From Thermodesulfovibrionales bacterium (lineage in GTDB: Bacteria > Nitrospirota > Thermodesulfovibrionia > Thermodesulfovibrionales > UBA6898), in NCBI GenBank assembly GCA_044450345.1, contig JBIOIY010000003.1, forward strand, positions 64,001 through 128,000: a stretch of DNA of 64,000 nucleotides, read 5' to 3'. A program made the position numbers and the translations under genes. Numbering within the stretch: the first letter of the stretch is position 1; each line of letters starts with the position of its first letter. This document shows, piece after piece, positions 1 to 64,000 of this stretch. The notes beneath the pieces were generated by a model, which made no database searches, was not told the DNA's origin, and was given only the letters and a program-made list of their open reading frames with translations.

Positions 1-151
1 TCAAAGATTATATCTCGGACAAATATCCCGGGTAATGATTTCTTGCGAGTGAGATTTATATGAAGTAAATAAAGGAGGTGACGGCCGGAGCGTAACGTTT
101 TTTTAGGGGTGTTTTCGCCTTACCGATATTTATTACAAAAGGAGGAGTTTA

Positions 152-2251
152 ATGAGTGGACTTAGTAATACTATATTATTTGCCTTAGGTTGCGGAGTGT
201 TGGGCGTTATATACGCGGTGATTACCGCAATGTGGGTTTCAAAGCAGGACGCAGGAAGTGCGAAGATGCAGGAGATATCAAATGCTGTTAAAGAGGGAGC
301 TTATGCCTTCCTTGCCCGCGAATATAAAACTGTTGCGATGGTGGCTGTCGTATTGGTTATCATAATTGCTGCAATACCGAGCCTTGGCATGTGGCCGGCT
401 ATTGGCTTCATAATTGGAACTGTAGGTTCGGCACTTGCCGGGTTTGTTGGTATGTGGGTTACTGTCCGCGCAAACGTACGCACCACACAGGCTGCGTACA
501 AGGGGCTACAGGCTGCGCTCGGCCTTGCATTCAAAGGAGGCTCGGTGACCGGCGTTATGGTGGTTGGTCTTGGAATTATAGGCCTTGCAAGTTTTTATTT
601 TATAGCAAAGCAGGCAAATCTGGAAAATCCTGAAATTGCATTCCAGGCACTAATCGGTCTCGGCTTCGGATGCTCACTCATGAGCGTGTTTGCCCGTATC
701 GCAGGCGGTATTTACACAAAGGCTGCAGACGTAGGCGCCGACCTGGTCGGAAAAGTCGAAGCAGGAATTCCTGAAGATGATCCCAGAAACCCTGCGGTTA
801 TCGCTGACAACGTCGGTGACAACGTAGGCGACTGCGCAGGTATGGCGGCTGACCTTTATGAGACATACACGGTGACGCTCGTTGCAGCAATGCTCCTTGC
901 CAAGACGGTTTTCGGCGCTGAAAGCCCGTGGGTGGAATTTCCGATGCTCCTCGGCGGAATATCGATCATCGCTTCCATTATCGGCACATTTGCGGTAAAA
1001 CTCGGCAAGAATCAGTATATCATGGGGGCCCTCTATAAGGGACTCGCTGTTGCAGGCGTACTTGCGGCAATAACATTTTATATTGTGACAGGCAAGTTTC
1101 TGCAAAGCCCGGAGGCACAGGCTTCAGTAGCTGCACACCCGTCATTTACGCAGATGAATGTTTTCCTTATGGCACTAATCGGCCTTGCATTGACCGGCCT
1201 CATCGTGGCTATAACGGAATACTTTACCGCTAAGGAATATGGCCCGGTGCAACATATTGCAAAGGCCAGTCTTACCGGTCACGGCACAAACGTCATTGCA
1301 GGCCTTGCAGTCAGCATGAAATCAACCGGCGCACCTGTTCTCGTTATTGTTGCCTCAATCCTGGGCGCCTATCATCTGGGCGGCGGATTTGCCGGTGATG
1401 CAGCGGGCGGCCTTTTTGCTATCGCATTGTCAGCGGTTTCGATGCTTTCGATGACCGGTATCGTTGTCGCTATCGACTCATATGGCCCGATCACGGACAA
1501 TGCAGGCGGTATCGCAGAGATGTCGGGACTGCCTGAAGAGATCCGTAACATCACCGACCCATTGGATGCGGTCGGAAACACGACAAAGGCTGTTACTAAG
1601 GGTTATGCGATCGGTTCGGCGGGACTTGCAGCCCTGGTCCTTTTTGCAGAGTATTCGAGATCATTCGGTGCAACTCTTGCTTTTGACCTTTCGAACCCCA
1701 TGGTTTTGGCGGGTCTCTTTATCGGAGGGCTTCTTCCTTACTACTTCGGATCACTTCTTATGGAGGCTGTCGGAAAGGCAGCAGGCAGCATTGTCGAAGA
1801 GGTGAGAAGACAGTTCAGGGAGATCCCCGGCATTATGGAATACAAGGCAAAGCCGGAATACGGCAAGTGCGTTGACATTGTCACAAAAGGCGCTATCAAG
1901 CAGATGATGCTCCCTGCTCTTATCCCGGTAGTGGTTCCTATCGTGGTAGGTCTTCTCCTTGGCAGAGAAGCCCTAGGCGGAGTTCTTATCGGGAGTATAC
2001 TGACCGGACTCTTCCAGGCGATCGCCATGACAAGCGGCGGCGGTGCATGGGACAACGCCAAGAAATCTTTTGAAGACGGCGTTACCGACGACAAAGGCGT
2101 CGTGCATAAGAAGGGTAGCGATGGGCATAAAGCCTCTGTCACAGGCGATACAGTCGGCGATCCTTACAAGGACACTGCGGGCCCGGCTATCAACCCGATG
2201 ATCAAGGTCATCAACATCGTTGCACTCTTGATCGTTCCAATGATGAAATAG
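152..2251 (+). CDS. hppA: Membrane-bound H+-translocating pyrophosphatase, probably K+-independent
   Basis: Motifs [43 protein letters not shown] (Lys) variant typical of K+-independent enzymes; GGAGGAG RBS. Confidence 0.97.
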
Positions 2252-2273
2252 TTTGAGTAGTTAATAAAAGTGG

Positions 2274-2308
2274 AAAGCCGATTCCAGGGCATCGGAATCG
2301 GCTTTTTT
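2274..2308 (+). terminator. Rho-independent terminator after hppA
   Basis: AAAGCCGATTCC-loop-GGAATCGGCTTT followed by T run. Confidence 0.85.
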
Positions 2309-2445
2309 GTTATAATGGAGATGTTAGAAAAAGGCGTTTTAAAGATGCATGCAGATTTTTGTCATGGTAATTTCCCGATAGAACCAAAATTTAGTATGGG
2401 GTATTTTGTAAGAATATGGTGTGAGTTTTTTGAAAGGATGTAAAG

Positions 2446-3390
2446 ATGGCGATCGACGAGAAAGACTTCAATAAGAAAATGAAAGAAGTAAAGAGTAAAC
2501 TGAAACAGAGCGTTATTGTTCCGCAGCAGCTTACGCGAAATGACAAGATTAATTTCAGATGCTATCCGGGAATCGGATGTTTCACAAAGTGCTGCAGCGG
2601 GATACGAATAAATCTTACTCCCTATGATATCTACCGGTTGAAGAAAAGGCTCGGCTTGTCCTATCACGACTTTCTCATGGAATATACGGTGCCGAGATCG
2701 GTCGACGGAACTCCCCTGCCGATCGTCGTGCTCAAGCTCAAAAAAGACGCGGCGAAATCCTGTCCATTTGTCACCCCTGAAGGCTGTACGGTCTATACCG
2801 ACCGGCCCGTGACCTGCCGCTATTATCCGATAGGAATGGCGATCATGAAAAAGTATGACAAGGAGACCGGCCAGGACTTTTTCATCAAGATCAAGGAAGA
2901 CCATTGCCTCGGACATAAGGAAGACAAGGAGTGGACAATCGACGAATGGCGGGCGGACCAGGAGTCCGATCTCTACGATGAGATGAATAGCGACTGGATG
3001 GAGGTTGTGCTCAAGGCAAAAACACTCGGTATAGTAGAGTTCGGCCAGAAATCGCTCGACCTCTTCTTCATGGTCAGTTCCAACCTCGACATGTTCAGGG
3101 ACTTTGTCTTTAGCAGCAATTTCCTGGACGCCTATGAGGTTGATCCGGCGGTCGTCGAACGGATAAAGAATGACGAACTGGAGCTTCTGAAATTCTCGCT
3201 GAAATGGCTCAGGTTCACGATGTTCGGCGAGGGTGACTTCAAGGTCAAAGACGAGGCCCGGCAGCGCGCAAAGGAGCGACAGCAGGCGGCCGCGCTCGAA
3301 AAGGCCAGGCTGAAGGAAGAGCGCGCGAAGAAGGCGCTCGCAAAGACGCCGGAAGAGGTTATGAAAGAGGCCGACCGGGAGGAAGAGTAA
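2446..3390 (+). CDS. YkgJ-family (CxxxCxxCC) putative Zn/Fe-chelating protein
   Basis: C..CFTKCC, CPF..GCTVY..RPVTCRYYP cysteine pattern. Confidence 0.8.
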   Translation: MAIDEKDFNKKMKEVKSKLKQSVIVPQQLTRNDKINFRCYPGIGCFTKCCSGIRINLTPYDIYRLKKRLGLSYHDFLMEYTVPRSVDGTPLPIVVLKLKKDAAKSCPFVTPEGCTVYTDRPVTCRYYPIGMAIMKKYDKETGQDFFIKIKEDHCLGHKEDKEWTIDEWRADQESDLYDEMNSDWMEVVLKAKTLGIVEFGQKSLDLFFMVSSNLDMFRDFVFSSNFLDAYEVDPAVVERIKNDELELLKFSLKWLRFTMFGEGDFKVKDEARQRAKERQQAAALEKARLKEERAKKALAKTPEEVMKEADREEE

Positions 3391-3394
3391 AGGC

Positions 3395-3922
3395 CTATTT
3401 CCCAGAGGGCGCCGGCCGTTTTGAATATAGCTTTTCTACTTCCTCCAGAATGTCCTCTTTCAGCTTCGCCAACTTTTCCCTAAATAAATCGTTTTCCAGA
3501 ATTTCTTTGGGAAGTGCCTCAAATCGTCTGGCAATCGTGTCGCGCAGGAATTCCCCTCCCTGTCTTACCTGCTGGTCAATTGAGGATTGGGTATTGTTCG
3601 TAGTCGCAATCAACTGAAAGACGAGGTCGTTGTTAGCAGCCAGTCTCTGGTCGATCGATCCTAAAACAGTGAGCACCTGATCGAGTCTGTCGGCGCTCTG
3701 CTTGGCGGAGATGGCAGAGAGCTGGGAAAGACCGAATATCTGTCCGTCGCAGACGCCGGGAAGAGCAACATCGGTAGGCGGAACCCATCTGCCTACACAA
3801 ATTTGGGGCCCCCTCTCACCCGTGATAAAGGTGTAGCCTTCACCCCCCTGACCTTGTGCCGGCAATGTACCCGCGATAAAAAATACCAGCCAGAGAGCCG
3901 TAATGCAGATTAATGTCTTCAT
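3395..3922 (-). CDS. Hypothetical exported protein
   Basis: Signal-peptide-like N-terminus, AGGAGGAG RBS, two Cys and a helical C-terminal half. Confidence 0.65.
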   Translation of the reverse strand: MKTLICITALWLVFFIAGTLPAQGQGGEGYTFITGERGPQICVGRWVPPTDVALPGVCDGQIFGLSQLSAISAKQSADRLDQVLTVLGSIDQRLAANNDLVFQLIATTNNTQSSIDQQVRQGGEFLRDTIARRFEALPKEILENDLFREKLAKLKEDILEEVEKLYSKRPAPSGK

Positions 3923-4048
3923 ATCTCCTCCTGCCTTATTTGAAGACCACAGTGAATTTCCAGTCTTCTTCTAGTTATTATTTATCACAAAAGAGGCGGC
4001 TTGTCATTCCAGTAGACGGCAGAAATTGTTTCGCATGTATAATAGTGT

Positions 4049-4951
4049 ATGATTGTGACCGGCATTGGACAGTGCTCTCTTGATCATCTTGCACTCATAG
4101 ATATTTATCCGCCGGCCGATACCAAGAAAGAGATACTCGAATTGCATGAGCAGGGAGGCGGTCCGGTCGCTACTGCACTCGTCGCCCTCTCCCGCTGGGG
4201 AGTCAAATGCAGGTTTCACGGGGTCGTCGGCGATGATGATGCCGGGAAGAAGATACAGCTCTCTCTTATCGAAGAAGGCGTTGCCGTTTCGGGGCTGGTT
4301 GTTCGAAAAAAGGCCGTGTCGCAGGTCGCCTTCATCGCGATAGAGAAAGAAACGGCCACGCGGACAATATTCTGGAGGAGCCCAGGCGGCAGGCTGCTGC
4401 AGCCGGAAGAACTCGGCGCTGATTTTCTCGATGGCAGCGCGTTACTTCTTCTCGACGGCCTGATGATCGACGTCTCGATATATGCTGCTGAAAAGGCGAG
4501 AGAGTACGGCATTCCTATAATGCTCGATGCCGGAAGATTGCGAGCCGGCATGCCTGATCTTATTAAACTCTCTGATTACGTGGTGGCTTCCGAGGAGTTC
4601 GCCAGAGATCTCGGATGGGACCCATGTCGTGAAACTCTTCTGAGGGAAAGAGAAAATCTCGGGGTAAAAGTCCTTACCGTCACGCTGGGAGAAAGTGGAA
4701 GCATGACCGCATCATCAGATAACGACTACATTGAAATACCCGCTTTTCAGGTGCATGCGGTCGATACGACAGGCGCGGGAGATGTCTTCCACGGAGGGTA
4801 TATCTACGGACTTCTGAAGAATTGGAGCATCAAAGAGACCGTCACCTTTGCTTCGGCCGCAGCAGCCATAAAGTGCGCAAAGATCGGAGGCAGGTACGGC
4901 ATACCCAGACTCAGCGAAGTAGAGGAGTTTTTGAGTGCAAGAGGACGGTGA
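4049..4951 (+). CDS. PfkB-family carbohydrate kinase
   Basis: GGGPVAT and DTTGAGDVFHGG signatures. Confidence 0.92.
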   Translation: MIVTGIGQCSLDHLALIDIYPPADTKKEILELHEQGGGPVATALVALSRWGVKCRFHGVVGDDDAGKKIQLSLIEEGVAVSGLVVRKKAVSQVAFIAIEKETATRTIFWRSPGGRLLQPEELGADFLDGSALLLLDGLMIDVSIYAAEKAREYGIPIMLDAGRLRAGMPDLIKLSDYVVASEEFARDLGWDPCRETLLRERENLGVKVLTVTLGESGSMTASSDNDYIEIPAFQVHAVDTTGAGDVFHGGYIYGLLKNWSIKETVTFASAAAAIKCAKIGGRYGIPRLSEVEEFLSARGR

Positions 4952-6194
4952 TGCCAAGTTGGTGCCCTTTCCCATAACACCGGCCTATGGCAGATATGCG
5001 CTTGCTCTTCTCTTTGCAGTCAACCTTCTCAATTACATAGACCGGCAAGTGCTTTTTGCTGTTTTTCCTCTGATCAAGACTGAACTGCATCTGTCAGATA
5101 CAGCCCTTGGATTCCTTGGAAGCGGATTCATGGTGTCTTATATGGCGTCAGCCCCGTTGCTCGGATGGTTCGGGGATCGTTACGGGCGGGTGAAGCTGGC
5201 GGGCATGGGCCTGTCGGTTTGGAGTATCGCCACCGCAGCCACAGGTATGGCCGGGCGCTACAGCACTATCCTGGCGAGTCGCGCCACCGTGGGTATAGGC
5301 GAGGCAAGTTTTGGGACTGTGTCCCCTGGACTGATTTCAGACTATTTCCCGAAGGAGCGCCGCGGCAGTGTCCTTTCTTTTTTTTACCTTGCGATACCGG
5401 TCGGCAGTGCGGTCGGCTATATCTTGGGCGGTGTTCTCGGACAGGCGTTTGGATGGCATTCCGCCTTTTTTATTGTTGGAATTCCGGGACTTGCGCTGGC
5501 TGTTCCTCTCTTTCTCCTCCGGGAACCCAGGCGAGGGGCCACAGAGAAAGATGCGAAACTCTCTGTTCCTCACCCCGCAGATTATGTATCGCTTTTCAAG
5601 AACCGTTCTTTTGTGATTGCTACGCTGGCCATGGCCGCCATGACCTTTGCTATGGGTGGATTGGCCCAGTGGCTCCCGACGTTTTTCTACAGGACGCACG
5701 GGCAGAGTATTGCCGCGGGCAATGCGCTGTTCGGTACCATCACGGTAATATCTGGGATTGCCGGCACGCTTACCGGCGGGTGGCTCGGCGACAGATTCCA
5801 GAAAGGAAGCGGTAAGGGATATTTAATGGTCTCCGGCATGGGGTTTCTTGCGGGGACTCCATTTGCGGTGTACGCCCTCGTCTCCTCTTCATTCCCTGGC
5901 TGTCTCACTGCAATCTTTTTTGCCGAGTTTTTTCTCTTCTTTAATACCGGACCGCTCAATACGACGATTGTCAATGTTACAAACCCCTCTGTGAGGGCTA
6001 TGGCCTTTGCCGTCAATATTTTCTTCATCCATGCACTTGGAGACGCCGTATCACCGGCGATACTCGGCCGTCTTTCCGATATCTGGGGGCTGAGGACAGC
6101 ACTCCTGATAACGCCTTTCATGATACTCCTGGCTGCCGGGTTCTCATTTCTCTGTACCCGGTTTGTCGAAAAAGACTCGTGCGGAAGTGTGTAA
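4935..6194 (+). CDS. MFS transporter (spinster-like)
   Basis: LLNYIDRQ, GDRYGR motif A, ~12 hydrophobic segments; start position uncertain. Confidence 0.88.
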   Translation: MQEDGDAKLVPFPITPAYGRYALALLFAVNLLNYIDRQVLFAVFPLIKTELHLSDTALGFLGSGFMVSYMASAPLLGWFGDRYGRVKLAGMGLSVWSIATAATGMAGRYSTILASRATVGIGEASFGTVSPGLISDYFPKERRGSVLSFFYLAIPVGSAVGYILGGVLGQAFGWHSAFFIVGIPGLALAVPLFLLREPRRGATEKDAKLSVPHPADYVSLFKNRSFVIATLAMAAMTFAMGGLAQWLPTFFYRTHGQSIAAGNALFGTITVISGIAGTLTGGWLGDRFQKGSGKGYLMVSGMGFLAGTPFAVYALVSSSFPGCLTAIFFAEFFLFFNTGPLNTTIVNVTNPSVRAMAFAVNIFFIHALGDAVSPAILGRLSDIWGLRTALLITPFMILLAAGFSFLCTRFVEKDSCGSV

Positions 6195-6221
6195 AGCCCT
6201 TTGTCTTACGAAGAGACCTCT

Positions 6222-6248
6222 GGACGGGACATGGTCTCGTCCTTTTTA
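6222..6248 (+). terminator. Probable terminator after MFS gene
   Basis: GGACGGGAC-ATG-GTCTCGTCC followed by T tract. Confidence 0.55.
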
Positions 6249-6342
6249 TTTTGAAAGGTTCGCCTGGACTCTGTGGCTTTAAGGTCTGTTATAATGTAGC
6301 CAGATACTTCGGCAAGGACAGAAAAGAGTATAAGGGTGATAT

Positions 6343-6600
6343 ATGAGCGGCGGAGAACTTGTAATAATTTTCATCGTGGCGTTCCTGGTTTTCGGGCCTA
6401 AGAGACTGCCTGAATTGGCGAGAACGCTGGGCAAATTGCTTTTCGAGTTAAAGAAGGCTGCGCAAGACGTTAAGGTCCACATGGAAACGGAGATCGACTC
6501 GGCGGAAAAAGAAACGAAAGAAGAAACGAAAGAAGAAAAAACACCCGAGGAGGCGCCATCGCACGAGAAGCCGGCGGATGAGGCCGAAAAAAATAAGTGA
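6343..6600 (+). CDS. Twin-arginine translocase TatA/TatB-family subunit
   Basis: ELVIIFIVAFLVFGPKRLPELAR: TM plus amphipathic helix and charged tail; TatA versus TatB not resolved. Confidence 0.88.
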   Translation: MSGGELVIIFIVAFLVFGPKRLPELARTLGKLLFELKKAAQDVKVHMETEIDSAEKETKEETKEEKTPEEAPSHEKPADEAEKNK

Positions 6601-6611
6601 GCAGGAGAGAA

Positions 6612-7178
6612 TTACTTCAAGCTCAGAAAATTTCTCAGAAGCTCCTTCCCGACGACTGTTAATATCGATTCAGGATGGAACTGGACTCCCTCGATAATAA
6701 ACTCCTTATGCCTGACTCCCATGATCTCACCCTGGTCTGTCCAGGCTGTTATTTCGAGGCAGGCAGGCTTATTCTCCTTCTTAATCAGGAGGGAATGATA
6801 TCTTGTAGCCTCAAAGGGGTCCGGCAGTCCGGCGAAGAGGTTCTTCCCGTCATGGTGGATAAGCGAGGTCTTGCCATGCATCAGCCTCGGGGCACGGATG
6901 ATCTCTCCTCCGAAGGCAGCGCCGATCGACTGGTGGCCGAGGCATACGCCTAAGATAGGCAGCTTGCCCGCAAAGTACTGCACCGTTTCGACCGATATGC
7001 CGGCCTCTTTAGGCGTGCACGGTCCCGGAGATATGACGATCCTCTCAGGAGATATCCTCTCTATCTCTTTGACGGTGATCTTATTGTTCCTGAAGACCCT
7101 GACGTCTTCGCCCAACTCCCCGAGATATTGGACGAGATTATACGTAAACGAATCGTAATTATCTATCATTAAGAGCAT
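6612..7178 (-). CDS. trpG: Anthranilate synthase component II (glutamine amidotransferase)
   Basis: [30 protein letters not shown]; start re-set to ATG 7178 with GAGG RBS. Confidence 0.93.
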
Positions 7179-7244
7179 GGTTTTTCCCTCTGTTTTGTCT
7201 TTGTATACTTGTCTCGTTAACTTTTCAAACCATCTTTGCACAGC

Positions 7245-7269
7245 AAGGGCACGCGCAACGTGCCCCTAC
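7245..7269 (-). repeat. GTAG-type REP-like palindrome
   Basis: Minus strand GTAGGGGCACG-TTGCG-CGTGCCCTT in the trpE-trpG spacer. Confidence 0.55.
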
Positions 7270-7273
7270 AATT

Positions 7274-8746
7274 TTATCCTAAACCTTCCTCCGCCATGTC
7301 TACAGCCGTCATCATTCCCTTTGCCTTGTTCACCGTCTCCAGATATTCCTTCTCCGGCTCGGAATCCGCGACGATGCCCGCTCCTGCCTGGACATAGACT
7401 TTGCCGTCTTTTATGATAAGGGTCCTTATGGTTATGCAGGTGTCCATATTGCCGGAGTAGCTGAAATATCCGACCGCGCCGGCATAAGGGCCCCTCCTCG
7501 TCGGCTCGAGCTCCTCGATGATCTCCATCGCCCTTACCTTCGGGGCGCCAGACACCGTCCCCGCCGGAAAGCACGCGGCGAGTACATCGAATGCATCGAG
7601 CCCCTCTTTCAGATCTCCCTCGACATTTGATACAAGGTGCATAACGTGGCTGTACCGTTCTACCGTCATCAACTCCGTGACCTTCACCGAACCGATAGTC
7701 GCTACCTTTCCCACGTCGTTTCTGCCCAGGTCCACAAGCATAATATGTTCGGAGATCTCTTTCGGGTCATTTTTCAATTCCTCTTCGAGGGCCTTGTCGG
7801 CAGACTCGGTCTCGCCTCTTTTTCTCGTCCCAGCGATCGGGCGCAGCAGGATCTTTCCGTCTTCAAACCGCACGAGGATCTCCGGAGACGAACCGACTAT
7901 CTTCGCATCTCCTATATCAAGATAATACATGTATGGAGACGGATTGATCACGCGGAGCGCCCGGTAAATATGAAAAGGGTCACCTGCGGCGTCCCGCTCG
8001 AACCTTTGGGAAAGAACCACCTGGACGATATCGCCCGCCATAACATATTCCTTCGACTTTTTGACTGCGGTCAGGAAATCCTGTTTGGAGAAGTTGGAAC
8101 TGATGCCATTTTTTTGCGGGGCTGATGCGGTATCCTCAAGTATAATAGGCGTCCTCAGTTTCGTTATGATATCATCGATCTTCTGCTCCGCTTCCCGATA
8201 TGCCTTATCAGGTAAGTTGTCCTCTATATGGGCGTTCGACACGACCTTTATCTTCTGCCTCAGACTATCGAAAATGAGCATCGTATCGGTCAGCATAAAA
8301 AAGAAGTCCGGGAGTCCGAGGCCCTCTTTTTTGAACTCCTCTATGGGCTCGAAAAACTTCACCATGTCATACCCCATATACCCGACGAGCCCTCCGAAAA
8401 ACCTCGGGAGGCCCTCGATCTCAACGGGTCTGTATCTCGAGATCTCTCTTTTTATGAGATCGACGGGATTGTCCGATTCGACGACAGTGGGCGGTTTCTG
8501 GCCGTTGATAATTTCAACTGTATTCCCTCTGCCTTTGATTACCTTAGAAGGTCTTGAGCCGAGGAAAGAGTACCTTGCCCACTTTTCGCCGCCCTCTACG
8601 CTTTCAAGAAGAAATGAAGGCGTCCCTCCGAGCTTTAAGAAGGCGGTGACCGGCGTGTCCGTATCGGCGAGTATCTCTTTGTAAACCGGGATGAGGTTTC
8701 CCTTTCCGGCTAACTCCTTAAATTTTTTTAAATTTGGGTAAAGCAT
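7274..8746 (-). CDS. trpE: Anthranilate synthase component I
   Basis: LLESVEGGEKWARYSF, NPSPYM, EHIMLVDLGRND, FPAGTVSGAPK. Confidence 0.95.
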   Translation of the reverse strand: MLYPNLKKFKELAGKGNLIPVYKEILADTDTPVTAFLKLGGTPSFLLESVEGGEKWARYSFLGSRPSKVIKGRGNTVEIINGQKPPTVVESDNPVDLIKREISRYRPVEIEGLPRFFGGLVGYMGYDMVKFFEPIEEFKKEGLGLPDFFFMLTDTMLIFDSLRQKIKVVSNAHIEDNLPDKAYREAEQKIDDIITKLRTPIILEDTASAPQKNGISSNFSKQDFLTAVKKSKEYVMAGDIVQVVLSQRFERDAAGDPFHIYRALRVINPSPYMYYLDIGDAKIVGSSPEILVRFEDGKILLRPIAGTRKRGETESADKALEEELKNDPKEISEHIMLVDLGRNDVGKVATIGSVKVTELMTVERYSHVMHLVSNVEGDLKEGLDAFDVLAACFPAGTVSGAPKVRAMEIIEELEPTRRGPYAGAVGYFSYSGNMDTCITIRTLIIKDGKVYVQAGAGIVADSEPEKEYLETVNKAKGMMTAVDMAEEGLG

Positions 8747-8876
8747 ATTGACAAAAATCCCTTGTTAAAATAGTATTTTATACTTTATAATTATATCTTA
8801 TTGGTTGACGATAAGTTAAGCGTTATCCGACAAGATATTATCAGCCGGTTGTCAGGCAGTATTCGGCATGAATAAT

Positions 8877-8951
8877 GCGGGAATAGCTCAGTGGTAGAGC
8901 ACAACCTTGCCAAGGTTGGGGTCGCGGGTTCGAATCCCGTTTCCCGCTCCA
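8877..8951 (+). tRNA. tRNA-Gly(GCC)
   Basis: GCGGGAA acceptor stem, anticodon loop TTGCCAA, GGTTCGAATCC T-arm, encoded CCA. Confidence 0.97.
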
Positions 8952-8959
8952 TAAAAAAA

Positions 8960-9045
8960 GTGAATAGTGAATAGTCTTCAGTGAATAGTAAGAAAACGAC
9001 TATAAAAGAATAAAACCAATTCACCTTTCACAATTTACTTTTCAC
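8960..9045. repeat. Inverted heptamer tandem-repeat pair in the tRNA spacer
   Basis: GTGAATA-type units at 8960-8994 and complementary NNTTCAC-type units at 9018-9045. Confidence 0.65.
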
Positions 9046-9062
9046 GGATTGTATCTTTAAAG

Positions 9063-9138
9063 GGCGGCGTACCCAAGTGGCTAAGGGAGAGGTCTGCAAA
9101 ACCTTTATGCAGCGGTTCAAATCCGCTCGCCGCCTCCA
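9063..9138 (+). tRNA. tRNA-Cys(GCA)
   Basis: GGCGGCG/CGCCGCC acceptor stem, anticodon loop CTGCAAA, GGTTCAAATCC T-arm, T-CCA end. Confidence 0.96.
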
Positions 9139-10970
9139 ATTCCCAGTATCTCTTTCCCCTCTCTGAGGGAATCGAGAAAGGCCATATCGAGGGCTTTTTC
9201 CTCAAAATATTCCTGTTCGAGCGACTCGATGTAGAACCTGTCGAGTCCGCTGTTTTCGAGAAAGTCTTCCCTGAGCAAGGAGTCCACGGCCTGAATGACC
9301 ATCGGGAATATCTGGTTCAGATAGACCGATTCCTTCCTGAGGTCGATAAACACCTTCTCAAAGAGTTTGGCCGGTATCTTATCGCAGATCCCCTTTCCCG
9401 ACAGTTCGGCGGTAATGTCAGCCCTGATCTTCTCCCTCACCTCCTTCAGTTCGAGGCCCGGGAAGAAGCTCCTCATCTTTTCCTTTAACGCAGTATGCGT
9501 TTCATGATAAAGCTTTTCTTCTTCTGTAACGGTTTTAAGTTCGGTAATGACGTCTTTCAGTGAAGATTCGCCTTGTTGGATATTTTCTATACCCTTGTGG
9601 ACGAGCTTTATTTTTCGTCTGCCGTAGCCGGTGATGTACTTGTTCGCAAGAAGTTCCTTGATAAACATCGTCTTGAAGAGATCGGCGTCGAGTTCGTCGA
9701 AGGCCTTCTTGTTTCCTATGAGACTCCTCAAAGATTCATCTTTCAGTTCTATCCTTTTCATAAAGGCCAGCTGGCTGAGGAGGGCCTGGACGTTATCGTA
9801 TCTGTCGAAGTAAGTGATTATCGAACTGAACTCTTCAAATACCCTGAAGTCGTCGGTCTCTCTGGCGAGTTCGTCACATGCCCTGCCTATATCCAGGAGC
9901 ACCTGTTCGAACCCCCTGTCGTTCTGAGAATAAGCCGTATGCTTTGCTCTTACCAGGCGCACAATATCCTCTTTTATAATATGCTGCTTCAGGGACGGGT
10001 CCTTGAAAAAAAGGTTTTCGAGGATCGCCCGTGCATCTTTCAGATAATCCCGTTCTTCTGTTTCCTGGATCTTTTTCCCCTTCAACAGGAGTTCATCGAG
10101 GGTATCGAAGAGGACGACAGGGATATTGTTTCTGATGCTGAGGGTCCTGAGCCTGTTGAGACGGGCATATTCCGAGGCGTGGAGCGTATCGCGCGCCATG
10201 CTTTTTATGAGCACGTCCCTGTATTCGTCGACGACGATCTTGTTTTCGGGGTGGTTGTACATGACGTCGATCTTCATCCTCTCCTGCTGGTACCGGTCGA
10301 TGCGGTTCCTGACAACAATATCCTCGAGGTAGAGTTCCTCCGCCTGGCTGAGTTCCCGGTTTTTGGCATAAAAGCCCCTATAGGCGGTGTAATATTCCTG
10401 GTTCGCCTTGTTCATAAGCTTGAAGATAAAAACGATTGAGTTTTTTTCCCTGAGCTCTGCGCAGAAGTTGCTCAGAAGTTCCGTGTCGTCCGCGCCGGAG
10501 AGGAGGTCTGTTCTTTTAAGGAATTTTCCCACAAACTTCAGGATATGCTGCTGCCGTTTTCTGTAGTCGCCTTCATAATCGGAAGAGACAAGGAAATAGT
10601 AGTTTGCAACCGCGTGCCCCTGGAGGAAAAGTTTGTCGAATGTTTCGAATCCTTCGGTATTATTGGTAAATACGACCTTTTCTTTGTCGTCAAGGAAGGC
10701 ACCGAACATGATAAGCCTGTTCAGGACGTCGCTTTTTTCCATATCCTTTACCGGCTTTTCGACACCGAACATATACTGGCAAAAACTTCCCCCGGTCCCT
10801 TTATACATTATGCTGTCTTCTGAGATGGTGAGCTCGTTGCCCCTCGAGAAAAATCTTATGCGCGAAGGTTCTTCTTCATAGAAGTATGAGTTATAGGTGC
10901 TTGCCCCTGCGGCAAAGGCCAAGAAATCAACCCTTCCGATGCTGCCGTGGAGCCGGAGGTCTCTGATCAT
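9117..10970 (-). CDS. Conserved hypothetical protein (resembles the TIGR04442 family, from recall)
   Basis: 617-aa ORF with MIRDLRLHG start and GTGGSFCQYMFG segment; family assignment needs an HMM check. Confidence 0.7.
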   Translation of the reverse strand: MIRDLRLHGSIGRVDFLAFAAGASTYNSYFYEEEPSRIRFFSRGNELTISEDSIMYKGTGGSFCQYMFGVEKPVKDMEKSDVLNRLIMFGAFLDDKEKVVFTNNTEGFETFDKLFLQGHAVANYYFLVSSDYEGDYRKRQQHILKFVGKFLKRTDLLSGADDTELLSNFCAELREKNSIVFIFKLMNKANQEYYTAYRGFYAKNRELSQAEELYLEDIVVRNRIDRYQQERMKIDVMYNHPENKIVVDEYRDVLIKSMARDTLHASEYARLNRLRTLSIRNNIPVVLFDTLDELLLKGKKIQETEERDYLKDARAILENLFFKDPSLKQHIIKEDIVRLVRAKHTAYSQNDRGFEQVLLDIGRACDELARETDDFRVFEEFSSIITYFDRYDNVQALLSQLAFMKRIELKDESLRSLIGNKKAFDELDADLFKTMFIKELLANKYITGYGRRKIKLVHKGIENIQQGESSLKDVITELKTVTEEEKLYHETHTALKEKMRSFFPGLELKEVREKIRADITAELSGKGICDKIPAKLFEKVFIDLRKESVYLNQIFPMVIQAVDSLLREDFLENSGLDRFYIESLEQEYFEEKALDMAFLDSLREGKEILGIGGGERI

Positions 10971-11108
10971 AGGAAAAATATACCACAGCCTCGGGAAAAT
11001 ATTCTATTTCAGTGTAAGGTGCGAAGCAGAACAGCAAGCCGTCCTTGCGTACGAATTGCCGAAAAAATCCGTTTCATCTATGATAATAGGTAAGGAAATC
11101 AGAGAAGT

Positions 11109-13124
11109 ATGGCTATCGGCGCTGAAACAGACAATCTTTTTCCGGAATGTGTATCTGTCCATTCCCCGGCGGGACTTTGTTCAAAAGTCGCACTCCGAAA
11201 TTTCGGGTGGATCATTCGGTGCGCCCTCTGCGTCGTGCTCTCGTGTTTATTTTTTCCTCCGAATGTGGCGTCAGGCGCGGACGGGAGGGAATATGTCAAG
11301 AACGGCAAATGCGATCTGGATGCCGGCCGGTATGAAGAGGCCGTGAAAAAGCTCACCCTTGCCATAAGGGAGTTTCCCCTCCTCGAGGACTACTCACTTC
11401 TCTATCTGTCGACCGCGTATCACCAGCTTGGCGACCATAAGAAATCGCTGGATGCCGTCCGCACGCTCGTTCAAAAATATCCTCAGTCTCCTCTTGTAAG
11501 AAAGGCAAGGTCTGCCGAGGTGCGGGAGGCCAGAGAAAATCCCGGAGAGAAACTCCTCCAGGTATTTGATTCTTACACGAAAGATTATCCGGAGGATGAA
11601 GAAATGAATCTCGCCTATGGTCTCTTTCTGAAGCAGTCCGGGGACATCGGGCGGGCCAAAGAAGTATTCAAGAAGATATACCTGAGGGCAGGTCTGCTTT
11701 CACAGACCGCATACGCCGAACTGTCGCCCTCAGACCTGAGTGTCCCGGACACGCTGGAAAGGGCGGCAAATCTGATGAAGAGGAACGAGTTCAAGGAGGC
11801 AGAGCGTGAGCTGAGAAGGGCACTTCCGGCCTGTGACGGAATGACCAGGGAAGAGGTCCTCAGGAATATAGGGCTTTCGCTTTTCAGGCAGAAGGAGTAC
11901 ACGGAGGCGGCTGAGATATATGACAAGATAAACGACGTTTTTTTTAAGGCCCGCTCCCTTTATAGAGCGGGAGACAAACGGGGTTTTGTGTCGGCCCTCA
12001 AAGAGCTTATGGGAAAAAATGACAAGAGGGCAGGCGGCCTGCTGATCGCCTTTGCGGGGGATAAGCGGAGGGAAGGTGATTTCGAAGGGGCTCTGAATAT
12101 CTATGATGACGTTCTGTCCAGGTATCCTTCAGATGCCGAAGAAGCGATGTGGGGAATCGGCTGGACCCATTACGTCGCTGCGGACTACAGAAAGGCGGCC
12201 GGCGTTTTTTTGAAACTGTACGCGAAGTACGAAGACCCGAAATATCTTTACTGGCAGGCCAGAAGCAGCGAGGCGTCGGGCGAAGACGCAAAGGCACTGT
12301 ATGGCGCACTCGCTAAGCATGAGAACAACTTCTACATGGTCCTTTCCGCCGCCCGGGGTAAAATAAGGGCCGGGGACTATTTGTCGGGGAACATTCCGGA
12401 TGACAGCGAGGCCGGTGAACAACGTCAGTTCGAGCGTGCAGACGTGCTTCTTTCTTTGAACATGACCGGGGAGGCGAATGCCGAACTGCAATGGATAGCG
12501 AGAAAGATCGAAACGCCCCTTGCCCTGGTGGCTGCGGCATCAAGGTTCCAGAAGATCGGGGACTATAAACGCTCCGTAACCCTCGCTGCAAAGATGCCCT
12601 ACTCCGATAAACTGCACAGGTTCTGGTACCCCATGGCCTTCTGGGACGACGTTGAAAAAACATCGAAAAAACATGATATCGACCCGATGATCGCGCTGTC
12701 GGTGATGAGAGAAGAAAGCCGCTTTGATCCCGATGCCAGGTCTGTGGCCGGTGCGCGGGGGCTGATGCAGTTGATGCCCCACACCGCATACAGACTCGAC
12801 AAAAGCGTCGGGCTGGGTATCAGAAAGGACTCTCAGATAAACGACGCGAGAAACAATATCCATCTAGGAGTCTATTACTTGAAGTCTCTCTTCAAGGAAT
12901 TCAAGTCTCTGCCCTATGTCCTTGCCGCATATAACGCAGGAGAGGTCATCGTGAAGAAGTGGGAACAACAAAGCAACCACAAGGCCGCCGATGAGTTCAT
13001 CGAGGACATTCCCTATGCCGAAACGAGAAACTACGTCAAGAAGGTCATGACCTCTTATTTTCAGTATAAGAGGTCTTCTGTGTCGGAATCCATTTCTGCG
13101 AGCCTCCCGTTCGGCAATCTCTGA
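11109..13124 (+). CDS. slt: Soluble lytic murein transglycosylase with TPR repeats
   Basis: MREESRF, GARGLMQLMP, AAYNAG, IPYAETRNYVKKV; start uncertain. Confidence 0.9.
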   Translation: MAIGAETDNLFPECVSVHSPAGLCSKVALRNFGWIIRCALCVVLSCLFFPPNVASGADGREYVKNGKCDLDAGRYEEAVKKLTLAIREFPLLEDYSLLYLSTAYHQLGDHKKSLDAVRTLVQKYPQSPLVRKARSAEVREARENPGEKLLQVFDSYTKDYPEDEEMNLAYGLFLKQSGDIGRAKEVFKKIYLRAGLLSQTAYAELSPSDLSVPDTLERAANLMKRNEFKEAERELRRALPACDGMTREEVLRNIGLSLFRQKEYTEAAEIYDKINDVFFKARSLYRAGDKRGFVSALKELMGKNDKRAGGLLIAFAGDKRREGDFEGALNIYDDVLSRYPSDAEEAMWGIGWTHYVAADYRKAAGVFLKLYAKYEDPKYLYWQARSSEASGEDAKALYGALAKHENNFYMVLSAARGKIRAGDYLSGNIPDDSEAGEQRQFERADVLLSLNMTGEANAELQWIARKIETPLALVAAASRFQKIGDYKRSVTLAAKMPYSDKLHRFWYPMAFWDDVEKTSKKHDIDPMIALSVMREESRFDPDARSVAGARGLMQLMPHTAYRLDKSVGLGIRKDSQINDARNNIHLGVYYLKSLFKEFKSLPYVLAAYNAGEVIVKKWEQQSNHKAADEFIEDIPYAETRNYVKKVMTSYFQYKRSSVSESISASLPFGNL

Positions 13125-13373
13125 GCGGTTGTCTCTTTGACTTTGCGGTCCGGCCTCCCGCGTCAGCCGTGCAAGAAAGTACGGAACGCCGAACCTGAAA
13201 ACGGGCATTTTGGCCGCCGGGTGCTTGACACCCTCCTTAATCCCTGATACAAGGTAAGAAAATGCGTCGTACCGGCCTATCATGTGAGAGGTAATTGATA
13301 TTTTTCTTTGCAACGTTCATTTTATTTTTTGTATCCTAAATTGTCATCTTGCAAAAATAAGGAGGCGAGTCTC

Positions 13374-14630
13374 ATGGATATAAAGGAATTTGTTCTGTCT
13401 AAGGCGAAAGAGGCGAAAGAAGGCGCCCGCTCTCTAGGGAAGGCGTCATCAAAGCAGAAGAACCTCGCTCTCATTAAGATGGCCGAAGCGCTCAAGAAAA
13501 GGGCGAAGGAACTGAAAAAAGAGAACGCCAAGGATGTAGCCTTTGCCCAGAAGAAGGGTCTATCTAAGGCCATGATCGACAGGCTTACCCTCAACGACAA
13601 GCGTATAAACGAGATGGCCCAGGGGCTTCTAGAAGTCGCGGCCCTGCCCGATCCGGTCGGCGAGGTGGTTAAGATGTGGCAGCGGCCTAACGGCATGACA
13701 GTAGGCAAGATGCGGGTCCCGATCGGCTTGATAGGCATAATCTATGAATCAAGGCCCAACGTTACGGCCGACGCGACGAGCCTCTGTCTTAAGGCGGGTA
13801 ATGCGGTCATACTGCGCGGCGGATCAGAGGCTATCCACTCCAACAGGGCGATCGTAAAGATATTGCGCGATGCAGCAAAAAAAGAAGGGCTGCACGAGGG
13901 TGCTGTGACATTCATTGACATCCCCGACAGGGAAGCAGTTATGGAGATGCTTAAGTTGGAGGGGATAGTGGACCTCATTATCCCCCGCGGCGGAGAGGGG
14001 CTCATAAGGGCGGTGACGGAGAATTCGCGTATTCCTGTTCTCAAGCACTACAAAGGCGTCTGCCATGTCTTTGTCGACAGGGATGCAGACCTTCAGATGG
14101 CCCAGGAAATATGTTTCAATGCTAAGGTCCAGAGGCCCGGCACCTGCAATGCGATGGAGACGATGCTGGTCGACAAGAAAGTTGCTAAGAACTTTCTCCC
14201 TGACATGGCGGCGAGGTTCAGGAAGGCGGGGGTCGTCCTGAAAGGATGTCCCGAGACAACAAAGGTCCTGCCGAACATCGATAGCGTGAAAGAGGAAGAG
14301 TATTACAATGAGTATCTCGATCTTGTCCTCAATGTGAGGGTCGTGAAGGATATAGATGAGGCGATGGAGCATATCGCCAAGTACAGTTCTGCCCATTCCG
14401 ACTCAATAGTCACCAAGGATTATGCGAAGGGCATGCGGTTCCTGCGCGAAGTAGATTCGTCCGCGGTGTTCGTGAACGCCTCGACACGCCTCAACGATGG
14501 ATATCAGTTCGGCCTCGGCGCCGAGATAGGTATTTCGACCGACAAGATCCATGCAAGGGGACCCATGGGGCTTGAGGAACTTACCTGCACAAAGTTTATC
14601 GTGCTTGGGAACGGCCAGATCAGAGAGTAA
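13374..14630 (+). CDS. proA: Gamma-glutamyl phosphate reductase
   Basis: IIYESRPNVT, GTCNAME, GAEIGISTDKIHARGPMGL; ATG 13374 with AAGGAGG RBS. Confidence 0.97.
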   Translation: MDIKEFVLSKAKEAKEGARSLGKASSKQKNLALIKMAEALKKRAKELKKENAKDVAFAQKKGLSKAMIDRLTLNDKRINEMAQGLLEVAALPDPVGEVVKMWQRPNGMTVGKMRVPIGLIGIIYESRPNVTADATSLCLKAGNAVILRGGSEAIHSNRAIVKILRDAAKKEGLHEGAVTFIDIPDREAVMEMLKLEGIVDLIIPRGGEGLIRAVTENSRIPVLKHYKGVCHVFVDRDADLQMAQEICFNAKVQRPGTCNAMETMLVDKKVAKNFLPDMAARFRKAGVVLKGCPETTKVLPNIDSVKEEEYYNEYLDLVLNVRVVKDIDEAMEHIAKYSSAHSDSIVTKDYAKGMRFLREVDSSAVFVNASTRLNDGYQFGLGAEIGISTDKIHARGPMGLEELTCTKFIVLGNGQIRE

Positions 14631-14634
14631 CGGA

Positions 14635-15300
14635 TTGTCAAAAATCGGCGTTTTCGGCGGTACGTTTAATCCTATCCATTACGGACATCTGAGGGCAGCG
14701 GAAGAGGTGAGGGAGATGCTGGGCTTCGAGAGAGTTCTGTTTGTCCCTTCAGGGAACCCTCCGCTTAAGACCGGCCACCTTGCAGATGCATTGAAGAGAT
14801 ACGAGATGGTGAGGCTTGCGACTGCGGGGAACAGGTCCTTCGATGTGCTCGATATAGAGAGCGTGAAACCTGCGAAGTCTTATACTGTGGAAACCCTTGA
14901 GGTTCTTGTAAATCGTTACTCCGGCTCAGAACTATACTTTATGCTCGGCATGGACGCTTTTTTGGATATACCCGGATGGTGGATGCCCGAGAAGCTCGTT
15001 TCGATGGTCAATTTCGCCGTGATCTCAAGACCCGGCCGCAAATTTGAGGACCTTCTTTCATCGCCCCATCTGGATGTCGAGCGGGGTGATCTAAAGGTGC
15101 TTGACGACAGCGACGGAGAATGTAAGATTTTTAGATTGAAGTCGCTCAAAGAAGCGGCCCTGGTGAAGATTACCCCCATCGATATTTCTTCCTCAGACAT
15201 AAGAAGGCGGATGCAGGCTGGGCAGAGCGTAAAATATCTATTGCCAGAGAGTGTCGAATCATTTATAATTTCTAATAAGTTGTATTCACCTGTTAGATGA
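14635..15300 (+). CDS. nadD: Nicotinate-nucleotide adenylyltransferase
   Basis: GGTFNPIHYGH and ISSSDIR motifs; probable TTG start at 14635. Confidence 0.93.
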   Translation: MSKIGVFGGTFNPIHYGHLRAAEEVREMLGFERVLFVPSGNPPLKTGHLADALKRYEMVRLATAGNRSFDVLDIESVKPAKSYTVETLEVLVNRYSGSELYFMLGMDAFLDIPGWWMPEKLVSMVNFAVISRPGRKFEDLLSSPHLDVERGDLKVLDDSDGECKIFRLKSLKEAALVKITPIDISSSDIRRRMQAGQSVKYLLPESVESFIISNKLYSPVR

Positions 15301-15334
15301 AAACGGGAATCGAAGCGAAAGGAAGGGAAGACCT

Positions 15335-15724
15335 TTAAAAAGTAGAGAATTAGCCACCAAGGCAGCAGAAGCGGCCTTGAAAAAGAAGGCCTCTGATCTG
15401 GTTGTCCTTGATCTTGCCGGTCTCACCATCATTGCCGATTATTTCGTGATCTGCTCCGGGGAAAGCACCACTCAGGTAAAAGCCATTGCCGATTTTATCG
15501 AACATGAATTTTCGGGCAAGGGAATGAGGCTTTTAGGTGTAGAGGGGCTCGATTACGGCCACTGGGTCCTCCTTGATTACGGCGACGTTATCGTTCACGT
15601 TTTTGAAAAGGAAACAAGGGCCTATTACGAGCTCGAGAAGCTCTGGATGGATGCCGAGACCGTGGAGATAGATGAAGATAAAGCTGGTGTGGGTGGGAAA
15701 GACAAAAGAGCGGTCCATCGATGA
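15335..15724 (+). CDS. rsfS: Ribosomal silencing factor
   Basis: KKA..DL..IADYFVICSG, WVLLDYGDVIVHVF, YYELEKLW; homology extends upstream of the first TTG (15377), so the start is uncertain. Confidence 0.9.
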   Translation, partial: LKSRELATKAAEAALKKKASDLVVLDLAGLTIIADYFVICSGESTTQVKAIADFIEHEFSGKGMRLLGVEGLDYGHWVLLDYGDVIVHVFEKETRAYYELEKLWMDAETVEIDEDKAGVGGKDKRAVHR

Positions 15725-16112
15725 AGGGGTTAAGAAGTATTTAAGGCTGCTTAGGCCCTTCGGGGATGTCAGCGTTGTCGAGATCAAAGAAGAAAAGGGA
15801 AAGGATATTCACCGGATGGTCGAAAAAGAGGGTGAGAGGATAGTAAAGCTGCCTGCCCCGTTCATCCTTCTCGATGAAAGGGGGAAAGGCTACACTTCTC
15901 CCGAATTTGCGGAGTTTCTGTCCCGCCGCTCTTCAACGCCCACTTTTGTAATCGGCGGTGCTTACGGCGTCTCTGAAAGTGTCCGCGATGCGGCCGAATG
16001 CAAGATGGCGCTCTCGAAGATGACCCTTACCCATGAGATGGCGAGGCTGGTCCTTGTCGAGCAGATTTACAGGGCATTCACGATAATGCACAAAAGGGGA
16101 TACCATCACTGA
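15672..16112 (+). CDS. rlmH: 23S rRNA m3Psi1915 methyltransferase
   Basis: MKIKLVWVGK, FVIGGAYG, LSKMTLTHEMARLVLVEQIYRA..YHH. Confidence 0.95.
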   Translation: MKIKLVWVGKTKERSIDEGVKKYLRLLRPFGDVSVVEIKEEKGKDIHRMVEKEGERIVKLPAPFILLDERGKGYTSPEFAEFLSRRSSTPTFVIGGAYGVSESVRDAAECKMALSKMTLTHEMARLVLVEQIYRAFTIMHKRGYHH

Positions 16113-17452
16113 TGGGTAAGACCACGGTAATCATTTTTCTTCTCTTCCTTTTAGGCATTAGCGCCTTTGGGTATTTCAATCAGGAACTCGTCACAATCAA
16201 GATCCCTGCAGGGGAAAGCTACGAAGTCTCAAAGTTTATTCTCGTTCTTCTTTCGATCGCTATCGGGGTGTTCATCACTTTTATCTTCTTCGCCATCAGG
16301 GACACCAAAAAATTTATCGGTAACTGGCAGTATCAAAAAAGGCAGAAGCAGGACGCAAAGGTACAGGGGCTCTATTCCAAGGCGGTCAACGCCATCCTCG
16401 CGCACAACGAGGATGCGGCAAGAGAGGCGCTGGAGGGCATCCTCGCGGAGGAGCCGGACCATGTGGACGCACTCCTTAGGCTGGGGGACACCTATGCAGC
16501 AGAGGAGGATTTCCAGAAGGCAAACATTTCCTATCAAAAGGCCAGGATGATCGATCCCCGGAATCTTGAGACCCTTTTTGCTATGGAAAATGCGCTCGAA
16601 AAGACCGGCAGGTGGGCGGATGCGCTTAAGTATATCGAAGATATCCTGGAGATCGATGAGGACAATCTTACAGCCATGTACAGGAAGCGGGATATACTTG
16701 AAAAGCAGGGGAGATGGGACGACCTTGTCTACCTGCAGAAGTCGATCCTTAAGAACGAACATAATGAAAAAGACAAAAAACGCGAGCACCAAAACCTTAT
16801 AGGATACGAATATGAATACGGCAGGCATAGCCTCGAAAACAACCAGCTGGAAAAGGCGAAGAAGGCGTGTAAAACTGTCCTCCGGATCGACAAGGACTTT
16901 GTCCCTGCTACGCTCGGGCTTGCGGAAGTGATGCTCAGGGAAGGAGAAAGCGAGGAAGCGGTCAACCTCCTCGAAAAGTCATACGAGAACAACTCTTCGA
17001 AGATCGTTCTGGCAAGGCTTGAGGATTTGCTGATAACCATTGGAGAGCCGGCGAGGCTTATCACTATATACAAAGAGGGCATAACAAGGAACCCGAACGA
17101 CCCGGTTACGAGATTCTTCCTTGGCAAACTGTATTACAGGCTCGAGATGATCGACGACGCATTTGAGACCCTGTCAGGAATGGATACATTAGGGGTAGCC
17201 TATCCGGAGCTTCATCAGTTGCTGGGCAATATCTATTTGAGGAGAAACCTTCCTGAAAAGGCCGCAAGCGAATACAAAAAGGTGATCGATGTAAGAAAGC
17301 CTTTGAGGCTTCCGTACTGCTGCGGAAAGTGCGGGTCCAGTTCGGACGAGTGGTCAGGCCGGTGCCCCAAGTGCAGGCAGTGGGACACGTTTCAATTTAA
17401 CCTCGAAGGCGCATGTTCACCTGCTCAGGCGGGTCTCGCGGTCGGCAGGTGA
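16112..17452 (+). CDS. LapB-like TPR protein with N-terminal LapA-like membrane domain and C-terminal rubredoxin-type Cys motif
   Basis: Two N-terminal TM segments, TPR repeats, CGKCG..W..RCPKCRQWDT. Confidence 0.78.
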   Translation: MGKTTVIIFLLFLLGISAFGYFNQELVTIKIPAGESYEVSKFILVLLSIAIGVFITFIFFAIRDTKKFIGNWQYQKRQKQDAKVQGLYSKAVNAILAHNEDAAREALEGILAEEPDHVDALLRLGDTYAAEEDFQKANISYQKARMIDPRNLETLFAMENALEKTGRWADALKYIEDILEIDEDNLTAMYRKRDILEKQGRWDDLVYLQKSILKNEHNEKDKKREHQNLIGYEYEYGRHSLENNQLEKAKKACKTVLRIDKDFVPATLGLAEVMLREGESEEAVNLLEKSYENNSSKIVLARLEDLLITIGEPARLITIYKEGITRNPNDPVTRFFLGKLYYRLEMIDDAFETLSGMDTLGVAYPELHQLLGNIYLRRNLPEKAASEYKKVIDVRKPLRLPYCCGKCGSSSDEWSGRCPKCRQWDTFQFNLEGACSPAQAGLAVGR

Positions 17453-18210
17453 AGGCTCTTGCGCTGAGGAGTCTTGTCTCCTTTCTTGATTCAGAACTTG
17501 GCCTTTCAGAATTTCCCAAAGATGAGAGCATAAACGGTCTTCAGGTAGAGGGAAAAGAGCGGGTCGCCGGAATCGGCGTCGCGGTCGATGCGTGCGAATA
17601 TGTTTTCAGGGAGGCCGCCGCAAAGGGCATCGATTTTCTCCTGGTGCACCACGGGCTTATCTGGGGCGGAATCAGATCGATCAGAGGGGCCGCACGGAAA
17701 CGGATAAAGGCCCTCCTCGATGCCGGCATTTCCCTCTATGCCTGCCACCTTCCTCTCGATTGGCATCCGAAGTATGGAAATAACGCAGAGCTCCTCAGGG
17801 TACTTTCCATCAAGAAAACGGGTGAGTTCGGCGAATACCACGGAAAAAGGATCGGCTACCGGGGAAATGCCGGCAGGCCCATGTCCATGGACGAATTCGT
17901 AAAACGTGTGGATAAGACCCTCAAGACACGGTCGTCTTACGTGGATTTCGGGAAAAAGGTCCATAATGTCGGTGTCGTATCTGGTGGCGGCTGGTCAGCG
18001 ATTCATGACGCCGAAGAATTAGGCATCGATACCTTTCTTACCGGGGAGCCGTCCCACTCTGCGTATACACTTGCGGAGGAGATGAAGGTCAACCTTATAT
18101 TCGCGGGGCATTACGCTACCGAAACCGCGGGTGTGAAGGCTGTCGGGAAGATGCTTTCAAAAAAATATAGCGTTCCAGTCGATTTCATAGACCACCCGAC
18201 GGGGCTTTAA
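17449..18210 (+). CDS. Nif3-like dinuclear metal center protein (YbgI family)
   Basis: NGLQVEG, LLVHHG, HLPLDWHP, AGHYATE; GTG start overlapping the upstream stop. Confidence 0.92.
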   Translation: MKALALRSLVSFLDSELGLSEFPKDESINGLQVEGKERVAGIGVAVDACEYVFREAAAKGIDFLLVHHGLIWGGIRSIRGAARKRIKALLDAGISLYACHLPLDWHPKYGNNAELLRVLSIKKTGEFGEYHGKRIGYRGNAGRPMSMDEFVKRVDKTLKTRSSYVDFGKKVHNVGVVSGGGWSAIHDAEELGIDTFLTGEPSHSAYTLAEEMKVNLIFAGHYATETAGVKAVGKMLSKKYSVPVDFIDHPTGL

Positions 18211-18212
18211 GA

Positions 18213-18297
18213 AGCTGTCAGCGATCAGCTCGGATTATTCAAGAATACAAGAGGAGGGCATATCCATCTTTTTGCTGATAGCTGAAAGCTGAGAGCT
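18213..18297. repeat. Inverted heptamer tandem repeats between convergent genes
   Basis: AGCTGTC-AGCGATC-AGC facing GCTGATA-GCTGAAA-GCTGAGA-GCT. Confidence 0.65.
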
Positions 18298-18302
18298 TTT
18301 TG

Positions 18303-19118
18303 CTATCTGTCGGCGATACCCTGAAAGACCTGCTTCATGATTCTAAGGATTTCGGGCTGAATGCTCTTATTCCCGGCGACAATATTTCCTGTCGAAAGAT
18401 AATCCTCCCCCCCGCCGAAGTCGGTGATGAGCCCTCCGCCTTCAGTGATGAGAATGCTTCCTGCCGCAACATCCCACGGACTCAGGGCAAGCTCGAAGAA
18501 TCCCTCGAACCTACCGGCAGCGATATAGGCCAGGTCAATCGCTGCCGAGCCTGCGCGGCGTAGATCGCTCACTTCGCGGAAGATTTCCTTGAATGCCCGG
18601 AGGTAATGATCGATCATCTCTTTCGCCCTGAAGGGGAAGCCGGTTGCGATAAGACTCTTATCGAGAGAAGCGACACCCGATACAATGATCTTCTTGTTGT
18701 TCAAAAAAGAGCCGCCGCCTTTCACCGTATGAAAGAGTTCGTCCCTCACGGGATCGAAGACGACGCCTAAAACGACCTCACTTTTATACTGAAGTGCAAT
18801 AGATACCGAAAACATCGGGTAGCTGTGTATGTAATTCGTTGTGCCGTCGAGCGGGTCTATGATCCAGCGGTAATCCCCGGTGTCTTCCTGTTTCAGCGTC
18901 TCTTCTGAAAGAAATAAGTGCGATGGGAATTTCTCGCGGATCGTCTGCATTATCACCGCTTCGGACCACCTGTCCACCTTTGTGACGAAGTCGAATGCCT
19001 GCTTTGTCTGTATATCTTCCTTTGACAGATGCCCGAGGTTTTTGATAATAATGTCGCCTGCAAGTCTTGCTGCAGAGACAGCAGTTTTCAGAAATCCCAT
19101 CGAGAGATCATCGTTCAT
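18303..19118 (-). CDS. suhB: Inositol monophosphatase
   Basis: WIIDPLDGTTNY, RRAGSAA, WDVAAG. Confidence 0.92.
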   Translation of the reverse strand: MNDDLSMGFLKTAVSAARLAGDIIIKNLGHLSKEDIQTKQAFDFVTKVDRWSEAVIMQTIREKFPSHLFLSEETLKQEDTGDYRWIIDPLDGTTNYIHSYPMFSVSIALQYKSEVVLGVVFDPVRDELFHTVKGGGSFLNNKKIIVSGVASLDKSLIATGFPFRAKEMIDHYLRAFKEIFREVSDLRRAGSAAIDLAYIAAGRFEGFFELALSPWDVAAGSILITEGGGLITDFGGGEDYLSTGNIVAGNKSIQPEILRIMKQVFQGIADR

Positions 19119-19939
19119 AGAATGGTATGACCTTGCTTAGCCCTTCGCTGTCTGACCGCTTCATAGAGGCAGACAGCCGCTGATGTTGCCACATTAAGGC
19201 TCTCCGCATTCCCGTATATAGGAACTTTTAAAAATACATCCGCGGATTTTCTGATCGTCTCGCTGACACCGCGTGCCTCGTTTCCGAAGACGAATGCGAC
19301 AGGGCCGTCGAGTTCTGCATTAAAAACAGATTCGGCGGCATCTGCCGAAGTCACCGCCAATTTTATATTCATATCGCGAAGCCACTTCACGAAAGTTTCT
19401 GCCTTTGCATGTGCGATGGGGACATGGAAAATACTGCCGGCCGTTGCCCTTATCACCTTCGGGATAAGAACGTCGCATGTGCCCTCAAGAAGTATCACTG
19501 CGCCAATACCTGCAGCGTCGGCGGTCCTTATGATCGTGCCGAGGTTCCCGGGTTCCCGAATTCCGTCGGCAACCGCAAAGATCGGGTTTTTCTGCACGGG
19601 AAGTCTGTCAAGCGAGGATTTCTCATATGATACTACCGCTGCAATGCCCTGGGGCGTTTCCGTGTCCGTTATCTTGTTGATCACGTGTTCGGTCGTCACA
19701 AAGATATTCGCGCCCTTTGTCCGGAGGGTCTTCAAGAGCCCGCCGCCTTCTCCCTCAGAGCCGAAGCGGTCTGTGAAAAAAACCTCCCGGATGCCGACGT
19801 TTGCTTCGATCGCTGTCTCTATGATGCGACTTCCCTCGATGACGAACAGGTTTTGCTCCGGCGTATGTCTTCGCTCCCGTATCCGGACAGCTTCCTTGAT
19901 GCGGAGGTTGGCTGTGCTGGTAATTCTGAGAAATTCCAT
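19115..19939 (-). CDS. TrmH/SpoU-family RNA methyltransferase
   Basis: EPGNLGTIIRTA, FGNEARG, ESLNVA. Confidence 0.92.
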   Translation of the reverse strand: MEFLRITSTANLRIKEAVRIRERRHTPEQNLFVIEGSRIIETAIEANVGIREVFFTDRFGSEGEGGGLLKTLRTKGANIFVTTEHVINKITDTETPQGIAAVVSYEKSSLDRLPVQKNPIFAVADGIREPGNLGTIIRTADAAGIGAVILLEGTCDVLIPKVIRATAGSIFHVPIAHAKAETFVKWLRDMNIKLAVTSADAAESVFNAELDGPVAFVFGNEARGVSETIRKSADVFLKVPIYGNAESLNVATSAAVCLYEAVRQRRAKQGHTIL

Positions 19940-20090
19940 GACAGACTAACTTTATCAGAAATAGGGTTTAGTTTCTATAGTGGCGGCAAGACGGCGTAAA
20001 CACCGTGAGAAAACCTTGCTTTCTCACGGTGTAAAATTGACTAATTGGAAGGTATTATTTTACATTAAGTAAGTACGCAAGGAGGAGAAT

Positions 20091-21383
20091 TTGGGCACTA
20101 CCATTGAAGATATAAGCACAACAAGGAAGCGGCTGAAAATCGAGATCCCGACGGATATTATAGAGAAGGAATATTCCGAATCGATGGACAAGGTGAGGCA
20201 GAGGTCCCGTATTCCCGGTTTCAGGCCCGGCAAGGCCCCGATCACTCTCATAGAAAAAAAATTCGGCAATGACGTCAAGGCCGACATTATAGACAGACTC
20301 GTGCCCCAATATTACTCAAAGGCAATGAAAGAAGCTGAACTCGTGCCTGTGACCCTTCCCCAGTTCGAGGGCACGCTGGATTTTAAACGCAACGAACCCC
20401 TTTCCTTTGCACTTACGGTCGAAGTGAGGCCGAAGGTCGGCGATCTGAAATATGCCGGATTGAAAGTCGATGATATCCCCTTCGATGTCGAGGAAAAAGA
20501 GATAGAAGATACGATCAAAGGACTTCAGGAAGGAAGGGCGATGTTTGAGGGGGTAGAAAGAGAGATCAGGGAAGACGACCTCATCTTAATAGATTATGTC
20601 AAGCTTGATACGACCGGTGAGAAAGAACTCTCTTCTGCAAAAGACCAGGTAATGAACCTCGGGAACAACCTGACGCCAAAAGGGATCCTCGACGAATTGC
20701 TGGGAAAAAAGAAGGGAGACGTTGCCGAGATCGTCCTCCCTGCCGTTGAAGGCGGTGAAGTGAATGAAGGCGCACAGGGGAACCGCCTGAGGATAACAGT
20801 GAAAGAGGTGAAGGAGAAGAAGCTCCCGCTGATAGACGATGAGCTCGCAAAGGATTTTGGCCACGACTCGCTCGATTCCCTGAGACAGAAGGTCAGAGAC
20901 GGGATCCTCAAGGCCAAGAAAGACAAGGCTGCGGGTGAGCAAAAGGCAAAACTCCTCGATACGCTGGTTAAGGCGTATGATTTCGATATCCCGGAGACGA
21001 TGCTCGAACATGAACTCCAGACCCTTGTGGTAAACGAGAAGCACAGAGGACAGCCCCAAGGGGGTGCGCAGAAGACGGCCGAGGAGACTTCTCCGGGGGA
21101 TGACGATAAGCTTGCCGAGGAACTCAGACCCAAGGCGGTCCATAACGTTAAAGCTACCATACTTCTCGATATGATCGGTGAAAAAGAGGGGGTGTCCGTC
21201 ACCGAGGAGGAACTGAAGACCAGAATATCCCTGCTCGCCCGGCATCTCCAGACAACACCGGAGGCCGTGGTCAACCTTTTTATGACAAAGGACGAGTCCC
21301 TCGAAGGCCTGAAGCATTCGATAAGGGACGAGAAGGTGCTGGACCTCATCTTGTCTAAAGCTGAAATTACAAAAGGAGCATAA
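20091..21383 (+). CDS. tig: Trigger factor
   Basis: IPGFRPGKAP ribosome-binding motif; AAGGAGG RBS with TTG start; upstream of clpPX. Confidence 0.95.
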   Translation: MGTTIEDISTTRKRLKIEIPTDIIEKEYSESMDKVRQRSRIPGFRPGKAPITLIEKKFGNDVKADIIDRLVPQYYSKAMKEAELVPVTLPQFEGTLDFKRNEPLSFALTVEVRPKVGDLKYAGLKVDDIPFDVEEKEIEDTIKGLQEGRAMFEGVEREIREDDLILIDYVKLDTTGEKELSSAKDQVMNLGNNLTPKGILDELLGKKKGDVAEIVLPAVEGGEVNEGAQGNRLRITVKEVKEKKLPLIDDELAKDFGHDSLDSLRQKVRDGILKAKKDKAAGEQKAKLLDTLVKAYDFDIPETMLEHELQTLVVNEKHRGQPQGGAQKTAEETSPGDDDKLAEELRPKAVHNVKATILLDMIGEKEGVSVTEEELKTRISLLARHLQTTPEAVVNLFMTKDESLEGLKHSIRDEKVLDLILSKAEITKGA

Positions 21384-21389
21384 TAGATC

Positions 21390-21986
21390 ATGAGCGTAAT
21401 ACCGATAGTCATTGAACAGACCGGCAGATCCGAAAGGGCCTATGACATATATTCGAGGCTCTTAAAGGACAGGATCATTTTCCTGGGCACCGCTATCGAC
21501 GATAATGTCGCGAATACGGTCATTGCACAGATACTCTTCCTCCAGACCGAGGACCCCGACAAGGACATACATATCTATGTGAACTCTCCGGGGGGTGTGG
21601 TATCTTCCGGCCTTGCGATTTACGACACTATGCAGTATGTAAAACCCGATATCGCCACGTATTGTGTTGGACAGGCCGCGAGCATGGGAGCCCTCCTTCT
21701 TGCCGCAGGCACAAAGGGAAAGCGGTTTGCACTGCCGAATTCCAGAATAATGCTGCACCAGCCGATGGGCGGGTTCCAGGGTCAGGCTACCGATATCGAG
21801 ATCCATGCAAGGGAGATATTGAGAATGAAAGATACCCTCAACAATATCCTTTCATCTCATACGGGACAGCCTTTTGACAAGATACGGAACGATACCGACA
21901 GGGACTTTTTTATGTCGGGGGCAGAGGCGAAGGAGTACGGGATCGTCGATGAAGTAATCTATACTATGAAGAAGAAAAAGGGGTAA
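21390..21986 (+). CDS. clpP: ATP-dependent Clp protease proteolytic subunit
   Basis: [29 protein letters not shown]. Confidence 0.98.
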
Positions 21987-22021
21987 GCCGGGCATGACAG
22001 CGGTTCCGGTGGAGGATTAGA

Positions 22022-23263
22022 ATGGCGAAAAAAGACGAAGAAGCGCTTAAATGTTCATTCTGCGGCAAGGGGCAGGAAGAGGTAAAAAAACTTATCGCGG
22101 GACCGACCGTATATATCTGTAATGAGTGCATAGAGCTCTGTAACGAGATAATCGCGGATGAACTGTATGTGGAGGCGGGGGGAGAGGCGCTCCCGAAGTT
22201 ACCCACCCCCAAGGAGATCCACAATGTCCTGAACGATTTCGTGATAGGGCAGGAAAGGGCCAAAAAAATTCTTTCCGTTGCAGTTCATAACCATTACAAA
22301 AGGATTTACAACCCGGCCGAATCCGACGTGGAGCTGCAAAAAAGCAATATACTCCTGATCGGGCCGACCGGGACCGGAAAGACCCTGCTGGCGCAGACCC
22401 TGGCGAAGATATTGGACGTGCCTTTTACAATAGCGGACGCAACGACTCTTACCGAGGCCGGATATGTTGGAGAGGACGTGGAGAATATCATTCTCAAGCT
22501 CCTCCAGGCGGCCGACTATGATGTCGAGAGGGCCCAGAGGGGGATCGTATATATAGACGAGATAGACAAGATCAGCAGAAAATCCGATAACCCCTCTATA
22601 ACGCGCGACGTCTCCGGAGAAGGCGTGCAGCAGGCGCTTCTGAAGATAATAGAGGGTACGGTTGCCAATATCCCGCCTCAGGGAGGGCGCAAGCACCCTC
22701 AGCAGGATTTCATCCAGGTGGACACGACAAACATCCTCTTTATCTGCGGGGGGGCTTTCATAGGACTAGATGGGATAGTGGAACAGAGGACAGGCAAAAA
22801 GACCGTCGGATTCGGGACGAACGTCGTGAGCAAGAGCGAGAAAAAAATAGGAGAAATCCTGAGCTCTGCGGAGCCCGGAGATCTTATCAAATACGGCCTC
22901 ATCCCTGAATTTGTGGGCAGACTTCCGGTTGTCACGACGCTCGAAGAGCTCGATGAAGCCGCTCTCGTAAGAATACTCTCGGAGCCGAAGAATGCGCTGG
23001 TCAAGCAGTACCAGAAACTGCTGTCTTTCGATAACGTCAGGCTGAAATTCACGGACGGCTCCTTGACTGCCGTAGCTAAAAAAGCGGTGCTCCGCAAATC
23101 GGGTGCGAGGGGGTTGAGGGCGATACTTGAAGAGATAATGCTCGATGTGATGTATGAAATCCCTTCTCAGAAGGGCATAAAAGAATGCCTGGTAACCGAG
23201 GAGACCGTAATAAAAAGGGACAAACCGATACTCATTTACGAAAAACAGGCAGAATCGGCGTAA
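22022..23263 (+). CDS. clpX: ATP-dependent Clp protease ATP-binding subunit
   Basis: CSFCGK zinc finger, [21 protein letters not shown]. Confidence 0.98.
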
Positions 23264-23287
23264 AGAATAAAGAGGATGTTCAAGCAG

Positions 23288-23320
23288 AAAGGGAGCGGCT
23301 TTAAAGCCCGCTCCCTTTTT
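23288..23320. terminator. Bidirectional terminator between clpX and the DUF721 gene
   Basis: AAAGGGAGCGG...CCGCTCCCTTTTT. Confidence 0.8.
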
Positions 23321-23750
23321 ATTTTTTTGTTCTCAGGGATTTTTCAGCGGCTGCACGCACCGCATTTCTTAGTTCGGCGTCGCTGATATTGTCAGTGAGG
23401 CACTCGATAAAGCTCGCATCTTCAGATGACAGTTCGGACGGTTTCTGACAGGTCTCCTCGCAGGTCCCCGCAGGGGAGACCTTACCGATCCTGAACCGGA
23501 TTTCCCGGACGCCGTGTCCTCTCAGTTTCGCCAGTATCTCTTTCTTTAAAAAATTGAGCTGCTGGATCCATATCGGGGAATCGACGTTCAGAAGGAGTTC
23601 TCCTTCAGTCAGCCGTGAAGGAGACATATGGAGCGAGAGAGGCTTCTCAAAGAGAGTATGCCAGTCGTTCTTGATTCGTGAAAGGCGGACGCCGGACTCG
23701 ATGCCGAGCCTTTTCACTAACGGTCCGAGCAGGGAGCCCGCCTTTTCCAT
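23319..23750 (-). CDS. DUF721 / DciA-like protein
   Basis: W..L....LLLNVDSPIWIQQL..LK..IL.KL...IRFRIG pattern; ATG overlaps the rpmB stop (TAATG). Confidence 0.8.
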   Translation of the reverse strand: MEKAGSLLGPLVKRLGIESGVRLSRIKNDWHTLFEKPLSLHMSPSRLTEGELLLNVDSPIWIQQLNFLKKEILAKLRGHGVREIRFRIGKVSPAGTCEETCQKPSELSSEDASFIECLTDNISDAELRNAVRAAAEKSLRTKK

Positions 23751-23938
23751 TATACGATCTTTTTCACGACACCCGAGCGAAGGCATCTGGTACAGACGTA
23801 AGCCCTTTTTACTCCCTTCGCAGTAGCGATTCGAGTACTTTGAAGATTGGGCATTATACGTCTCTTTGTCTTGTTGTTGGCATGACTGACATTATTACCG
23901 ACAGACTTTTTCTTTCCGCACGCAACACAGCTTGCCAC
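23750..23938 (-). CDS. rpmB: 50S ribosomal protein L28 (Zn-ribbon, C+ form)
   Basis: [44 protein letters not shown] start. Confidence 0.96.
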
Positions 23939-24065
23939 TAGTGGATCCTCCTTTCAGAATTGCAATAATTGAGTCATTTATGATACCATTTTAAGATTAA
24001 TGATACAAGGACAGACGGTTGTTCGTCTATTGTTAAAAAAACGTTTTCAAGTAAGGCCCTGAATA

Positions 24066-26495
24066 ATGTCAAAAGTAAGAATATACGAGTTAGCCAAAAA
24101 GTTAAATAAACAAAATAAAGAGATCCTTGACGAGCTTTTGAAGCTTGGCATAGAAGGCAAGACCCACTCATCCGGCATAGAGGCTGAGATCGCGGAAAAA
24201 ATAACGAAGGCCCTCACGGCTCCCGTCCCCTCCAAGGCGGGAAAACCGGTCCCAAAAGTTCAAGTGAAACCGCCTCAGGAGCGGATGCCTGAGACGCCGA
24301 CTCCTCCTATGAAGCCTCAGCAGCAGAAGGAGGCTGTCAAGGTGCCCGAAAGAAAGGCAGTTCCAGAGACCGCCAGGCCCCATCCTGCATTTGAAAAAAA
24401 AGGACCGGGTGAACAGCAGGACCCCGCACAGAAAGCACAGAAAAAGGCCGTTGCCGAAACCGGGGTGAAGGAGCCTTCTGTTCCTGAAGAAACGGTAGCC
24501 CCGCCTCTTCCGACTGCTGAGACAGAGGAAGAGATAAAATTACCCGATAAGTTCAAGAAAGAAATGGAGGCCGAGAAGATAGAGAAGTTCAAGGCCAAGC
24601 CGGGTCTTCAGCGCGCTTTTCAGGCCATAAGGAAGATTGAGCCGAAGAGATGGGATGTTAAAGGCGGTAAACATAAGGGCGATAGGGGACGATTCGGCCA
24701 GAGACAGGATACGAAGGGACAGATCCTTTCCACGATGCCCAGGAAGAAGAATCTGAAACTCAGGGAAGGCACAACGGTAAAAGAGTTTTCCGAGCTTATC
24801 GGATTGAAATTTTCTGACGTCATTAAGAAGTTTATGGAGCTGGGATACATGCCTACTATTAACCAGCCCGTGGATCCCGATGCCGCCCTCCTTGTAGCGG
24901 AGGGGTTCGGTGTCAAGCTCGAACTTGCGTCGGTTGAGGAAGATACCCACTTAGAGGAAGTGCAGGAGGACGTTACAAAGCTGATTCCGAGGGCCCCCGT
25001 AGTTACTATTATGGGACATGTCGACCATGGCAAAACGTCACTTCTCGACGCCATCAGGGAAACGAAGGTCACCGAGACCGAGGCCGGGGGAATAACCCAG
25101 CATATAGGAGCCTACAAGGTCAATCTTAAGGGGAAGGACATTGTCTTCCTCGACACGCCCGGGCATGAGGCGTTCACGTCAATGAGAGCCAGAGGCGCAA
25201 AGGTTACGGATATTGTCGTCCTTGTAGTCGCAGCCGACGACGGGGTGATGCCGCAGACCGTTGAAGCGATAAACCACGCAAAAGCTGCCAACGTACCTAT
25301 TGTGGTTGCGGTTAACAAGATTGATAAGCCCGAGGCGAATCCTGCAAAGGTGAAGAGCGAGCTTTCCGAACACGGCATTATCTCGGAGGAGTGGGGGGGG
25401 CACAATATCTTTGTGGAGGTCTCGGCGAAGAAGCGGATAGGGATCGAACATCTGCTCGAAATGATACTCCTGCAGGCCGAGATAATGGAACTCAAGGCAA
25501 ATCCCGATAGGGAGGCAAAAGGCACGGTCATCGAGGCCAAGCTCGATAAGGGCAGAGGTCCTGTCGCTACCTTGCTTGTCCAGACAGGGACGCTCAGAGG
25601 GGGAGAGGCGCTGCTGTCCGGCGTGCATGTAGGAAAGGTGAGGGCTTTGATCGACGACTCCGGCAAGAGGATCCAGGCCGCCGGTCCTTCGACCCCTGTC
25701 GAAGTGATAGGGTTTTCTGAAGTGCCTTCCGCCGGGGATGTATTTACCGTAGTGGAAGATGAAAAAAGGGCCCGGCAGATAGCAATGGCGAGGTTCCAGA
25801 AGCAGAGGTCCATCGAGATTGCGAAGGCGAAAAAATTGACCCTTGACGAGCTTTACACAAAGATTAAAGAAGGACAGATAAAGGAACTGAACATCATCAT
25901 CAAAGGAGATGTCCAGGGTTCTGTGGAGGCGCTCAAGGACGCCCTTGAAAATATCACCCATCCCGAAGTTAAGGTGAAAGTCATTCACACCTCGGTAGGA
26001 GGAATCAACGAGTCAGACGTCATGCTTGCGACCGCTTCGAATGCGATCATAATAGGTTTCAATGTGCGGCCCGAAACCAAGGCCTCGCAAACCGCCGAGA
26101 AAGAAGGGGTCGACATCAGACTGTACAATGTGATTTACGAAGCGATAGAGGACGTCAAAAAAGCTTTAGAGGGTATGCTTGAACCAACACTCAAGGAGAA
26201 GGTCCTTGGGCGGGCGGAAGTCAGGCAGCTCTTCCCTGTATCGAGACTAGGAACGATCGCGGGCTGTTATGTCGTCGATGGGTACATGTCGCGCGTGTGC
26301 GATGGTATCCGGGTCTTGAGGGACAACATAGTCGTATATGAGGGGAAACTCAGCACGCTCAAAAGGTTTAAAGATGATGTGAAGGAAGTCCAGACCGGCT
26401 ATGAATGCGGGATCCTCATAGAGAACTTCAACGACCTGAAGGTCGGGGACATCCTCGAAAACTATATCATAGAAAAAATAGCCGCGAAATTATAA
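24066..26495 (+). CDS. infB: Translation initiation factor IF-2
   Basis: [10 protein letters not shown]-domain, [25 protein letters not shown]. Confidence 0.98.
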
Positions 26496-26612
26496 CAGTA
26501 GTTTTTCCCGAGTCCCTGCCCCCTTCTCAAGGGGGATCTTATTCCCCGGCTCCAGAGGAGAAAATGGATTTTATTAATTGTGTTCTCAGGGAGACAATAG
26601 ATAAGGTGATAT

Positions 26613-26969
26613 ATGCTTCCCTATAAGCGTTCGGACAGGGTCGGCGACCTCATCAGAGAAGAAGTCGCTGATATTATAATGTATAAGCTGAAGGACCCTA
26701 GAATCGGGTTTGTCACCGTCACGGGAGTTGATCTCAGCCCTGATCTCAAGTTGGCGAAGGTCTACGTAAGCATCCTTAAAGAGGACGAGAGAGCACAGAC
26801 ACTCGACATCCTTAATTCATCGAGGCACTTTATCAGGTCCTTACTGACTAAGAGGCTGAAGATGAAGATCATCCCTACTATAGAATTCAGGCTGGATACC
26901 TCTATCGAATACGGATTCAAGATAGACAAGTTGCTGAAGGAGATAAAGGACAGCGATGAGGATACCTAG
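26613..26969 (+). CDS. rbfA: Ribosome-binding factor A
   Basis: KDPRIGFVTVT.V.LSPDL..AKVYVS; position after infB. Confidence 0.95.
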   Translation: MLPYKRSDRVGDLIREEVADIIMYKLKDPRIGFVTVTGVDLSPDLKLAKVYVSILKEDERAQTLDILNSSRHFIRSLLTKRLKMKIIPTIEFRLDTSIEYGFKIDKLLKEIKDSDEDT

Positions 26970-27906
26970 AAATCTTCTTGCGGCGTTAAGGAAAGAAGGT
27001 CCTTTTTTGATCGCCGCCCATGTCGATCCGGACGGTGATGCGATAGGCTCGGCCCTTGCTCTTTCGGCCGCACTTGAATCCATGGGGAAAAAGTCATTTG
27101 TTTTCAGCAGAGACCCTGTCCCCAAATATTACAAGTTCCTTGCCGGGTATGATAAGTTCGCGTCCCGCTTGAAGGACATTATGAAAGAAGACCCGGTGCT
27201 CGTACTTGTCGACTGCAATACTCCAGAGAGGGCTGCTGTCGAGGAGTATCGATTCAGAAAGTCAATTGTAATCGACCATCACGAGACCGAAAAGGACTTC
27301 GGAGACATACGATGGATCGATCACAGGGCCGCAGCTACTGGTTTCATGATTTATTATCTGATCAAGGCCCTTCGCATTGCACCCACAAAAGATATTGCCG
27401 TAAATCTTTACACTGCAATTTGCGTTGACACGGGGACCTTCAGATACAGCAATACCTCAGCCGACGTCCTTCGCGTAAGCGCCGAGCTCGTCGAGGCTGG
27501 GGCCGACCCTGGCCTTATTGCCGTGAACCTTTATGAGTCGTGGGATTATAAAAGGTTCAGGCTTTTGATGATGACCCTCAACACGCTGGAGGTGAGGAAC
27601 AGGATCGCGGTGATCCATGTTACCCAAAACATGTTTAAGGAAACGGGCACTCGCTCTGAAGATACCGAACATTTCTCAAGTTTTCCGCGGATGATCGGAG
27701 CGGTCAAGATGGCGGTCCTCTTGAGAGAGCTGGACAAGGGCGAGTGGAAAGCTAGCCTTAGGTCCAGGGGCGGGGTAAACGTGGCCCGGATCGCCGAGAA
27801 ATTCGGGGGAGGCGGGCATAATAACGCGGCGGGCTTTAAAATTAAGGCCGATCTGAAAACTGTGAAAGAGATCCTCTTCGGAACGGCCCGAAGATCTTCG
27901 AAGTAG
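26956..27906 (+). CDS. DHH-family phosphoesterase (NrnA-like)
   Basis: HVDPDGDAIGS, IDHH, DTGTF, GGGGHNNAAG. Confidence 0.92.
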   Translation: MRIPRNLLAALRKEGPFLIAAHVDPDGDAIGSALALSAALESMGKKSFVFSRDPVPKYYKFLAGYDKFASRLKDIMKEDPVLVLVDCNTPERAAVEEYRFRKSIVIDHHETEKDFGDIRWIDHRAAATGFMIYYLIKALRIAPTKDIAVNLYTAICVDTGTFRYSNTSADVLRVSAELVEAGADPGLIAVNLYESWDYKRFRLLMMTLNTLEVRNRIAVIHVTQNMFKETGTRSEDTEHFSSFPRMIGAVKMAVLLRELDKGEWKASLRSRGGVNVARIAEKFGGGGHNNAAGFKIKADLKTVKEILFGTARRSSK

Positions 27907-27951
27907 AGGGCGGACCTTCTTGCCTTTCCCCTCCTGCGCAGTACAGTTGCA

Positions 27952-28836
27952 ATGGACCTGATAATCAATCTCAATAAGCCTTTCGGCATTACTTCCCATC
28001 AGGCAGTGACGGGGGTAAAGCGTCTGCTGGGTGTCAAGAAGGCGGGCCACACCGGCACCCTTGATCCCGCAGCCACAGGGGTACTTCTCATATGTCTCAA
28101 CGAAGCGACGAAAGTGAGCAGATTCCTTCTCGATATGGACAAGCGATACCGTGCGAGGGTCAAACTCGGGGAGAGGACCGATACTTATGACGCTCAGGGG
28201 ACGGTCATCGAGCAGAGTGACGCATCTGCTCTCACTGAAAAAGATGTTGTCAGGGCCGTCAAGATGTTTGAAGGCAGCATAACCCAAAAACCCCCCATGT
28301 ATTCAGCGGTAAAAGTGCAGGGCAAAAAACTCTATGAGCTTGCCAGAAAAGGCGTGGAGATTGAGCGCCGGGAGAGGCATGTCCATATATATGAGATCCA
28401 TGTATGCGGATTTGATTTGCCCTATTTCGATCTGGAGGTATCCTGTTCCAAGGGGACCTATATCCGGACCCTTTGCGATGATATCGGGTCGGTCCTTGGC
28501 ACTGGTGCCATTCTTTACTCTCTCGAAAGATCAGCGATCGGACCTTTTGAAATAAAAAATTCTGCAACTCCGGAAGAATTGGGAAGAGACGATTTTTTCG
28601 AGTACAAAAAAAAATCATTTTGTTCGATCGATGAGGCCCTTTCAGAATTCAGGGAAATAGTGCTGGATGATGTTGACTATCGAGGCGCAAAAAGAGGCGT
28701 CCCGATAAAAACCAATAGGATCAAAGACTTACCAACCGGAAGCTTTGTGAAATTGAAAGGACCGCTCGGGGATTTATTTGGGATCGGGCTAGTAGATGCT
28801 GAACTTATACGAATCGAAAGAATCCTAAATTTCTAA
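27952..28836 (+). CDS. truB: tRNA pseudouridine-55 synthase
   Basis: KAGHTGTLDP, PPMYSAVK, CSKGTYIRTL. Confidence 0.97.
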   Translation: MDLIINLNKPFGITSHQAVTGVKRLLGVKKAGHTGTLDPAATGVLLICLNEATKVSRFLLDMDKRYRARVKLGERTDTYDAQGTVIEQSDASALTEKDVVRAVKMFEGSITQKPPMYSAVKVQGKKLYELARKGVEIERRERHVHIYEIHVCGFDLPYFDLEVSCSKGTYIRTLCDDIGSVLGTGAILYSLERSAIGPFEIKNSATPEELGRDDFFEYKKKSFCSIDEALSEFREIVLDDVDYRGAKRGVPIKTNRIKDLPTGSFVKLKGPLGDLFGIGLVDAELIRIERILNF

Positions 28837-28919
28837 CCTGACAGCCTTAATTGTTAAACTAATTTCTAAGAGTTAAGATTAAACTATTTGAAATCACAGC
28901 AATATTTATAAAAAAAACC

Positions 28920-28948
28920 TTGACAATATATTTTTTTTCTGGTATTCA
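28920..28948 (+). promoter_or_regulatory. Sigma70-type promoter of pilM (possibly leaderless)
   Basis: TTGACA-17 nt-TATTCA with TG extension; ATG 6 nt downstream, no SD. Confidence 0.55.
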
Positions 28949-28954
28949 TATCCT

Positions 28955-30007
28955 ATGCTTTTTAAAGGTAAGGGTTCAATCGGATTAGATCTTGGTTCGA
29001 GCTATATCAAGACGGTAAAACTCAAAGAATCCAAGGGAAGCTACGAACTCGAGCTCTTTGACCTCTATCCTCTTCCTCCTGAACTGATCGTCGACGGCTC
29101 CATCATCGATTCTATCAGACTCGTAGATGCCATTAAGGACATGGTCAGGAAGGCCGGAGTAAAAACAAAGGACACGGCCATATCCATTTCCGGGCATTCC
29201 TCGGTTATCATCAAAAGGATCTCTCTACCCGAGATGTCCGAAGAAGACCTTTCCGAATCGATAAAGTTCGAGGCCGAACAATATGTCCCATTCGATATAG
29301 AGGACGTCAACCTCGATTTCCAGATAATTGGACCGAAAGAGGAGCCGGGACAGATGGATGTAATCCTCGTGGCCGTCAAGAAAGACATCATCAATGAATA
29401 TATATCAGTGATAAAGGAAGCCGGTCTTAATCCGATCATAGTGGATATTGACGCCTTTGCGCTCGAAAATATGTACGGCATCAACTACGAGATCGAGCCC
29501 GGAAAAAATGTTGCGTTGCTTAATATCGGGGCGAGTACTATCAACATGAGTATACTGAAAGGCGGTATCTCCGTATTCACAAGAGACAGCTCCCTTGGAA
29601 GCAATCTGCATAGCGAGGCACTGCAAAGGGAATATAACATCAGCTATGAAAATGCCGAAAAACTTAAGAGGGGCGAGCCGGTCGAGAATGTGTCGTCTGA
29701 AGATGCCGCCGCTGTGATAGAATCTGCCTCCGAAGAGATACTCAGCGAGATCATAAGATCCTTCGACTACTACCGAAGCACCACGATGCACGAAGACATC
29801 TCCGAGGTGATATTCAGCGGTGGATGTGCCCTCCTCAGTAATATGTCGTCAATGATTACGGAGAAGACCGGCATCGAGACGAGGGTCGCTGAACCTTTCA
29901 GGAACATCAAGATACCGAAGAAATTCGACGAGACCACCATTCATGAAATTGCTCCTGTCATGGCTATTGCGGTTGGACTGGCATTAAGAAGGCCCGGTGA
30001 CCGATGA
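28955..30007 (+). CDS. pilM: Type IV pilus assembly protein PilM
   Basis: IGLDLGSSYIK actin-like motif, EAEQYVPF, LNIGAST, SGG. Confidence 0.95.
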   Translation: MLFKGKGSIGLDLGSSYIKTVKLKESKGSYELELFDLYPLPPELIVDGSIIDSIRLVDAIKDMVRKAGVKTKDTAISISGHSSVIIKRISLPEMSEEDLSESIKFEAEQYVPFDIEDVNLDFQIIGPKEEPGQMDVILVAVKKDIINEYISVIKEAGLNPIIVDIDAFALENMYGINYEIEPGKNVALLNIGASTINMSILKGGISVFTRDSSLGSNLHSEALQREYNISYENAEKLKRGEPVENVSSEDAAAVIESASEEILSEIIRSFDYYRSTTMHEDISEVIFSGGCALLSNMSSMITEKTGIETRVAEPFRNIKIPKKFDETTIHEIAPVMAIAVGLALRRPGDR

Positions 30008-30543
30008 TAAAAGTCAACCTTCTGCCCGTTAAAAAGAAAAAGAAGGCCAAGCCTTTGCCTGCTTTTCTCCTTGTTACCATCGGCGTTGCTCTTGCTGCGG
30101 TCGCGATCGTCATTTACCTAAACTTCTCTTTTAAGGGCCGCGTGAACGCAAGAAAGGCCCAGGTGGCTGATAATGAGAGAAGGCTCGGGGAGCTCGCAAG
30201 GAAGATAAAGGCAGTTGACGACTACGAAGCGCTAAACGCCGATTTCAAGAAACGCAAGGGGATTATCGAGGAACTCGGCAAGAACAAATCGCTGCCGTTC
30301 AAGATACTCGATGAGATTAGCAGGCTTTTGTCAGATGGCGTATGGCTGACGCAAATGAGCATAACCGGCAACGACATAGCATTGTCCTGCACAGGGTTCA
30401 ATAATACCGACGTGGTAAATTTTGTGAATAGCCTGAAGGGGTCTTCCCTTTTGACAGACATATATCTGCAGGAGTCCATCCAGGCGAGCGCATCGGGTTA
30501 TTCGGTTTATAACTTTAGAATCAGCTGTAAGGTGAAATCCTGA
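30004..30543 (+). CDS. pilN: Type IV pilus assembly protein PilN
   Basis: KVNLLP N-terminal motif, TM, GVWLT; operon order. Confidence 0.92.
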   Translation: MIKVNLLPVKKKKKAKPLPAFLLVTIGVALAAVAIVIYLNFSFKGRVNARKAQVADNERRLGELARKIKAVDDYEALNADFKKRKGIIEELGKNKSLPFKILDEISRLLSDGVWLTQMSITGNDIALSCTGFNNTDVVNFVNSLKGSSLLTDIYLQESIQASASGYSVYNFRISCKVKS

Positions 30544-30544
30544 T

Positions 30545-31138
30545 ATGGCAGTGAAATTAGATGTTAAGAATCTGCCCATTTATTTAAAAGCGATTATCGC
30601 TGTTCTTCCCGCCGTGATCATTCTTGTGGCGGGGATGGTCCTTTTTGTGTCCCCGCAGCAGAAAGAGATCAAGGCCCTCGATGCGAAGATAGACGATCAA
30701 AACAATAAAATAGCAACAGGCCAAGCCAAGGCGGCCAGGCTTGATACCTTGAAGCAGGAAAATGAAAAACTGCTGAATAGGTTGAATGAATTGAAAGAAC
30801 AACTGCCTGAAGAAAAGGAGATTTCGAGCCTTTTGAAACAGATCTCCGACCTTTCTATCTCAGCGGGACTCGAGATAAAATCCTGGAAGCCGGGAGCCAG
30901 GAAGATACACTCAAGCGGAATTGTATCTGAAATACCGGTTGCCGTCTCCGCGAGTGGAACCTATCACGATTTCGCCGGATTTCTGAGCAGCCTGACGAAA
31001 CTGAACAGGATCGTCAATATTACAGATATAAAGCTCGGTTCTCCAACGCCTACAAAAGGCATGGCCAACCTTCAGATAAGTTTTACCGCCACCACTTTCT
31101 CATCTGTAAGCGAGAAAGACAAGGAGGCGAAGAAATAA
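30545..31138 (+). CDS. pilO: Type IV pilus assembly protein PilO
   Basis: TM, coiled coil, LPEEKEISSLL, GTYHDF..F, RIVNI. Confidence 0.92.
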   Translation: MAVKLDVKNLPIYLKAIIAVLPAVIILVAGMVLFVSPQQKEIKALDAKIDDQNNKIATGQAKAARLDTLKQENEKLLNRLNELKEQLPEEKEISSLLKQISDLSISAGLEIKSWKPGARKIHSSGIVSEIPVAVSASGTYHDFAGFLSSLTKLNRIVNITDIKLGSPTPTKGMANLQISFTATTFSSVSEKDKEAKK

Positions 31139-31666
31139 ATGGCAAGAATGGTTATAGATTTCAAGAGGTCGCTTGTGGGTCTATTTGGGGTGGCATTCAT
31201 TGTCCTGGCAGGATGTGAGGGCGATCCTTCCCATCAGAAGCCGGCTTTAGAAAAGCCTAAACCTGCAGCCTCCGCTCCCTCGCTGGCAGTGAAAGAAGAA
31301 CCCAAGGCCGAAAAAGAGGTGTATGTCTATGAGCAGAAGGGGAGAAGAGACCCCTTCATGTCATTGCTCCAAATCAGCAAGGAAAAACCGAAAAGGGCGG
31401 CAGGGAAGAGGCCTGTGGAGAACTTCGATGTCGACGAGATAAAACTGGTTGCCATTTTGTGGGACACCAAACAGTATTATGCCCTCATAATGCTCCCCGA
31501 CAATAAATCCTACACGATCAGAAAAGGGATGACACTCGGGCTTTACGGCGGAAAGGTTGAGGATATTACAAGGGACAAGGTGCTGATTCGGGAGCAGGTA
31601 AAAGACTACCGGGGGCAGCTGAAAACTAAAGATACCATATTGAAACTCCGCAAGGAGGGGGAATGA
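31139..31666 (+). CDS. pilP: Type IV pilus assembly lipoprotein PilP
   Basis: LAGC lipobox, GRRDPF motif. Confidence 0.9.
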   Translation: MARMVIDFKRSLVGLFGVAFIVLAGCEGDPSHQKPALEKPKPAASAPSLAVKEEPKAEKEVYVYEQKGRRDPFMSLLQISKEKPKRAAGKRPVENFDVDEIKLVAILWDTKQYYALIMLPDNKSYTIRKGMTLGLYGGKVEDITRDKVLIREQVKDYRGQLKTKDTILKLRKEGE

Positions 31667-33897
31667 TGAAAAAAACTCTGATATCAAAATTTCTCATGTC
31701 ATTTATTTTATTGACATTAGTCCTCGGCTGCGCGACAAAGGCCAGGACCAAGGAGACTTCCGAGACCGATGAGTTCCCGGTACTTGCCGAGATCAAACAG
31801 CAGGAAAACGGCATCTCGTTCATCGGCAGCAAGAACTTTATTTATACGCTGTACACAGGAAACGACCCTTACAAGGTAACCATCGACATCCCGGATATGC
31901 GACTGGGGAATTTTAAGGAGAAGATCGTTTGGGACAAGGCAGGCATTTCGGAGATCCTTCCCCAGCAACTCGACACTCCAAAGCCGTCTATAAGGCTCGA
32001 TATTACATTGCAGAGCCCTGCTGCGGTCGTCCCTCTCTACAGGGACAATACGCTGACCCTTTTGACCAAACCTGAAGAACCGGTCACCCTGACCCAGGAA
32101 AAAACTGAAGAAAAGGTGGAGTCGAAAGAGACGACCGACGTTGCAGCCGCCGTGAGTCCGCCGGAGCCTGCAGCGGAATCAAAGCCCTCTGAAACGACGG
32201 CACCTGAAGTAAAAGAAGCAGAGGCCCCTGAAAAAAAATCTGCCGACAGCGGCGCTGCGCTGTCAAGGGCGAAGTCTATTGACCGCATCGAGCTCAAGAA
32301 ATCGGCAGCGGCGCTGAAGATATTGATAATCGGCGACGGGACCATGACGCCCAATGTCTTTCCCATCGATGAAAGAATAGTTATAGATATCCCCAATGTG
32401 TCAACGCATGCCTCACTTCCTTCAAGTGTCGTGTCGCCTTTAAAGGGTATCAGGATCGGCAAGCACAGGGACAAGGTTAGACTTGTGCTGGACCTCAGGG
32501 AAAAGACGGCTTTCGATGTTTCAGCAGTAGGAAATACCATAGAAGTTTTGCTGAAGAGCAAGGAGCGTCCAGTTGTCCAGTTTGAGCACAAGGCGGTCCG
32601 AAAAGAGATTGCCCTGAAAGAACTTTCATCCAAAGAGGCAGTCCAAATAGAGGCGCCGCCTCCTCTTGTACAGGAGGCCAAGGCAGAGGGGAGATATAGG
32701 GGGAAAAAGATATCGCTCGATTTCCAGGATGCCGAGGTAGGCCCTATTTTCAGACTTCTTGCCGACGTCAATGACTACAATCTGGTGCTGGACCCTGCGG
32801 TGAAGGGCAAGATCACGATCAAGCTTATGAACGTCCCCTGGGACCAGGCCCTCGATATTATTCTCAATCAGACGCATCTCAACTACCGCGTAGACGGAAA
32901 CATATTGTGGATCGCACCTGTCACTGTTTTTGACCAGATTGCCAGTGAAAGGGCGAAGTCGAAGGAGACGGAAGAGAAGTCCGAGGAACTGGTGCAGGAG
33001 GTCTTGAGGGTGAACTATGCGGCTGCCGCCGAAGTGCAGACTGCCATTAACAGCGGGAAACTGCTCAGCACACGCGGCACTATCACCCCGGACGCCAGGA
33101 TGAACACCCTTATCATCAAGGATACCCAGAAGAGCATCGAAAACATAAAAGAACTTGTGAAGATAATGGACCTCGCGAAGCCCCAGGTTATGATAGAGGC
33201 GAAGCTCGTCGAGGTGGGCACGACATACAGCGAATCGCTCGGCATACGGTGGGGAGGCAGTTTCTCTTCGCAGACTTTCCCCAGTAGCCTCCTAGGCAAT
33301 TTCTCGGTCAATACGCCGACGGTGAGCGCCGGGCCTTCAACGTCAAATGCCGGAGGCGCCATGAATTTGACCTTGGGGCATGCAAACAGCTTGAGCGTAA
33401 ACTTGTCGCTTTCGGCGCTTGAATCCATAGGCAAGTCCAAGACGTTGTCGAACCCGAAGATATTGACGATGGACAACGAGTCCGCAACCATCCAGCAGGG
33501 TACTACATTTTTTATCCCGACGGTAAGCCAGTCAGGTACCCAGACCCAGTCGCAGACTGCAACTCTGAGCCTGACAGTGACCCCCAAGATCACGCCTGAC
33601 GGTTATATCCAACTGAAGGTCAATGCTACCGACAACAGTCTTCAGCCGGGGACGGCCGGGGCCACGGCGGTAGTCAACACGAAGAGCCTCACGACCCAGG
33701 CGCTTGTCAAGAATGGAGAGACCCTGGTGATAGGAGGCATTTACAGGATGGACGATAGCGAAACCAGTGATGCCGTACCCGTCCTCGGCAGGATACCGGG
33801 ACTCGGCTGGCTATTTAAGACCAAGGACCGCGTAGGGCCGAACATCAAGGAACTGCTCATATTTATTACACCGATCATAGTCAGCCAGCCTATGTAA
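31663..33897 (+). CDS. pilQ: Type IV pilus secretin PilQ
   Basis: GKKISLDFQDA, VPWDQALD, PQVMIEAKLVE, GETLVIGGIY, VPVLGRIPGLGWLFK, ELLIFITP; AMIN-like N-domains. Confidence 0.96.
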   Translation: MMKKTLISKFLMSFILLTLVLGCATKARTKETSETDEFPVLAEIKQQENGISFIGSKNFIYTLYTGNDPYKVTIDIPDMRLGNFKEKIVWDKAGISEILPQQLDTPKPSIRLDITLQSPAAVVPLYRDNTLTLLTKPEEPVTLTQEKTEEKVESKETTDVAAAVSPPEPAAESKPSETTAPEVKEAEAPEKKSADSGAALSRAKSIDRIELKKSAAALKILIIGDGTMTPNVFPIDERIVIDIPNVSTHASLPSSVVSPLKGIRIGKHRDKVRLVLDLREKTAFDVSAVGNTIEVLLKSKERPVVQFEHKAVRKEIALKELSSKEAVQIEAPPPLVQEAKAEGRYRGKKISLDFQDAEVGPIFRLLADVNDYNLVLDPAVKGKITIKLMNVPWDQALDIILNQTHLNYRVDGNILWIAPVTVFDQIASERAKSKETEEKSEELVQEVLRVNYAAAAEVQTAINSGKLLSTRGTITPDARMNTLIIKDTQKSIENIKELVKIMDLAKPQVMIEAKLVEVGTTYSESLGIRWGGSFSSQTFPSSLLGNFSVNTPTVSAGPSTSNAGGAMNLTLGHANSLSVNLSLSALESIGKSKTLSNPKILTMDNESATIQQGTTFFIPTVSQSGTQTQSQTATLSLTVTPKITPDGYIQLKVNATDNSLQPGTAGATAVVNTKSLTTQALVKNGETLVIGGIYRMDDSETSDAVPVLGRIPGLGWLFKTKDRVGPNIKELLIFITPIIVSQPM

Positions 33898-33951
33898 GGA
33901 GCAGACCGGATTGAGAGAACATATATTTAATATTCACTTCGAGGAGGTTAA

Positions 33952-34425
33952 ATGAAGAACCATATAATGCTGCTGTTGTGTGTAATCGTGTTATCGGGTT
34001 GCGGGGCCAGAGGCGGAAGCGCACCTCCTGGTTCTACGATAACTATAGGGTCTTTTGATAGTGTGACAAACGCAAATACGACGAAACAGCGCGACAGTCA
34101 AACAGTGCAGGTCATCATAAAATCGGGTGGCAATGGAGTAAACAATGCAAATATCGATATTTCATTCGATTATACGTCGCCACCCGTTAAGACTGTGACA
34201 AATCCTGATGGATCCACTACGAGAACATTCCCTGATCCGGCAAGCGTTGTTACGTTGTGCGGCGGCGCCCAGATCTTAAACGCAACCGTCCAGGCGAAGA
34301 CCGACGACTGGGGTGTTTATTACCTATGCATTGAATATGATAACGGGGGTGGGCTCGCTTACGCGGGGAACGTAAAGGTCTTGAGCGGCGATCAGTCGGT
34401 TTCGACTGCGTTGACCGTCCAATAG
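33952..34425 (+). CDS. Small beta-rich (Ig-like) lipoprotein of unknown function
   Basis: LSGC lipobox, GAGGAGG RBS, Thr/Ser/Gly-rich beta pattern. Confidence 0.75.
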   Translation: MKNHIMLLLCVIVLSGCGARGGSAPPGSTITIGSFDSVTNANTTKQRDSQTVQVIIKSGGNGVNNANIDISFDYTSPPVKTVTNPDGSTTRTFPDPASVVTLCGGAQILNATVQAKTDDWGVYYLCIEYDNGGGLAYAGNVKVLSGDQSVSTALTVQ

Positions 34426-34475
34426 GCTGTTGGGATGGGTGTCTTGAAATTGGATATTTTCCAGGAGGATCATTT

Positions 34476-37400
34476 ATGAAAATTATGAGGATTACGTTCT
34501 GCCTCTTCTTGATAGCTTACCTGTTCGGCTGTTCAGGAGAGCCGACCCAGACAGGCGGCGCCAGCAGGGGAGCGGCAAAGGTCCTGGCAGATGACCTGCA
34601 GATAACCTCGGACCCGAACGACCAGACCCAGCCAAATGTTGCATACGATACGGTCAATAAGAGATACCTTGTCGTCTGGACTGACTACAGAAACGTGAAC
34701 ACGAGTTGTTCCGGGACCGCCCTCTGCGGCACTGACATCTTCGGCAAGTTCTGTACCGGCTCCGGGACCGGGACAGACACGACCATGACTTGCGGGAGCG
34801 AGTTCCTCATTTCGAATATAACAGGGGGCCCCGTGCCGGGCAATCAATCTCAGCCAAAGGTCGCGTTCAACAGCCAAAACCAGAATTATCTTGTGGTCTG
34901 GACCGATTCACGGAGCGGGGCAAACGGTCAGATCTTCGGTCAGCTCATGACAAAGGACGGGACCTTCTCGGGGGACAACTTTGCCATCTCTACCATTACC
35001 GCAGGCGTGGACATTAACCAGTTTGAGCCTGACGTCATATACGACGCTGTGACCAACAACTTCGTGGTGGCGTGGGTCGATGTGACTGTCGCGGACACAA
35101 ATAATCAGATGGTCCTCAGGGGCGGGGGCTGCTTTAACACTCAGAACGTGACGTTTATCCCTCTGCCCCAGGCTGATAACAACATGGTCAGGACGGCAGA
35201 GGTGAGTCCGACCGGCGCGGTATCAAACAGAAAGAACGCCTCTGCGCTTCTGGCGACAGACCCTGTGCATGATACGGGGACCAACTCTTTCACCGGCACA
35301 TGGTCTGTGCAGTTCAACGAGGCAAAGCCGAAGCTAATCTATAGCAGCATCACGGGAGATTATTTCGTCGGCTGGAGCGGCATGAACCATTCGGTAACCT
35401 TCAATATGGACTATATCCCGGGAGCCCTGGGGAACGTGTTTAAGGTCTTTAACGGGACGGGTTCTGTACCCAATCCGGCGCCTCCCCCCGCAAACCTCCC
35501 GGCCTGGCGAGCGACCGATACAGCCACTATTTCAGGAGCGGTGACGACGATAGTCGCAGCGACCGCAACGAAGAGTGACGGAACCGCGGCGACCGGGCTC
35601 ACTTTCACGGGCTTTGGAACGACCTCGCTCAAGATCACGATCAATGCTGTATCAAATGTCATCGGCGACACGAACCCGCTCACGATAACGGTCACCTATG
35701 ATTTTCCTAATGTCTGTGAATATAAGGTGCAGACATTCACCTCAACGGACAAGGACGCCGGCCTTCCCAAGGTGAAGTTCAGAAAGGGGTCCGGACTCGG
35801 ACTCTTCCAGGACTTCAGCTTCGGCACAAATGCGACTGCGCTCGCATTGTCGACGGACCCAAATACTAACCGCGCGCTGATCGCATGGGAAGAGAATACC
35901 GCGACCGGAAAGGACATACTGGGACAGCTCGTTGATCTTAACAATTTCGTGTCTTACGGCAACGGCATAACCATATCCAACGCCCCCGGCGATCAGTCAT
36001 CTCCTGCGGTCTCGTATGACAACGCCAACCAAAGGTTTCTTGTTGTATGGGAAGACGCGAGGAACCAGAGCGCAAATATCTCCAACATCGACATCTTCAG
36101 CCAGTTCGTCGACCCGCAGGGCAATTTAAGCGGCGCAAACGCCCCTGTGACGGTTGCGCCGGGCAACCAGCTTGCCCCTGCCCTGGCCTTCGGGGATGTC
36201 GACTTCAGAAAATTCCTTGTTGTCTGGGCGGACGGCCGCCAGCCGAGCAATGCAGACATCTTCGGCCAGTTGATGGAATTTTCATTGTCATCTCAGCTCT
36301 TGATAGAGGACGGAGCCGGGAACCCGATCTTTAACAGCGCGATCGATTTCGGGAACTTCCCGATCGGCCTGACCGGCGGGGTGCTCAACTCTACGACGTT
36401 ACCGTTTAAGATCTGCAATAACGGTAATACCCAGCTCACCATAAACAGCATGAGCCAGCCGGACGCCCCGTTCTCGATCACTACGCCGATCCCGGTTACC
36501 ATAAGCCCCGGCGTTTGTTCCGACATGGCAGTCCAGTTTGCGCCTATAGCTGCGGGTTCTTTTGCAGGGAATTCCTCGAACAATTTCAAGACGACGATTG
36601 ATTCAAGCGGCGGAAAGGTGACGCTCTATTTCAGCGGAAGCGGAACAGGTACCCAAACGTTAAGAGTTCTTACCACAAGTCTTCCCGATGGCGACACATT
36701 GACTGCTTATAACCAGCCTCTCCTGGGATTCGGCGGTGTCTTCCCCTTCACCTGGAGCGTAAGCGCGGGGACCCTTCCCCCTGGGATGACAATAGATTCT
36801 ACCTCCGGCCGTATAAGCGGCCAGCCGACCGCATCCGGATCCTTCACCTTTACGGTGAGGGTTACTGATAATGGCGGACATACCGCAACGAGAGAGCTTA
36901 CGATTAATGTGAGCGTACTTACGATTACGAATATAAATACGACATTGAAGCAGTGGACAGTAGGACAGGAATACGGAACCCCCCCTGTCGAACAGATAAC
37001 CGCTGCGGGCGGCGCAGCGCCTTATACCTGGAGCATAAGCGGAGGCAATTTGCCGAACGGGCTCTCGATAGACCCCTCAACGGGCAGGATTTTCGGCGTG
37101 CCGAGCCAGAGCGGGCAGTTCCTGTTTACGGTGAAGGTCACCGAAAGCGGCGGACAGATCGCAACAAAGAGTTTCATGATAAGCATTAACTCCGCACCGT
37201 CCATTCAGACAACCAGCCTTCCTGCCGGGAGAAGCGGAATTGAGTATCAACAGACACTGAAGGAAGTTGGCGGAACGCCGACCATTACTTGGGCTATTGG
37301 CTCGGGGTCACTGCCCCCGGGACTATCGATCGATACTGCGACCGGGATAATAAGCGGGACGCCGACAAGTGAAAGTAAAAACAGTTTTACGATAACGGCA

Positions 37401-37613
37401 ACCGACGCTGCGGGGGCCTCGGTCTCCAAGGACCTTGCAATTGAGGTCACTGCTGCCGGTGCTGGTGGCGGAGGAGCGGCCTCAAATTCCGGAGGCGGGT
37501 GTTCTATCGGGAGAAAGCAGAACGGGCCGACACAGGTTGCGGACGCCCTAGTAATGCTGGCGCCGCTGTTTGCGATAATCGCGCTCAGGAATTTCAGGCG
37601 GAAGAAAAAATAG
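34476..37613 (+). CDS. Large surface protein: propeller-like repeats, ASH/choice-of-anchor-D-like domain, three putative-Ig (He_PIG) repeats, Cys-containing C-terminal sorting signal
   Basis: LFGC lipobox; repeats (D/N)QxxPxVxY..LVVW.D.R; G.LP.G..ID..TG.I.G.P repeats; tail GGGCSIG..D..TM..RRKKK. Confidence 0.85.
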   Translation: MKIMRITFCLFLIAYLFGCSGEPTQTGGASRGAAKVLADDLQITSDPNDQTQPNVAYDTVNKRYLVVWTDYRNVNTSCSGTALCGTDIFGKFCTGSGTGTDTTMTCGSEFLISNITGGPVPGNQSQPKVAFNSQNQNYLVVWTDSRSGANGQIFGQLMTKDGTFSGDNFAISTITAGVDINQFEPDVIYDAVTNNFVVAWVDVTVADTNNQMVLRGGGCFNTQNVTFIPLPQADNNMVRTAEVSPTGAVSNRKNASALLATDPVHDTGTNSFTGTWSVQFNEAKPKLIYSSITGDYFVGWSGMNHSVTFNMDYIPGALGNVFKVFNGTGSVPNPAPPPANLPAWRATDTATISGAVTTIVAATATKSDGTAATGLTFTGFGTTSLKITINAVSNVIGDTNPLTITVTYDFPNVCEYKVQTFTSTDKDAGLPKVKFRKGSGLGLFQDFSFGTNATALALSTDPNTNRALIAWEENTATGKDILGQLVDLNNFVSYGNGITISNAPGDQSSPAVSYDNANQRFLVVWEDARNQSANISNIDIFSQFVDPQGNLSGANAPVTVAPGNQLAPALAFGDVDFRKFLVVWADGRQPSNADIFGQLMEFSLSSQLLIEDGAGNPIFNSAIDFGNFPIGLTGGVLNSTTLPFKICNNGNTQLTINSMSQPDAPFSITTPIPVTISPGVCSDMAVQFAPIAAGSFAGNSSNNFKTTIDSSGGKVTLYFSGSGTGTQTLRVLTTSLPDGDTLTAYNQPLLGFGGVFPFTWSVSAGTLPPGMTIDSTSGRISGQPTASGSFTFTVRVTDNGGHTATRELTINVSVLTITNINTTLKQWTVGQEYGTPPVEQITAAGGAAPYTWSISGGNLPNGLSIDPSTGRIFGVPSQSGQFLFTVKVTESGGQIATKSFMISINSAPSIQTTSLPAGRSGIEYQQTLKEVGGTPTITWAIGSGSLPPGLSIDTATGIISGTPTSESKNSFTITATDAAGASVSKDLAIEVTAAGAGGGGAASNSGGGCSIGRKQNGPTQVADALVMLAPLFAIIALRNFRRKKK

Positions 37614-37641
37614 TCTCTGTATACAAAGTGATGCAAATCTC

Positions 37642-37669
37642 AAAGAGAGGGGCTATAGCCCCTCTCTTT
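37642..37669. terminator. Perfect 28-bp palindrome, probable terminator
   Basis: AAAGAGAGGGGCTATAGCCCCTCTCTTT. Confidence 0.75.
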
Positions 37670-37691
37670 ATTTGTTCTTGAGGAAGATTTA

Positions 37692-38234
37692 TTGGACGTG
37701 AAGAAAAAACCCCTGCTCGCGTATGCCATACTTCTCATGCTGGTTTTTTCAGCGCATGCCTTTCAGCTGCGCTTCTTCGATTATCTTGTCCCCATTTATC
37801 TTCTGGCAGTCCCGGTGGTCTTGAAGAGCAGGACAAATATCGGTTTTTCGATGAGGCATATTCTCCTTGGCCTGCTTGTGTCAATCATAGTTCTCTTGCC
37901 GTTCTTTGCGGTCTTTCCGCCGGCGAAAAAATTTGCAGCCCCGGAGCTGGGTGCGGCCCTGTTCCAGCTTCTCGGCGTTGCCTTTCCGGAGGAGGTTTTT
38001 TTCAGGGGGTTCCTGCAAGAAGCGTTCGGCAATAATCTCAGGGGCGCTGTGGTGGTGAGTCTCCTGTTTGCGGGGGCACACCTTCCGGGATTGTTTTTCT
38101 ACGGCGACCTCTATGCACTGCTGACATTCTTTCCTTCCCTCATCATGGGCCTCCTCTACATGCGTACGTCAAACGTTGCACCCTCGACGATCTTTCACTT
38201 CTTCTCAAATATCATGTACCTGGGGTCTTTGTGA
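37692..38234 (+). CDS. CPBP (CAAX/Abi) family glutamic intramembrane protease, probable sorting enzyme (MrtJ/myxosortase-like)
   Basis: EEVFFRG, FAGAH, HFFSN motifs in a hydrophobic 180-aa protein; start TTG 37692 or GTG 37698. Confidence 0.88.
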   Translation: MDVKKKPLLAYAILLMLVFSAHAFQLRFFDYLVPIYLLAVPVVLKSRTNIGFSMRHILLGLLVSIIVLLPFFAVFPPAKKFAAPELGAALFQLLGVAFPEEVFFRGFLQEAFGNNLRGAVVVSLLFAGAHLPGLFFYGDLYALLTFFPSLIMGLLYMRTSNVAPSTIFHFFSNIMYLGSL

Positions 38235-38298
38235 TATACTCTAAACTGGTTTGAAGACTGGAATCCGGCATGTTCACTTTGCAATTGAGGAGTTACGA

Positions 38299-40110
38299 AT
38301 GAAGAAAATCATTCTTGTACTGGTGACATTACTTTTGGCTTCGTGCGGGAATGAGAAGACCGCAGTCTTGTCTTCTGATGAAGGCAGAACCGCTGCGATA
38401 GAAAAAACGGCCCCGATAGTGTCGATGCAGTCAATCCTTGCCGGTGCGGAAAAGGGCAACTACAGGGAAGGTGAAATTATTGTCAAGCTCAAACCCGGTG
38501 TCCGCAATGCGTCTTCACTGGGTGCGCATCTGGCATTGGGGGCGGCGGTACTCCGGAGGCTCTCTCTGTTAAATGCAGATCATGTTAAACTGCCTGCTGG
38601 TGTGACGGTAAGAGAGGCGATCATACGGTATATGCAGGACCCCGACGTCGAATACGCCGAACCGAATTATGTAAGGTCGGCCCGTTCTACCGTGCCGAAC
38701 GATCCGCTTTTTCCGTTGCAGTGGGCCCTCCAGAATACCCAGGGTTCGAACATTAGAATGCCCTCTGCATGGGACATTATCACCGGCAACAGGGGACTCG
38801 TCATCGCGGTTGTCGACTCCGGGGTAGACTATACCCACCCTGATCTTGCCGGCAATATGTGGGCCAACCCAGGCGAACCCAACTGCTCCTCTGCGAACGA
38901 CAACGACCATGATGGATATGTTGCCGACTGCAGGGGATGGAATTTTGTGAGCGATAATAATAACCCGATGGATGACGACGGACACGGCACGCATGTGAGC
39001 GGCACGATAGGCGCAGCAGGGAATAACAACCTCGGTGTTGCAGGGGTGATGTGGGAAGTGAAAATCATGCCTTTGAAGATCCTCGACAACAACGGGAACG
39101 GTACGGTGGCGGACGAGGTAGCTGCCATTCAGTACGCCATTACGAAAGGTGCAAAAATAATAAATGCCAGCTTTGCCGGGGACCAATTTTCGAACGCGGA
39201 ATTCGATGCGATCACTGCGGCAAATGCGGCCGGTATTCTGTTCGTGACCGCTGCAGGCAACGGGAATAACAATGCGATTGGGAGCGACAACGACACATTG
39301 CCGGTCTATCCCGGAAATTATAACCTTCCAAATATTATTTCGGTGGCAGCAACGGACCAGAATGACAATCTGGCCTCATTCAGCAACTTCGGCCCCGATA
39401 CAGTGCACGTTGCCGCCCCGGGGGTGTTGATCCTGAGCACCGTCCCCCCGAGCTTGAGCTTTTCGTTTTGCGGAAGCTCGCCTCTTATCGGTTATGAATA
39501 TTGCGACGGCACTTCGATGTCCACACCTCATGTTACGGGACTTGCAGGTCTCATATCAAGCTACTACGCCGGTCTGACGCCATCGCAGTTGCGGGCGATG
39601 ATCATGAGGTATGTCGATACGCTTCCGGCACTTCGGGGGGCCGTCAAGAGCGGGGGCAGGATAAACGCGTATAAGACTGTGTCGGCCCTGCTGGCCCCAT
39701 CCGGACTCTCTGCAAATGCACAATCTTCGACCAAGATAGCATTGACATGGAACGACAACGCCACAGGGGAGGATGGATACAAGATTGAGAGGGAGGCGCC
39801 TGGCGGAGACTTTGTCGAGATCGCTGAAACCGGACCTGACGTTACGACCTTTACCGACAGCGGACTCAATCCCGTGAATGCGTATACATACAGGGTGCGC
39901 GCCTTCAACACGATCCCCGTTGATTCAGGGTATTCCAATGAGGCGTCGGCCACGACCTTGTCAGGTCCCGGCCCTTCATCCGGAGGGGGTGGGGGAGGCT
40001 GTTCAGTGCTGAGAAAGACGCATCGACCTTCAGAGGGGGACGTCTTACTGGTCCTGATGCCCATACTTGCGGCCGCGGCATTGTATCGCCGCAGGCGAAA
40101 GAAAAAATAG
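38299..40110 (+). CDS. S8 subtilisin-family serine protease lipoprotein with FN3 domain and C-terminal sorting signal
   Basis: LASC lipobox; AVVDSG, HGTHVSG, GTSMSTPHV triad; LTWNDN..YTYRVRA FN3; tail GGGCSVL..D..TM..RRRRKKK. Confidence 0.92.
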   Translation: MKKIILVLVTLLLASCGNEKTAVLSSDEGRTAAIEKTAPIVSMQSILAGAEKGNYREGEIIVKLKPGVRNASSLGAHLALGAAVLRRLSLLNADHVKLPAGVTVREAIIRYMQDPDVEYAEPNYVRSARSTVPNDPLFPLQWALQNTQGSNIRMPSAWDIITGNRGLVIAVVDSGVDYTHPDLAGNMWANPGEPNCSSANDNDHDGYVADCRGWNFVSDNNNPMDDDGHGTHVSGTIGAAGNNNLGVAGVMWEVKIMPLKILDNNGNGTVADEVAAIQYAITKGAKIINASFAGDQFSNAEFDAITAANAAGILFVTAAGNGNNNAIGSDNDTLPVYPGNYNLPNIISVAATDQNDNLASFSNFGPDTVHVAAPGVLILSTVPPSLSFSFCGSSPLIGYEYCDGTSMSTPHVTGLAGLISSYYAGLTPSQLRAMIMRYVDTLPALRGAVKSGGRINAYKTVSALLAPSGLSANAQSSTKIALTWNDNATGEDGYKIEREAPGGDFVEIAETGPDVTTFTDSGLNPVNAYTYRVRAFNTIPVDSGYSNEASATTLSGPGPSSGGGGGGCSVLRKTHRPSEGDVLLVLMPILAAAALYRRRRKKK

Positions 40111-40183
40111 TGTCTTCGGTATTACGTCGTTTGATATATATTCTAGATATGACAAGCAAAAAATTTTAGCGTGGAGCGATAGT

Positions 40184-41395
40184 ATGACTAATCTAAGGTT
40201 TCTCACATCCGGGGAATCTCACGGCAGGGCGCTGACAGGTATTATTGAAGGCATACCCTCGGGCGTCTCACTTTCTTCTGAAGATATCGATCGTGACCTC
40301 AGGAGACGGCAGGGAGGTTATGGCAGAGGCGGCAGGATGAAGATTGAGACCGATCATGCGCAAATAATCTCCGGTGTCCGGCTGGGGAAGACGATCGGTT
40401 CTCCGATAAGTCTTATGATTGAAAACAAGGACTGGGAGAACTGGCAGGAGGTCATGAGCCCGGACGCCGGAACCCTGCGTTCGGCGACAAAAGACAAAAG
40501 GCTGGACCCCGTCACACGCCCCAGACCAGGGCACGCGGACCTTGCCGGCGCGATAAAATTTGATCATCGTGACGTCCGTAATATCCTCGAACGTTCGAGC
40601 GCCAGGGAAACTGCGATGCGGGTGGGCCTCGGCGCAATCGCGAAGAAGTTGTTGTCGGAATTCGGGATAATAATCGGCAGCCACGTGATACAGATCGGTA
40701 ACCATAAGGCAGAAATTTACGGCATGGACCGGGAAAATCTCGCGGAGATTTTTGAGAAGGCCGAAGGGTCTCCTGTTCGATGCGCCGACGGAGGAGCTTC
40801 GAAGAAGATGACGAGACTAATTGACAGGGCGGCCAGGGAAGGCGATTCCCTGGGCGGGGTGTTTGAGGTCTTCGCAACGGGTGTGCCGGTCGGGCTCGGA
40901 AGTCATATCCAGTGGGACCTGAAGCTCGACGGGATGCTCGCGCAGGCGGTGATGAGCATACAGGCTATCAAAGGCGTCGAGATAGGACGCGGCTTTAAAA
41001 TGGCGGACGAATTCGGTTCTCATGTCATGGACGAGATTTTTTACGGCAGGGCTGAGATTAAATCAAAAGGCATGAAGTTCTACAGGAAGACGAACAACGC
41101 AGGAGGTATGGAGGGAGGAATGTCTAACGGCATGCCCATTATCATCAGGGCGGCAATGAAGCCTATCCCCACTTTAAGGAGGCCTCTTATGTCTGTCGAT
41201 ATCAGGACGAAAAAGGCATTCGGGGCTGCCTATGAACGTTCCGATGTCTGTGCGGTGCCGGCGGCGGCAGTTGTTGCCGAGGCGATGACAGCCCTGGTCC
41301 TGGCTGACGCCTTCCTCAGAAAGTTCGGAGGCGACAGCGAGAAGGAAGTGAGAAGAAACTACAAGTCCTATAGTTCTTACGTAAACGGTTTTTGA
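40184..41395 (+). CDS. aroC: Chorismate synthase
   Basis: LTSGESHG, RPGHAD, ERSSARET, ERSDVC. Confidence 0.97.
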   Translation: MTNLRFLTSGESHGRALTGIIEGIPSGVSLSSEDIDRDLRRRQGGYGRGGRMKIETDHAQIISGVRLGKTIGSPISLMIENKDWENWQEVMSPDAGTLRSATKDKRLDPVTRPRPGHADLAGAIKFDHRDVRNILERSSARETAMRVGLGAIAKKLLSEFGIIIGSHVIQIGNHKAEIYGMDRENLAEIFEKAEGSPVRCADGGASKKMTRLIDRAAREGDSLGGVFEVFATGVPVGLGSHIQWDLKLDGMLAQAVMSIQAIKGVEIGRGFKMADEFGSHVMDEIFYGRAEIKSKGMKFYRKTNNAGGMEGGMSNGMPIIIRAAMKPIPTLRRPLMSVDIRTKKAFGAAYERSDVCAVPAAAVVAEAMTALVLADAFLRKFGGDSEKEVRRNYKSYSSYVNGF

Positions 41396-41511
41396 TTTTC
41401 TATGAAACTGAAAAAAGCATTTAACCGCCTTTTCTTTGCGGCTTTGCGCGAACGATTGCCTTTTTTAGGTTAATTAGCAAAAAAGTAATCACGGGTGCAT
41501 CTGAAATTATA

Positions 41512-42024
41512 ATGATGAAAAATATTATTTTGACCGGGTTTATGGGCACAGGGAAGACAGCGGTGGGGCGGGAGCTTTCGAGGCTTCTGAACATGCGACT
41601 TGTAGATGTCGACGCGGAGATCGAAGACAGCAGGAAGATGAAGATAACCGATATCTTCAAGAACTTCGGTGAACCTTTTTTCCGCGACCTCGAGACGGAG
41701 ATGATAAGGAAACTTGCACATGCTAAGAACGCGGTTATTTCGACAGGGGGAGGCGCAGTCTTGAGGCAGGAGAACATGGAGGCGCTGCGGACAACGGGTG
41801 TAGTTTTTTGTCTCTATGCGGACCCGGAGACGATCATCGCCCGCGTTGGGAGCAGTAATGACAGGCCTCTTCTGGCTGTGGAAGACCCGCTGGCGAAGAT
41901 CAAGGAGCTTTTACGGGCCAGGATGCCTTTTTACGAAAAGGCAGGCATCATGATAGATACGAACGGCAGGACGCCGTTGGAAGTCGCAGAAGAGATAGCG
42001 GGTATAATCGGATGCAAAAGATAA
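41512..42024 (+). CDS. aroK: Shikimate kinase
   Basis: LTGFMGTGKT, GEPFFR, STGGG, RPLL. Confidence 0.96.
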   Translation: MMKNIILTGFMGTGKTAVGRELSRLLNMRLVDVDAEIEDSRKMKITDIFKNFGEPFFRDLETEMIRKLAHAKNAVISTGGGAVLRQENMEALRTTGVVFCLYADPETIIARVGSSNDRPLLAVEDPLAKIKELLRARMPFYEKAGIMIDTNGRTPLEVAEEIAGIIGCKR

Positions 42025-43097
42025 GGGTTGAGCTGGGTGAGAGGAGCTATGAGATTTCGATAGACTCCGGGATTCTGGCAGACCTCGGAAAGAGTCTGGA
42101 GAAATTCGGTTTCAGCAGGCAAACGGCGCTCGTGACCAACCCTACGGTATATGGTCTCTACGGTGACCGCGTAACTGGATCGATGAAGGATGCGGGATTC
42201 GAAGTTTCCGTCACGGTGGTCCCCGACGGCGAAGAATATAAGAACCTGTCCTCCGTGGAAGGGATCTATAGCGAGATGCTCGCCGCAAAGCTCGACAGAA
42301 AATCGGCCATCATAGCATTGGGGGGCGGAGTCATAGGGGACATCGCCGGTTTCGCCGCGTCAACTTACATGCGGGGGATCGATTTTATTCAGGTCCCTAC
42401 TACGCTTCTTTCCCAGGTCGACAGCTCAGTAGGAGGCAAGACCGGGGTCAACCACCCGATGGGAAAGAACATGATCGGGACATTCTGGCAGCCTAAACTC
42501 GTCTGGATCGACATCGATACCCTGAAGTCTCTGCCCCCGAGGGAATTTCTCTCGGGACTTGCAGAGGTCATTAAATACGGCGTGATCCGGGATGAAGGGT
42601 TCTTCCGTTTTCTCGAAGAAAACAGAGACAAGGTCATGGGCCTCGATCGCAATACCCTCGCCTACATTGTCCGGACGTCATGCGAGATCAAGGCGAGCGT
42701 GGTATCACAGGACGAAAGGGAGTCGGGACTGCGCGCGATATTGAACTACGGCCACACCATGGGGCATGCGATCGAGACCGCCACCGGCTACAAGAGGTAT
42801 CTCCACGGCGAGGCGGTTGCGATCGGGATGTATGCCGAGGCAAGGCTTTCGAGATATCTCGACCTGCTCGACGGCGGACAGCTGGCGCGGATAAAGGCCT
42901 TGATAGAGGCATACGACCTCCCCGCTTCATTGCCTGAAGAGATAGATTTCCGGCTGCTCCTTTCGTCGATGAAGCTCGACAAAAAGACGGTCTCAGGAGA
43001 TATTGCGTTCATATTACCCGAAAAAATCGGAAAGGTCAGGATACAGAGAGGGCTTTCTGTGAAGGAGATGGAGAAGGCATTCGGCATTAGAGATTAA
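42012..43097 (+). CDS. aroB: 3-dehydroquinate synthase
   Basis: GGGVIGD, PTTLLSQVDSSVGGKTG, LNYGHT.GHA. Confidence 0.97.
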   Translation: MQKIRVELGERSYEISIDSGILADLGKSLEKFGFSRQTALVTNPTVYGLYGDRVTGSMKDAGFEVSVTVVPDGEEYKNLSSVEGIYSEMLAAKLDRKSAIIALGGGVIGDIAGFAASTYMRGIDFIQVPTTLLSQVDSSVGGKTGVNHPMGKNMIGTFWQPKLVWIDIDTLKSLPPREFLSGLAEVIKYGVIRDEGFFRFLEENRDKVMGLDRNTLAYIVRTSCEIKASVVSQDERESGLRAILNYGHTMGHAIETATGYKRYLHGEAVAIGMYAEARLSRYLDLLDGGQLARIKALIEAYDLPASLPEEIDFRLLLSSMKLDKKTVSGDIAFILPEKIGKVRIQRGLSVKEMEKAFGIRD

Positions 43098-43133
43098 GAG
43101 CACATATAGCGGCAATAATTGGACAGGGCGGAG

Positions 43134-45272
43134 ATGGGACACGAGCTGATTCATAACACGAATAAAAAGCTATCCGGGGGAAGATACTATCCCCTCGGCG
43201 CCGTCCCTTCCGAGGAAGGCGTCAATTTCGCTCTTTACTCAAAGCATGCGTCCGAGGTCTTTCTTCTCCTTTTCGACAGCCCTGAAGGGGAGCCCACAGA
43301 TGTGATCAGACTTGAAAACCGGACCAAATATATATGGCACGTCTTTGTCAACGGGGCGAGGACCGGACAGTTATACGGATACAAAGTGGGAGGTGATTTT
43401 ATCCCTGGACAGGGTCTGAGGTTCAATGAAAACAAGCTCCTCCTCGATCCTTATGCGAAGGCCGTTACGACCAAGTTCAGGAATATGGACAATCTGCTCC
43501 TCTCCTACGATCCGAATTTCCCCGGTCTGGGCCTTTCGCTGGATACCCGGGACAACACGCACATCGTACCTAAATCGATTGTGATGGACGACGCGTTTGA
43601 CTGGCAGGGCGACGCCTGTCCGGACATTCCGCTTGAAAGGCTCATCATTTATGAGGTCCACCTGAAAGGCTTTACCGCCCACAGTTCTTCAGGTGTGATG
43701 CACCCCGGGACCTATCTCGGTTTCATCGAAAAGATACCCTATCTGAAGGAATTAGGGGTTAATGCGGTAGAGCTTCTGCCATTACAGGAGTTCTATGTCG
43801 AGGATAGTCTTATCGAAAAAGGGCTGACGAATTACTGGGGTTATAATACGATAGGCTTTTTTGCCCCCGAATCTTCCTATTGTACGCAGAGCTATTACGG
43901 GTGTCAGGTCCAGGAGTTCAAGACCCTTGTGCGCGAACTTCACAGGGCGGGCATCGAGGTGATACTTGACGTTGTTTACAACCATACCGGCGAGGGGAAT
44001 GAACTGGGGCCTACGATATGCTTCAGAGGTGTGGACAATCCTACTTACTATCTGCTCACAGGCCCGCCTTCGGAACCCTGCCGTTCTTATGTTAACTATA
44101 CCGGAACCGGAAACAGCATCAATATCGCCAATACCCATGTGATACGGTTCGTCATGGACTCGTTGAGATATTGGGTGGAACGCATGCATGTCGACGGGTT
44201 CAGGTTCGATCTCGCCTCGGTGCTCGGCCGTGAGGAAGGGATATTCCATAAATCCTCCGGCTTTTTCGACGCCATATCCCAGGACCCGGTTTTAAACAGG
44301 GTGAAGCTGATCGCCGAGCCCTGGGACCTCGGCACATATCAAGTAGGGAACTTTCCGATCGACTGGTCCGAGTGGAACGGCAGGTTCAGGGACACGATGA
44401 GGAAGTTCGGAAAAGGGGACGGCAGCCAGATTCGAGATCTCGGATGGAGGTTGACAGGATCTGCCGACCTGTATCGCGAGGACGGACGGTCAGCTTACAA
44501 CAGCATCAATTTCATTACGTGCCATGACGATTTCACTCTGAACGATCTCGTCTCTTATAATTACAAACACAATGAGGCGAACCTCGAAGACAATAGGGAC
44601 GGTGCCGACGACAACAATTCCTGGAACTGCGGAGTCGAGGGCGAGACGGACGATACGGATATCATAAGGCTGAGACGGCGGCTGATCAAAAACTTTGCCT
44701 GCTATCTCCTCTTTTCCTCCGGCACCCCTATTGTCCTGGGCGGCGACGAGTTCTTGAGGACGCAAAAGGGCAATAACAACGCATATTGCCAGGACAATGA
44801 AGTGAGCTGGTTCAACTGGCATTTTGTAGACGAAAACTCCGATATTCTCACGTTCTTCAAGAAGGCGATCGCATTTACCAAGAGATATACGATCCTCCAG
44901 AGAAGAAAATTTTTTTCGGGAAGGGACGAGGACGGCGACACGATACCCGACATCATGTGGTTCGGCAAGGACCTCGGCAAGCCTCAATGGGACGACCCCG
45001 ACCTACGCACACTTTGTTATCAGCTGGACGGAGGAGAAGAACGGACCGAAATCGGCGATTATCAACTCTTTGTCATACTGAATTCCGATTTTAGGGTTCA
45101 AAGGGTGGGCGTCCCCCAACTCCCCGGAGGTAAGAGATGGTATAGGGTAGTAGATACAAGCCTCATGAGCGGAGACGATTTTCTTCGTGAAGGAGACGAG
45201 GTGCTGCTGGACCCTCCCGACCATTATCTCGCCAATCCGAGGAGCACGGTCGTTTTGCTGGGGAAGGGCTGA
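43134..45272 (+). CDS. glgX: Glycogen debranching enzyme (GH13 isoamylase)
   Basis: NYWGYN, DVVYNHT, DGFRFDLA, IAEPWD, GNNNAYCQDNE. Confidence 0.95.
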   Translation: MGHELIHNTNKKLSGGRYYPLGAVPSEEGVNFALYSKHASEVFLLLFDSPEGEPTDVIRLENRTKYIWHVFVNGARTGQLYGYKVGGDFIPGQGLRFNENKLLLDPYAKAVTTKFRNMDNLLLSYDPNFPGLGLSLDTRDNTHIVPKSIVMDDAFDWQGDACPDIPLERLIIYEVHLKGFTAHSSSGVMHPGTYLGFIEKIPYLKELGVNAVELLPLQEFYVEDSLIEKGLTNYWGYNTIGFFAPESSYCTQSYYGCQVQEFKTLVRELHRAGIEVILDVVYNHTGEGNELGPTICFRGVDNPTYYLLTGPPSEPCRSYVNYTGTGNSINIANTHVIRFVMDSLRYWVERMHVDGFRFDLASVLGREEGIFHKSSGFFDAISQDPVLNRVKLIAEPWDLGTYQVGNFPIDWSEWNGRFRDTMRKFGKGDGSQIRDLGWRLTGSADLYREDGRSAYNSINFITCHDDFTLNDLVSYNYKHNEANLEDNRDGADDNNSWNCGVEGETDDTDIIRLRRRLIKNFACYLLFSSGTPIVLGGDEFLRTQKGNNNAYCQDNEVSWFNWHFVDENSDILTFFKKAIAFTKRYTILQRRKFFSGRDEDGDTIPDIMWFGKDLGKPQWDDPDLRTLCYQLDGGEERTEIGDYQLFVILNSDFRVQRVGVPQLPGGKRWYRVVDTSLMSGDDFLREGDEVLLDPPDHYLANPRSTVVLLGKG

Positions 45273-45313
45273 ACGGGTCGAGTCTGGCCGGCTGAGGTTG
45301 CCAGGTGTTTTAT

Positions 45314-45342
45314 TTGACATAGTCCCTTAAATCTTTTAATCT
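45314..45342 (+). promoter_or_regulatory. Sigma70 promoter of the DUF47 gene
   Basis: TTGACA-17 nt-TAATCT. Confidence 0.65.
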
Positions 45343-45361
45343 AACAGGCGGTAAGGAAGAC

Positions 45362-45979
45362 ATGAAATTTTTTTCCAAAGAAATAAATTTTTTTGAGATC
45401 TTCGATAAGACCTCTCTGAACATCACGAAGGCCGCTTCCCATCTCGTCGATCTCATGGAAAACTTCGACAACCTCGAAGCAAGGGCGAAGGAGATCCACG
45501 AGATCGAGCAGGACAGCGACATGCTAACCCATGACATAATGAAAAAGCTCAATAAGACCTTTATTACCCCGATCGACAGAGAAGACCTTTACGGCCTTGC
45601 GTCGAGAATGGACGATGTCATAGATCTGATATGGGCCGTCGCCGACAGGATCGTCGTATTCAAGGTAAAGGAACCGATGCCGGAGGCAATTGTCATGTCG
45701 AAGGATATTCTGACGACTGCCGAGGTCATGCACAAGGCGGTCAAGAAACTCAAGGAAAAGAACTATGCCCACGTACAGGAATACTGCATCGAGATAAACA
45801 GGCTTGAAAACAAGGTAGACAGGGGTTTCAGGGATGCACTCGGGAAGTTGTTCGATGATGTCAAGGACCCCATCCTCATCATAAAATGGAAAGAGATATA
45901 CGAGCATCTCGAAGATGCATCGGACAGATGTGAGGACGTTGCAAACGTCCTGGAAGCCATAGTCCTCAAATATGCATGA
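45362..45979 (+). CDS. DUF47 (PhoU-like) phosphate transport regulator
   Basis: FITPIDREDL, DD.ID, KEIYEHLE.ASDRCEDVAN. Confidence 0.93.
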   Translation: MKFFSKEINFFEIFDKTSLNITKAASHLVDLMENFDNLEARAKEIHEIEQDSDMLTHDIMKKLNKTFITPIDREDLYGLASRMDDVIDLIWAVADRIVVFKVKEPMPEAIVMSKDILTTAEVMHKAVKKLKEKNYAHVQEYCIEINRLENKVDRGFRDALGKLFDDVKDPILIIKWKEIYEHLEDASDRCEDVANVLEAIVLKYA

Positions 45980-46092
45980 CACCTTGCTACTACCGCTTTT
46001 TTAAGGCTGCCGCCGTACGTTGTGACCGCAGTTTTATCTGTTTCCCAAAGCCTTCGCGTAAATTGATTTAGAGAATAGCCGGATAGTATTTC

Positions 46093-47085
46093 TTAACGGA
46101 CCAGGGAATCGGCTGCGAAATAGGAAATGGCGGCTATGCCTGCTGAACAGGGGATGGTAAGGATCCAGGCCCAAACGATGGTGCCTGCTACACCCCAGCG
46201 TACCGCACTGAGTCTTTGAAGTGATCCGATACCCATGATCGAGCCGGTAATGGTATGGGTCGTGCTTATCGGGACCCCCAGAAGGGAGGAAATAAAGAGC
46301 ATAATGGCCGCGCCCGATTCGGCACAAAAACCATCGACGGGTTTAAGTTTCGCCACTTTTTGACCCATGGTTTTGACAATGCGCCAGCCTCCGAACATGG
46401 TACCCAGGGCAATGGAAGCATGGCAGGCAATGACGACCCAAAAAGGAATATGAAATTTATTTCCGAGAAGTCCCGCACTAAAAAGCAGGCTCGCTATAAT
46501 ACCCATGGTTTTTTGCGCATCATTCCCGCCGTGACCGAGGCTATATAATGCCGCAGAGACCAGTTGGCCTTTTTTGAAGATATGATCCACTATTGCGCGC
46601 TGGCTATTCCTGAAGAGCCCGTAAACAACCAACCCGAGCCCAAGGCCCAAAAGAAGGCCGACGGTAGGAGAAATAACAATGAATGCTACCGTTTTTATAA
46701 TCCCCGGCATTACAAGCGCTTTAGGGCCCGTTTTCACGAGGGCAGAGCCGATCATCCCGCCTATCAGGGCATGAGAAGAACTTGTGGGCAGGCCAAAATA
46801 CCACGTGATCAGGTTCCAACCGCACGCACCGACCAGAGTGCCGAAGATGATTGTCTTATCCACGATTGCGATATCGATAATTCCTTTTCCGATTGTATTC
46901 GCAACATGAAGTCCGAAGAAGAGGAAGGCAATAAAATTAAAGAAGGCCGCCCAAGCCACGGCAATCCTCGGCGTGAGCACGCGAGTGGAAACCACGGTTG
47001 CAATTGAATTCGCCGAATCATGAAACCCGTTTAAGAAATCAAAGGTTAGAGCCAAAAAAACGAGGCCAAGGACTGCAACTGTCAT
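46093..47085 (-). CDS. pit: Inorganic phosphate transporter, PiT family
   Basis: NGFHDSANSIAT, PTSSSHALIGG, HGGNDAQKTMG, PISTTH. Confidence 0.95.
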   Translation of the reverse strand: MTVAVLGLVFLALTFDFLNGFHDSANSIATVVSTRVLTPRIAVAWAAFFNFIAFLFFGLHVANTIGKGIIDIAIVDKTIIFGTLVGACGWNLITWYFGLPTSSSHALIGGMIGSALVKTGPKALVMPGIIKTVAFIVISPTVGLLLGLGLGLVVYGLFRNSQRAIVDHIFKKGQLVSAALYSLGHGGNDAQKTMGIIASLLFSAGLLGNKFHIPFWVVIACHASIALGTMFGGWRIVKTMGQKVAKLKPVDGFCAESGAAIMLFISSLLGVPISTTHTITGSIMGIGSLQRLSAVRWGVAGTIVWAWILTIPCSAGIAAISYFAADSLVR

Positions 47086-47336
47086 GATCTAGACTTGATC
47101 GGCATGGACGGATTCGTCGGTATAGGGAGTGACTTCTAAGTTAGTCGGTATGGATAAGGGAAAAATATTTTTTGACATACAAAAGGATACCATGTGAAAA
47201 AGAAATTATCAATACAACTGTATCGCTTCCACTGAGAAAACTCGGCTCCGAACATTGTCCTTTAAATAAAGGCAAAAAGGGGGAAGGCCCCATCTCTTCT
47301 GGAAACTTTCTGGCGAATCGTGGTATAACTTAAACT

Positions 47337-48038
47337 ATGGCCGAACGGCGAAAAGTCCTTGTGGTTGACGACGAGGCGGACCTCCTGGATCTGATCTCAT
47401 ACAATTTAAGTAAGGAAGGGTATGAGGTATCAACCGCTTCGGATGGCGGGGAGGCGCTTTCCGAGATCCGGAAGAGGCGTTTCGATCTCGTGATACTTGA
47501 TCTCATGCTTCCCGGCATCCAGGGGATGGAACTCTGCCGTATTCTCAGGAGCGATCCGAAGACGGAGACGATCCCCATCATCATGCTCACTGCAAAAGGC
47601 GAAGAAGTAGACAGGGTTTTGGGACTTGAGATGGGGGCCGACGATTACATCACAAAACCCTTCAGCCCGCGCGAGCTTATTGCACGAATCAAGGCTGTCC
47701 TGCGGAGGACCGGTGAAAAATCCAAAGGAGGCAAGGTACTCCGGATAGGCAACCTCGTGATCGATACGGAAAACTACACCGTTACCAAGAAAGATGCCCC
47801 GCTGGATCTCAGCGCAACGGAATTCAGGCTTCTCCTTTATCTTTCTGAGAGGAAGGGGAAGGTCTTTAGCCGGGAGCAACTGCTGGATGCAGTATGGAAA
47901 AACGAGGCGTTCGTCGAACCGAGGACAGTCGATGTCCACATAAGAAGGTTGAGGGCGCAGATAGAAGATGACCCTTCGAATCCGGCTTATATAAAGACGA
48001 AGAGGGGTATCGGATATTACGTAGAAGCGGAAACGTGA
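47337..48038 (+). CDS. phoB: OmpR/PhoB-family response regulator (PhoB-like, copy 1)
   Basis: VVDDE, LDLMLPG, TAK, KPFSPREL, RTVDVHIRRLR; coupled to a PhoR-like kinase; phosphate-gene context. Confidence 0.85.
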   Translation: MAERRKVLVVDDEADLLDLISYNLSKEGYEVSTASDGGEALSEIRKRRFDLVILDLMLPGIQGMELCRILRSDPKTETIPIIMLTAKGEEVDRVLGLEMGADDYITKPFSPRELIARIKAVLRRTGEKSKGGKVLRIGNLVIDTENYTVTKKDAPLDLSATEFRLLLYLSERKGKVFSREQLLDAVWKNEAFVEPRTVDVHIRRLRAQIEDDPSNPAYIKTKRGIGYYVEAET

Positions 48039-49771
48039 GAAAAGGGATTTTCAGGAAAATCTTCCTTGTGTATGCCGGTGTGCTTTTGCTGGCGATGTCT
48101 TTTGTCGAAATTTATATCACGACCACCGTCAGGGACAATTATGTCGATAACTTGAAGGGGCACCTTGCCGGCACGATAACCCTTATCGCAAAGACGGTGC
48201 TTTTCGACAAGGCCGGCATCGATGATCTCTGCAGGGCGCTGAAGAAAGATGCCGGGGCACGGGTGACCGTCATTCGCAGTGACGGGAGGGTCATCGGAGA
48301 TTCCGACCATGATTCGGCCGATATGGAAAACCACGCAAACCGTACCGAGGTGCAGCAGGCGGTCCTGCGCGGCACGGGGGCCGCAATCAGGCATAGTGAT
48401 ACGCTGAATTATGATTTCCTCTACGTCGCGAAAAAGATCGTCCATGACGGGGCAGAAGAGGGGTTTATCAGGCTTGCAGTGCCCCTGAAGGACATCGATG
48501 GGGCGGTGAACCTCATCAGGATAAAGATCATCCTTGTTATGCTCGCTGTATTATTCGTGACGTGGTTCGTTTCGGTCTGGCAGACGGACCATCTCAGAAG
48601 GCTCCTGAAACAGATCACGGATTTTTCGAGGTCTTTGTCGAAGGGGGAGATCGACAAGAGGCTCTTTCTCGACGGGGCAGGGGAATTCGGCGAGATTGCG
48701 GACAACCTCACCTCTATGTCTGCGAAGCTGCAAGATATGATGGCGCAGAGCGAGGAGGAGAGGAACCGCCTGAACGTGATCCTCAGAAGTGTGCCTGATG
48801 CCCTCCTGATAATCGACTCACGAGGGATAATAACGCTTTCGAGTTCTTCCGCCAAGGACTTTTTCGGCGATGTTCCAATGGTACACATGCGGTTCGCAGA
48901 GGTCGTAAGAAACCATGAATTCTCGGATCTTGTGGAGCATGTTCGAAAGGACCTCTCACCTGGTATGACTGCTTTCCGGATAGAGTATCCGGAAGAAAAA
49001 TATCTCAGTGTTAGGGTCTCGCCTCTTTTCTATAAAAAAGAGGATGAGCTTTCCGGTTTTGTGGCTGTTTTCCATGACATCACTCAGATCGAAAAACTTG
49101 AGCAGGTGAGAAAGGACTTTGTGGCCAATGTATCACACGAAATAAAGACCCCTGTCACCGCGATCAAGGGGTTTGCCGATACCCTCCTTGAAGGCGCCCT
49201 CGACGACAGGGAAAACGCGGCCAGATTTATCCAGACCATAAAGTCAAACAGCGAACGCCTGAACAGCCTTGTCGACGACCTCATGACGATTTCCAAAATT
49301 GAGCTGGGCGTGATCAAGGTCGAAAAGACAATGATTGATCTTGAGGAAGTTTTCGAGAATATCATGGAGATATTCAGGGCAAAAGCCGCTGTCAGGAAAC
49401 TCTCATTGAAAGTATCTCAAGGGCCGGAGCTGGAGCACATTAACGCAGACAAGAACCGGCTTATTCAAATATTGACCAACCTCATCGATAACGCGATCAA
49501 GTTTACCGAAACAGGAGGCGTGACCTTCGGCATCGATAAAGAAGGGGAGAAGACTTTTATGTTCGTTGAAGATACCGGCATAGGAGTGCCTCCCAAGCAT
49601 CTGGGGAGGCTGGGAGAGAGGTTTTACCGGGTCGACCCCGCCCGATCGAGAAAGATGGGAGGCACGGGACTCGGCCTTGCGATCGTCAAGCACCTCGTGA
49701 AAGCACACGGCTGGAGCATGCAGATCGCGAGCGTTCCAGGCAAAGGGACAACAGTCAGGATTTTTTTGTAA
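48035..49771 (+). CDS. phoR: PhoR-like sensor histidine kinase (2 TM, HAMP, PAS, HisKA, HATPase)
   Basis: MENHANRTEV periplasmic motif, RKDFVANVSHEIKTP, ERFYRVDPARSR, GGTGLGLAIVKH. Confidence 0.88.
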   Translation: MRKGIFRKIFLVYAGVLLLAMSFVEIYITTTVRDNYVDNLKGHLAGTITLIAKTVLFDKAGIDDLCRALKKDAGARVTVIRSDGRVIGDSDHDSADMENHANRTEVQQAVLRGTGAAIRHSDTLNYDFLYVAKKIVHDGAEEGFIRLAVPLKDIDGAVNLIRIKIILVMLAVLFVTWFVSVWQTDHLRRLLKQITDFSRSLSKGEIDKRLFLDGAGEFGEIADNLTSMSAKLQDMMAQSEEERNRLNVILRSVPDALLIIDSRGIITLSSSSAKDFFGDVPMVHMRFAEVVRNHEFSDLVEHVRKDLSPGMTAFRIEYPEEKYLSVRVSPLFYKKEDELSGFVAVFHDITQIEKLEQVRKDFVANVSHEIKTPVTAIKGFADTLLEGALDDRENAARFIQTIKSNSERLNSLVDDLMTISKIELGVIKVEKTMIDLEEVFENIMEIFRAKAAVRKLSLKVSQGPELEHINADKNRLIQILTNLIDNAIKFTETGGVTFGIDKEGEKTFMFVEDTGIGVPPKHLGRLGERFYRVDPARSRKMGGTGLGLAIVKHLVKAHGWSMQIASVPGKGTTVRIFL

Positions 49772-49780
49772 GGACGAGTC

Positions 49781-51127
49781 TTACCTGGATACGAGAGGCA
49801 CGTAGTCTTTTCTCAGTCCCGGTAATGATGAGTAATACGAGGGCCTTATCAGCTTTCCCTGGATGATCTCCTCTATCCTATGGGCTGACCAGCCTGCCAC
49901 CCTCGACATCGCAAAAATGGGAGTGAATAGCTCTTTCGGTATGCCCATGGACCTGTATACGAAACCTGAATAGAAATCGACGTTTGCCGACGCCACTTTC
50001 CCTTTTTTCTTTTCAACTATCCCGGGCGCCAGCCTGGCGATTCTCTTTAGAAGGTCAAACTCTTTGTCCATTTTGTTCTTTTTTGCGATCGCGGCAGCCT
50101 TCTTTTCGAGGACCACCGCCCTCGGGTCTGATTTGGTGTATACGGCATGCCCTATACCGTATATTTTCCCCGATTTATTGTTGGCCTTCTTGTCGAGGAT
50201 CTTTCCAAGGTAGTTTGCTACTTCATCGTCGTCGTCCCAGTTTTTTACGTGAGCTTTTATGTTTTCCAACATGCCTTCGACCGCTTCATTGGCGCCCCCG
50301 TGCAGATGTCCGGAAAGCGACGCTATCCCGGAGCATATGGCCATGTAGCTGTTCGCACCCGAGGATGACACGGTCCTGACAGTAAAAGTGGAATTGTTGC
50401 CGCCGCCGTGTTCGGCGTGAAGGACGAGCATCATGTCGAACAAGTTTGCAGTCAGTCTGTCCGGTTTTTTCCCCTGAAGCATGTAAAGGAAATTCTCCGC
50501 ATGGCTGAAATCCTCCCTGGGCTCGATGAGTTCGGGCAGCTTCTTGCCGCGGCAGGCCAATGCCCGGTAGTTGTATGCAACGATGGTGGGAACCTTTGCT
50601 ATCAAATCTATGCACTGCCTCGAAAGATCTTTTATGTTGGTGGAGTTGGGGTCGCCGTCAAAAAGGTGCATCGCAGATACCATGGTGTGAAGAGAACCCA
50701 TCTGGTCTTCATTGGAGGGGCTGTTGAGAATCATGGCTTTGGCTTCTTCGGGCAGGTGTCTTCTCTGGGCAAGCTCGGCCGTAAAGACATCAAGGTGCTT
50801 TTTTGTCGGCAGCTCTCCGGTAAGAAGGAGGTATGCTGTTTCTTCATAGCCGAACCTACCCTCCTCCTGTTGATGTCTGACGAGGTCTTTTACGCTATAA
50901 CCGCAATAGTATAGTTCGCCATCGAGGTCCAATTTCTTCTCGCTGCCGTCCCCCTGAATCTCTTTTTTATATCCGATTACCTGCCCTTTGCTCGTTATGC
51001 CCACGAAGACCCCCGTGCCGTCTTCGTTCCGAAGTCCGAGCTTTATGTTTTTATCCCTGACAAGCTCCGGCGAAATCTTGTCGTGTTCAAGTGCCAATTT
51101 TTCGATTATACTTAGAACGTTTTTCAT
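49781..51127 (-). CDS. gltA: Citrate synthase
   Basis: HAEHGGGNNSTF, HGGANE, GIGHAVY..DPRA, NVDFYSG. Confidence 0.92.
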   Translation of the reverse strand: MKNVLSIIEKLALEHDKISPELVRDKNIKLGLRNEDGTGVFVGITSKGQVIGYKKEIQGDGSEKKLDLDGELYYCGYSVKDLVRHQQEEGRFGYEETAYLLLTGELPTKKHLDVFTAELAQRRHLPEEAKAMILNSPSNEDQMGSLHTMVSAMHLFDGDPNSTNIKDLSRQCIDLIAKVPTIVAYNYRALACRGKKLPELIEPREDFSHAENFLYMLQGKKPDRLTANLFDMMLVLHAEHGGGNNSTFTVRTVSSSGANSYMAICSGIASLSGHLHGGANEAVEGMLENIKAHVKNWDDDDEVANYLGKILDKKANNKSGKIYGIGHAVYTKSDPRAVVLEKKAAAIAKKNKMDKEFDLLKRIARLAPGIVEKKKGKVASANVDFYSGFVYRSMGIPKELFTPIFAMSRVAGWSAHRIEEIIQGKLIRPSYYSSLPGLRKDYVPLVSR

Positions 51128-51299
51128 ATGTCTTACCTCAATATACTGTTATTACACTTCCGCAAGATCGGAGGCTAAGTAGTTTAACACATCTTTGCAT
51201 CTTGTATTGAGGTTACTGAGCGGTAACATATTTTTTATTTCAGATATGGAACACACCTCCTTATCCGCGGGCGCGAAGGAAATAAGCGACTTTCTCGCG

Positions 51300-51620
51300 C
51301 AGGTCGAAGAGGCCTTGTCGGTAAATTTGGCGGCTTTACTCAAGAGATTCGTAAGTATTTGCCTGACCTTGATAGGATCCAGCACTACATAGTGATTACT
51401 TGGATCAGCGATGACTTCTACATCCACTGGCTTGTTTCCCAGAAGTACGCGTGTTGTCTCACCGACCTCGCGCAGGGTCTCCGAGAGATCAAAACATTCA
51501 TAGATGACCTCCATCTTGCCGGCTTCGATCTTCGAAAGGTCGAGGATATTGGTGATAATCGCCCTGAGGTTGGTTGCGCTGAACATCAGGAGCGTCAGGC
51601 GGGTCCTCCCGTATAAAAGG
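51300..51620 (-). pseudogene. Histidine kinase remnant (end of HisKA plus N-box of HATPase)
   Basis: ILDLSKIEAGKME...DPIKVRQILTNLLSKAAKFT then homology stops; no H-box, no G-boxes; boundaries approximate. Confidence 0.75.
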
Positions 51621-51623
51621 TGA

Positions 51624-51815
51624 TCAGGCTGCCTTGATGTCGGCCTTGCAAGGCCCTCCGATGTATTCATCATTATTGTCAAAGAAAAACTGGGAATTAT
51701 AGGTATTACAATTTGTCCATCCGTCGCCATTGCAATTTTCTATCCTGGCACATTCCAGATGCCTCGGGCTCATTCCGACCATATCACAAATTGTTTCTTT
51801 CATATAGGGACACAT
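51624..51815 (-). CDS. Small Cys-rich protein, paralog A (63 aa)
   Basis: AAAGGAG RBS before ATG 51815; CPY..IC-x17-C-x4-W-x2-C-x2-Y. Confidence 0.7.
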   Translation of the reverse strand: MCPYMKETICDMVGMSPRHLECARIENCNGDGWTNCNTYNSQFFFDNNDEYIGGPCKADIKAA

Positions 51816-51874
51816 TTTGTTATCTCCTTTGATCATTTCGTTAAGGATTTGCTCGTCAAATGATTCGCAGAATA

Positions 51875-51917
51875 AGGTTAGCATACTCACGTTACATGAG
51901 TATGTCGGTTATATGAA
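51875..51917 (-). promoter_or_regulatory. Pho-box-like array plus -10 for paralog A
   Basis: TTCATA, GACATA, GTAACG at 11-bp period, then 9 nt and TGc-TAACCT. Confidence 0.5.
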
Positions 51918-52021
51918 ATTTTGAAGGCCTTTTGAAGAGAGCAGGTCTTGGCCGTTTTCCTCAGCCTGAGAAAAGCAAAAAAGCCTTCTCTTACGACAGC
52001 GGTAGTCCGATGTATGGTCTC

Positions 52022-52075
52022 TTAACGTAATTATAACGTTCACTTCATCATCCTGTAATAAAGAGTAATTACCAT
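52022..52075 (+). promoter_or_regulatory. Pho-box-like array plus -10 for dedA
   Basis: TTAACG/ATAACG/TTCATC/GTAATA at 52022/33/44/55, then 9 nt and TACCAT. Confidence 0.65.
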
Positions 52076-52096
52076 ATAAGCAATGAGGCGGCATTC

Positions 52097-52732
52097 GTGA
52101 GCGAATTATTTGCACTGGTTGAGCGGTTTCCCGGTATTGCATTATTTATCCTCCCTATTCTCGGAAGTATTGGACTCCCAATTCCCGAGGACGCTATATT
52201 ATTTTTGTGCGGCATATTGATTTCAAAAAAAAGCGTTTTACCCCTTCCCGGGCTTATGTCGGTATATGCCGGCATTTTGCTCAGTGATTTTCTTATCTAT
52301 TCCTTCGGGCGGAAATATGGCCGCTGGATTGTTACGCATAAGATATTCCTGAAAATACTTCCCCCCGAGAAGCTTGTCCAGTTGGAACGTGGATTCATCC
52401 GTTCGGGTCCTCTTATCATCCTGTTTGCCCGGCAATTCTTTTGGCTGCGCGCAAAAGTTTTTCTCGCAGCGGGCATAATGAAAATGCCGGTTAAAAAATT
52501 CCTGTTTATGGACGGCATCGCAGCCTTGTTTACGATCGGTGTTATCGTAACGCTTGGATATACAGGGGGGACTTTTCTGTCATATTTCAACCGTATTTTA
52601 CCTCAAATCGGCCGGATAAGCGGGATAGTGGTTGTTGTCATTGCGAGTATGGCTTTTATCTACTGGCTCTTAATCTTGCGAAACAGAAAAATATCTAAAG
52701 AGTCCAGGCTCCAGCTGAGCTGGCATAGGTGA
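52097..52732 (+). CDS. DedA-family membrane protein
   Basis: GLPIPED, D.LIY.FGRKYG, ARQFFWLR, AAG..KMP..KF. Confidence 0.9.
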   Translation: MSELFALVERFPGIALFILPILGSIGLPIPEDAILFLCGILISKKSVLPLPGLMSVYAGILLSDFLIYSFGRKYGRWIVTHKIFLKILPPEKLVQLERGFIRSGPLIILFARQFFWLRAKVFLAAGIMKMPVKKFLFMDGIAALFTIGVIVTLGYTGGTFLSYFNRILPQIGRISGIVVVVIASMAFIYWLLILRNRKISKESRLQLSWHR

Positions 52733-53439
52733 AAACCGGGTGTGAAATACTGCGTAGACTTCTTCTGGCGACGATCATTGCTTCTTTGTTTTTCATTGAA
52801 GCAGACGGGGCCGCGGCGGGCCTGCCATCTCAACTTTTAATCGGCTTTGACGGACCAACACGGGATAATGGTATGCCTCAGCAGCCGTGGACCGTCAGAC
52901 TCAGGGAAGGAAAAGCCGGCGCGAGGGTGACATCGGACGGAGAGAGAAAAGTGCTCCATCTGAAATGCCTGAACTCGTCTTTTGCCGTTGAACGGAGCCT
53001 TGCTGTTGTCCCCAGCGAGTACCCTCTGGTAAGTTGGGAATGGAAGGCGGTGAAACTGCCGGCATCCGGTGATCTTAGGGAAAAAAGGCGGAATGACCAG
53101 GCAATGCAGATACTACTCGTCTTTGAAGGGAACAGAGTCATCAGTTACGTCTGGGACTCCAATGCCCCTGAGGGGACGATCAGAGATGAGTCTATCGGAT
53201 GGCCGCTTAACCTTCGGGTCAAGGTACTTGTAGTAAAGTCAGGGCATGAAGGCGTTGATACATGGCTTACGGCAATGCGGAATATTTACGAAGACTATAA
53301 GGCCTTGTTTCACGAAGAGCCTCTCCGACTTGTGGGACTGCGGGTCCAGATGAACACACAATACACGAAAGACAGTGCCGAGGGCTTCGTGGGGAAGATC
53401 GCATTTTCTCAGGATTACAGGGCTGCGGTGAGCCGGTAA
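52729..53439 (+). CDS. DUF3047-like exported protein
   Basis: Signal peptide; YPLVSWEWK..LP..GD....NDQA, YVWD, RNIYEDYKALF. Confidence 0.75.
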   Translation: MKTGCEILRRLLLATIIASLFFIEADGAAAGLPSQLLIGFDGPTRDNGMPQQPWTVRLREGKAGARVTSDGERKVLHLKCLNSSFAVERSLAVVPSEYPLVSWEWKAVKLPASGDLREKRRNDQAMQILLVFEGNRVISYVWDSNAPEGTIRDESIGWPLNLRVKVLVVKSGHEGVDTWLTAMRNIYEDYKALFHEEPLRLVGLRVQMNTQYTKDSAEGFVGKIAFSQDYRAAVSR

Positions 53440-53497
53440 CCGGCTTATTCAAGATCTCTCGATTTCTGCATGCAAGCCTGCCGGGGAGCTCACGTTC

Positions 53498-53551
53498 TTC
53501 ATGATAATTTCATCAGGTTGTAATAATGACTTAACAAAAAGCGCGTATTAT
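53498..53551 (+). promoter_or_regulatory. Pho-box-like array plus -10 for the metallophosphoesterase gene
   Basis: TTCATG/TTCATC/GTAATA/TTAACA at 53498/509/520/531, then 9 nt and TATTAT. Confidence 0.65.
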
Positions 53552-53727
53552 TGGTATGCGAGAGTTTGTTCTTCTCAGCAGACGTTTAATCAACGAGAAA
53601 TATTCTGGGTCTTCCGGTAGAGGGGAGGAGGCGAGGGAACCGAAAATCAACTGCGGAAGGTAGAGGCGGCATGACAGGAGCAACTGGCAGGAAAACCAAT
53701 GTAAGCAGGCGAAGGAGGAATTTTGTA

Positions 53728-54885
53728 ATGTACCAAGAGAAGAAGGTATTTCGTTTCAAATCGGTAGTTACGTTTTCACTAAGCATGATAATGATCGCAG
53801 TGATGATGGTGAGTCTCGGCGGCTGTGGCAGTTCGTCCGATCCTCAGCCAGTGTTTAAGTTTGCCGTCTTCGACGACAGCCGGGCAGCCTCCGGCGCGAC
53901 GGGGACAAAAAACGGCGACAATAACGGTGCCGCGGCGCTCGTGGTGAACACCATTGCAAAGGACATTGCTACCCAGGGCGTAGATTTCGTTTTGTTTCCC
54001 GGCGACATGGTCAGCGGATATACCGACTCGACCACGTTAAGCTCTGAGTTGGACACCTGGAAAACAGCCATGGCGCCTGTCTACAGTGCCAACATCCCCG
54101 TCTATACCACTCGCGGAAACCACGAGTACGACGATCTGACCAATGGCACCGGCAACCCGGCTGATCCCAGCAGGGCGCCGTATCTGGCCCATTTCTCGAT
54201 GCCTACAAACGGACCGACGACCGGAGCTAACGGACTGAGTGAAGCGGGACTGACCTACTCCTTCACCTGGAAGAATGCGAAGATCATCGGGTTCGACCAA
54301 TATGCCGGTCGCAGCGCAACAACCTTCAACAACACCCTCTATGCGCCGGGTTCCAATAAAGGGCAGATGATGAACCCCTGGGTCCTCAACGAGGTCAATA
54401 ACTCCACCGCCGGCCTGACCTTTGTCATGGCCCACGAGGGTTTGTGGCCCACCAAGTCCCATCCCGACACCCTGGCCAACGACCCCGACAGCCGTGACGC
54501 CCTGGTGACCGCTTTGGCCGCAAAGAACGGCACGTATCTGGCCGGACATGACCACATGTTCCTCCGCGCCGTCACGAACAACGGCAGCGGCGGCAAGGTC
54601 CCGACGTTGGTCGTGGGCAGCGGCGGCGGAGGCAACTACGACTATGCCGAAGTGCCCTCCACTGTTTATAACGGCTACACCGGCAAGACTAATTACACTG
54701 TACAGAAGCACTTTGACAACAGCGCTAACCCATATTTCGGGTACGTGGTGATCACCGTCTATTCCGACAACACATGGAAAGGAGAATTCCACGGTTTCCA
54801 GTTCAACAAATGGAATGACGCAACAGACCACTCACTAACGCCGATCACGGTAATGGACTCATTCACTAGCGCTGACTTTAAATAA
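53728..54885 (+). CDS. Calcineurin-like metallophosphoesterase lipoprotein
   Basis: LGGC lipobox; FDDSR, PGDMV, RGNHE, MAHE, AGHDH; AAGGAGG RBS. Confidence 0.88.
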   Translation: MYQEKKVFRFKSVVTFSLSMIMIAVMMVSLGGCGSSSDPQPVFKFAVFDDSRAASGATGTKNGDNNGAAALVVNTIAKDIATQGVDFVLFPGDMVSGYTDSTTLSSELDTWKTAMAPVYSANIPVYTTRGNHEYDDLTNGTGNPADPSRAPYLAHFSMPTNGPTTGANGLSEAGLTYSFTWKNAKIIGFDQYAGRSATTFNNTLYAPGSNKGQMMNPWVLNEVNNSTAGLTFVMAHEGLWPTKSHPDTLANDPDSRDALVTALAAKNGTYLAGHDHMFLRAVTNNGSGGKVPTLVVGSGGGGNYDYAEVPSTVYNGYTGKTNYTVQKHFDNSANPYFGYVVITVYSDNTWKGEFHGFQFNKWNDATDHSLTPITVMDSFTSADFK

Positions 54886-54924
54886 ACAGACACGATGGCC
54901 CTGAAGGGTTCGGCTTGCAACGAG

Positions 54925-54955
54925 AAAGCCGCCGGGAAGATCCCCGGCGGCTTTT
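54925..54955. terminator. Bidirectional terminator
   Basis: AAAGCCGCCGGG-loop-CCCGGCGGCTTTT. Confidence 0.85.
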
Positions 54956-55033
54956 ATTGTCTGGATACGACGGAAGATACGTGAGGCCGGAGGCGCAGAG
55001 GTCCAGACCGGAGACCTCTGCCGGGGCATGATT

Positions 55034-56392
55034 CTATAACAATTTTGCGCCCTGCTGGGCCAACCGGGACCTTACGCTCTCGCTCAGATTCAGGAAACAG
55101 AAGTTCTCCTCCTGTATGAACTTACTGATCAGATATGCGAGTCCGTTGCTCATGGCATCCAGATAAGGTGTATCTATCTGATCGAGGTCGCCGGTGAAGA
55201 CGATTTTAGTCCCCTCGCCGCATCTCGTGATGATCGTTTTGACATCCAACGGCCGGAGGTTCTGGGCCTCATCAATGATGAAGTATCTCCTCGGCAGGCT
55301 TCTTCCCCGGATATAGGTAAGGGCCTCGATCTGGAGCACGCCTGAATCGATCAAATATTGAAAACTCTTATATCCATAGAGGGCGGTATTGTCCTTTACC
55401 TGGTCTTTCGGCGTGCGTACTATGACCTCGAGACTATCGAAGATCGGCTGCATCCAGGGCGCAAGTTTCTCGCCCACATCTCCGGGAAGGTAGCCGATAT
55501 CATTTCCCATAGGAACAATCGGTCTTGCCACGACTACCTGCTCGTAGAGGGGCGATTTTTTCGTTGTCTGATGTATTGCGGCGGCCAGAGCGAGGAGGGT
55601 TTTGCCTGTTCCCGCGGTTCCGGTCAACGCCACAACCTCGATATCGGGGTTGATCAGGGCATCGATTGCGCATCGCTGCTCGATGTTCTTCGGAGATATG
55701 CCATCGAGCGATTTGCCATTTCTGATCTTTGATGCGCCGTCCCTTCCAATCAGCCGATATATATCATCGGCTTCTTTCAGATACCTGACGGAATGAATGC
55801 CGTTACGGTAATCACCATCGTTCAGAACTTTCCCGTACTGTTTGAATATCGATGTCTTGTCGTTTTTGTAATCCTCCGCATTAAGACCGAAAGACTCGGC
55901 CTTTATTCTTACCGCAGTGTCCTTTGACACCAGTATCACGCGAGGCGCCACCCCGTTTTTGTCCAGGGATTCAGATCTGGCGATTGAAAGGGCGGTGCTG
56001 ATGATCTGGTTGTCCTCAACGCTGCAGTCAAGGGTAGAAGGCGCCGCCTCATTCTGCCCGGTGCTGACTAAAAGGACACCGCCCTGCTTCAGGGTTATCC
56101 CGGACGAGAGAGAACCTCTTTCCCTCAGGGAGTCTATTATCCTCAAGACCTTCCTCGCAGAAGCTGCAATTTCTCCCGGGCCTTTTTTTAGCCTGTCAAG
56201 CTCTTCGATTACGACAAAGGGGATTACAATATCGTTCTCATCGAACCTGAAGATCGAACTTGGATCGTGAATCAGGACATTGGTATCGAGCACGAAGATT
56301 TTTTTTGTCTCTTCCGGTTCCCTTTCACCGCAATAGTGATGCAAGGGACTTTTCAATTCGGACACCTTGTTCATAGGACCCTCCGTAGACAT
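55034..56392 (-). CDS. phoH: PIN-PhoH (PhoH2/YlaK-type) protein
   Basis: FVLDTNVLIHDP PIN domain; GTAGTGKT, GYLPG, YIRGRSL, DEAQNL, GDLDQID. Confidence 0.93.
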   Translation of the reverse strand: MSTEGPMNKVSELKSPLHHYCGEREPEETKKIFVLDTNVLIHDPSSIFRFDENDIVIPFVVIEELDRLKKGPGEIAASARKVLRIIDSLRERGSLSSGITLKQGGVLLVSTGQNEAAPSTLDCSVEDNQIISTALSIARSESLDKNGVAPRVILVSKDTAVRIKAESFGLNAEDYKNDKTSIFKQYGKVLNDGDYRNGIHSVRYLKEADDIYRLIGRDGASKIRNGKSLDGISPKNIEQRCAIDALINPDIEVVALTGTAGTGKTLLALAAAIHQTTKKSPLYEQVVVARPIVPMGNDIGYLPGDVGEKLAPWMQPIFDSLEVIVRTPKDQVKDNTALYGYKSFQYLIDSGVLQIEALTYIRGRSLPRRYFIIDEAQNLRPLDVKTIITRCGEGTKIVFTGDLDQIDTPYLDAMSNGLAYLISKFIQEENFCFLNLSESVRSRLAQQGAKLL

Positions 56393-56538
56393 ATTTTATT
56401 TAAAGCGGGAAAGTGCCGGAAAATAAATCGACAGGGGAATAAAGCATACTGCAGGCCGCAGGGAAATGCGTCATGGCCGAAAATTCTTGCAGCGGCGCTA
56501 TGTAACTGAGTCAAGATAGCTGCCATTCAATTAGTTAC

Positions 56539-56581
56539 ATTATGGCATACAATTGTTACAGTAACGTTACGTTTCTGATAA
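56539..56581 (-). promoter_or_regulatory. Pho-box-like array plus -10 for phoH
   Basis: TTATCA/GTAACG/GTAACA at 11-bp period on the minus strand, then 9 nt and TGc-CATAAT. Confidence 0.6.
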
Positions 56582-56682
56582 ATTACATCTTCGAAAAATA
56601 AAATCCTTGATAAATCTTATTAATTTCCGCTGCGGTATTGAAGGACCTCGACGGATCAAGCAGGTAAACACGGCCTCGCGAT

Positions 56683-56736
56683 TTCATGGATGTGTAACGG
56701 CATCGTCATCGAATGGTAAAGTTGCCGGTGTATAGT
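56683..56736 (+). promoter_or_regulatory. Pho-box-like array plus -10 for mgsA
   Basis: TTCATG/GTAACG/GTCATC/GTAAAG at 56683/694/705/716, then 9 nt and TATAGT. Confidence 0.65.
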
Positions 56737-56768
56737 ACATGGTAACTACCAGGAAAGGGGAGTGACAT

Positions 56769-57254
56769 ATGGATAAGAAGACAAAGGAGATTTTCATGAG
56801 AGAGCGGAAGAAGATAGCCCTCGTTGCTCATGACAACAAGAAAAAAGACCTGCTCGAGTGGGTGCTTTATAACAAGGACGTGCTGTTGGCGCATGATTTG
56901 TACGCGACAGGAAGTACCGGAAGCATGCTCTCGGGAGCTTTGGATACCCCCGTATACTGCTTCAAAAGCGGGCCCCTCGGTGGAGACCAGCAGATAGGGG
57001 CGAAGATTGCTGAAGGAGAGATTAATCTCGTTATTTTTTTCTGGGACCCCCTGGAGCCCCATCCCCACGATGTCGACGTAAAGGCCCTTCTCAGAATAGC
57101 CGTTGTGTACAATATTCCTATCGCTTGCAACAGGGCATCGGCCGACTTTATCATTTCCTCACACCTCCTGAACGAACAATACCCGAGGATCGTGGTTGAT
57201 TACGAAAGTGTCCAGATTGCCAGGAACAATGAATTGAATGATCCGTCCCGATAA
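56769..57254 (+). CDS. mgsA: Methylglyoxal synthase
   Basis: IALVAHD.KK, ATGSTG, SGPLGGDQQIG, FWDPL.PHPHDVDVKALLR. Confidence 0.97.
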   Translation: MDKKTKEIFMRERKKIALVAHDNKKKDLLEWVLYNKDVLLAHDLYATGSTGSMLSGALDTPVYCFKSGPLGGDQQIGAKIAEGEINLVIFFWDPLEPHPHDVDVKALLRIAVVYNIPIACNRASADFIISSHLLNEQYPRIVVDYESVQIARNNELNDPSR

Positions 57255-57334
57255 TGTGAAGTGAGTCGGCCGGACAGCGGTGAGGGCGGGAATCGGTAGC
57301 TCGGCGTAGGCCCGTCAAAGTCCGCAAGACATTT

Positions 57335-57388
57335 GTAATAGAAATGTAATGTTTCCTTCACACTGCGGTAATATTTGTCCTTTACACT
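57335..57388 (+). promoter_or_regulatory. Pho-box-like array plus -10 for the second phoB
   Basis: GTAATA/GTAATG/TTCACA/GTAATA at 57335/46/57/68, then 9 nt and TACACT. Confidence 0.68.
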
Positions 57389-57428
57389 AATCATACCCTA
57401 TGACACCTGATCTTAACATATAGGCATT

Positions 57429-58124
57429 ATGCCTGATATTCACAAAATTCTTGTTGTTGACGACGAACCTGATATTGTCGATTTGGTGTCCTACAATCTC
57501 AAAAAAGAGGGTTTTACCGTATCCACGGCATCTGACGCGGAAGAGACATTGGAAAAAATCAGGACGGGGGACTTTTCCCTTATTCTCCTCGATCTGATGC
57601 TCCCCGGCATGCAGGGCATGGAACTCTGCCGGATCCTCAAGAAGGACGCCAAAACAGAAAATCTCCCCATTATCATGCTTACGGCAAAGGTCGAAGAAGT
57701 CGACAGGGTCCTCGGCCTTGAGTCCGGCGCTGACGACTATATCACAAAGCCCTTCAGCCCAAGGGAACTGGTTGCGCGTGTCAAGGCAGTCCTGAGGAGG
57801 TCGGCCTCGAAGGCCGCAGATGAGGATATTATTCGGATCGGAGAACTCATCATCAACAAGGGAACCTATACGGTGACAAAGGGTGATTCACTCTTAGATC
57901 TCAGCGCCACCGAGTTTAAACTGCTTCTCTATCTTATAGAAAAAAAAGGGAAGATATGCGACCGGGAGCATCTGTTGAAGGCCGTATGGAAATACGATGC
58001 CTACGTTGAACCGAGGACAATCGATGTTCACATAAGAAGGCTTAGGACACAACTTGAAGACGACCCTGCAAATCCCAGGCATATCAAAACGAAGAGGGGG
58101 ATCGGTTATTATTTTGAGGCATGA
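57429..58124 (+). CDS. phoB: OmpR/PhoB-family response regulator (PhoB-like, copy 2; no adjacent kinase)
   Basis: Close paralog of 47337..48038 (LDLMLPG.QGMELCRIL; EPRTIDVHIRRLR..EDDP.NP..IKTKRGIGYY). Confidence 0.82.
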   Translation: MPDIHKILVVDDEPDIVDLVSYNLKKEGFTVSTASDAEETLEKIRTGDFSLILLDLMLPGMQGMELCRILKKDAKTENLPIIMLTAKVEEVDRVLGLESGADDYITKPFSPRELVARVKAVLRRSASKAADEDIIRIGELIINKGTYTVTKGDSLLDLSATEFKLLLYLIEKKGKICDREHLLKAVWKYDAYVEPRTIDVHIRRLRTQLEDDPANPRHIKTKRGIGYYFEA

Positions 58125-59380
58125 CAAACCCTAACAAGAGAACTTCTTCCGACACTGGATTCCTCTGGGGTGTAGCAACATCCGCCTTTCAACTCGAAGG
58201 CTCGCCCTATGCGGACTGGACGACGTGGGATGAAATACTAAGTGAAAAGCCCGACATCACCAATCATTACATCCTCTATAAGGAGGACCTGGCCTTATTA
58301 AAAGACCTCGGCGTAAACGCCTACCGTTTTTCTCTCGAATGGAGCAGGATACAGCCGCGCGAAAGAGTCTGGGACGAGAAGGCGATAAGACATTATCAGG
58401 AAATTGTCGAGATACTCGTGGACAACCACATTGAACCGATGCTTACCCTGAATCACTTCACTCATCCCTTCTGGTTCATGAAAAAATATCCATGGCATGA
58501 AGATGCATCGGTCGAAAAATTCCTCATCTTTGTGGAAAAGATGGTCCGGACATTTGAAGGGGTGAGGTATTGGATCACATTCAATGAACCGTATGTGCTT
58601 GTCCTCGCCGGCTATTTTGAGGGCTGTACGCCCCCCGCTATCAAAGATGCATCGCTGGGGGTGAAAGCCTTGACGAACATCCTTAAGGCCCATGGGCGGG
58701 CCTATGATGTAATCCATTCACATATTCCGGATGCGATGGTGAGCATAGCGCACAATATGGCATCATTTGCCCCATGGAGCAAATGGAACCCCCTTGACAG
58801 ACTCCTCGTAAAGATCGCGAAACACTTTTACAACCATTCCCTTCTGGATGCTTTTCTGAGCGGCTCCCTAAGTATCAAATTCCCATTCAGGAAGGCGATC
58901 GAAATCGCAGTCCCTATCAAGGGTAAGCTGGACTTTTTCGGCGTCAACTACTACACAAGGATGCATCTTCGCTTCAATCCATTAAAAAAAATGGGGATTG
59001 AGATGAGACACAGGGACATCGACGGGCACGGACTTACCGACATGGGATGGGAAATCCACCCTCGAGGGCTCGAAAAGGTCCTGCGCAACGCGTCGAAACT
59101 AAACGTTCCCCTGATAATTACGGAAAACGGCATTGCCACCCGCGACAGTCAGAAGAAGATACGGTTTATGCAGCGGCACATTGATGTTCTGGAGAAGTGC
59201 AGACGGGAAGGGAGGGACATCAGAGGATATTTTTACTGGACCCTGATCGACAACTACGAATGGCTCCAAGGGCTTGATTCGCGGTTTGGGCTGTATACCG
59301 TTGACTTTCAGACCCTGGAACGCAGACCGACGAACGCAGCTGCATACTATTCATATCTTATTAAGAGCAGAAAGCTCTGA
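58121..59380 (+). CDS. Glycoside hydrolase family 1 (beta-glucosidase-like)
   Basis: FLWGVATSAFQLEG, YRFSLEWSRI, TFNEP, ITENG, DNYEW; ATGA-coupled to phoB copy 2. Confidence 0.95.
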   Translation: MTNPNKRTSSDTGFLWGVATSAFQLEGSPYADWTTWDEILSEKPDITNHYILYKEDLALLKDLGVNAYRFSLEWSRIQPRERVWDEKAIRHYQEIVEILVDNHIEPMLTLNHFTHPFWFMKKYPWHEDASVEKFLIFVEKMVRTFEGVRYWITFNEPYVLVLAGYFEGCTPPAIKDASLGVKALTNILKAHGRAYDVIHSHIPDAMVSIAHNMASFAPWSKWNPLDRLLVKIAKHFYNHSLLDAFLSGSLSIKFPFRKAIEIAVPIKGKLDFFGVNYYTRMHLRFNPLKKMGIEMRHRDIDGHGLTDMGWEIHPRGLEKVLRNASKLNVPLIITENGIATRDSQKKIRFMQRHIDVLEKCRREGRDIRGYFYWTLIDNYEWLQGLDSRFGLYTVDFQTLERRPTNAAAYYSYLIKSRKL

Positions 59381-59410
59381 TCTGCTGCTTTTTCTTCCTC
59401 ACCCGTAATC

Positions 59411-59464
59411 TTAACAAGAATGTAATCCTTCCTTAATGATGCCGTAACGATCATATCGTAAGCT
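59411..59464 (+). promoter_or_regulatory. Pho-box-like array plus -10 for the PHP-GT operon
   Basis: TTAACA/GTAATC/TTAATG/GTAACG at 59411/22/33/44, then 9 nt and TAAGCT. Confidence 0.68.
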
Positions 59465-59502
59465 AACAACAGTATGGTAAACAAATTGAGAATTAGGCCG
59501 TA

Positions 59503-60195
59503 ATGCTGCTGTGTGATTTCCATATCCACACTACCTATTCAGACGGCTCGGTGGAGCTGAGAAGGACAATCGATTTATTCGGACAGGCAGGCTTCGATGT
59601 CATTGCAATAACAGACCATGTGGTGAATGGTGATAATCCACTGGGCAAACTTGCACATCGTTTTAAGTATTCTGTAACAGCCGCTAACTTTGGCAAATAT
59701 ATCTCCCACATAAAAGAAGAAGCGGAAAGGGCCCAGGACAAATATGACATGCTCGTCATCCCCGGAATTGAAATAACCAAAAACCATCTCAGCCCGGACA
59801 ACTCAGCCCACATGCTGATCATCGATATCCAGGACTTTATCCCCGCCTGCATGGGGTATGAAGAGATATTCCTGGCGGCGAAGAAACAGAAAGCCCTGAC
59901 GATAGCTTGCCACCCGCATTATATGTCGGCGAAGAGCGACCGGGACACGCTTTTTCTCTGGAACAACAGGGAAAAATATGCACGCTACATCGATGCCTGG
60001 GAGATCGCTAACAGAGATGACGTCTTCAATGTTATTAGCCTGAAAAAGTATCCTTATATCGCAAACAGCGACTTCCATAAGCCCAGACATCTTTACTCCT
60101 GGAAGACGCTTCTGAATTGCGCGAAGGGCATAGACTCCATAAAGCAGTGCATCAGACATAACAAGGGTGTTGCATTGACGCTCTTCAGAAATTAG
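59503..60195 (+). CDS. PHP-domain metal-dependent phosphoesterase
   Basis: DFHIHTTYSDG, AITDH, GIEIT, CHPH, NSDFH. Confidence 0.9.
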   Translation: MLLCDFHIHTTYSDGSVELRRTIDLFGQAGFDVIAITDHVVNGDNPLGKLAHRFKYSVTAANFGKYISHIKEEAERAQDKYDMLVIPGIEITKNHLSPDNSAHMLIIDIQDFIPACMGYEEIFLAAKKQKALTIACHPHYMSAKSDRDTLFLWNNREKYARYIDAWEIANRDDVFNVISLKKYPYIANSDFHKPRHLYSWKTLLNCAKGIDSIKQCIRHNKGVALTLFRN

Positions 60196-60198
60196 GAG

Positions 60199-61413
60199 GT
60201 GAACATGATTTTATTCTGGATCTTTGCAGGCATTACCTGCTTTGGGATGATCGGATATCTGCTTCAAATTGTCGCGGTCCGGTCATATACGGCTCCCCCC
60301 AACTCAGGGGAAAGCATGCGCTTTCCCCGATCTTTTTCTCCTGTCTCAATCCTTAAACCGCTCAAAGGTCTTGATGACGGCCTGTTCGACAACCTCGAAA
60401 GCTTCTGCAATCTTGATTATCCTCACTATGAGATCATCTTTGCACTGCAGAACCAGAATGACCCGGCCCATAAAGTGGTAAGGAAGATAAAGGAGAAATA
60501 CCCTTTAAAAGACATAACCATTGTCGTCGAACATTGCGATGAGGGGCTGAACCCCAAAGTAAACAATCTTATCCCGGCGTACAAAAGGGCCAAATATGAC
60601 CTTATATTGATCAGCGACAGTAATGTCCGCGTGGGAAAAGACTATCTGGCGGATATTTCTCAGCACATGGATGACCCGTCTGTGGGGCTTGTCAGCAATA
60701 TGATCAGGGGCGTAAGCGGTCGGTCCCTTGGCGCCGTTATGGAAAATCTCCACCTGAACTCCTTTATAGTGGGAAGCGTCTGCTTCCTCGACAAATATCT
60801 CAAGATGCCTTGTGTCGTGGGCAAGTCAATGCTGATGAGGAAGACCGACCTCGAAGCTATAGGGGGTTTCTCGTCCGTAAAGGACTTTCTTGCGGAGGAC
60901 TACATCATCGGCGAAAGAATTCACGCGCTCGGCAAAAGGGTCGTCCTTTCCTGTCATCTTATCAATAATGTCAATGAATACTGGGGCGTAAAGAGGTTTT
61001 TAAACCGTCATACAAGATGGGGAAAGCTGAGATGGCACATCGGAGGCGCAAAGTATTTCTCTGAATTGGCCGGCAATGCCGTGTTCATGTCCTTTATGCC
61101 GGTGGTCATAATGCCGATGTCCAAAGTGTCTTTATTGTTGGCTGCGGCCGTCAGTTCCCTGAAAATAGTTCATGATTTCTACATCGGCAAAAAACTTCGT
61201 GCTGATATGAATCCCCTTCTCTATTTGTTGTCCCCTGTCAAGGACCTTATTATCGGATTCGTATGGTTTGTGCCGATCCTGAGCAACACCGTGGCCTGGA
61301 GAGGCAACAGATATATCATCGGCAAGGACTCGGTGCTCTCACGCTATCCCGATGACAGTTTCTGGTCGTGGCGGTACAGGATCATGGACGTAATAAAAAC
61401 AAGGATTGCATAG
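60199..61413 (+). CDS. Ceramide glucosyltransferase-like (GT21/HpnI-like) glycosyltransferase
   Basis: SILKPLKG, NPKVNNL, ISDSNV, LAEDY, RHTRW, VAWRG; N- and C-terminal TM; start 60199 or 60205. Confidence 0.88.
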   Translation: MNMILFWIFAGITCFGMIGYLLQIVAVRSYTAPPNSGESMRFPRSFSPVSILKPLKGLDDGLFDNLESFCNLDYPHYEIIFALQNQNDPAHKVVRKIKEKYPLKDITIVVEHCDEGLNPKVNNLIPAYKRAKYDLILISDSNVRVGKDYLADISQHMDDPSVGLVSNMIRGVSGRSLGAVMENLHLNSFIVGSVCFLDKYLKMPCVVGKSMLMRKTDLEAIGGFSSVKDFLAEDYIIGERIHALGKRVVLSCHLINNVNEYWGVKRFLNRHTRWGKLRWHIGGAKYFSELAGNAVFMSFMPVVIMPMSKVSLLLAAAVSSLKIVHDFYIGKKLRADMNPLLYLLSPVKDLIIGFVWFVPILSNTVAWRGNRYIIGKDSVLSRYPDDSFWSWRYRIMDVIKTRIA

Positions 61414-61437
61414 CGCATGCATGATAAGGAGGTGCCA

Positions 61438-61647
61438 GTGCATTGCTCGCTCAATCAAATCCCGACTGACAATCGGTTGCACGCGGACCATTCCTGCTGC
61501 CCTTACAATGGTGCAGCCACCGGCATATGTTCCGCATCCCTTTCTACAATGATGATTGTTCCAAGCATGAGGGAAGGATATTGCGAAAATGAGAATTACG
61601 ATAATTGCCCTATTTTCTTATCCAAAATCCTGAGAAAAAAGACATAA
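61438..61647 (+). CDS. Small Cys-rich protein, paralog B
   Basis: AAGGAGG RBS before GTG 61438; CPY..IC-x17-C-x4-Y-x2-C-x2-F. Confidence 0.7.
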   Translation: MHCSLNQIPTDNRLHADHSCCPYNGAATGICSASLSTMMIVPSMREGYCENENYDNCPIFLSKILRKKT

Positions 61648-61674
61648 TCCGTGTCTTCTTATATGGAGGTGTGC

Positions 61675-62046
61675 GTGACGCAACAGAAAAAGATACTTAT
61701 CATCGATGACGACATCCGATATCTTGTTGATGCGAAACGCTGTTTGCAGTCTCGTGGCTATGCGGTGAGTATCCATGAGTATTCAGCCGGCTCGCCTGTC
61801 ATGATCAGAAATATGAAGCCGGATGTTGTGTTACTCAATATCAGAATGGGTGACCTGTCCGAGGAGAAACTATCATACCTCCTCGGTGCAAACCGGCATG
61901 CACGGGGAGTTCCCGTGGTATTCTATTCCTCCCATGACGAGGAAGGCCTCAGGAATGCCGCCGTCCGCCACGAGGCCGAGGGATATATCCGCAAAGGCGA
62001 CGTCTCCCTGCTTTGCGATGAGATAGGTGTTTTTTGTCCCCATTGA
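61675..62046 (+). CDS. Single-domain receiver protein with Asn at the phosphoacceptor position
   Basis: KKILIIDDD, PDVVLLNIRM, VPVVFYSS, GYIRK; GGAGG RBS. Confidence 0.82.
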   Translation: MTQQKKILIIDDDIRYLVDAKRCLQSRGYAVSIHEYSAGSPVMIRNMKPDVVLLNIRMGDLSEEKLSYLLGANRHARGVPVVFYSSHDEEGLRNAAVRHEAEGYIRKGDVSLLCDEIGVFCPH

Positions 62047-62081
62047 ATCGAGAAACAAGATTTACTTGAGGAGATCAAAAG

Positions 62082-62651
62082 GTGGAGAAGAGAAGCATGG
62101 ATAAAATCGCAATCATTGATATAGACAATACTTTGTGGCAGTTCAGCGATGCCTTCTTTGAAGAACTGAGAAAGATAAACAAGGACTTCCCGACACCGGA
62201 AAACTGGACACATTGGTGGAGTATATGGCAGGGATATTGTACTGAGCAGGATTTTTATGGGGCGATAAATGCTATTCACATGAAGCAAGACAGCGACAAT
62301 TATCAGCCCTATCCTGAAGCCAAAAGCTTCCTTTCGGGGATGAAACAAAGTGGCTATCATATCACCATAGCGAGTCACCGTTCCCCTGAGTTTATGGACC
62401 AGACTGAGAGATGGCTGAAAAAGCACGGATTGCTGCATGACGATATCTACCTGTCCCACCATAAGACCGAGTTATTCAATACAGAGACAAATGTGGTGGT
62501 GGACGATGCACCAGAGGTATTGGAGAGGGCAGTTGAGAATGGAGCGTTAGCAACGGGATTATTATTTCCCTGGAATCGTGCCTTTCGTAATAATGGGTTC
62601 AGGCTTTGCAGTAACCTTGATGAGATATTGGATGGTATCCTGAAGCAGTGA
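62082..62651 (+). CDS. HAD-superfamily 5'(3')-nucleotidase-like protein
   Basis: IDIDNTL motif I, IASHR, TERWL, VVDD motif IV, PWN. Confidence 0.78.
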   Translation: MEKRSMDKIAIIDIDNTLWQFSDAFFEELRKINKDFPTPENWTHWWSIWQGYCTEQDFYGAINAIHMKQDSDNYQPYPEAKSFLSGMKQSGYHITIASHRSPEFMDQTERWLKKHGLLHDDIYLSHHKTELFNTETNVVVDDAPEVLERAVENGALATGLLFPWNRAFRNNGFRLCSNLDEILDGILKQ

Positions 62652-62973
62652 GTATATCTATCCCGGAAAAAACCGGTGTTCAACAAGGATGGTGATTTAA
62701 TCTGGTATACGGAGGCAGCTACCTTTTGTTGAAACGTATAGAAAGATTGATCGCTATTATAATTGATCTGTTAAAAAGCCTTGCATTGCTTGAGTATTCG
62801 GTTGATATCCTTGAATCGGTCGAAAAAACCCACGGGGGCGGAATTAATTCTTCTGATTAATGTTTGCAGTACGTGCACGAGAGACGCAAAATCATTTCTC
62901 CAACAGGAAAGCATGATATATCAAGTCGTCTTTCAATTTAATGACCCGTGCATCCTTGGTTTTAAAGCAGGTG

Positions 62974-63585
62974 TTATATTTTGACCAGATCGAGTGTCAC
63001 CTTGATAGCCGCTCCGATCAGTGCGGCTTCTTCTTTGCTCATCTCGCCCAGGCTACCGCGTCTTTCTGTCATTCTCCGGAAACGCGTGAAGTCCGTCGGT
63101 AGTGCTTCGGTGTCTATCAAATACGCGATCCCCTGAATAATCTCGCCTATTCTTTCCGGAGATTTTGCTTCTCCTTCCAGTTTGGCGAAATACTGAACCT
63201 TGATTTTCGCCCTGGTGACGTCATAGTCCACGTCCTTCACGCGATGAAGCGCCAGAATTGCGTAATCGCCTAGGGCTTGCCAGAATAGTTCGTCATATTC
63301 TTGCCACTTTGGCAGCGAGAAGCGCAGTAACGCGGGCCTTTTTCTTCCTATCTGCGGGATGCATTTTTCAAGCGCGACAACTAAATCCCCAACCTTGTTC
63401 TTGTCTATCTGATCAAGCATCTCATATAGCTTGCGCCGCTGATGTCTCCGAAGGAGCTTCTCGATCTGCTCCAATACGTTCCCCTGTCCAGGGTGCGTGC
63501 CTAATTTATCGAGAACATTGTTCGTTGATTTATCCATGACATTCCTTCCCGGGACGCTGTCTTTTCTAGATGATACTTGACACAT
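62974..63585 (-). CDS. Hypothetical protein
   Basis: 203-aa ORF with helical, protein-like composition; no recognised motif; start may be ~63537. Confidence 0.5.
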   Translation of the reverse strand: MCQVSSRKDSVPGRNVMDKSTNNVLDKLGTHPGQGNVLEQIEKLLRRHQRRKLYEMLDQIDKNKVGDLVVALEKCIPQIGRKRPALLRFSLPKWQEYDELFWQALGDYAILALHRVKDVDYDVTRAKIKVQYFAKLEGEAKSPERIGEIIQGIAYLIDTEALPTDFTRFRRMTERRGSLGEMSKEEAALIGAAIKVTLDLVKI

Positions 63586-63723
63586 CGGGATGAGTCAAGC
63601 GGTGAATGGTTTGGGTAGAGAGACTCACCTTTGTCCGCCCGGCAGGGCTCAAACCGGAACAGGTGGCCCGGCTAAATCGGAATCAATAGTCTGAATACTC
63701 CGAAAAATGCTTTTCCCCTTGAT

Positions 63724-63800
63724 GTAATAAGAAACATTTATACATGTAACAGAAAATTAACACTCCTTTAATAATCCATTAACAGACCGTTTGCTATGCT
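63724..63800 (+). promoter_or_regulatory. Pho-box-like array plus -10 for paralog C
   Basis: GTAATA 63724, GTAACA/TTAACA/TTAATA/TTAACA at 63746/57/68/79, then 10 nt and TGc-TATGCT. Confidence 0.72.
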
Positions 63801-63819
63801 ACTGACCAGGGAGGCAACT

Positions 63820-64000
63820 ATGAATATACAATACATTATCTGTCCCCATCTTAAAGGCAGTTATGACGGAGCGGTCTGCAGCAGCGTCAGCAAGTTGATC
63901 AAGAACATAGAAGACGTCACCATTAAATTGTGTATGGGCAGGCATTACGAGGTATGCTCGATATATCGGGAGTCTCTGCTCCCTCAGGAGCCTGTCAGTG
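63820..64000 (+). CDS. Small Cys-rich protein, paralog C (runs off the window end; absent from the ORF track)
   Basis: GGAGG RBS; MNIQYIICPHLKGSYDGAVC-x17-CMGRHYEVCSIY. Confidence 0.72.
   Translation, partial: MNIQYIICPHLKGSYDGAVCSSVSKLIKNIEDVTIKLCMGRHYEVCSIYRESLLPQEPVS

Follow-up and report, generated by a model that had tools for sequence, protein, structure and literature searches.

A putative myxosortase-like protease and its short cysteine tail in Thermodesulfovibrionia, with a sister form in Dadabacteria

Introduction

Among the C-terminal sorting systems that join a cysteine-containing tail to a CPBP-family membrane protease, MYXO-CTERM and its enzyme MrtX provide the only tested template for mechanism: MrtX cuts the tail in a Cys-dependent manner, also in E. 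coli (PMC11980579). In a second pair, JDVT-CTERM/MrtJ, the tail has a single Cys, an Asp in or before the transmembrane (TM) helix and a basic end, and each genome encodes few cargo proteins (Haft, bioRxiv 10.1101/2023.06.07.544157). Synerg-CTERM/MrtS provides a further point of comparison.

Here we describe a locus within a 64,000-nucleotide stretch of DNA (the window) from a Thermodesulfovibrionales bacterium. The best reading is that it encodes a new myxosortase-like pair, covered by no current model, which belongs to Thermodesulfovibrionia and has a sister form in Dadabacteria. What is new here is the swap of the tail with CFI-box-CTERM, the capture of a tail by a cargo gene, the N-terminal lipobox on most cargo and a protease that looks inverted.

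Results

A protease gene between two tailed proteins

The locus comprises three open reading frames on the forward strand, 34476-37613 (1045 residues), 37692-38234 (180 residues in its longest form) and 38251-40110 (619 residues in its longest form). The starts adopted below, GTG 37698 and ATG 38299, were chosen from orthologue N-termini and Shine-Dalgarno-like sites.

28955..33897, + strand: pilMNOPQ, context upstream of the cassette
33952..34425, + strand: 157-residue Ig-like lipoprotein between pilQ and cargo 1, without the tail
34476..37613, + strand: cargo 1, a 1045-residue predicted lipoprotein (profiles, predicted structure)
34476..34532, + strand: lipoprotein signal of cargo 1, lipobox ending at Cys19 (from sequence)
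37491..37613, + strand: candidate sorting tail A, Cys1009 at 37500-37502
37642..37669, + strand: putative intrinsic-terminator-like hairpin, 12 pairs, 7 of them G-C (pattern match)
37698..38234, + strand: CPBP protease, likely start GTG 37698 (178 residues); longest frame from TTG 37692
38299..40110, + strand: cargo 2, S8 lipoprotein, likely start ATG 38299 (603 residues); longest frame from TTG 38251
39982..40110, + strand: candidate sorting tail B, Cys at 40000-40002

The preliminary description of this locus had placed the protease gene between two substrates that share a tail and are otherwise unrelated. The open reading frames confirm the order and the tails, the C-terminal ends of the 1045-residue protein and of the S8 protease are exactly as quoted there, and the best BLAST match between the two bodies has an E value of 0.095. 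An independent run yielded a 9.6-kb contig that covers 34000-39657 in identical gene order, so the locus is not an assembly artefact. In this genus the cassette is bracketed by pilMNOPQ and, downstream, by aroC-aroK-aroB; as a lead only, the slot of the 157-residue lipoprotein varies among relatives. The term ‘self-contained', however, overstated the case. A strong terminator-like hairpin, which also follows the upstream tail gene in three relatives, separates the cargo 1 gene from the protease gene, other contigs carry the genes for the type II secretion system (T2SS) and Lgt, and in many genomes the cargo is unlinked.

The tail is a portable module

Tail A consists of a Gly run, Cys1009, a 13-residue spacer, Asp at +14, Pro at +21, a TM helix and a basic end, while in tail B six Gly residues precede the Cys and Asp and Pro stand at +13 and +20, again followed by a TM helix and a basic end. 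Aligned from Cys to end the two score 73, which none of 5000 shuffles reached (maximum 42); the next best C-terminus among the 3668 open reading frames of at least 150 residues scores 41, and the genome carries only these two such tails, both at the window locus. The pattern initially proposed had been fitted to two sequences. Its Gly run, Cys, Ser and Ile/Val proved general, whereas R-K and P-(T/S)-(Q/E) are not family-wide. Following the Gly run and Cys, 70 non-redundant tails have Ser (67), Ile/Val (67) and often Gly (49), the count at +1 being partly built in by an extraction pattern that required G-C-[SAT]. Asp, Asn or Glu 11-15 residues past the Cys, with Pro seven further on and then the TM segment and basic end, is found in 63 of the 70. 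The Cys itself is invariant in 52/52 aligned tails.

In close relatives the slot of cargo 1 is filled by an S8 protease whose tail matches tail A at 35 of 37 positions. This near-identity indicates that cargo 1 acquired its tail from an S8 gene, with recombination at the Gly run, and tails A and B are thus not independent evidence of convergence. At the sequence level the tail is shown to be a portable module, exchanged by recombination at the Gly run.

A CPBP protease related to the myxosortases

The window protease is the product of the only PF02517 gene in the genome (62.7 bits, cut-off 22.4). All three motifs reported earlier as intact, EExxxR, FxxxH and HxxxN, were found (E100-E101-x3-R105, F126-x3-H130 and H169-x3-N173), and they are invariant in 20/20 aligned orthologues. 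The predicted protein is Mrt-like, with seven TM helices and the N-terminus inside (pLDDT 93.5), and the best fold matches of the model are MmRce1 (4CAD) and SpdC (6U0O), at a probability of 1.00 and E of about 5e-3. By profile, motifs and fold the protein is a CPBP, or Rce1-like, glutamic intramembrane protease.

MmRce1 has its termini outside and a cavity that opens to the cytosol and is sealed by Arg145 (PMC12067869). In contrast, the present protease looks inverted on the basis of charge counts: loop charges place the TM4-5 and TM6-7 loops inside, and with the orientation reversed the cavity would face the periplasm. At 1.2-1.4 K/R, the loop preceding TM4 is rather basic, which is awkward for a charge-based topology. 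A complex prediction of protease and tail scored 0.12 against a mark of 0.32 and is counted neither way.

Proteins over the Mrt_core, MrtS and MrtP cut-offs are among the nearest relatives of the protease outside its clade. From the comparison with existing models put forward in the preliminary description no matched pair emerges: the protease falls below every Mrt cut-off, and of the two tails only tail B passes JDVT-CTERM, marginally. The best-scoring model for the window protease is MrtS (NF040589; 71.6 bits, cut-off 130; clade 56-76), ahead of Mrt_core (53.2, cut-off 100) and MrtJ (NF033192; 43.6, cut-off 75; 38-52 in 18/18 clade members scanned). True MrtS rows fall on a different branch of a quick tree. 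The window tails do not match MYXO-CTERM (TIGR03901), which is matched by 4/24 tails at E up to 1; one Dadabacteria tail passes it marginally, at 20.9 bits against a cut-off of 20. No tail of the 24 matches Synerg-CTERM (TIGR04564) at E up to 1, and none matches GlyGly-CTERM (TIGR03501). One Dadabacteria tail reaches 19 bits on TIGR04564 (cut-off 22.5); for rhombosortase (TIGR03902) the best rhomboid scores 44 bits, below the cut-off of 84.

It could be argued that the pair is a divergent branch of JDVT-CTERM/MrtJ, in which case the mechanism would be the one proposed below and the claim to a separate pair would fall. Tail B scores 27.1 and 27.7 bits on NF033191 (cut-off 27), at E up to 1 the model matches 15/24 tails, the tails with a short spacer reach 22-25 bits, one of them with Asp-Pro, and a dedicated, adjacent protease with one to three cargo proteins per genome is JDVT-like. 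Tail A, however, does not match, the cut-off is exceeded in 1/41 genomes, and at E up to 10 the model matches 12/14 control genomes and is uninformative. The Asp-Pro motif is found in 0/70 and 0/115 tails (one divergent tail has Asp-Pro at +12), with Asp at +11 to +14 rather than +9. Scores on MrtJ are 33-52 bits overall, and in 27/27 scanned proteases this model ranks below MrtS or Mrt_core. The sub-threshold proteins that lean towards MrtJ (55-69 bits) mostly form another branch of a quick tree of 102 rows, which includes no protein over the MrtJ cut-off. We regard membership of JDVT-CTERM/MrtJ as quite unlikely.

Protease and tail co-occur

Co-occurrence of the protease clade and the tail, a check proposed in the preliminary description, was scored in 301 genomes across the class. 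Both were present in 78 and neither in 209, leaving 14 discordant genomes, 12 with the protease only and two with the tail only. On inspection, an S8 protease in seven of the 12 proved to end in a diverged Gly-Cys-TM-basic tail, in one case with a frameshift in the Gly run, and in one of the two tail-only genomes a diverged protease adjoins the tail gene, which reduces the discordant genomes to five and one. Tails in genomes lacking the clade, which had been named as evidence against the link, do occur, although in 2/301 genomes and in one of these beside the diverged protease. No tail was found in 5/90 protease-positive genomes, including G139 (100% complete) and G247 (96% complete); the tail occurs without a clade protease in G298 (96% complete, four contigs), and G007 (66% complete) has the tail only.

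A tail lies within 6 kb at 49/80 protease loci. Of the 29 genomes in which no tail gene lies within 6 kb of the protease, 26 carry a tail elsewhere (best E <=4.1e-4; Nitrospirota 14/16, Dadabacteria 12/13), and thus a profile trained on neighbours does not explain the co-occurrence. It should be emphasized that the counts overstate independence, as the genomes are kin and S8 paralogues, which often share a cassette with the protease, make up 65/72 collected carriers. Because of this kinship, Fisher tests are given no weight. The signal co-occurs with and adjoins one narrow CPBP clade, less strictly than in Haft's four systems. Comparative genomics strongly supports the enzyme-tail pairing, which is very probably genuine.

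The cargo proteins

Both window cargo proteins start with a lipoprotein signal, a feature unmentioned in the preliminary description. Cargo 1 comprises an all-beta N-terminal region that is beta-propeller-like with insertions (predicted structure, pLDDT 89), a HYDIN/VesB Ig domain, three He_PIG Ig repeats and the Cys tail. The closest fold matches to this protein are propellers of the sialidase type, at 6-11% identity; with support from the fold match only, sialidase activity is not claimed. In cargo 2 the lipobox is followed by a fervidolysin-like prodomain, a catalytic domain with Asp/His/Ser motifs, an fn3 domain and the Cys tail. The tail is also found on diheme choice-of-anchor U proteins and on non-S8 Dadabacteria proteins, and is thus a tripartite Cys signal on signal-peptide proteins that are otherwise unrelated.

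An alternative is that the protease leaves the tail alone. It would then be an accessory of the S8 lipoproteins, such as an LnsB-like acylation helper or a clean-up protease, co-inherited with them, and the tail a plain anchor. Most carriers are indeed S8 lipoproteins adjoining the protease, and the CPBP-like LnsB of S. aureus functions in the N-acylation of lipoproteins (PMC7387801). LnsB, however, is without the catalytic motifs that are intact in this protease, and the genome has Lnt. S8 homologues without the protease exist but carry CFI-box, one genome (G032) combines the protease with a tailed repeat protein and has no S8 match, and Dadabacteria hold the protease clade with unlinked non-S8 carriers. 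A plain anchor, moreover, would not retain an invariant Cys. Such an accessory role is highly improbable.

Exchange with CFI-box-CTERM

The short tail and CFI-box-CTERM (NF041770), on which we found no paper, alternate on the same two cargo families, as comparison of the proteins shows at sequence level. CFI-box ends 107/120 cargo 1 homologues (Geobacteraceae names among the matches), of which 95/120 have the lipobox pattern. In protease-negative genomes, 7/8 of the S8 homologues fetched likewise end in CFI-box, and a lipobox is visible by eye in three. There are, in short, homologues of the cargo without this signal or with another. In an S8 tree, which leaves out 4/43 S8 rows, the tail has changed at least twice, and S8s with the CFI-box are sister to S8s with the short tail at SH-aLRT 100. 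Protease and CFI-box occur together in 12/301 genomes against 25 expected, these genomes being kin and not independent. One genome (G037) has six CFI-box proteins and no PF02517 gene was found in it, and the genome of the window has no match to NF041770. Profile comparison detected no homology between the two tails (HHalign probability <=6%) and lends no support to the short tail being a deleted CFI-box. That short tail and protease are a drop-in replacement for CFI-box-CTERM is a possibility we hold only tentatively.

Discussion

Co-occurrence, adjacency and Mrt kinship lend good support to the proposal that the CPBP protease processes the Cys tail as a lineage-specific CTERM class, and the whole explanation, a dedicated myxosortase-type sorting pair predicted from the genes, is likely. 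After export, the tail helix would keep the cargo in the inner membrane, with the basic end inside and the Cys in the periplasm. On the analogy of MYXO-CTERM, this Cys on balance probably receives a lipid from a housekeeping enzyme such as Lgt. The protease, its cavity facing the periplasm, would admit the Cys and spacer and cut at the Cys or shortly beyond it, and the Asp...Pro stretch in the helix would help recognition. The freed protein would then, rather probably, pass through the T2SS to the cell surface. An S8 protease that removed its own prodomain would part from its N-terminal anchor and be held by the C-terminal one.

This genome contains a complete T2SS operon, gspC-N, and at 12/67 Nitrospirota loci the protease has T2SS genes within 6 kb, once being placed between gspD and gspE. 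GspD, however, is over the cut-off in 34/41 genomes with or without the protease, and thus the T2SS link is not specific. PilQ was dropped as an export route because the gspC-N operon is complete and only 9/67 loci have pil genes within 6 kb.

It could also be argued that the cut is the same and that the C-terminus receives no lipid, the protease releasing an inner-membrane tether, the Cys acting as a recognition residue and the cargo being lipoprotein-anchored or secreted. An anchor already exists in the 58/63 full-length carriers and 80/86 database carriers of at least 550 residues that have the lipobox pattern, and a search in 41 genomes for a dedicated Lgt gave one to three matches per genome in 38, with no paralogue tracking the protease. 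Guo et al. keep ‘no modification needed' open. The lipobox counts, however, are dominated by one S8 family, and at least four carriers without a lipobox (two diheme proteins and two S8s) keep the Cys tail. An S8 protease shedding its prodomain would lose its N-terminal anchor, and MmRce1-type enzymes act on a lipidated Cys. We consider cleavage without lipidation unlikely. As a separate observation, this genome encodes a 651-residue Lgt-like fusion, without counterpart in most protease-positive relatives.

As a sorting pair, the system is an uncatalogued version of a recently proven mechanism that extends the described class to two more lineages, and introduces no new principle. To our knowledge, MrtX is the only prokaryotic CPBP sorting enzyme that has been tested. 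The present pair offers a minimal enzyme of 178 residues, the sole CPBP protein of its genome, with a defined 35-residue signal in which the Cys lies 11-14 residues from the helix, and the cut site should be easier to map. Cargo with two anchors raises a testable question on T2SS export, and through the natural tail swaps CFI-box-CTERM can be approached directly. If the drop-in reading were true, CFI-box, a widespread orphan, would be a Cys-anchoring signal that either processes itself or uses another cutter, with the same end product and no CPBP enzyme, and there would be surface proteins lipidated at both ends, among which S8 proteases swap anchors on prodomain loss.

Among known systems, JDVT-CTERM/MrtJ shares with this pair the single Cys, the Asp, the basic end and the small cargo set, as well as a usually adjacent protease gene and a sporadic distribution. 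The tail here differs in having no Asp-Pro nine residues past the Cys, a longer spacer and a Pro seven residues after the Asp, and the pair occurs in Nitrospirota and Dadabacteria rather than Pseudomonadota, often with two cargo genes flanking the protease. Synerg-CTERM/MrtS has in common the Gly/Ser run ending in one Cys, the Pro within the TM helix and the T2SS association; its tail has no spacer between Cys and TM helix, in contrast with 11-14 residues here. MYXO-CTERM with MrtX, MrtC and MrtP (TIGR03901; NF040914) shares the tripartite Cys tail, the seven-TM CPBP enzyme and an FFP-like TM6 motif. Unlike MYXO-CTERM, the present tail has a second Cys in 0/70 cases and carries Asp and Pro in the helix, and its cargo consists of lipoproteins numbering one to three instead of dozens. 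CFI-box-CTERM likewise starts with a Gly run and Cys, ends in a TM segment and basic cluster, and is found in T2SS operons as well as on the two cargo families shared with the short tail; it extends about 105 residues from the Cys, compared with about 34 here, and occurs without this protease.

The tail-protease locus

Re-reading of the sequence upheld the preliminary description of three genes and two Cys tails at 34476..40110:

34476..37613, + strand, 1045-aa repeat protein with short Cys tail
37698..38234, + strand, CPBP (PF02517) protease, predicted likely start 37698
38299..40110, + strand, S8 subtilisin-type lipoprotein with short Cys tail, predicted likely start 38299

The two tails (Gly run, Cys, spacer, TM helix and basic end) align with a score of 73, which was reached by none of 5000 shuffles; the next-best of the 3668 C-termini of the genome scored 41. 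Comparison of both protein bodies bore out the claim that the cargoes are otherwise unrelated. Exactly two such tails were found in the genome by a hydrophobicity scan and profile searches, the window protease is its only PF02517 match, and the same gene order is present on the contig of an independent run covering the region. Judged by what its homologues are called, the organism belongs to Thermodesulfovibrionales, close to Candidatus Sulfobium.

Close relatives encode a second S8 enzyme in the slot preceding the protease gene, and its tail (P0390) and the tail of the 1045-aa protein agree at 35 of 37 positions. The likeness of the DNA to these relatives starts at the Gly run and extends across a hairpin into the protease gene, and a contig from sequencing run X6 shows three differences over 37490-37675, with upstream sequence unlike the window. 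Together these features indicate that the repeat protein captured its tail at the locus by recombination.

Co-occurrence of tail and protease

The proposal that the tail tracks this protease clade held for most genomes, with exceptions on both sides. Of 41 relatives, 20 have the protease and 21 the tail (E below 1e-5), the additional tail genome being 66% complete with a tail gene that runs off its contig. In a class-wide sample of 301 genomes (completeness at least 85%), which are kin and hence not independent, the protease was present in 90 and the tail in 80, with both in 78, neither in 209, protease only in 12 and tail only in two. In one tail-only genome (G151) a diverged protease adjoins the tail gene. 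The other (G298) is a real exception, in which no clade protease was found and the tailed S8 ends its T2SS operon; this operon lies between a 2020-aa CFI-box repeat protein and the short-tailed S8 (L220:17654-19996, contig C2). It is possible that this arrangement is a snapshot of loss or replacement. In seven of the 12 protease-only genomes an S8 finishes in a divergent Gly-Cys-TM-basic stretch, which in one case is frameshifted inside the Gly run; inspection of the other five revealed no tail. In L235:1032-3279 (G202:C16) the tail of an S8 gene is out of frame past the Gly run; from its sequence, this Gly-coding run looks slippage-prone, or reflects an assembly error.

A tail lies within 6 kb at 49 of 80 protease loci. 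For the 31 others, 29 genomes were searched whole and tails were located elsewhere in 26; tails were also found in the remaining two (G024 and G031). In a phylum-wide set of 251 genomes all 16 matches were confined to the order Thermodesulfovibrionales. Dadabacteria (L136-L150, L171-L185) carry a sister clade of the protease, next to glycosyltransferase-like genes; each genome also has one to seven tails, which are unlinked and follow a consensus of their own. The set looks like a housekeeping form.

Cargo range and exchange with CFI-box-CTERM

Among the tail carriers are S8 lipoproteins, diheme choice-of-anchor U proteins, the repeat protein and, in Dadabacteria, several proteins other than S8. 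Of the 72 carriers collected, 65 are S8 paralogues, a further caveat on the co-occurrence counts. The diheme-like proteins at L152:5279-6514 and L153:3987-5297, which have a choice-of-anchor U domain, the tail and ordinary signal peptides, are possibly surface cytochromes sorted via the tail route.

The same cargo families bear CFI-box-CTERM (NF041770), a longer orphan tail. Homologues of the 1045-aa protein (n=120) end in CFI-box-CTERM in 107 cases, the short tail in seven and neither in six. Ten protease-negative genomes among the 41 relatives have an S8 match. One is the incomplete G007; eight of the other nine matches were retrieved, and seven of these carry the CFI-box, with gspF and gspG as neighbours on either side in three cases. 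In an S8 tree (39 rows) the tail type changes at least twice, and two enzymes ending in the CFI-box are the sister group of four with the short tail (SH-aLRT 100). Protease and CFI-box coincide in 12 of 301 genomes versus 25 expected, six of the 12 belonging to one genus. Profile comparison of the two tails found no homology past the Gly-Cys start and TM-basic end. At L195:4079-6862 (G027:C4) an S8 with an internal CFI-box and TM segment continues in frame into GspG pseudopilin sequence; this 928-residue open frame is either a genuine fusion or the product of a lost stop codon.

Genomic surroundings

The genome encodes a complete gspC-N operon, on another contig, two full-length Lgt genes and Lnt. 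Within 6 kb of Nitrospirota protease loci (n=67), neighbours include T2SS genes at 12, pil at nine and aro at 42; at L226:6040-6735 (G202:C14) the clade protease lies inside a T2SS operon and in its orientation, with gspD on one side and gspE on the other. Next to the T2SS operon of the window genome, and divergent from it, are cytochrome-like genes and genes for two large lipoproteins (G000:C10:13109-19946), possible T2SS cargo. G000:C61:11487-13442 encodes a membrane protein of 651 aa whose C-terminal third contains a partial Lgt-like domain; it is unlinked to the tail system. Window 33952-34425 encodes a small Ig-like lipoprotein after pilQ, a slot filled in relatives by differing proteins of 157-567 aa, mostly lipoproteins. 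The protein at G000:C1:184390-185553 has an apparently IPTL-CTERM-like tail and shares its contig with an exosortase-family match (C1:142728-143147); the two would constitute a second sorting system of the genome.

Discussion

Subtilisin prodomains are removed through self-cleavage, and thus mature S8, its prodomain gone, would rely on the C-terminal anchor. A lipobox pattern is present in 58 of 63 full-length carriers. Guo et al. (PMC11980579) showed that removal of the MYXO-CTERM tail by MrtX depends on the Cys, and that the enzyme is required for surface display and is active in E. coli; lipidation and the cut site are given there as proposals.

The modelled window protease has seven helices (pLDDT 93.5), and its best fold matches are MmRce1 and SpdC. 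Charge counts predict an inside location for the N-terminus, pre-TM3 loop (3.3 K/R) and TM6-7 loop and an outside one for the TM5-6 loop and C-terminus, a bias shared by 30 Mrt_core- or MrtS-passing proteins. MmRce1, as described in PMC12067869, has both termini outside, and its cavity, shut by Arg145, faces the cytosol. In contrast, TM4 of the window protease is predicted from the charge counts to run in the opposite direction, and its cavity would therefore be expected to open toward the periplasm, the side of the tail Cys.

The preliminary description had likened the pair to known Cys-tail sorting systems, but scoring against their models gave no matched pair. The window protease reached none of the Mrt cut-offs (MrtS 71.6/130, Mrt_core 53.2/100, MrtJ 43.6/75); the same was true of all 18 clade members scanned, itself included, and of nine of nine more distant proteases. 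The S8 cargo exceeded the JDVT-CTERM cut-off by 0.1 bit, the 1045-aa protein had no match to that model, and among 41 related genomes scanned the cut-off was passed in the window genome only. JDVT-CTERM is defined by Asp-Pro nine residues past the Cys (Haft, 10.1101/2023.06.07.544157), whereas 70/70 and 115/115 short tails lack it; short-spacer tails of other families nevertheless score near the model. In a quick protease tree, built without any true MrtJ sequence, Nitrospirota and Dadabacteria proteases form a single branch (SH-aLRT 95) separate from Mrt_core- and MrtS-passing rows and most MrtJ-leaning rows; the Dadabacteria label for records titled Thermodesulfobacteriota or 'uncultured' rests on this tree.

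The main text of Haft (10.1101/2023.06.07.544157) mentions neither Nitrospirota, Dadabacteria, CFI nor lipoproteins, and a literature search, whose coverage excluded most subscription journals, found no description of the tail/protease pair or of the CFI-box. New in this analysis are the exchange with CFI-box-CTERM, the tail capture, a putative double anchor and a predicted inverted topology. On the sub-cut-off scores, absent Asp-Pro and separate branch, tail and protease probably belong to no named system; they are predicted to operate like an Mrt system. That the pair is real, and an uncatalogued version within the Mrt/Cys-CTERM class, is well supported.

Follow-up and report, generated by a model that had tools for sequence, protein, structure and literature searches.

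A, B and C, three micro-protein genes in the window (the whole stretch of 64,000 nucleotides of Thermodesulfovibrionales DNA that was analysed), are real genes with strong ribosome-binding sites under purifying selection. They are three among at least nine paralogs in the genome. As judged by sequence comparison, their four-Cys family is widespread, carries no name and reaches several phyla. The phosphate-starvation cluster around the genes, together with the adjacency and fusion of the four-Cys module to receiver domains, indicates that the micro-proteins probably help to tune signalling. Our leading reading, held tentatively, is that A, B and C may be metal-binding accessory partners of receiver domains or kinases.

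The three open reading frames, with the Cys strings claimed for them in the original prediction, were found at the positions claimed (Table 1). A has 63 amino acids when counted from the ATG ahead of C-P, and this ATG is preceded by AAAGGAG. The start of B is a GTG preceded by AGGAGG. The strong Shine-Dalgarno sites predicted for A, B and C were confirmed, and over the whole genome eight of the nine paralogs have a strong site. An ATG at 61417 was considered as the start of B and rejected, as it has no ribosome-binding site and is absent from the closest relative. The stop of C is located at contig position C3:128008, 8 nt beyond the window end. Purifying selection, whose absence had been named as a possible refutation, was verified against the closest relative, with dN/dS values of 0.08 for A (52 codons), 0.08 for B (69 codons) and 0.18 for C (62 codons). 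Across A, B, C and the genes D and J, dN/dS was 0.08-0.28 when compared with genome G004.

Table 1 Features of the window, numbered from its first nucleotide.
Feature	Position	Strand	Remarks
A: 63-aa four-Cys micro-protein	51624..51815	-	ORF; short first loop x7; fifth conserved Cys
B: 69-aa four-Cys micro-protein	61438..61647	+	ORF; conserved basic C-terminal tail
C: 62-aa four-Cys micro-protein	63820..64000	+	ORF; window end cuts last 8 nt
Histidine-kinase fragment	51152..51730	-	Overlaps A 3' end in another frame
PIN-PhoH-like ATPase gene	55034..56392	-	Pfam PhoH 3e-48, PIN_4 1.5e-32
Operator array, 3/4 [G/T]TAA[C/T] units at 11-bp steps	57335..57373	+	Upstream of regulator; genome-wide scan
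OmpR-family response regulator, best match PhoB	57429..58124	+	Pfam Response_reg and Trans_reg_C
GH1 glycosidase gene	58121..59380	+	Pfam Glyco_hydro_1 1.5e-81
Operator array, 4/4 units	59411..59460	+	GH1-PHP gap, ahead of PHP-GT21-B operon; genome-wide scan
PHP-domain metallo-phosphoesterase gene	59503..60195	+	Pfam PHP 1.3e-7
Membrane glycosyltransferase, family 21	60199..61413	+	Pfam Glyco_transf_21 1.3e-47
Stand-alone receiver	61651..62046	+	Starts 4 nt after B; Pfam Response_reg 3e-11
HAD-family nucleotidase-like phosphatase gene	62082..62651	+	Pfam Hydrolase, NT5C
Operator array, five units in phase	63724..63784	+	Ends 36 nt before C start

The exact Cys spacing said to be shared by the three proteins was confirmed as C-x17-C-x7-C, with an aromatic residue or His three residues ahead of Cys4 in each. 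The family motif is C-P-x10-C-x17-C-x7-C-P; A differs from it in the first loop, which is x7 rather than x10, and its fifth conserved Cys is located within the x17 stretch. When the open segments of the genome (3.19 Mb) were searched in all six frames, the pattern CP-x4-13-C-x17-C-x7-C matched 11 times; eight of these matches are family members and three are unrelated. Three unrelated matches per 3.19 Mb correspond to about 0.06 chance matches expected per 64-kb window, which indicates that the pattern of A, B and C exceeds chance. With the family profile, the genome carries nine matches at E <= 2e-12. An outside-only profile, for which 134 homologs were taken from other sources and the sequences of this genome were left out, recovered B at 8e-14, C at 1e-5 and A at 7e-5 (Z = 3000), and did not recover paralog I. 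Membership of J, just past the window, was unsupported (profile E 0.013 among only four sequences).

The family profile matches 787 representative clusters at E <= 1e-3. All four Cys are kept in 261/261 fetched homologs. Among the 273 motif matches in these 261 homologs, x17 was found in 240 and x7 in 270, while Pro follows Cys1 in 263 and the last Cys in 228. A sample of 301 genomes from the phylum included 107 with the family; within the genus, the paralogs number 5-13 per genome. In the tree, A forms a long branch nested within the C-type clade, which takes in 10 genomes, and the B/F clade has a support of 99/95. A, B and C are members of different old subfamilies. The original prediction of a dispersed trio did not hold: B and C form a conserved cassette with D, a third type just past the window, at least nine copies are present in the genome, and the subfamilies are old and distinct.

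The claim of an undescribed family was borne out. At E <= 10, Pfam-A gave no family for any of the three proteins. When the micro-proteins and 14 homologs were scanned with Pfam, NCBIfam and PHROGs, no family covered the module, and the family profile had no match among PDB sequences at E <= 10. Public records call the homologs only 'hypothetical protein', and most leave the micro-proteins unannotated. Similarly, the ESM Atlas returned nothing but unnamed 'hypothetical protein' clusters, mostly from Nitrospirota, and no prior description of the four-Cys family was found in the open-access literature. The very small size and the lack of annotation would suit chance open reading frames, or precursors of modified peptides, rather than functional proteins. 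This is extremely improbable, given the low dN/dS values, the Cys kept invariant in hundreds of homologs, the use of the module as a domain within larger proteins, and the absence of any radical-SAM or other maturase conserved nearby.

The larger proteins were found by exhaustive profile search and by a search with one fused protein; a word-based search for longer forms with a 9-row profile found none. The nine-paralog profile matches both N-terminal repeats of GcvH-like fusion proteins of 230-320 amino acids. Their C-terminal part scored above the Pfam GCV_H cut-off in 4 of 14 homologs scanned, and a fifth GcvH-like homolog reached 21.7 against a cut-off of 22.2. Fusions of tandem modules to GCV_H amount to 566 proteins at E <= 1e-5. 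Their sources, by name, are Eisenbacteria, Bacteroidota/Ignavibacteriales and Acidobacteriota, and they appear in public records as 'glycine cleavage system H protein'. The four-Cys module is the same as in A, B and C; however, the fusions join two modules to a carrier-type domain in other phyla, whereas each of A, B and C is one module standing free within a phosphate cluster. The abundance of these fusions, the anaerobic hosts, and the four invariant Cys with Pro after the first and last would fit small proteins that carry electrons on an iron-sulfur cluster or act as redox partners, for instance of the GcvH-like proteins. We consider this quite improbable, for the B-C-D cassette has no conserved oxidoreductase next to it, and neither Pfam nor the PDB showed a resemblance to ferredoxin, rubredoxin or HiPIP models.

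The link to two-component signalling proposed in the original prediction was supported by receiver fusions and by kinase/regulator adjacency in unrelated lineages. A indeed adjoins a kinase remnant, which over 97 amino acids shares 75% identity with residues 203-299 of a kinase of 389 aa in genome G011, where the kinase belongs to an HK-REC-Cys4 cassette. The fragment lacks the N-terminal 200 and C-terminal 90 residues and has no Pfam match. B adjoins a pseudo-receiver, also as predicted, in which the phospho-accepting Asp is replaced by Asn. This replacement is limited to this genome and its closest relative (2/8 aligned), and the six intact receiver orthologs in the alignment retain Asp. The micro-proteins are still under selection where the kinase is fragmentary and the receiver Asp is lost (this genome and G004), which indicates that their role cannot be wholly dependent on phosphotransfer.

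Fusion of the module to a receiver domain was found in three genomes of two genera. The gene order HK-REC-B-(A-like)-D-pstS or HK-REC-C-B-D-pstS was found in four genomes, and in other members of the phylum the module comes after a kinase/regulator pair or a free receiver. In a second sample of 15 loci, chosen by score alone, a receiver-bearing gene was the immediate neighbour in 7, against about 6% expected from 98 receivers per 3.19 Mb; 3 of the 15 had neither signalling nor phosphate neighbours. The regulator types beside the module vary (sigma-54, LuxR, OmpR, free receiver). A partner of shared receiver or kinase parts fits this variation better than a shared target gene.

The module occupies the place of an effector domain beside the receiver in these fusions. 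It could on that account be a free-standing output domain, that is, a small zinc-finger-like, WhiB-like binder of nucleic acid or RNA polymerase, and the micro-proteins would then be regulators of transcription or RNA. Small size, four Cys and many paralogs per genome, as in WhiB proteins, agree with such a role, and so does the invariant basic tail of the B subfamily (F-L-A/S-K-x-L-R-R/K-R/K in the 16-row alignment, with Arg kept in 16/16 rows). However, this tail is found in the B/F subfamily only, the tails of C, D and A are acidic or neutral, and Pfam, Foldseek and VIA-align revealed no resemblance to a DNA-binding family in fold or sequence. An output domain is therefore unlikely in our judgement.

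The cassette of B, C and D is conserved across genera. It lies between a block of PhoB-like regulator, GH1, PHP and glycosyltransferase-21 genes and pstSCAB-phoU; in this genome pstS-pstC-pstB-phoU is located 19 kb downstream in the same island. The regulator scored 267 bits against NCBIfam PhoB TIGR02154, under the cut-off of 296 and level with YycF. GH1 follows the regulator in five other loci (named among them L049, L051, L053 and L062) and adjoins PHP in L052 and L059. Beside the cassette, a PHP gene was present in 9/20 loci and a glycosyltransferase-21 gene in 11/20. In 11/20 loci the distance from the cassette to pstS is at most 3.5 kb, and a phosphate-type marker of some kind is present in 15/20. 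Related loci were found by using a 10-row alignment of the E subfamily, and a family gene lies within 2.5 kb of pstS in 10/23 related genomes. The linkage to pstSCAB-phoU and phosphate-starvation genes is thus conserved, and the placement of B and C in a cluster of phosphate-regulon type, as originally proposed, is upheld by this synteny and by an operator in common with pstS. Paralogs E, F and G have neighbours that are neither signalling nor phosphate genes.

Some neighbours could point to metal or metalloid carriers or buffers (for Zn, Fe, or arsenite from Pst-imported arsenate) that would be switched on along with the phosphate regulon and would load enzymes or protect them. In 4/20 loci the cassette includes an ArsC-like phosphatase of low molecular weight; its best NCBIfam match is the thioredoxin-type arsenate reductase, with scores of 127 and 115 bits, under the cut-off. 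ArsA was found in one locus and hemerythrin in two. HMA_2 genes are interspersed among C, J and D, which adjoin a DUF5132/P-type ATPase module, here and in three genomes of another family. However, a protein with one site per 60 residues would buffer poorly, and such carriers would not account for the receiver fusions, nor for the kinase/regulator adjacency in lineages that lack phosphate or metal genes. A carrier or buffer function does not seem likely.

A TGTAACA-like operator with an 11-bp period was found upstream of pstS, the regulator gene, the PHP-GT-B operon and C. The strict pattern of four TTAACA-like units in phase (<=1 mismatch) matched the C promoter as the sole genomic site, so the looser [G/T]TAA[C/T] pattern was adopted. 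Genome-wide, 12/13 array matches fall in one island, C3:121-148 kb, and three shuffled controls gave 0, 3 and 2 matches. Related loci gave 52 matches in 237 kb, and five loci without phosphate genes gave none. The regulator-gene array is also present in the closest relative (L047:8023), as is the array in the GH1-PHP gap at the same place (L047:10211). The array upstream of C-type genes is conserved in G004, G014, G019, G003 and G251, and the operator recurs upstream of pstS, C-type and B-type genes in other genomes. The available text of PMC2275107 describes the PhoP operator as 11-nt direct-repeat units. The adjacent PhoB-like regulator presumably binds the TGTAACA-like arrays. Of the Pho-box-like promoters originally predicted, those of C and the PHP-GT21-B operon were thus recovered as 11-bp-step operators like that of pstS; the one for A was not, as no array precedes A in this genome or its closest relative. 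A strict sigma-54 promoter search upstream of all nine paralogs found none, and a conserved sigma-54-like GG-N10-GT variant was present upstream of I only.

Two AlphaFold models were of moderate confidence (mean pLDDT 65.8 and 67.1, core 75-83), and an N-terminal beta-hairpin and short helices were predicted in one of them. Foldseek found no PDB match for either at E <= 0.001, and VIA-align wide gave best Z values of 2.8 and 2.5 for these moderate-confidence models. A complex prediction of the receiver and B with Zn reached no verdict (score 0.00), the partner's own predicted fold being uncertain. The 20 sequencing runs listed as containing the stretch are all DNA runs, with no RNA run among them.

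We propose that A, B and C would be small cytoplasmic proteins of one old family, each with a single site of four invariant Cys, the most likely occupant being Zn or an iron-sulfur cluster. B, C and D would in this lineage be transcribed as part of the phosphate-starvation regulon, from promoters with the pstS-type 11-bp-periodic TGTAACA-like operator; the PhoB-like regulator would bind there, and induction would occur at low phosphate. The four-Cys module would act as a 'third component', an accessory partner of receiver domains and/or kinases, and its job is most likely regulatory. It would modulate two-component output and could feed in metal or redox status. The fusions and the adjacency suggest physical contact with a receiver or kinase.

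Several observations stand against an accessory partner. A gene following a kinase/regulator pair could be its target, not its partner; the I/H pair has its own sigma-54-like promoter; the fold prediction is of moderate confidence only; selection on the micro-proteins persists here and in G004 despite the broken kinase and the receiver without its Asp; neither signalling nor phosphate genes adjoin paralogs E, F and G or occur in the three second-sample loci; and many relatives carry a GcvH-like, not a signalling, fusion domain. A wider reading, possible but doubtful, is that the module could be an unrecognised, widespread signal-transduction domain, a Fe-S or Zn sensor or partner that docks on receivers and makes two-component outputs respond to redox or metal status. 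A set of three to four paralogs (B, C and D, with or without A and J) would gate the phosphate-starvation response in Nitrospirota, and in other phyla a GcvH-like carrier domain would be coupled to two copies.

If binding to receivers or kinases is borne out, the module would represent a new class of accessory component in bacterial signalling and a possible entry of metal or redox state into phosphate control. The family gains a testable setting in the Nitrospirota phosphate-starvation cluster and in two-component systems more widely. A candidate Pho operator and regulon map is also provided for a poorly studied, mostly uncultured phylum. Small proteins are routinely overlooked, and most homologs here are unannotated or 'hypothetical'.

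Known systems share parts of this picture. Zinc-ribbon, rubredoxin-like and treble-clef fingers are likewise small domains on a four-Cys metal site, the metal being predicted here. However, they have two C-x2-C knuckles, whereas no two of the four conserved Cys of this family are closer than 7 residues and no C-x2-C pair is found among them; the Foldseek and VIA-align searches above gave no clear structural match. WhiB-like (Wbl) proteins of actinobacteria carry the motif C-xn-C-x2-C-x5-C, hold a [4Fe-4S] cluster and bind sigma factors. They resemble the four-Cys family in their 60-120 amino acids, four invariant Cys (holding a cofactor in Wbl proteins and predicted to do so here), many paralogs, lineage-rich distribution and regulatory role, which for the four-Cys family is a proposed one. 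They differ in host phylum, in partners and in spacing, which is x10/x17/x7 here, and the Pfam Whib model (which we take to be PF02467) gave no match for A, B or C at E <= 10. The DUF1127 model (presumably PF06568) also gave no match in Pfam-A at that threshold; DUF1127 has no four-Cys site and no sequence relation to A, B and C. According to the available text of PMC12501420, DUF1127 small proteins control phosphate uptake via PhoR binding, so that contact with a two-component protein has been shown for them, whereas it is what we infer for the four-Cys proteins. As described there for Agrobacterium and for E. coli YjiS, DUF1127 proteins resemble the four-Cys micro-proteins in being very small and cytoplasmic, in having several paralogs and in being tied to pst control (PMC12501420).

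The positions and the quoted sequence strings of the three short four-Cys genes in the window (A, B and C) were reproduced when the window sequence was re-read. Start codons were chosen by the ribosome-binding sites; the strong Shine-Dalgarno sequences predicted for all three genes are present (listed in the table), and each protein lacks an N-terminal hydrophobic stretch, in agreement with the predicted absence of a signal peptide. M-x-C-P is the protein start in most paralogs. When the six-frame open segments of the 3.19-Mb genome were searched, the four-Cys pattern gave 11 matches, and 8 of them are clear mutual relatives. This leaves about 3 chance matches per genome, or 0.06 per window.

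Nine profile matches were found in the genome, with E values from 3e-21 to 2e-12. Besides A, B and C, they are D, just past the window end, E, F and G, one each on other contigs, and I and H, a translationally coupled pair on contig C27. A tenth small open reading frame, J, has four Cys with different spacings and is without profile support as a family member. A group II intron-type reverse transcriptase frame (581 aa, judged by sequence motifs) was seen on contig C26, 0.6 kb upstream of G.

The profile of the nine paralogs was searched against 1.84 billion representative proteins. At E <= 1e-3 it matched 787 of them, and at the stricter E <= 1e-10 it matched 26; almost all are 52-100 aa in size. 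All four Cys are present in 261/261 fetched homologs. The 273 motif matches have a first spacing of x10 in 226 cases, a second of x17 in 240 and a third of x7 in 270; Cys1 is followed by Pro in 263 cases, and Cys4 in 228. A profile built from 134 outside homologs only still recovered B (8e-14), C (1e-5) and A (7e-5). The original prediction recognised no named family, and the database comparison bore this out: zero models in Pfam, NCBIfam and PHROGs and zero PDB sequences matched the four-Cys module. The public records of the homologs read "hypothetical protein", and the ESM Atlas clusters are likewise without names.

The region was compared with the closest relative (G004), in which synteny is kept. 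The pairwise dN/dS values between the two genomes indicate that A, B, C, D and J are under selection. The family was found in 29/41 close relatives, in 7/7 other genomes of the same genus (5-13 matches each) and in 107/301 genomes of a phylum-wide sample. D is the best-conserved type. In a maximum-likelihood tree of 58 modules, four old subfamilies were resolved: a C-type clade that contains A (on a long branch) and I (support 97/96), a B/F clade (99/95), a D/H clade (81/87) and an E/G clade (98/91). Each holds orthologs of several genera and families, which indicates that A, B and C are members of different subfamilies and not recent copies.

Several local differences from the closest relative were also seen. 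Extra DNA in the window's genome includes a DUF3047 gene and one for a 404-aa metallophosphoesterase, and the methylglyoxal-synthase region is likewise without alignment. A further differing stretch holds the HAD phosphatase and a 203-aa minus-strand frame of no family. J and D are two genes 10 nt apart in the window's genome and form one open frame in the relative, with no stop between.

Genes, operator arrays and neighbouring features. Plain numbers are window positions; C3 is the contig of the window, and L-numbers are loci. dN/dS and identical residues are pairwise, window's genome against G004.
Feature	Position	Strand	Start and upstream site	dN/dS	Identical residues
A	51624-51815	minus	ATG at 51815, AAAGGAG	0.08	46/52
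B	61438-61647	plus	GTG at 61438, AGGAGG	0.08	63/69
C	63820 to stop at C3:128008, 8 nt beyond window end	plus	ATG at 63820, GGGAGG	0.18	57/62
D	690 nt beyond window end			0.18	
J	between C and D			0.28	
Array upstream of regulator gene	57335				
Array upstream of PHP	59411				
Array upstream of C	63724-63757				
Array upstream of pstS	beyond window, same island				
Arrays upstream of three other island genes	C3:141177, 142645, 147723				
HMA_2/DUF5132 module	L001:4144-9782 (C3:128144-133782)				
OlsB-like/OlsA-like pair	L001:11075-12759				
I-H pair	L005:2563-3470 (contig C27)				
Reverse transcriptase frame	L004:5378-7123 (contig C26)				
Four-Cys protein with membrane helix (G079)	L070:2206-2742				
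Extra DNA and unaligned methylglyoxal-synthase region, against G004	52930-55031, 56622-57333				
Further difference from G004	62040-63621				
J and D in one frame (G004)	L047:16219-16644				

The plus-strand gene order in the window, with short gaps, is OmpR-type regulator, GH1, PHP, glycosyltransferase-21 (GT21), B, receiver and HAD phosphatase, and a minus-strand PIN-PhoH gene lies upstream of the regulator block. The top NCBIfam match of the regulator is PhoB, at 267 bits, below the cut-off of 296. Past the window the order continues with C, an HMA_2 gene, J, D, a DUF5132/HMA_2/P-type-ATPase module, metK and OlsB/OlsA-like acyltransferases; pstS, pstC, pstB and phoU are located 19 kb after D.

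Twenty loci from other genomes were then collected, with two or more closely spaced family matches as the sole criterion. The recurrent order in this sample is regulator, GH1, PHP, GT21, B, C, (ArsC-like), D, pstS, pstC, pstA and pstB. Within 3.5 kb of the family genes, pstS was found in 11/20 loci, GT21 in 11/20 and PHP in 9/20. A phosphate-type marker of any kind (PsiE, PhoH and alkaline phosphatase counted too) is present in 15/20. Among 23 relatives with both a family match and a pstS match, the distance is 2.5 kb or less in 10 and 20 kb or less on the same contig in 14; in the remaining 9 the two are on separate contigs or far apart, including one single-contig genome in which the nearest family gene is about 180 kb from pstS. 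The predicted phosphate-regulon link of B and C is thus supported by a cassette that lies beside pst genes across genomes.

In the C promoter, five [G/T]TAA[C/T] units recur with a period of exactly 11 bp. From the last of them it is 10 nt to a TATGCT hexamer, the putative -10 element, and 36 nt to the ATG of C. Both strands of the genome were scanned for at least 3 of 4 units in phase, which gave 13 matches; in 3 of these all four units are present. The segment C3:121-148 kb contains 12 of the 13. After block shuffling, three versions of the genome had 0, 3 and 2 matches, and zero with 4 of 4. Related loci carry 52 arrays in 237 kb (16/21 loci), where they precede pstS, C-type genes (in five further genomes), B-type genes and the first gene of a four-gene array; the five related loci without phosphate genes have zero arrays. 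Loci of other families of the phylum also carry them. The E. coli and Bacillus consensus fits 11-nt direct-repeat binding by PhoP/PhoB-type regulators. Binding of such regulators to direct repeats with an 11-nt period is described in one report (PMC2275107). The neighbouring PhoB-like regulator would presumably bind the arrays. Pho-box-like promoters had been proposed for all three genes; the arrays support this for C and for PHP-GT21-B, but A has no upstream array in the window's genome or in G004.

Taken together, A, B and C are very probably real genes of a four-Cys family undescribed in the open-access full texts searched, and B, C and D very probably form a conserved cassette within a cluster of phosphate-regulon type and have the operator of that cluster in common.

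Other genes near the cassette were also noted. The HMA_2/DUF5132 module just beyond the window comprises HMA_2 gene(s), DUF5132, a repeat protein of 242 aa and a P-type ATPase of 1019 aa whose N-terminus is HMA_2. In three genomes of another family (L076, L077, L080) the HMA_2/DUF5132/P-type ATPase set adjoins a D-type gene and pstCAB-phoU. The module may be a phosphate-controlled cation pump or storage body. The OlsB-like and OlsA-like pair, named from top NCBIfam matches below the cut-offs, is placed between D and pstS in another locus (L050). Together with the PHP and GT21 genes, this pair suggests that when phosphate is low the island would serve a switch to phosphorus-free lipids. Four genomes (L049, L052, L054, L062) have a gene for an ArsC-like low-molecular-weight phosphatase between C and D, with ArsA in one locus and a hemerythrin gene adjoining D in two. 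The phosphate response here may include the handling of arsenate.

The link to two-component signalling was examined by gene neighbourhood. One relative (G011) has a run of GT21, EAL, kinase, receiver, B-like, A-like, J-like, D-like and pstS, in this order; the corresponding run in three others (G316, G185, G040) consists of (PsiE), CBS-kinase, receiver, (C), B, D and pstSCAB. The "histidine kinase remnant" noted beside A matches the middle of the G011 cassette kinase (75% identity over 97 residues). The receiver after B is an ortholog of the cassette receiver and, as the term pseudo-receiver had implied, its phospho-Asp is replaced by Asn in the window's genome and in G004; Asp is kept in six others. 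Cassettes of the G185 and G316 type retain an intact receiver/kinase pair. The kinase remnant and the Asn receiver indicate that the genus split and partly disabled a kinase/receiver pair while the micro-proteins were retained.

In three genomes of two genera (G010, G024, G009), a D/H-type module is fused to a full receiver domain in a protein of 184-189 aa (Pfam Response_reg, 84-89 bits, residues 63-184). Genes for a PAS-kinase and a sigma-54 response regulator precede the I-H pair in the window's genome and in two others (G002, G005; loci L055, L060). Upstream of I-H, a conserved palindrome TGTGGC...GCCACA and a GG-N10-GT element at sigma-54 spacing were seen in three species; the element has T in place of the usual -12 GC. 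As a second sample, 15 loci were picked by score alone from other families of the phylum. A receiver-bearing gene is within 3 kb in 8/15 and the immediate neighbour in 7/15, where about 6% of genes are expected (98 receiver matches, 3.19 Mb). The seven are kinase/sigma-54 regulator/module (two), kinase/LuxR regulator/module (two), a free receiver (two) and a divergent OmpR regulator (one). Pst or PhoU genes are within 3 kb in 5/15, and 3/15 have neither type nearby. The predicted two-component link is supported by the receiver fusions and by adjacency to kinase and regulator genes in other families.

The varied types of adjacent regulator and the fusion to the receiver itself point to a partner of common signalling parts rather than to a common target. 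The four-Cys module is tentatively read as an accessory partner of receivers or kinases that would bind a metal. Three rival roles keep some probability, and each would explain part of the genomic context: that of a free output or nucleic-acid-binding module, that of a carrier of metal or arsenite, and that of an Fe-S electron carrier.

The module also occurs in other architectures. In many proteins of 230-320 aa, a tandem pair of modules precedes a GcvH-like domain, and these fusions match the four-Cys profile; Pfam GCV_H is above cut-off in 4/14 homologs scanned. A search with one such protein gave 566 matches at E <= 1e-5, and Eisenbacteria, Bacteroidota/Ignavibacteriales and Acidobacteriota are among the source names. 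In a 178-aa protein of another genome (G079), the four-Cys module is joined to a membrane helix and to an outer domain that has zero Pfam match, a layout that recalls membrane-anchored anti-sigma factors. For B and E, the predicted models reach a mean pLDDT of 65.8 and 67.1 (E core, 75-83). In the predicted shape, Cys1 and Cys2 lie on a beta-hairpin; then come a short strand, a helix with Cys3 at its end and a further helix that begins after Cys4. No structural neighbours of the two models were found, which at this modest pLDDT does not show a new fold.

DUF1127 small proteins are reported to bind PhoR (PMC12501420). Their sequences are unrelated to those of the four-Cys micro-proteins, but they are the closest functional precedent for them.
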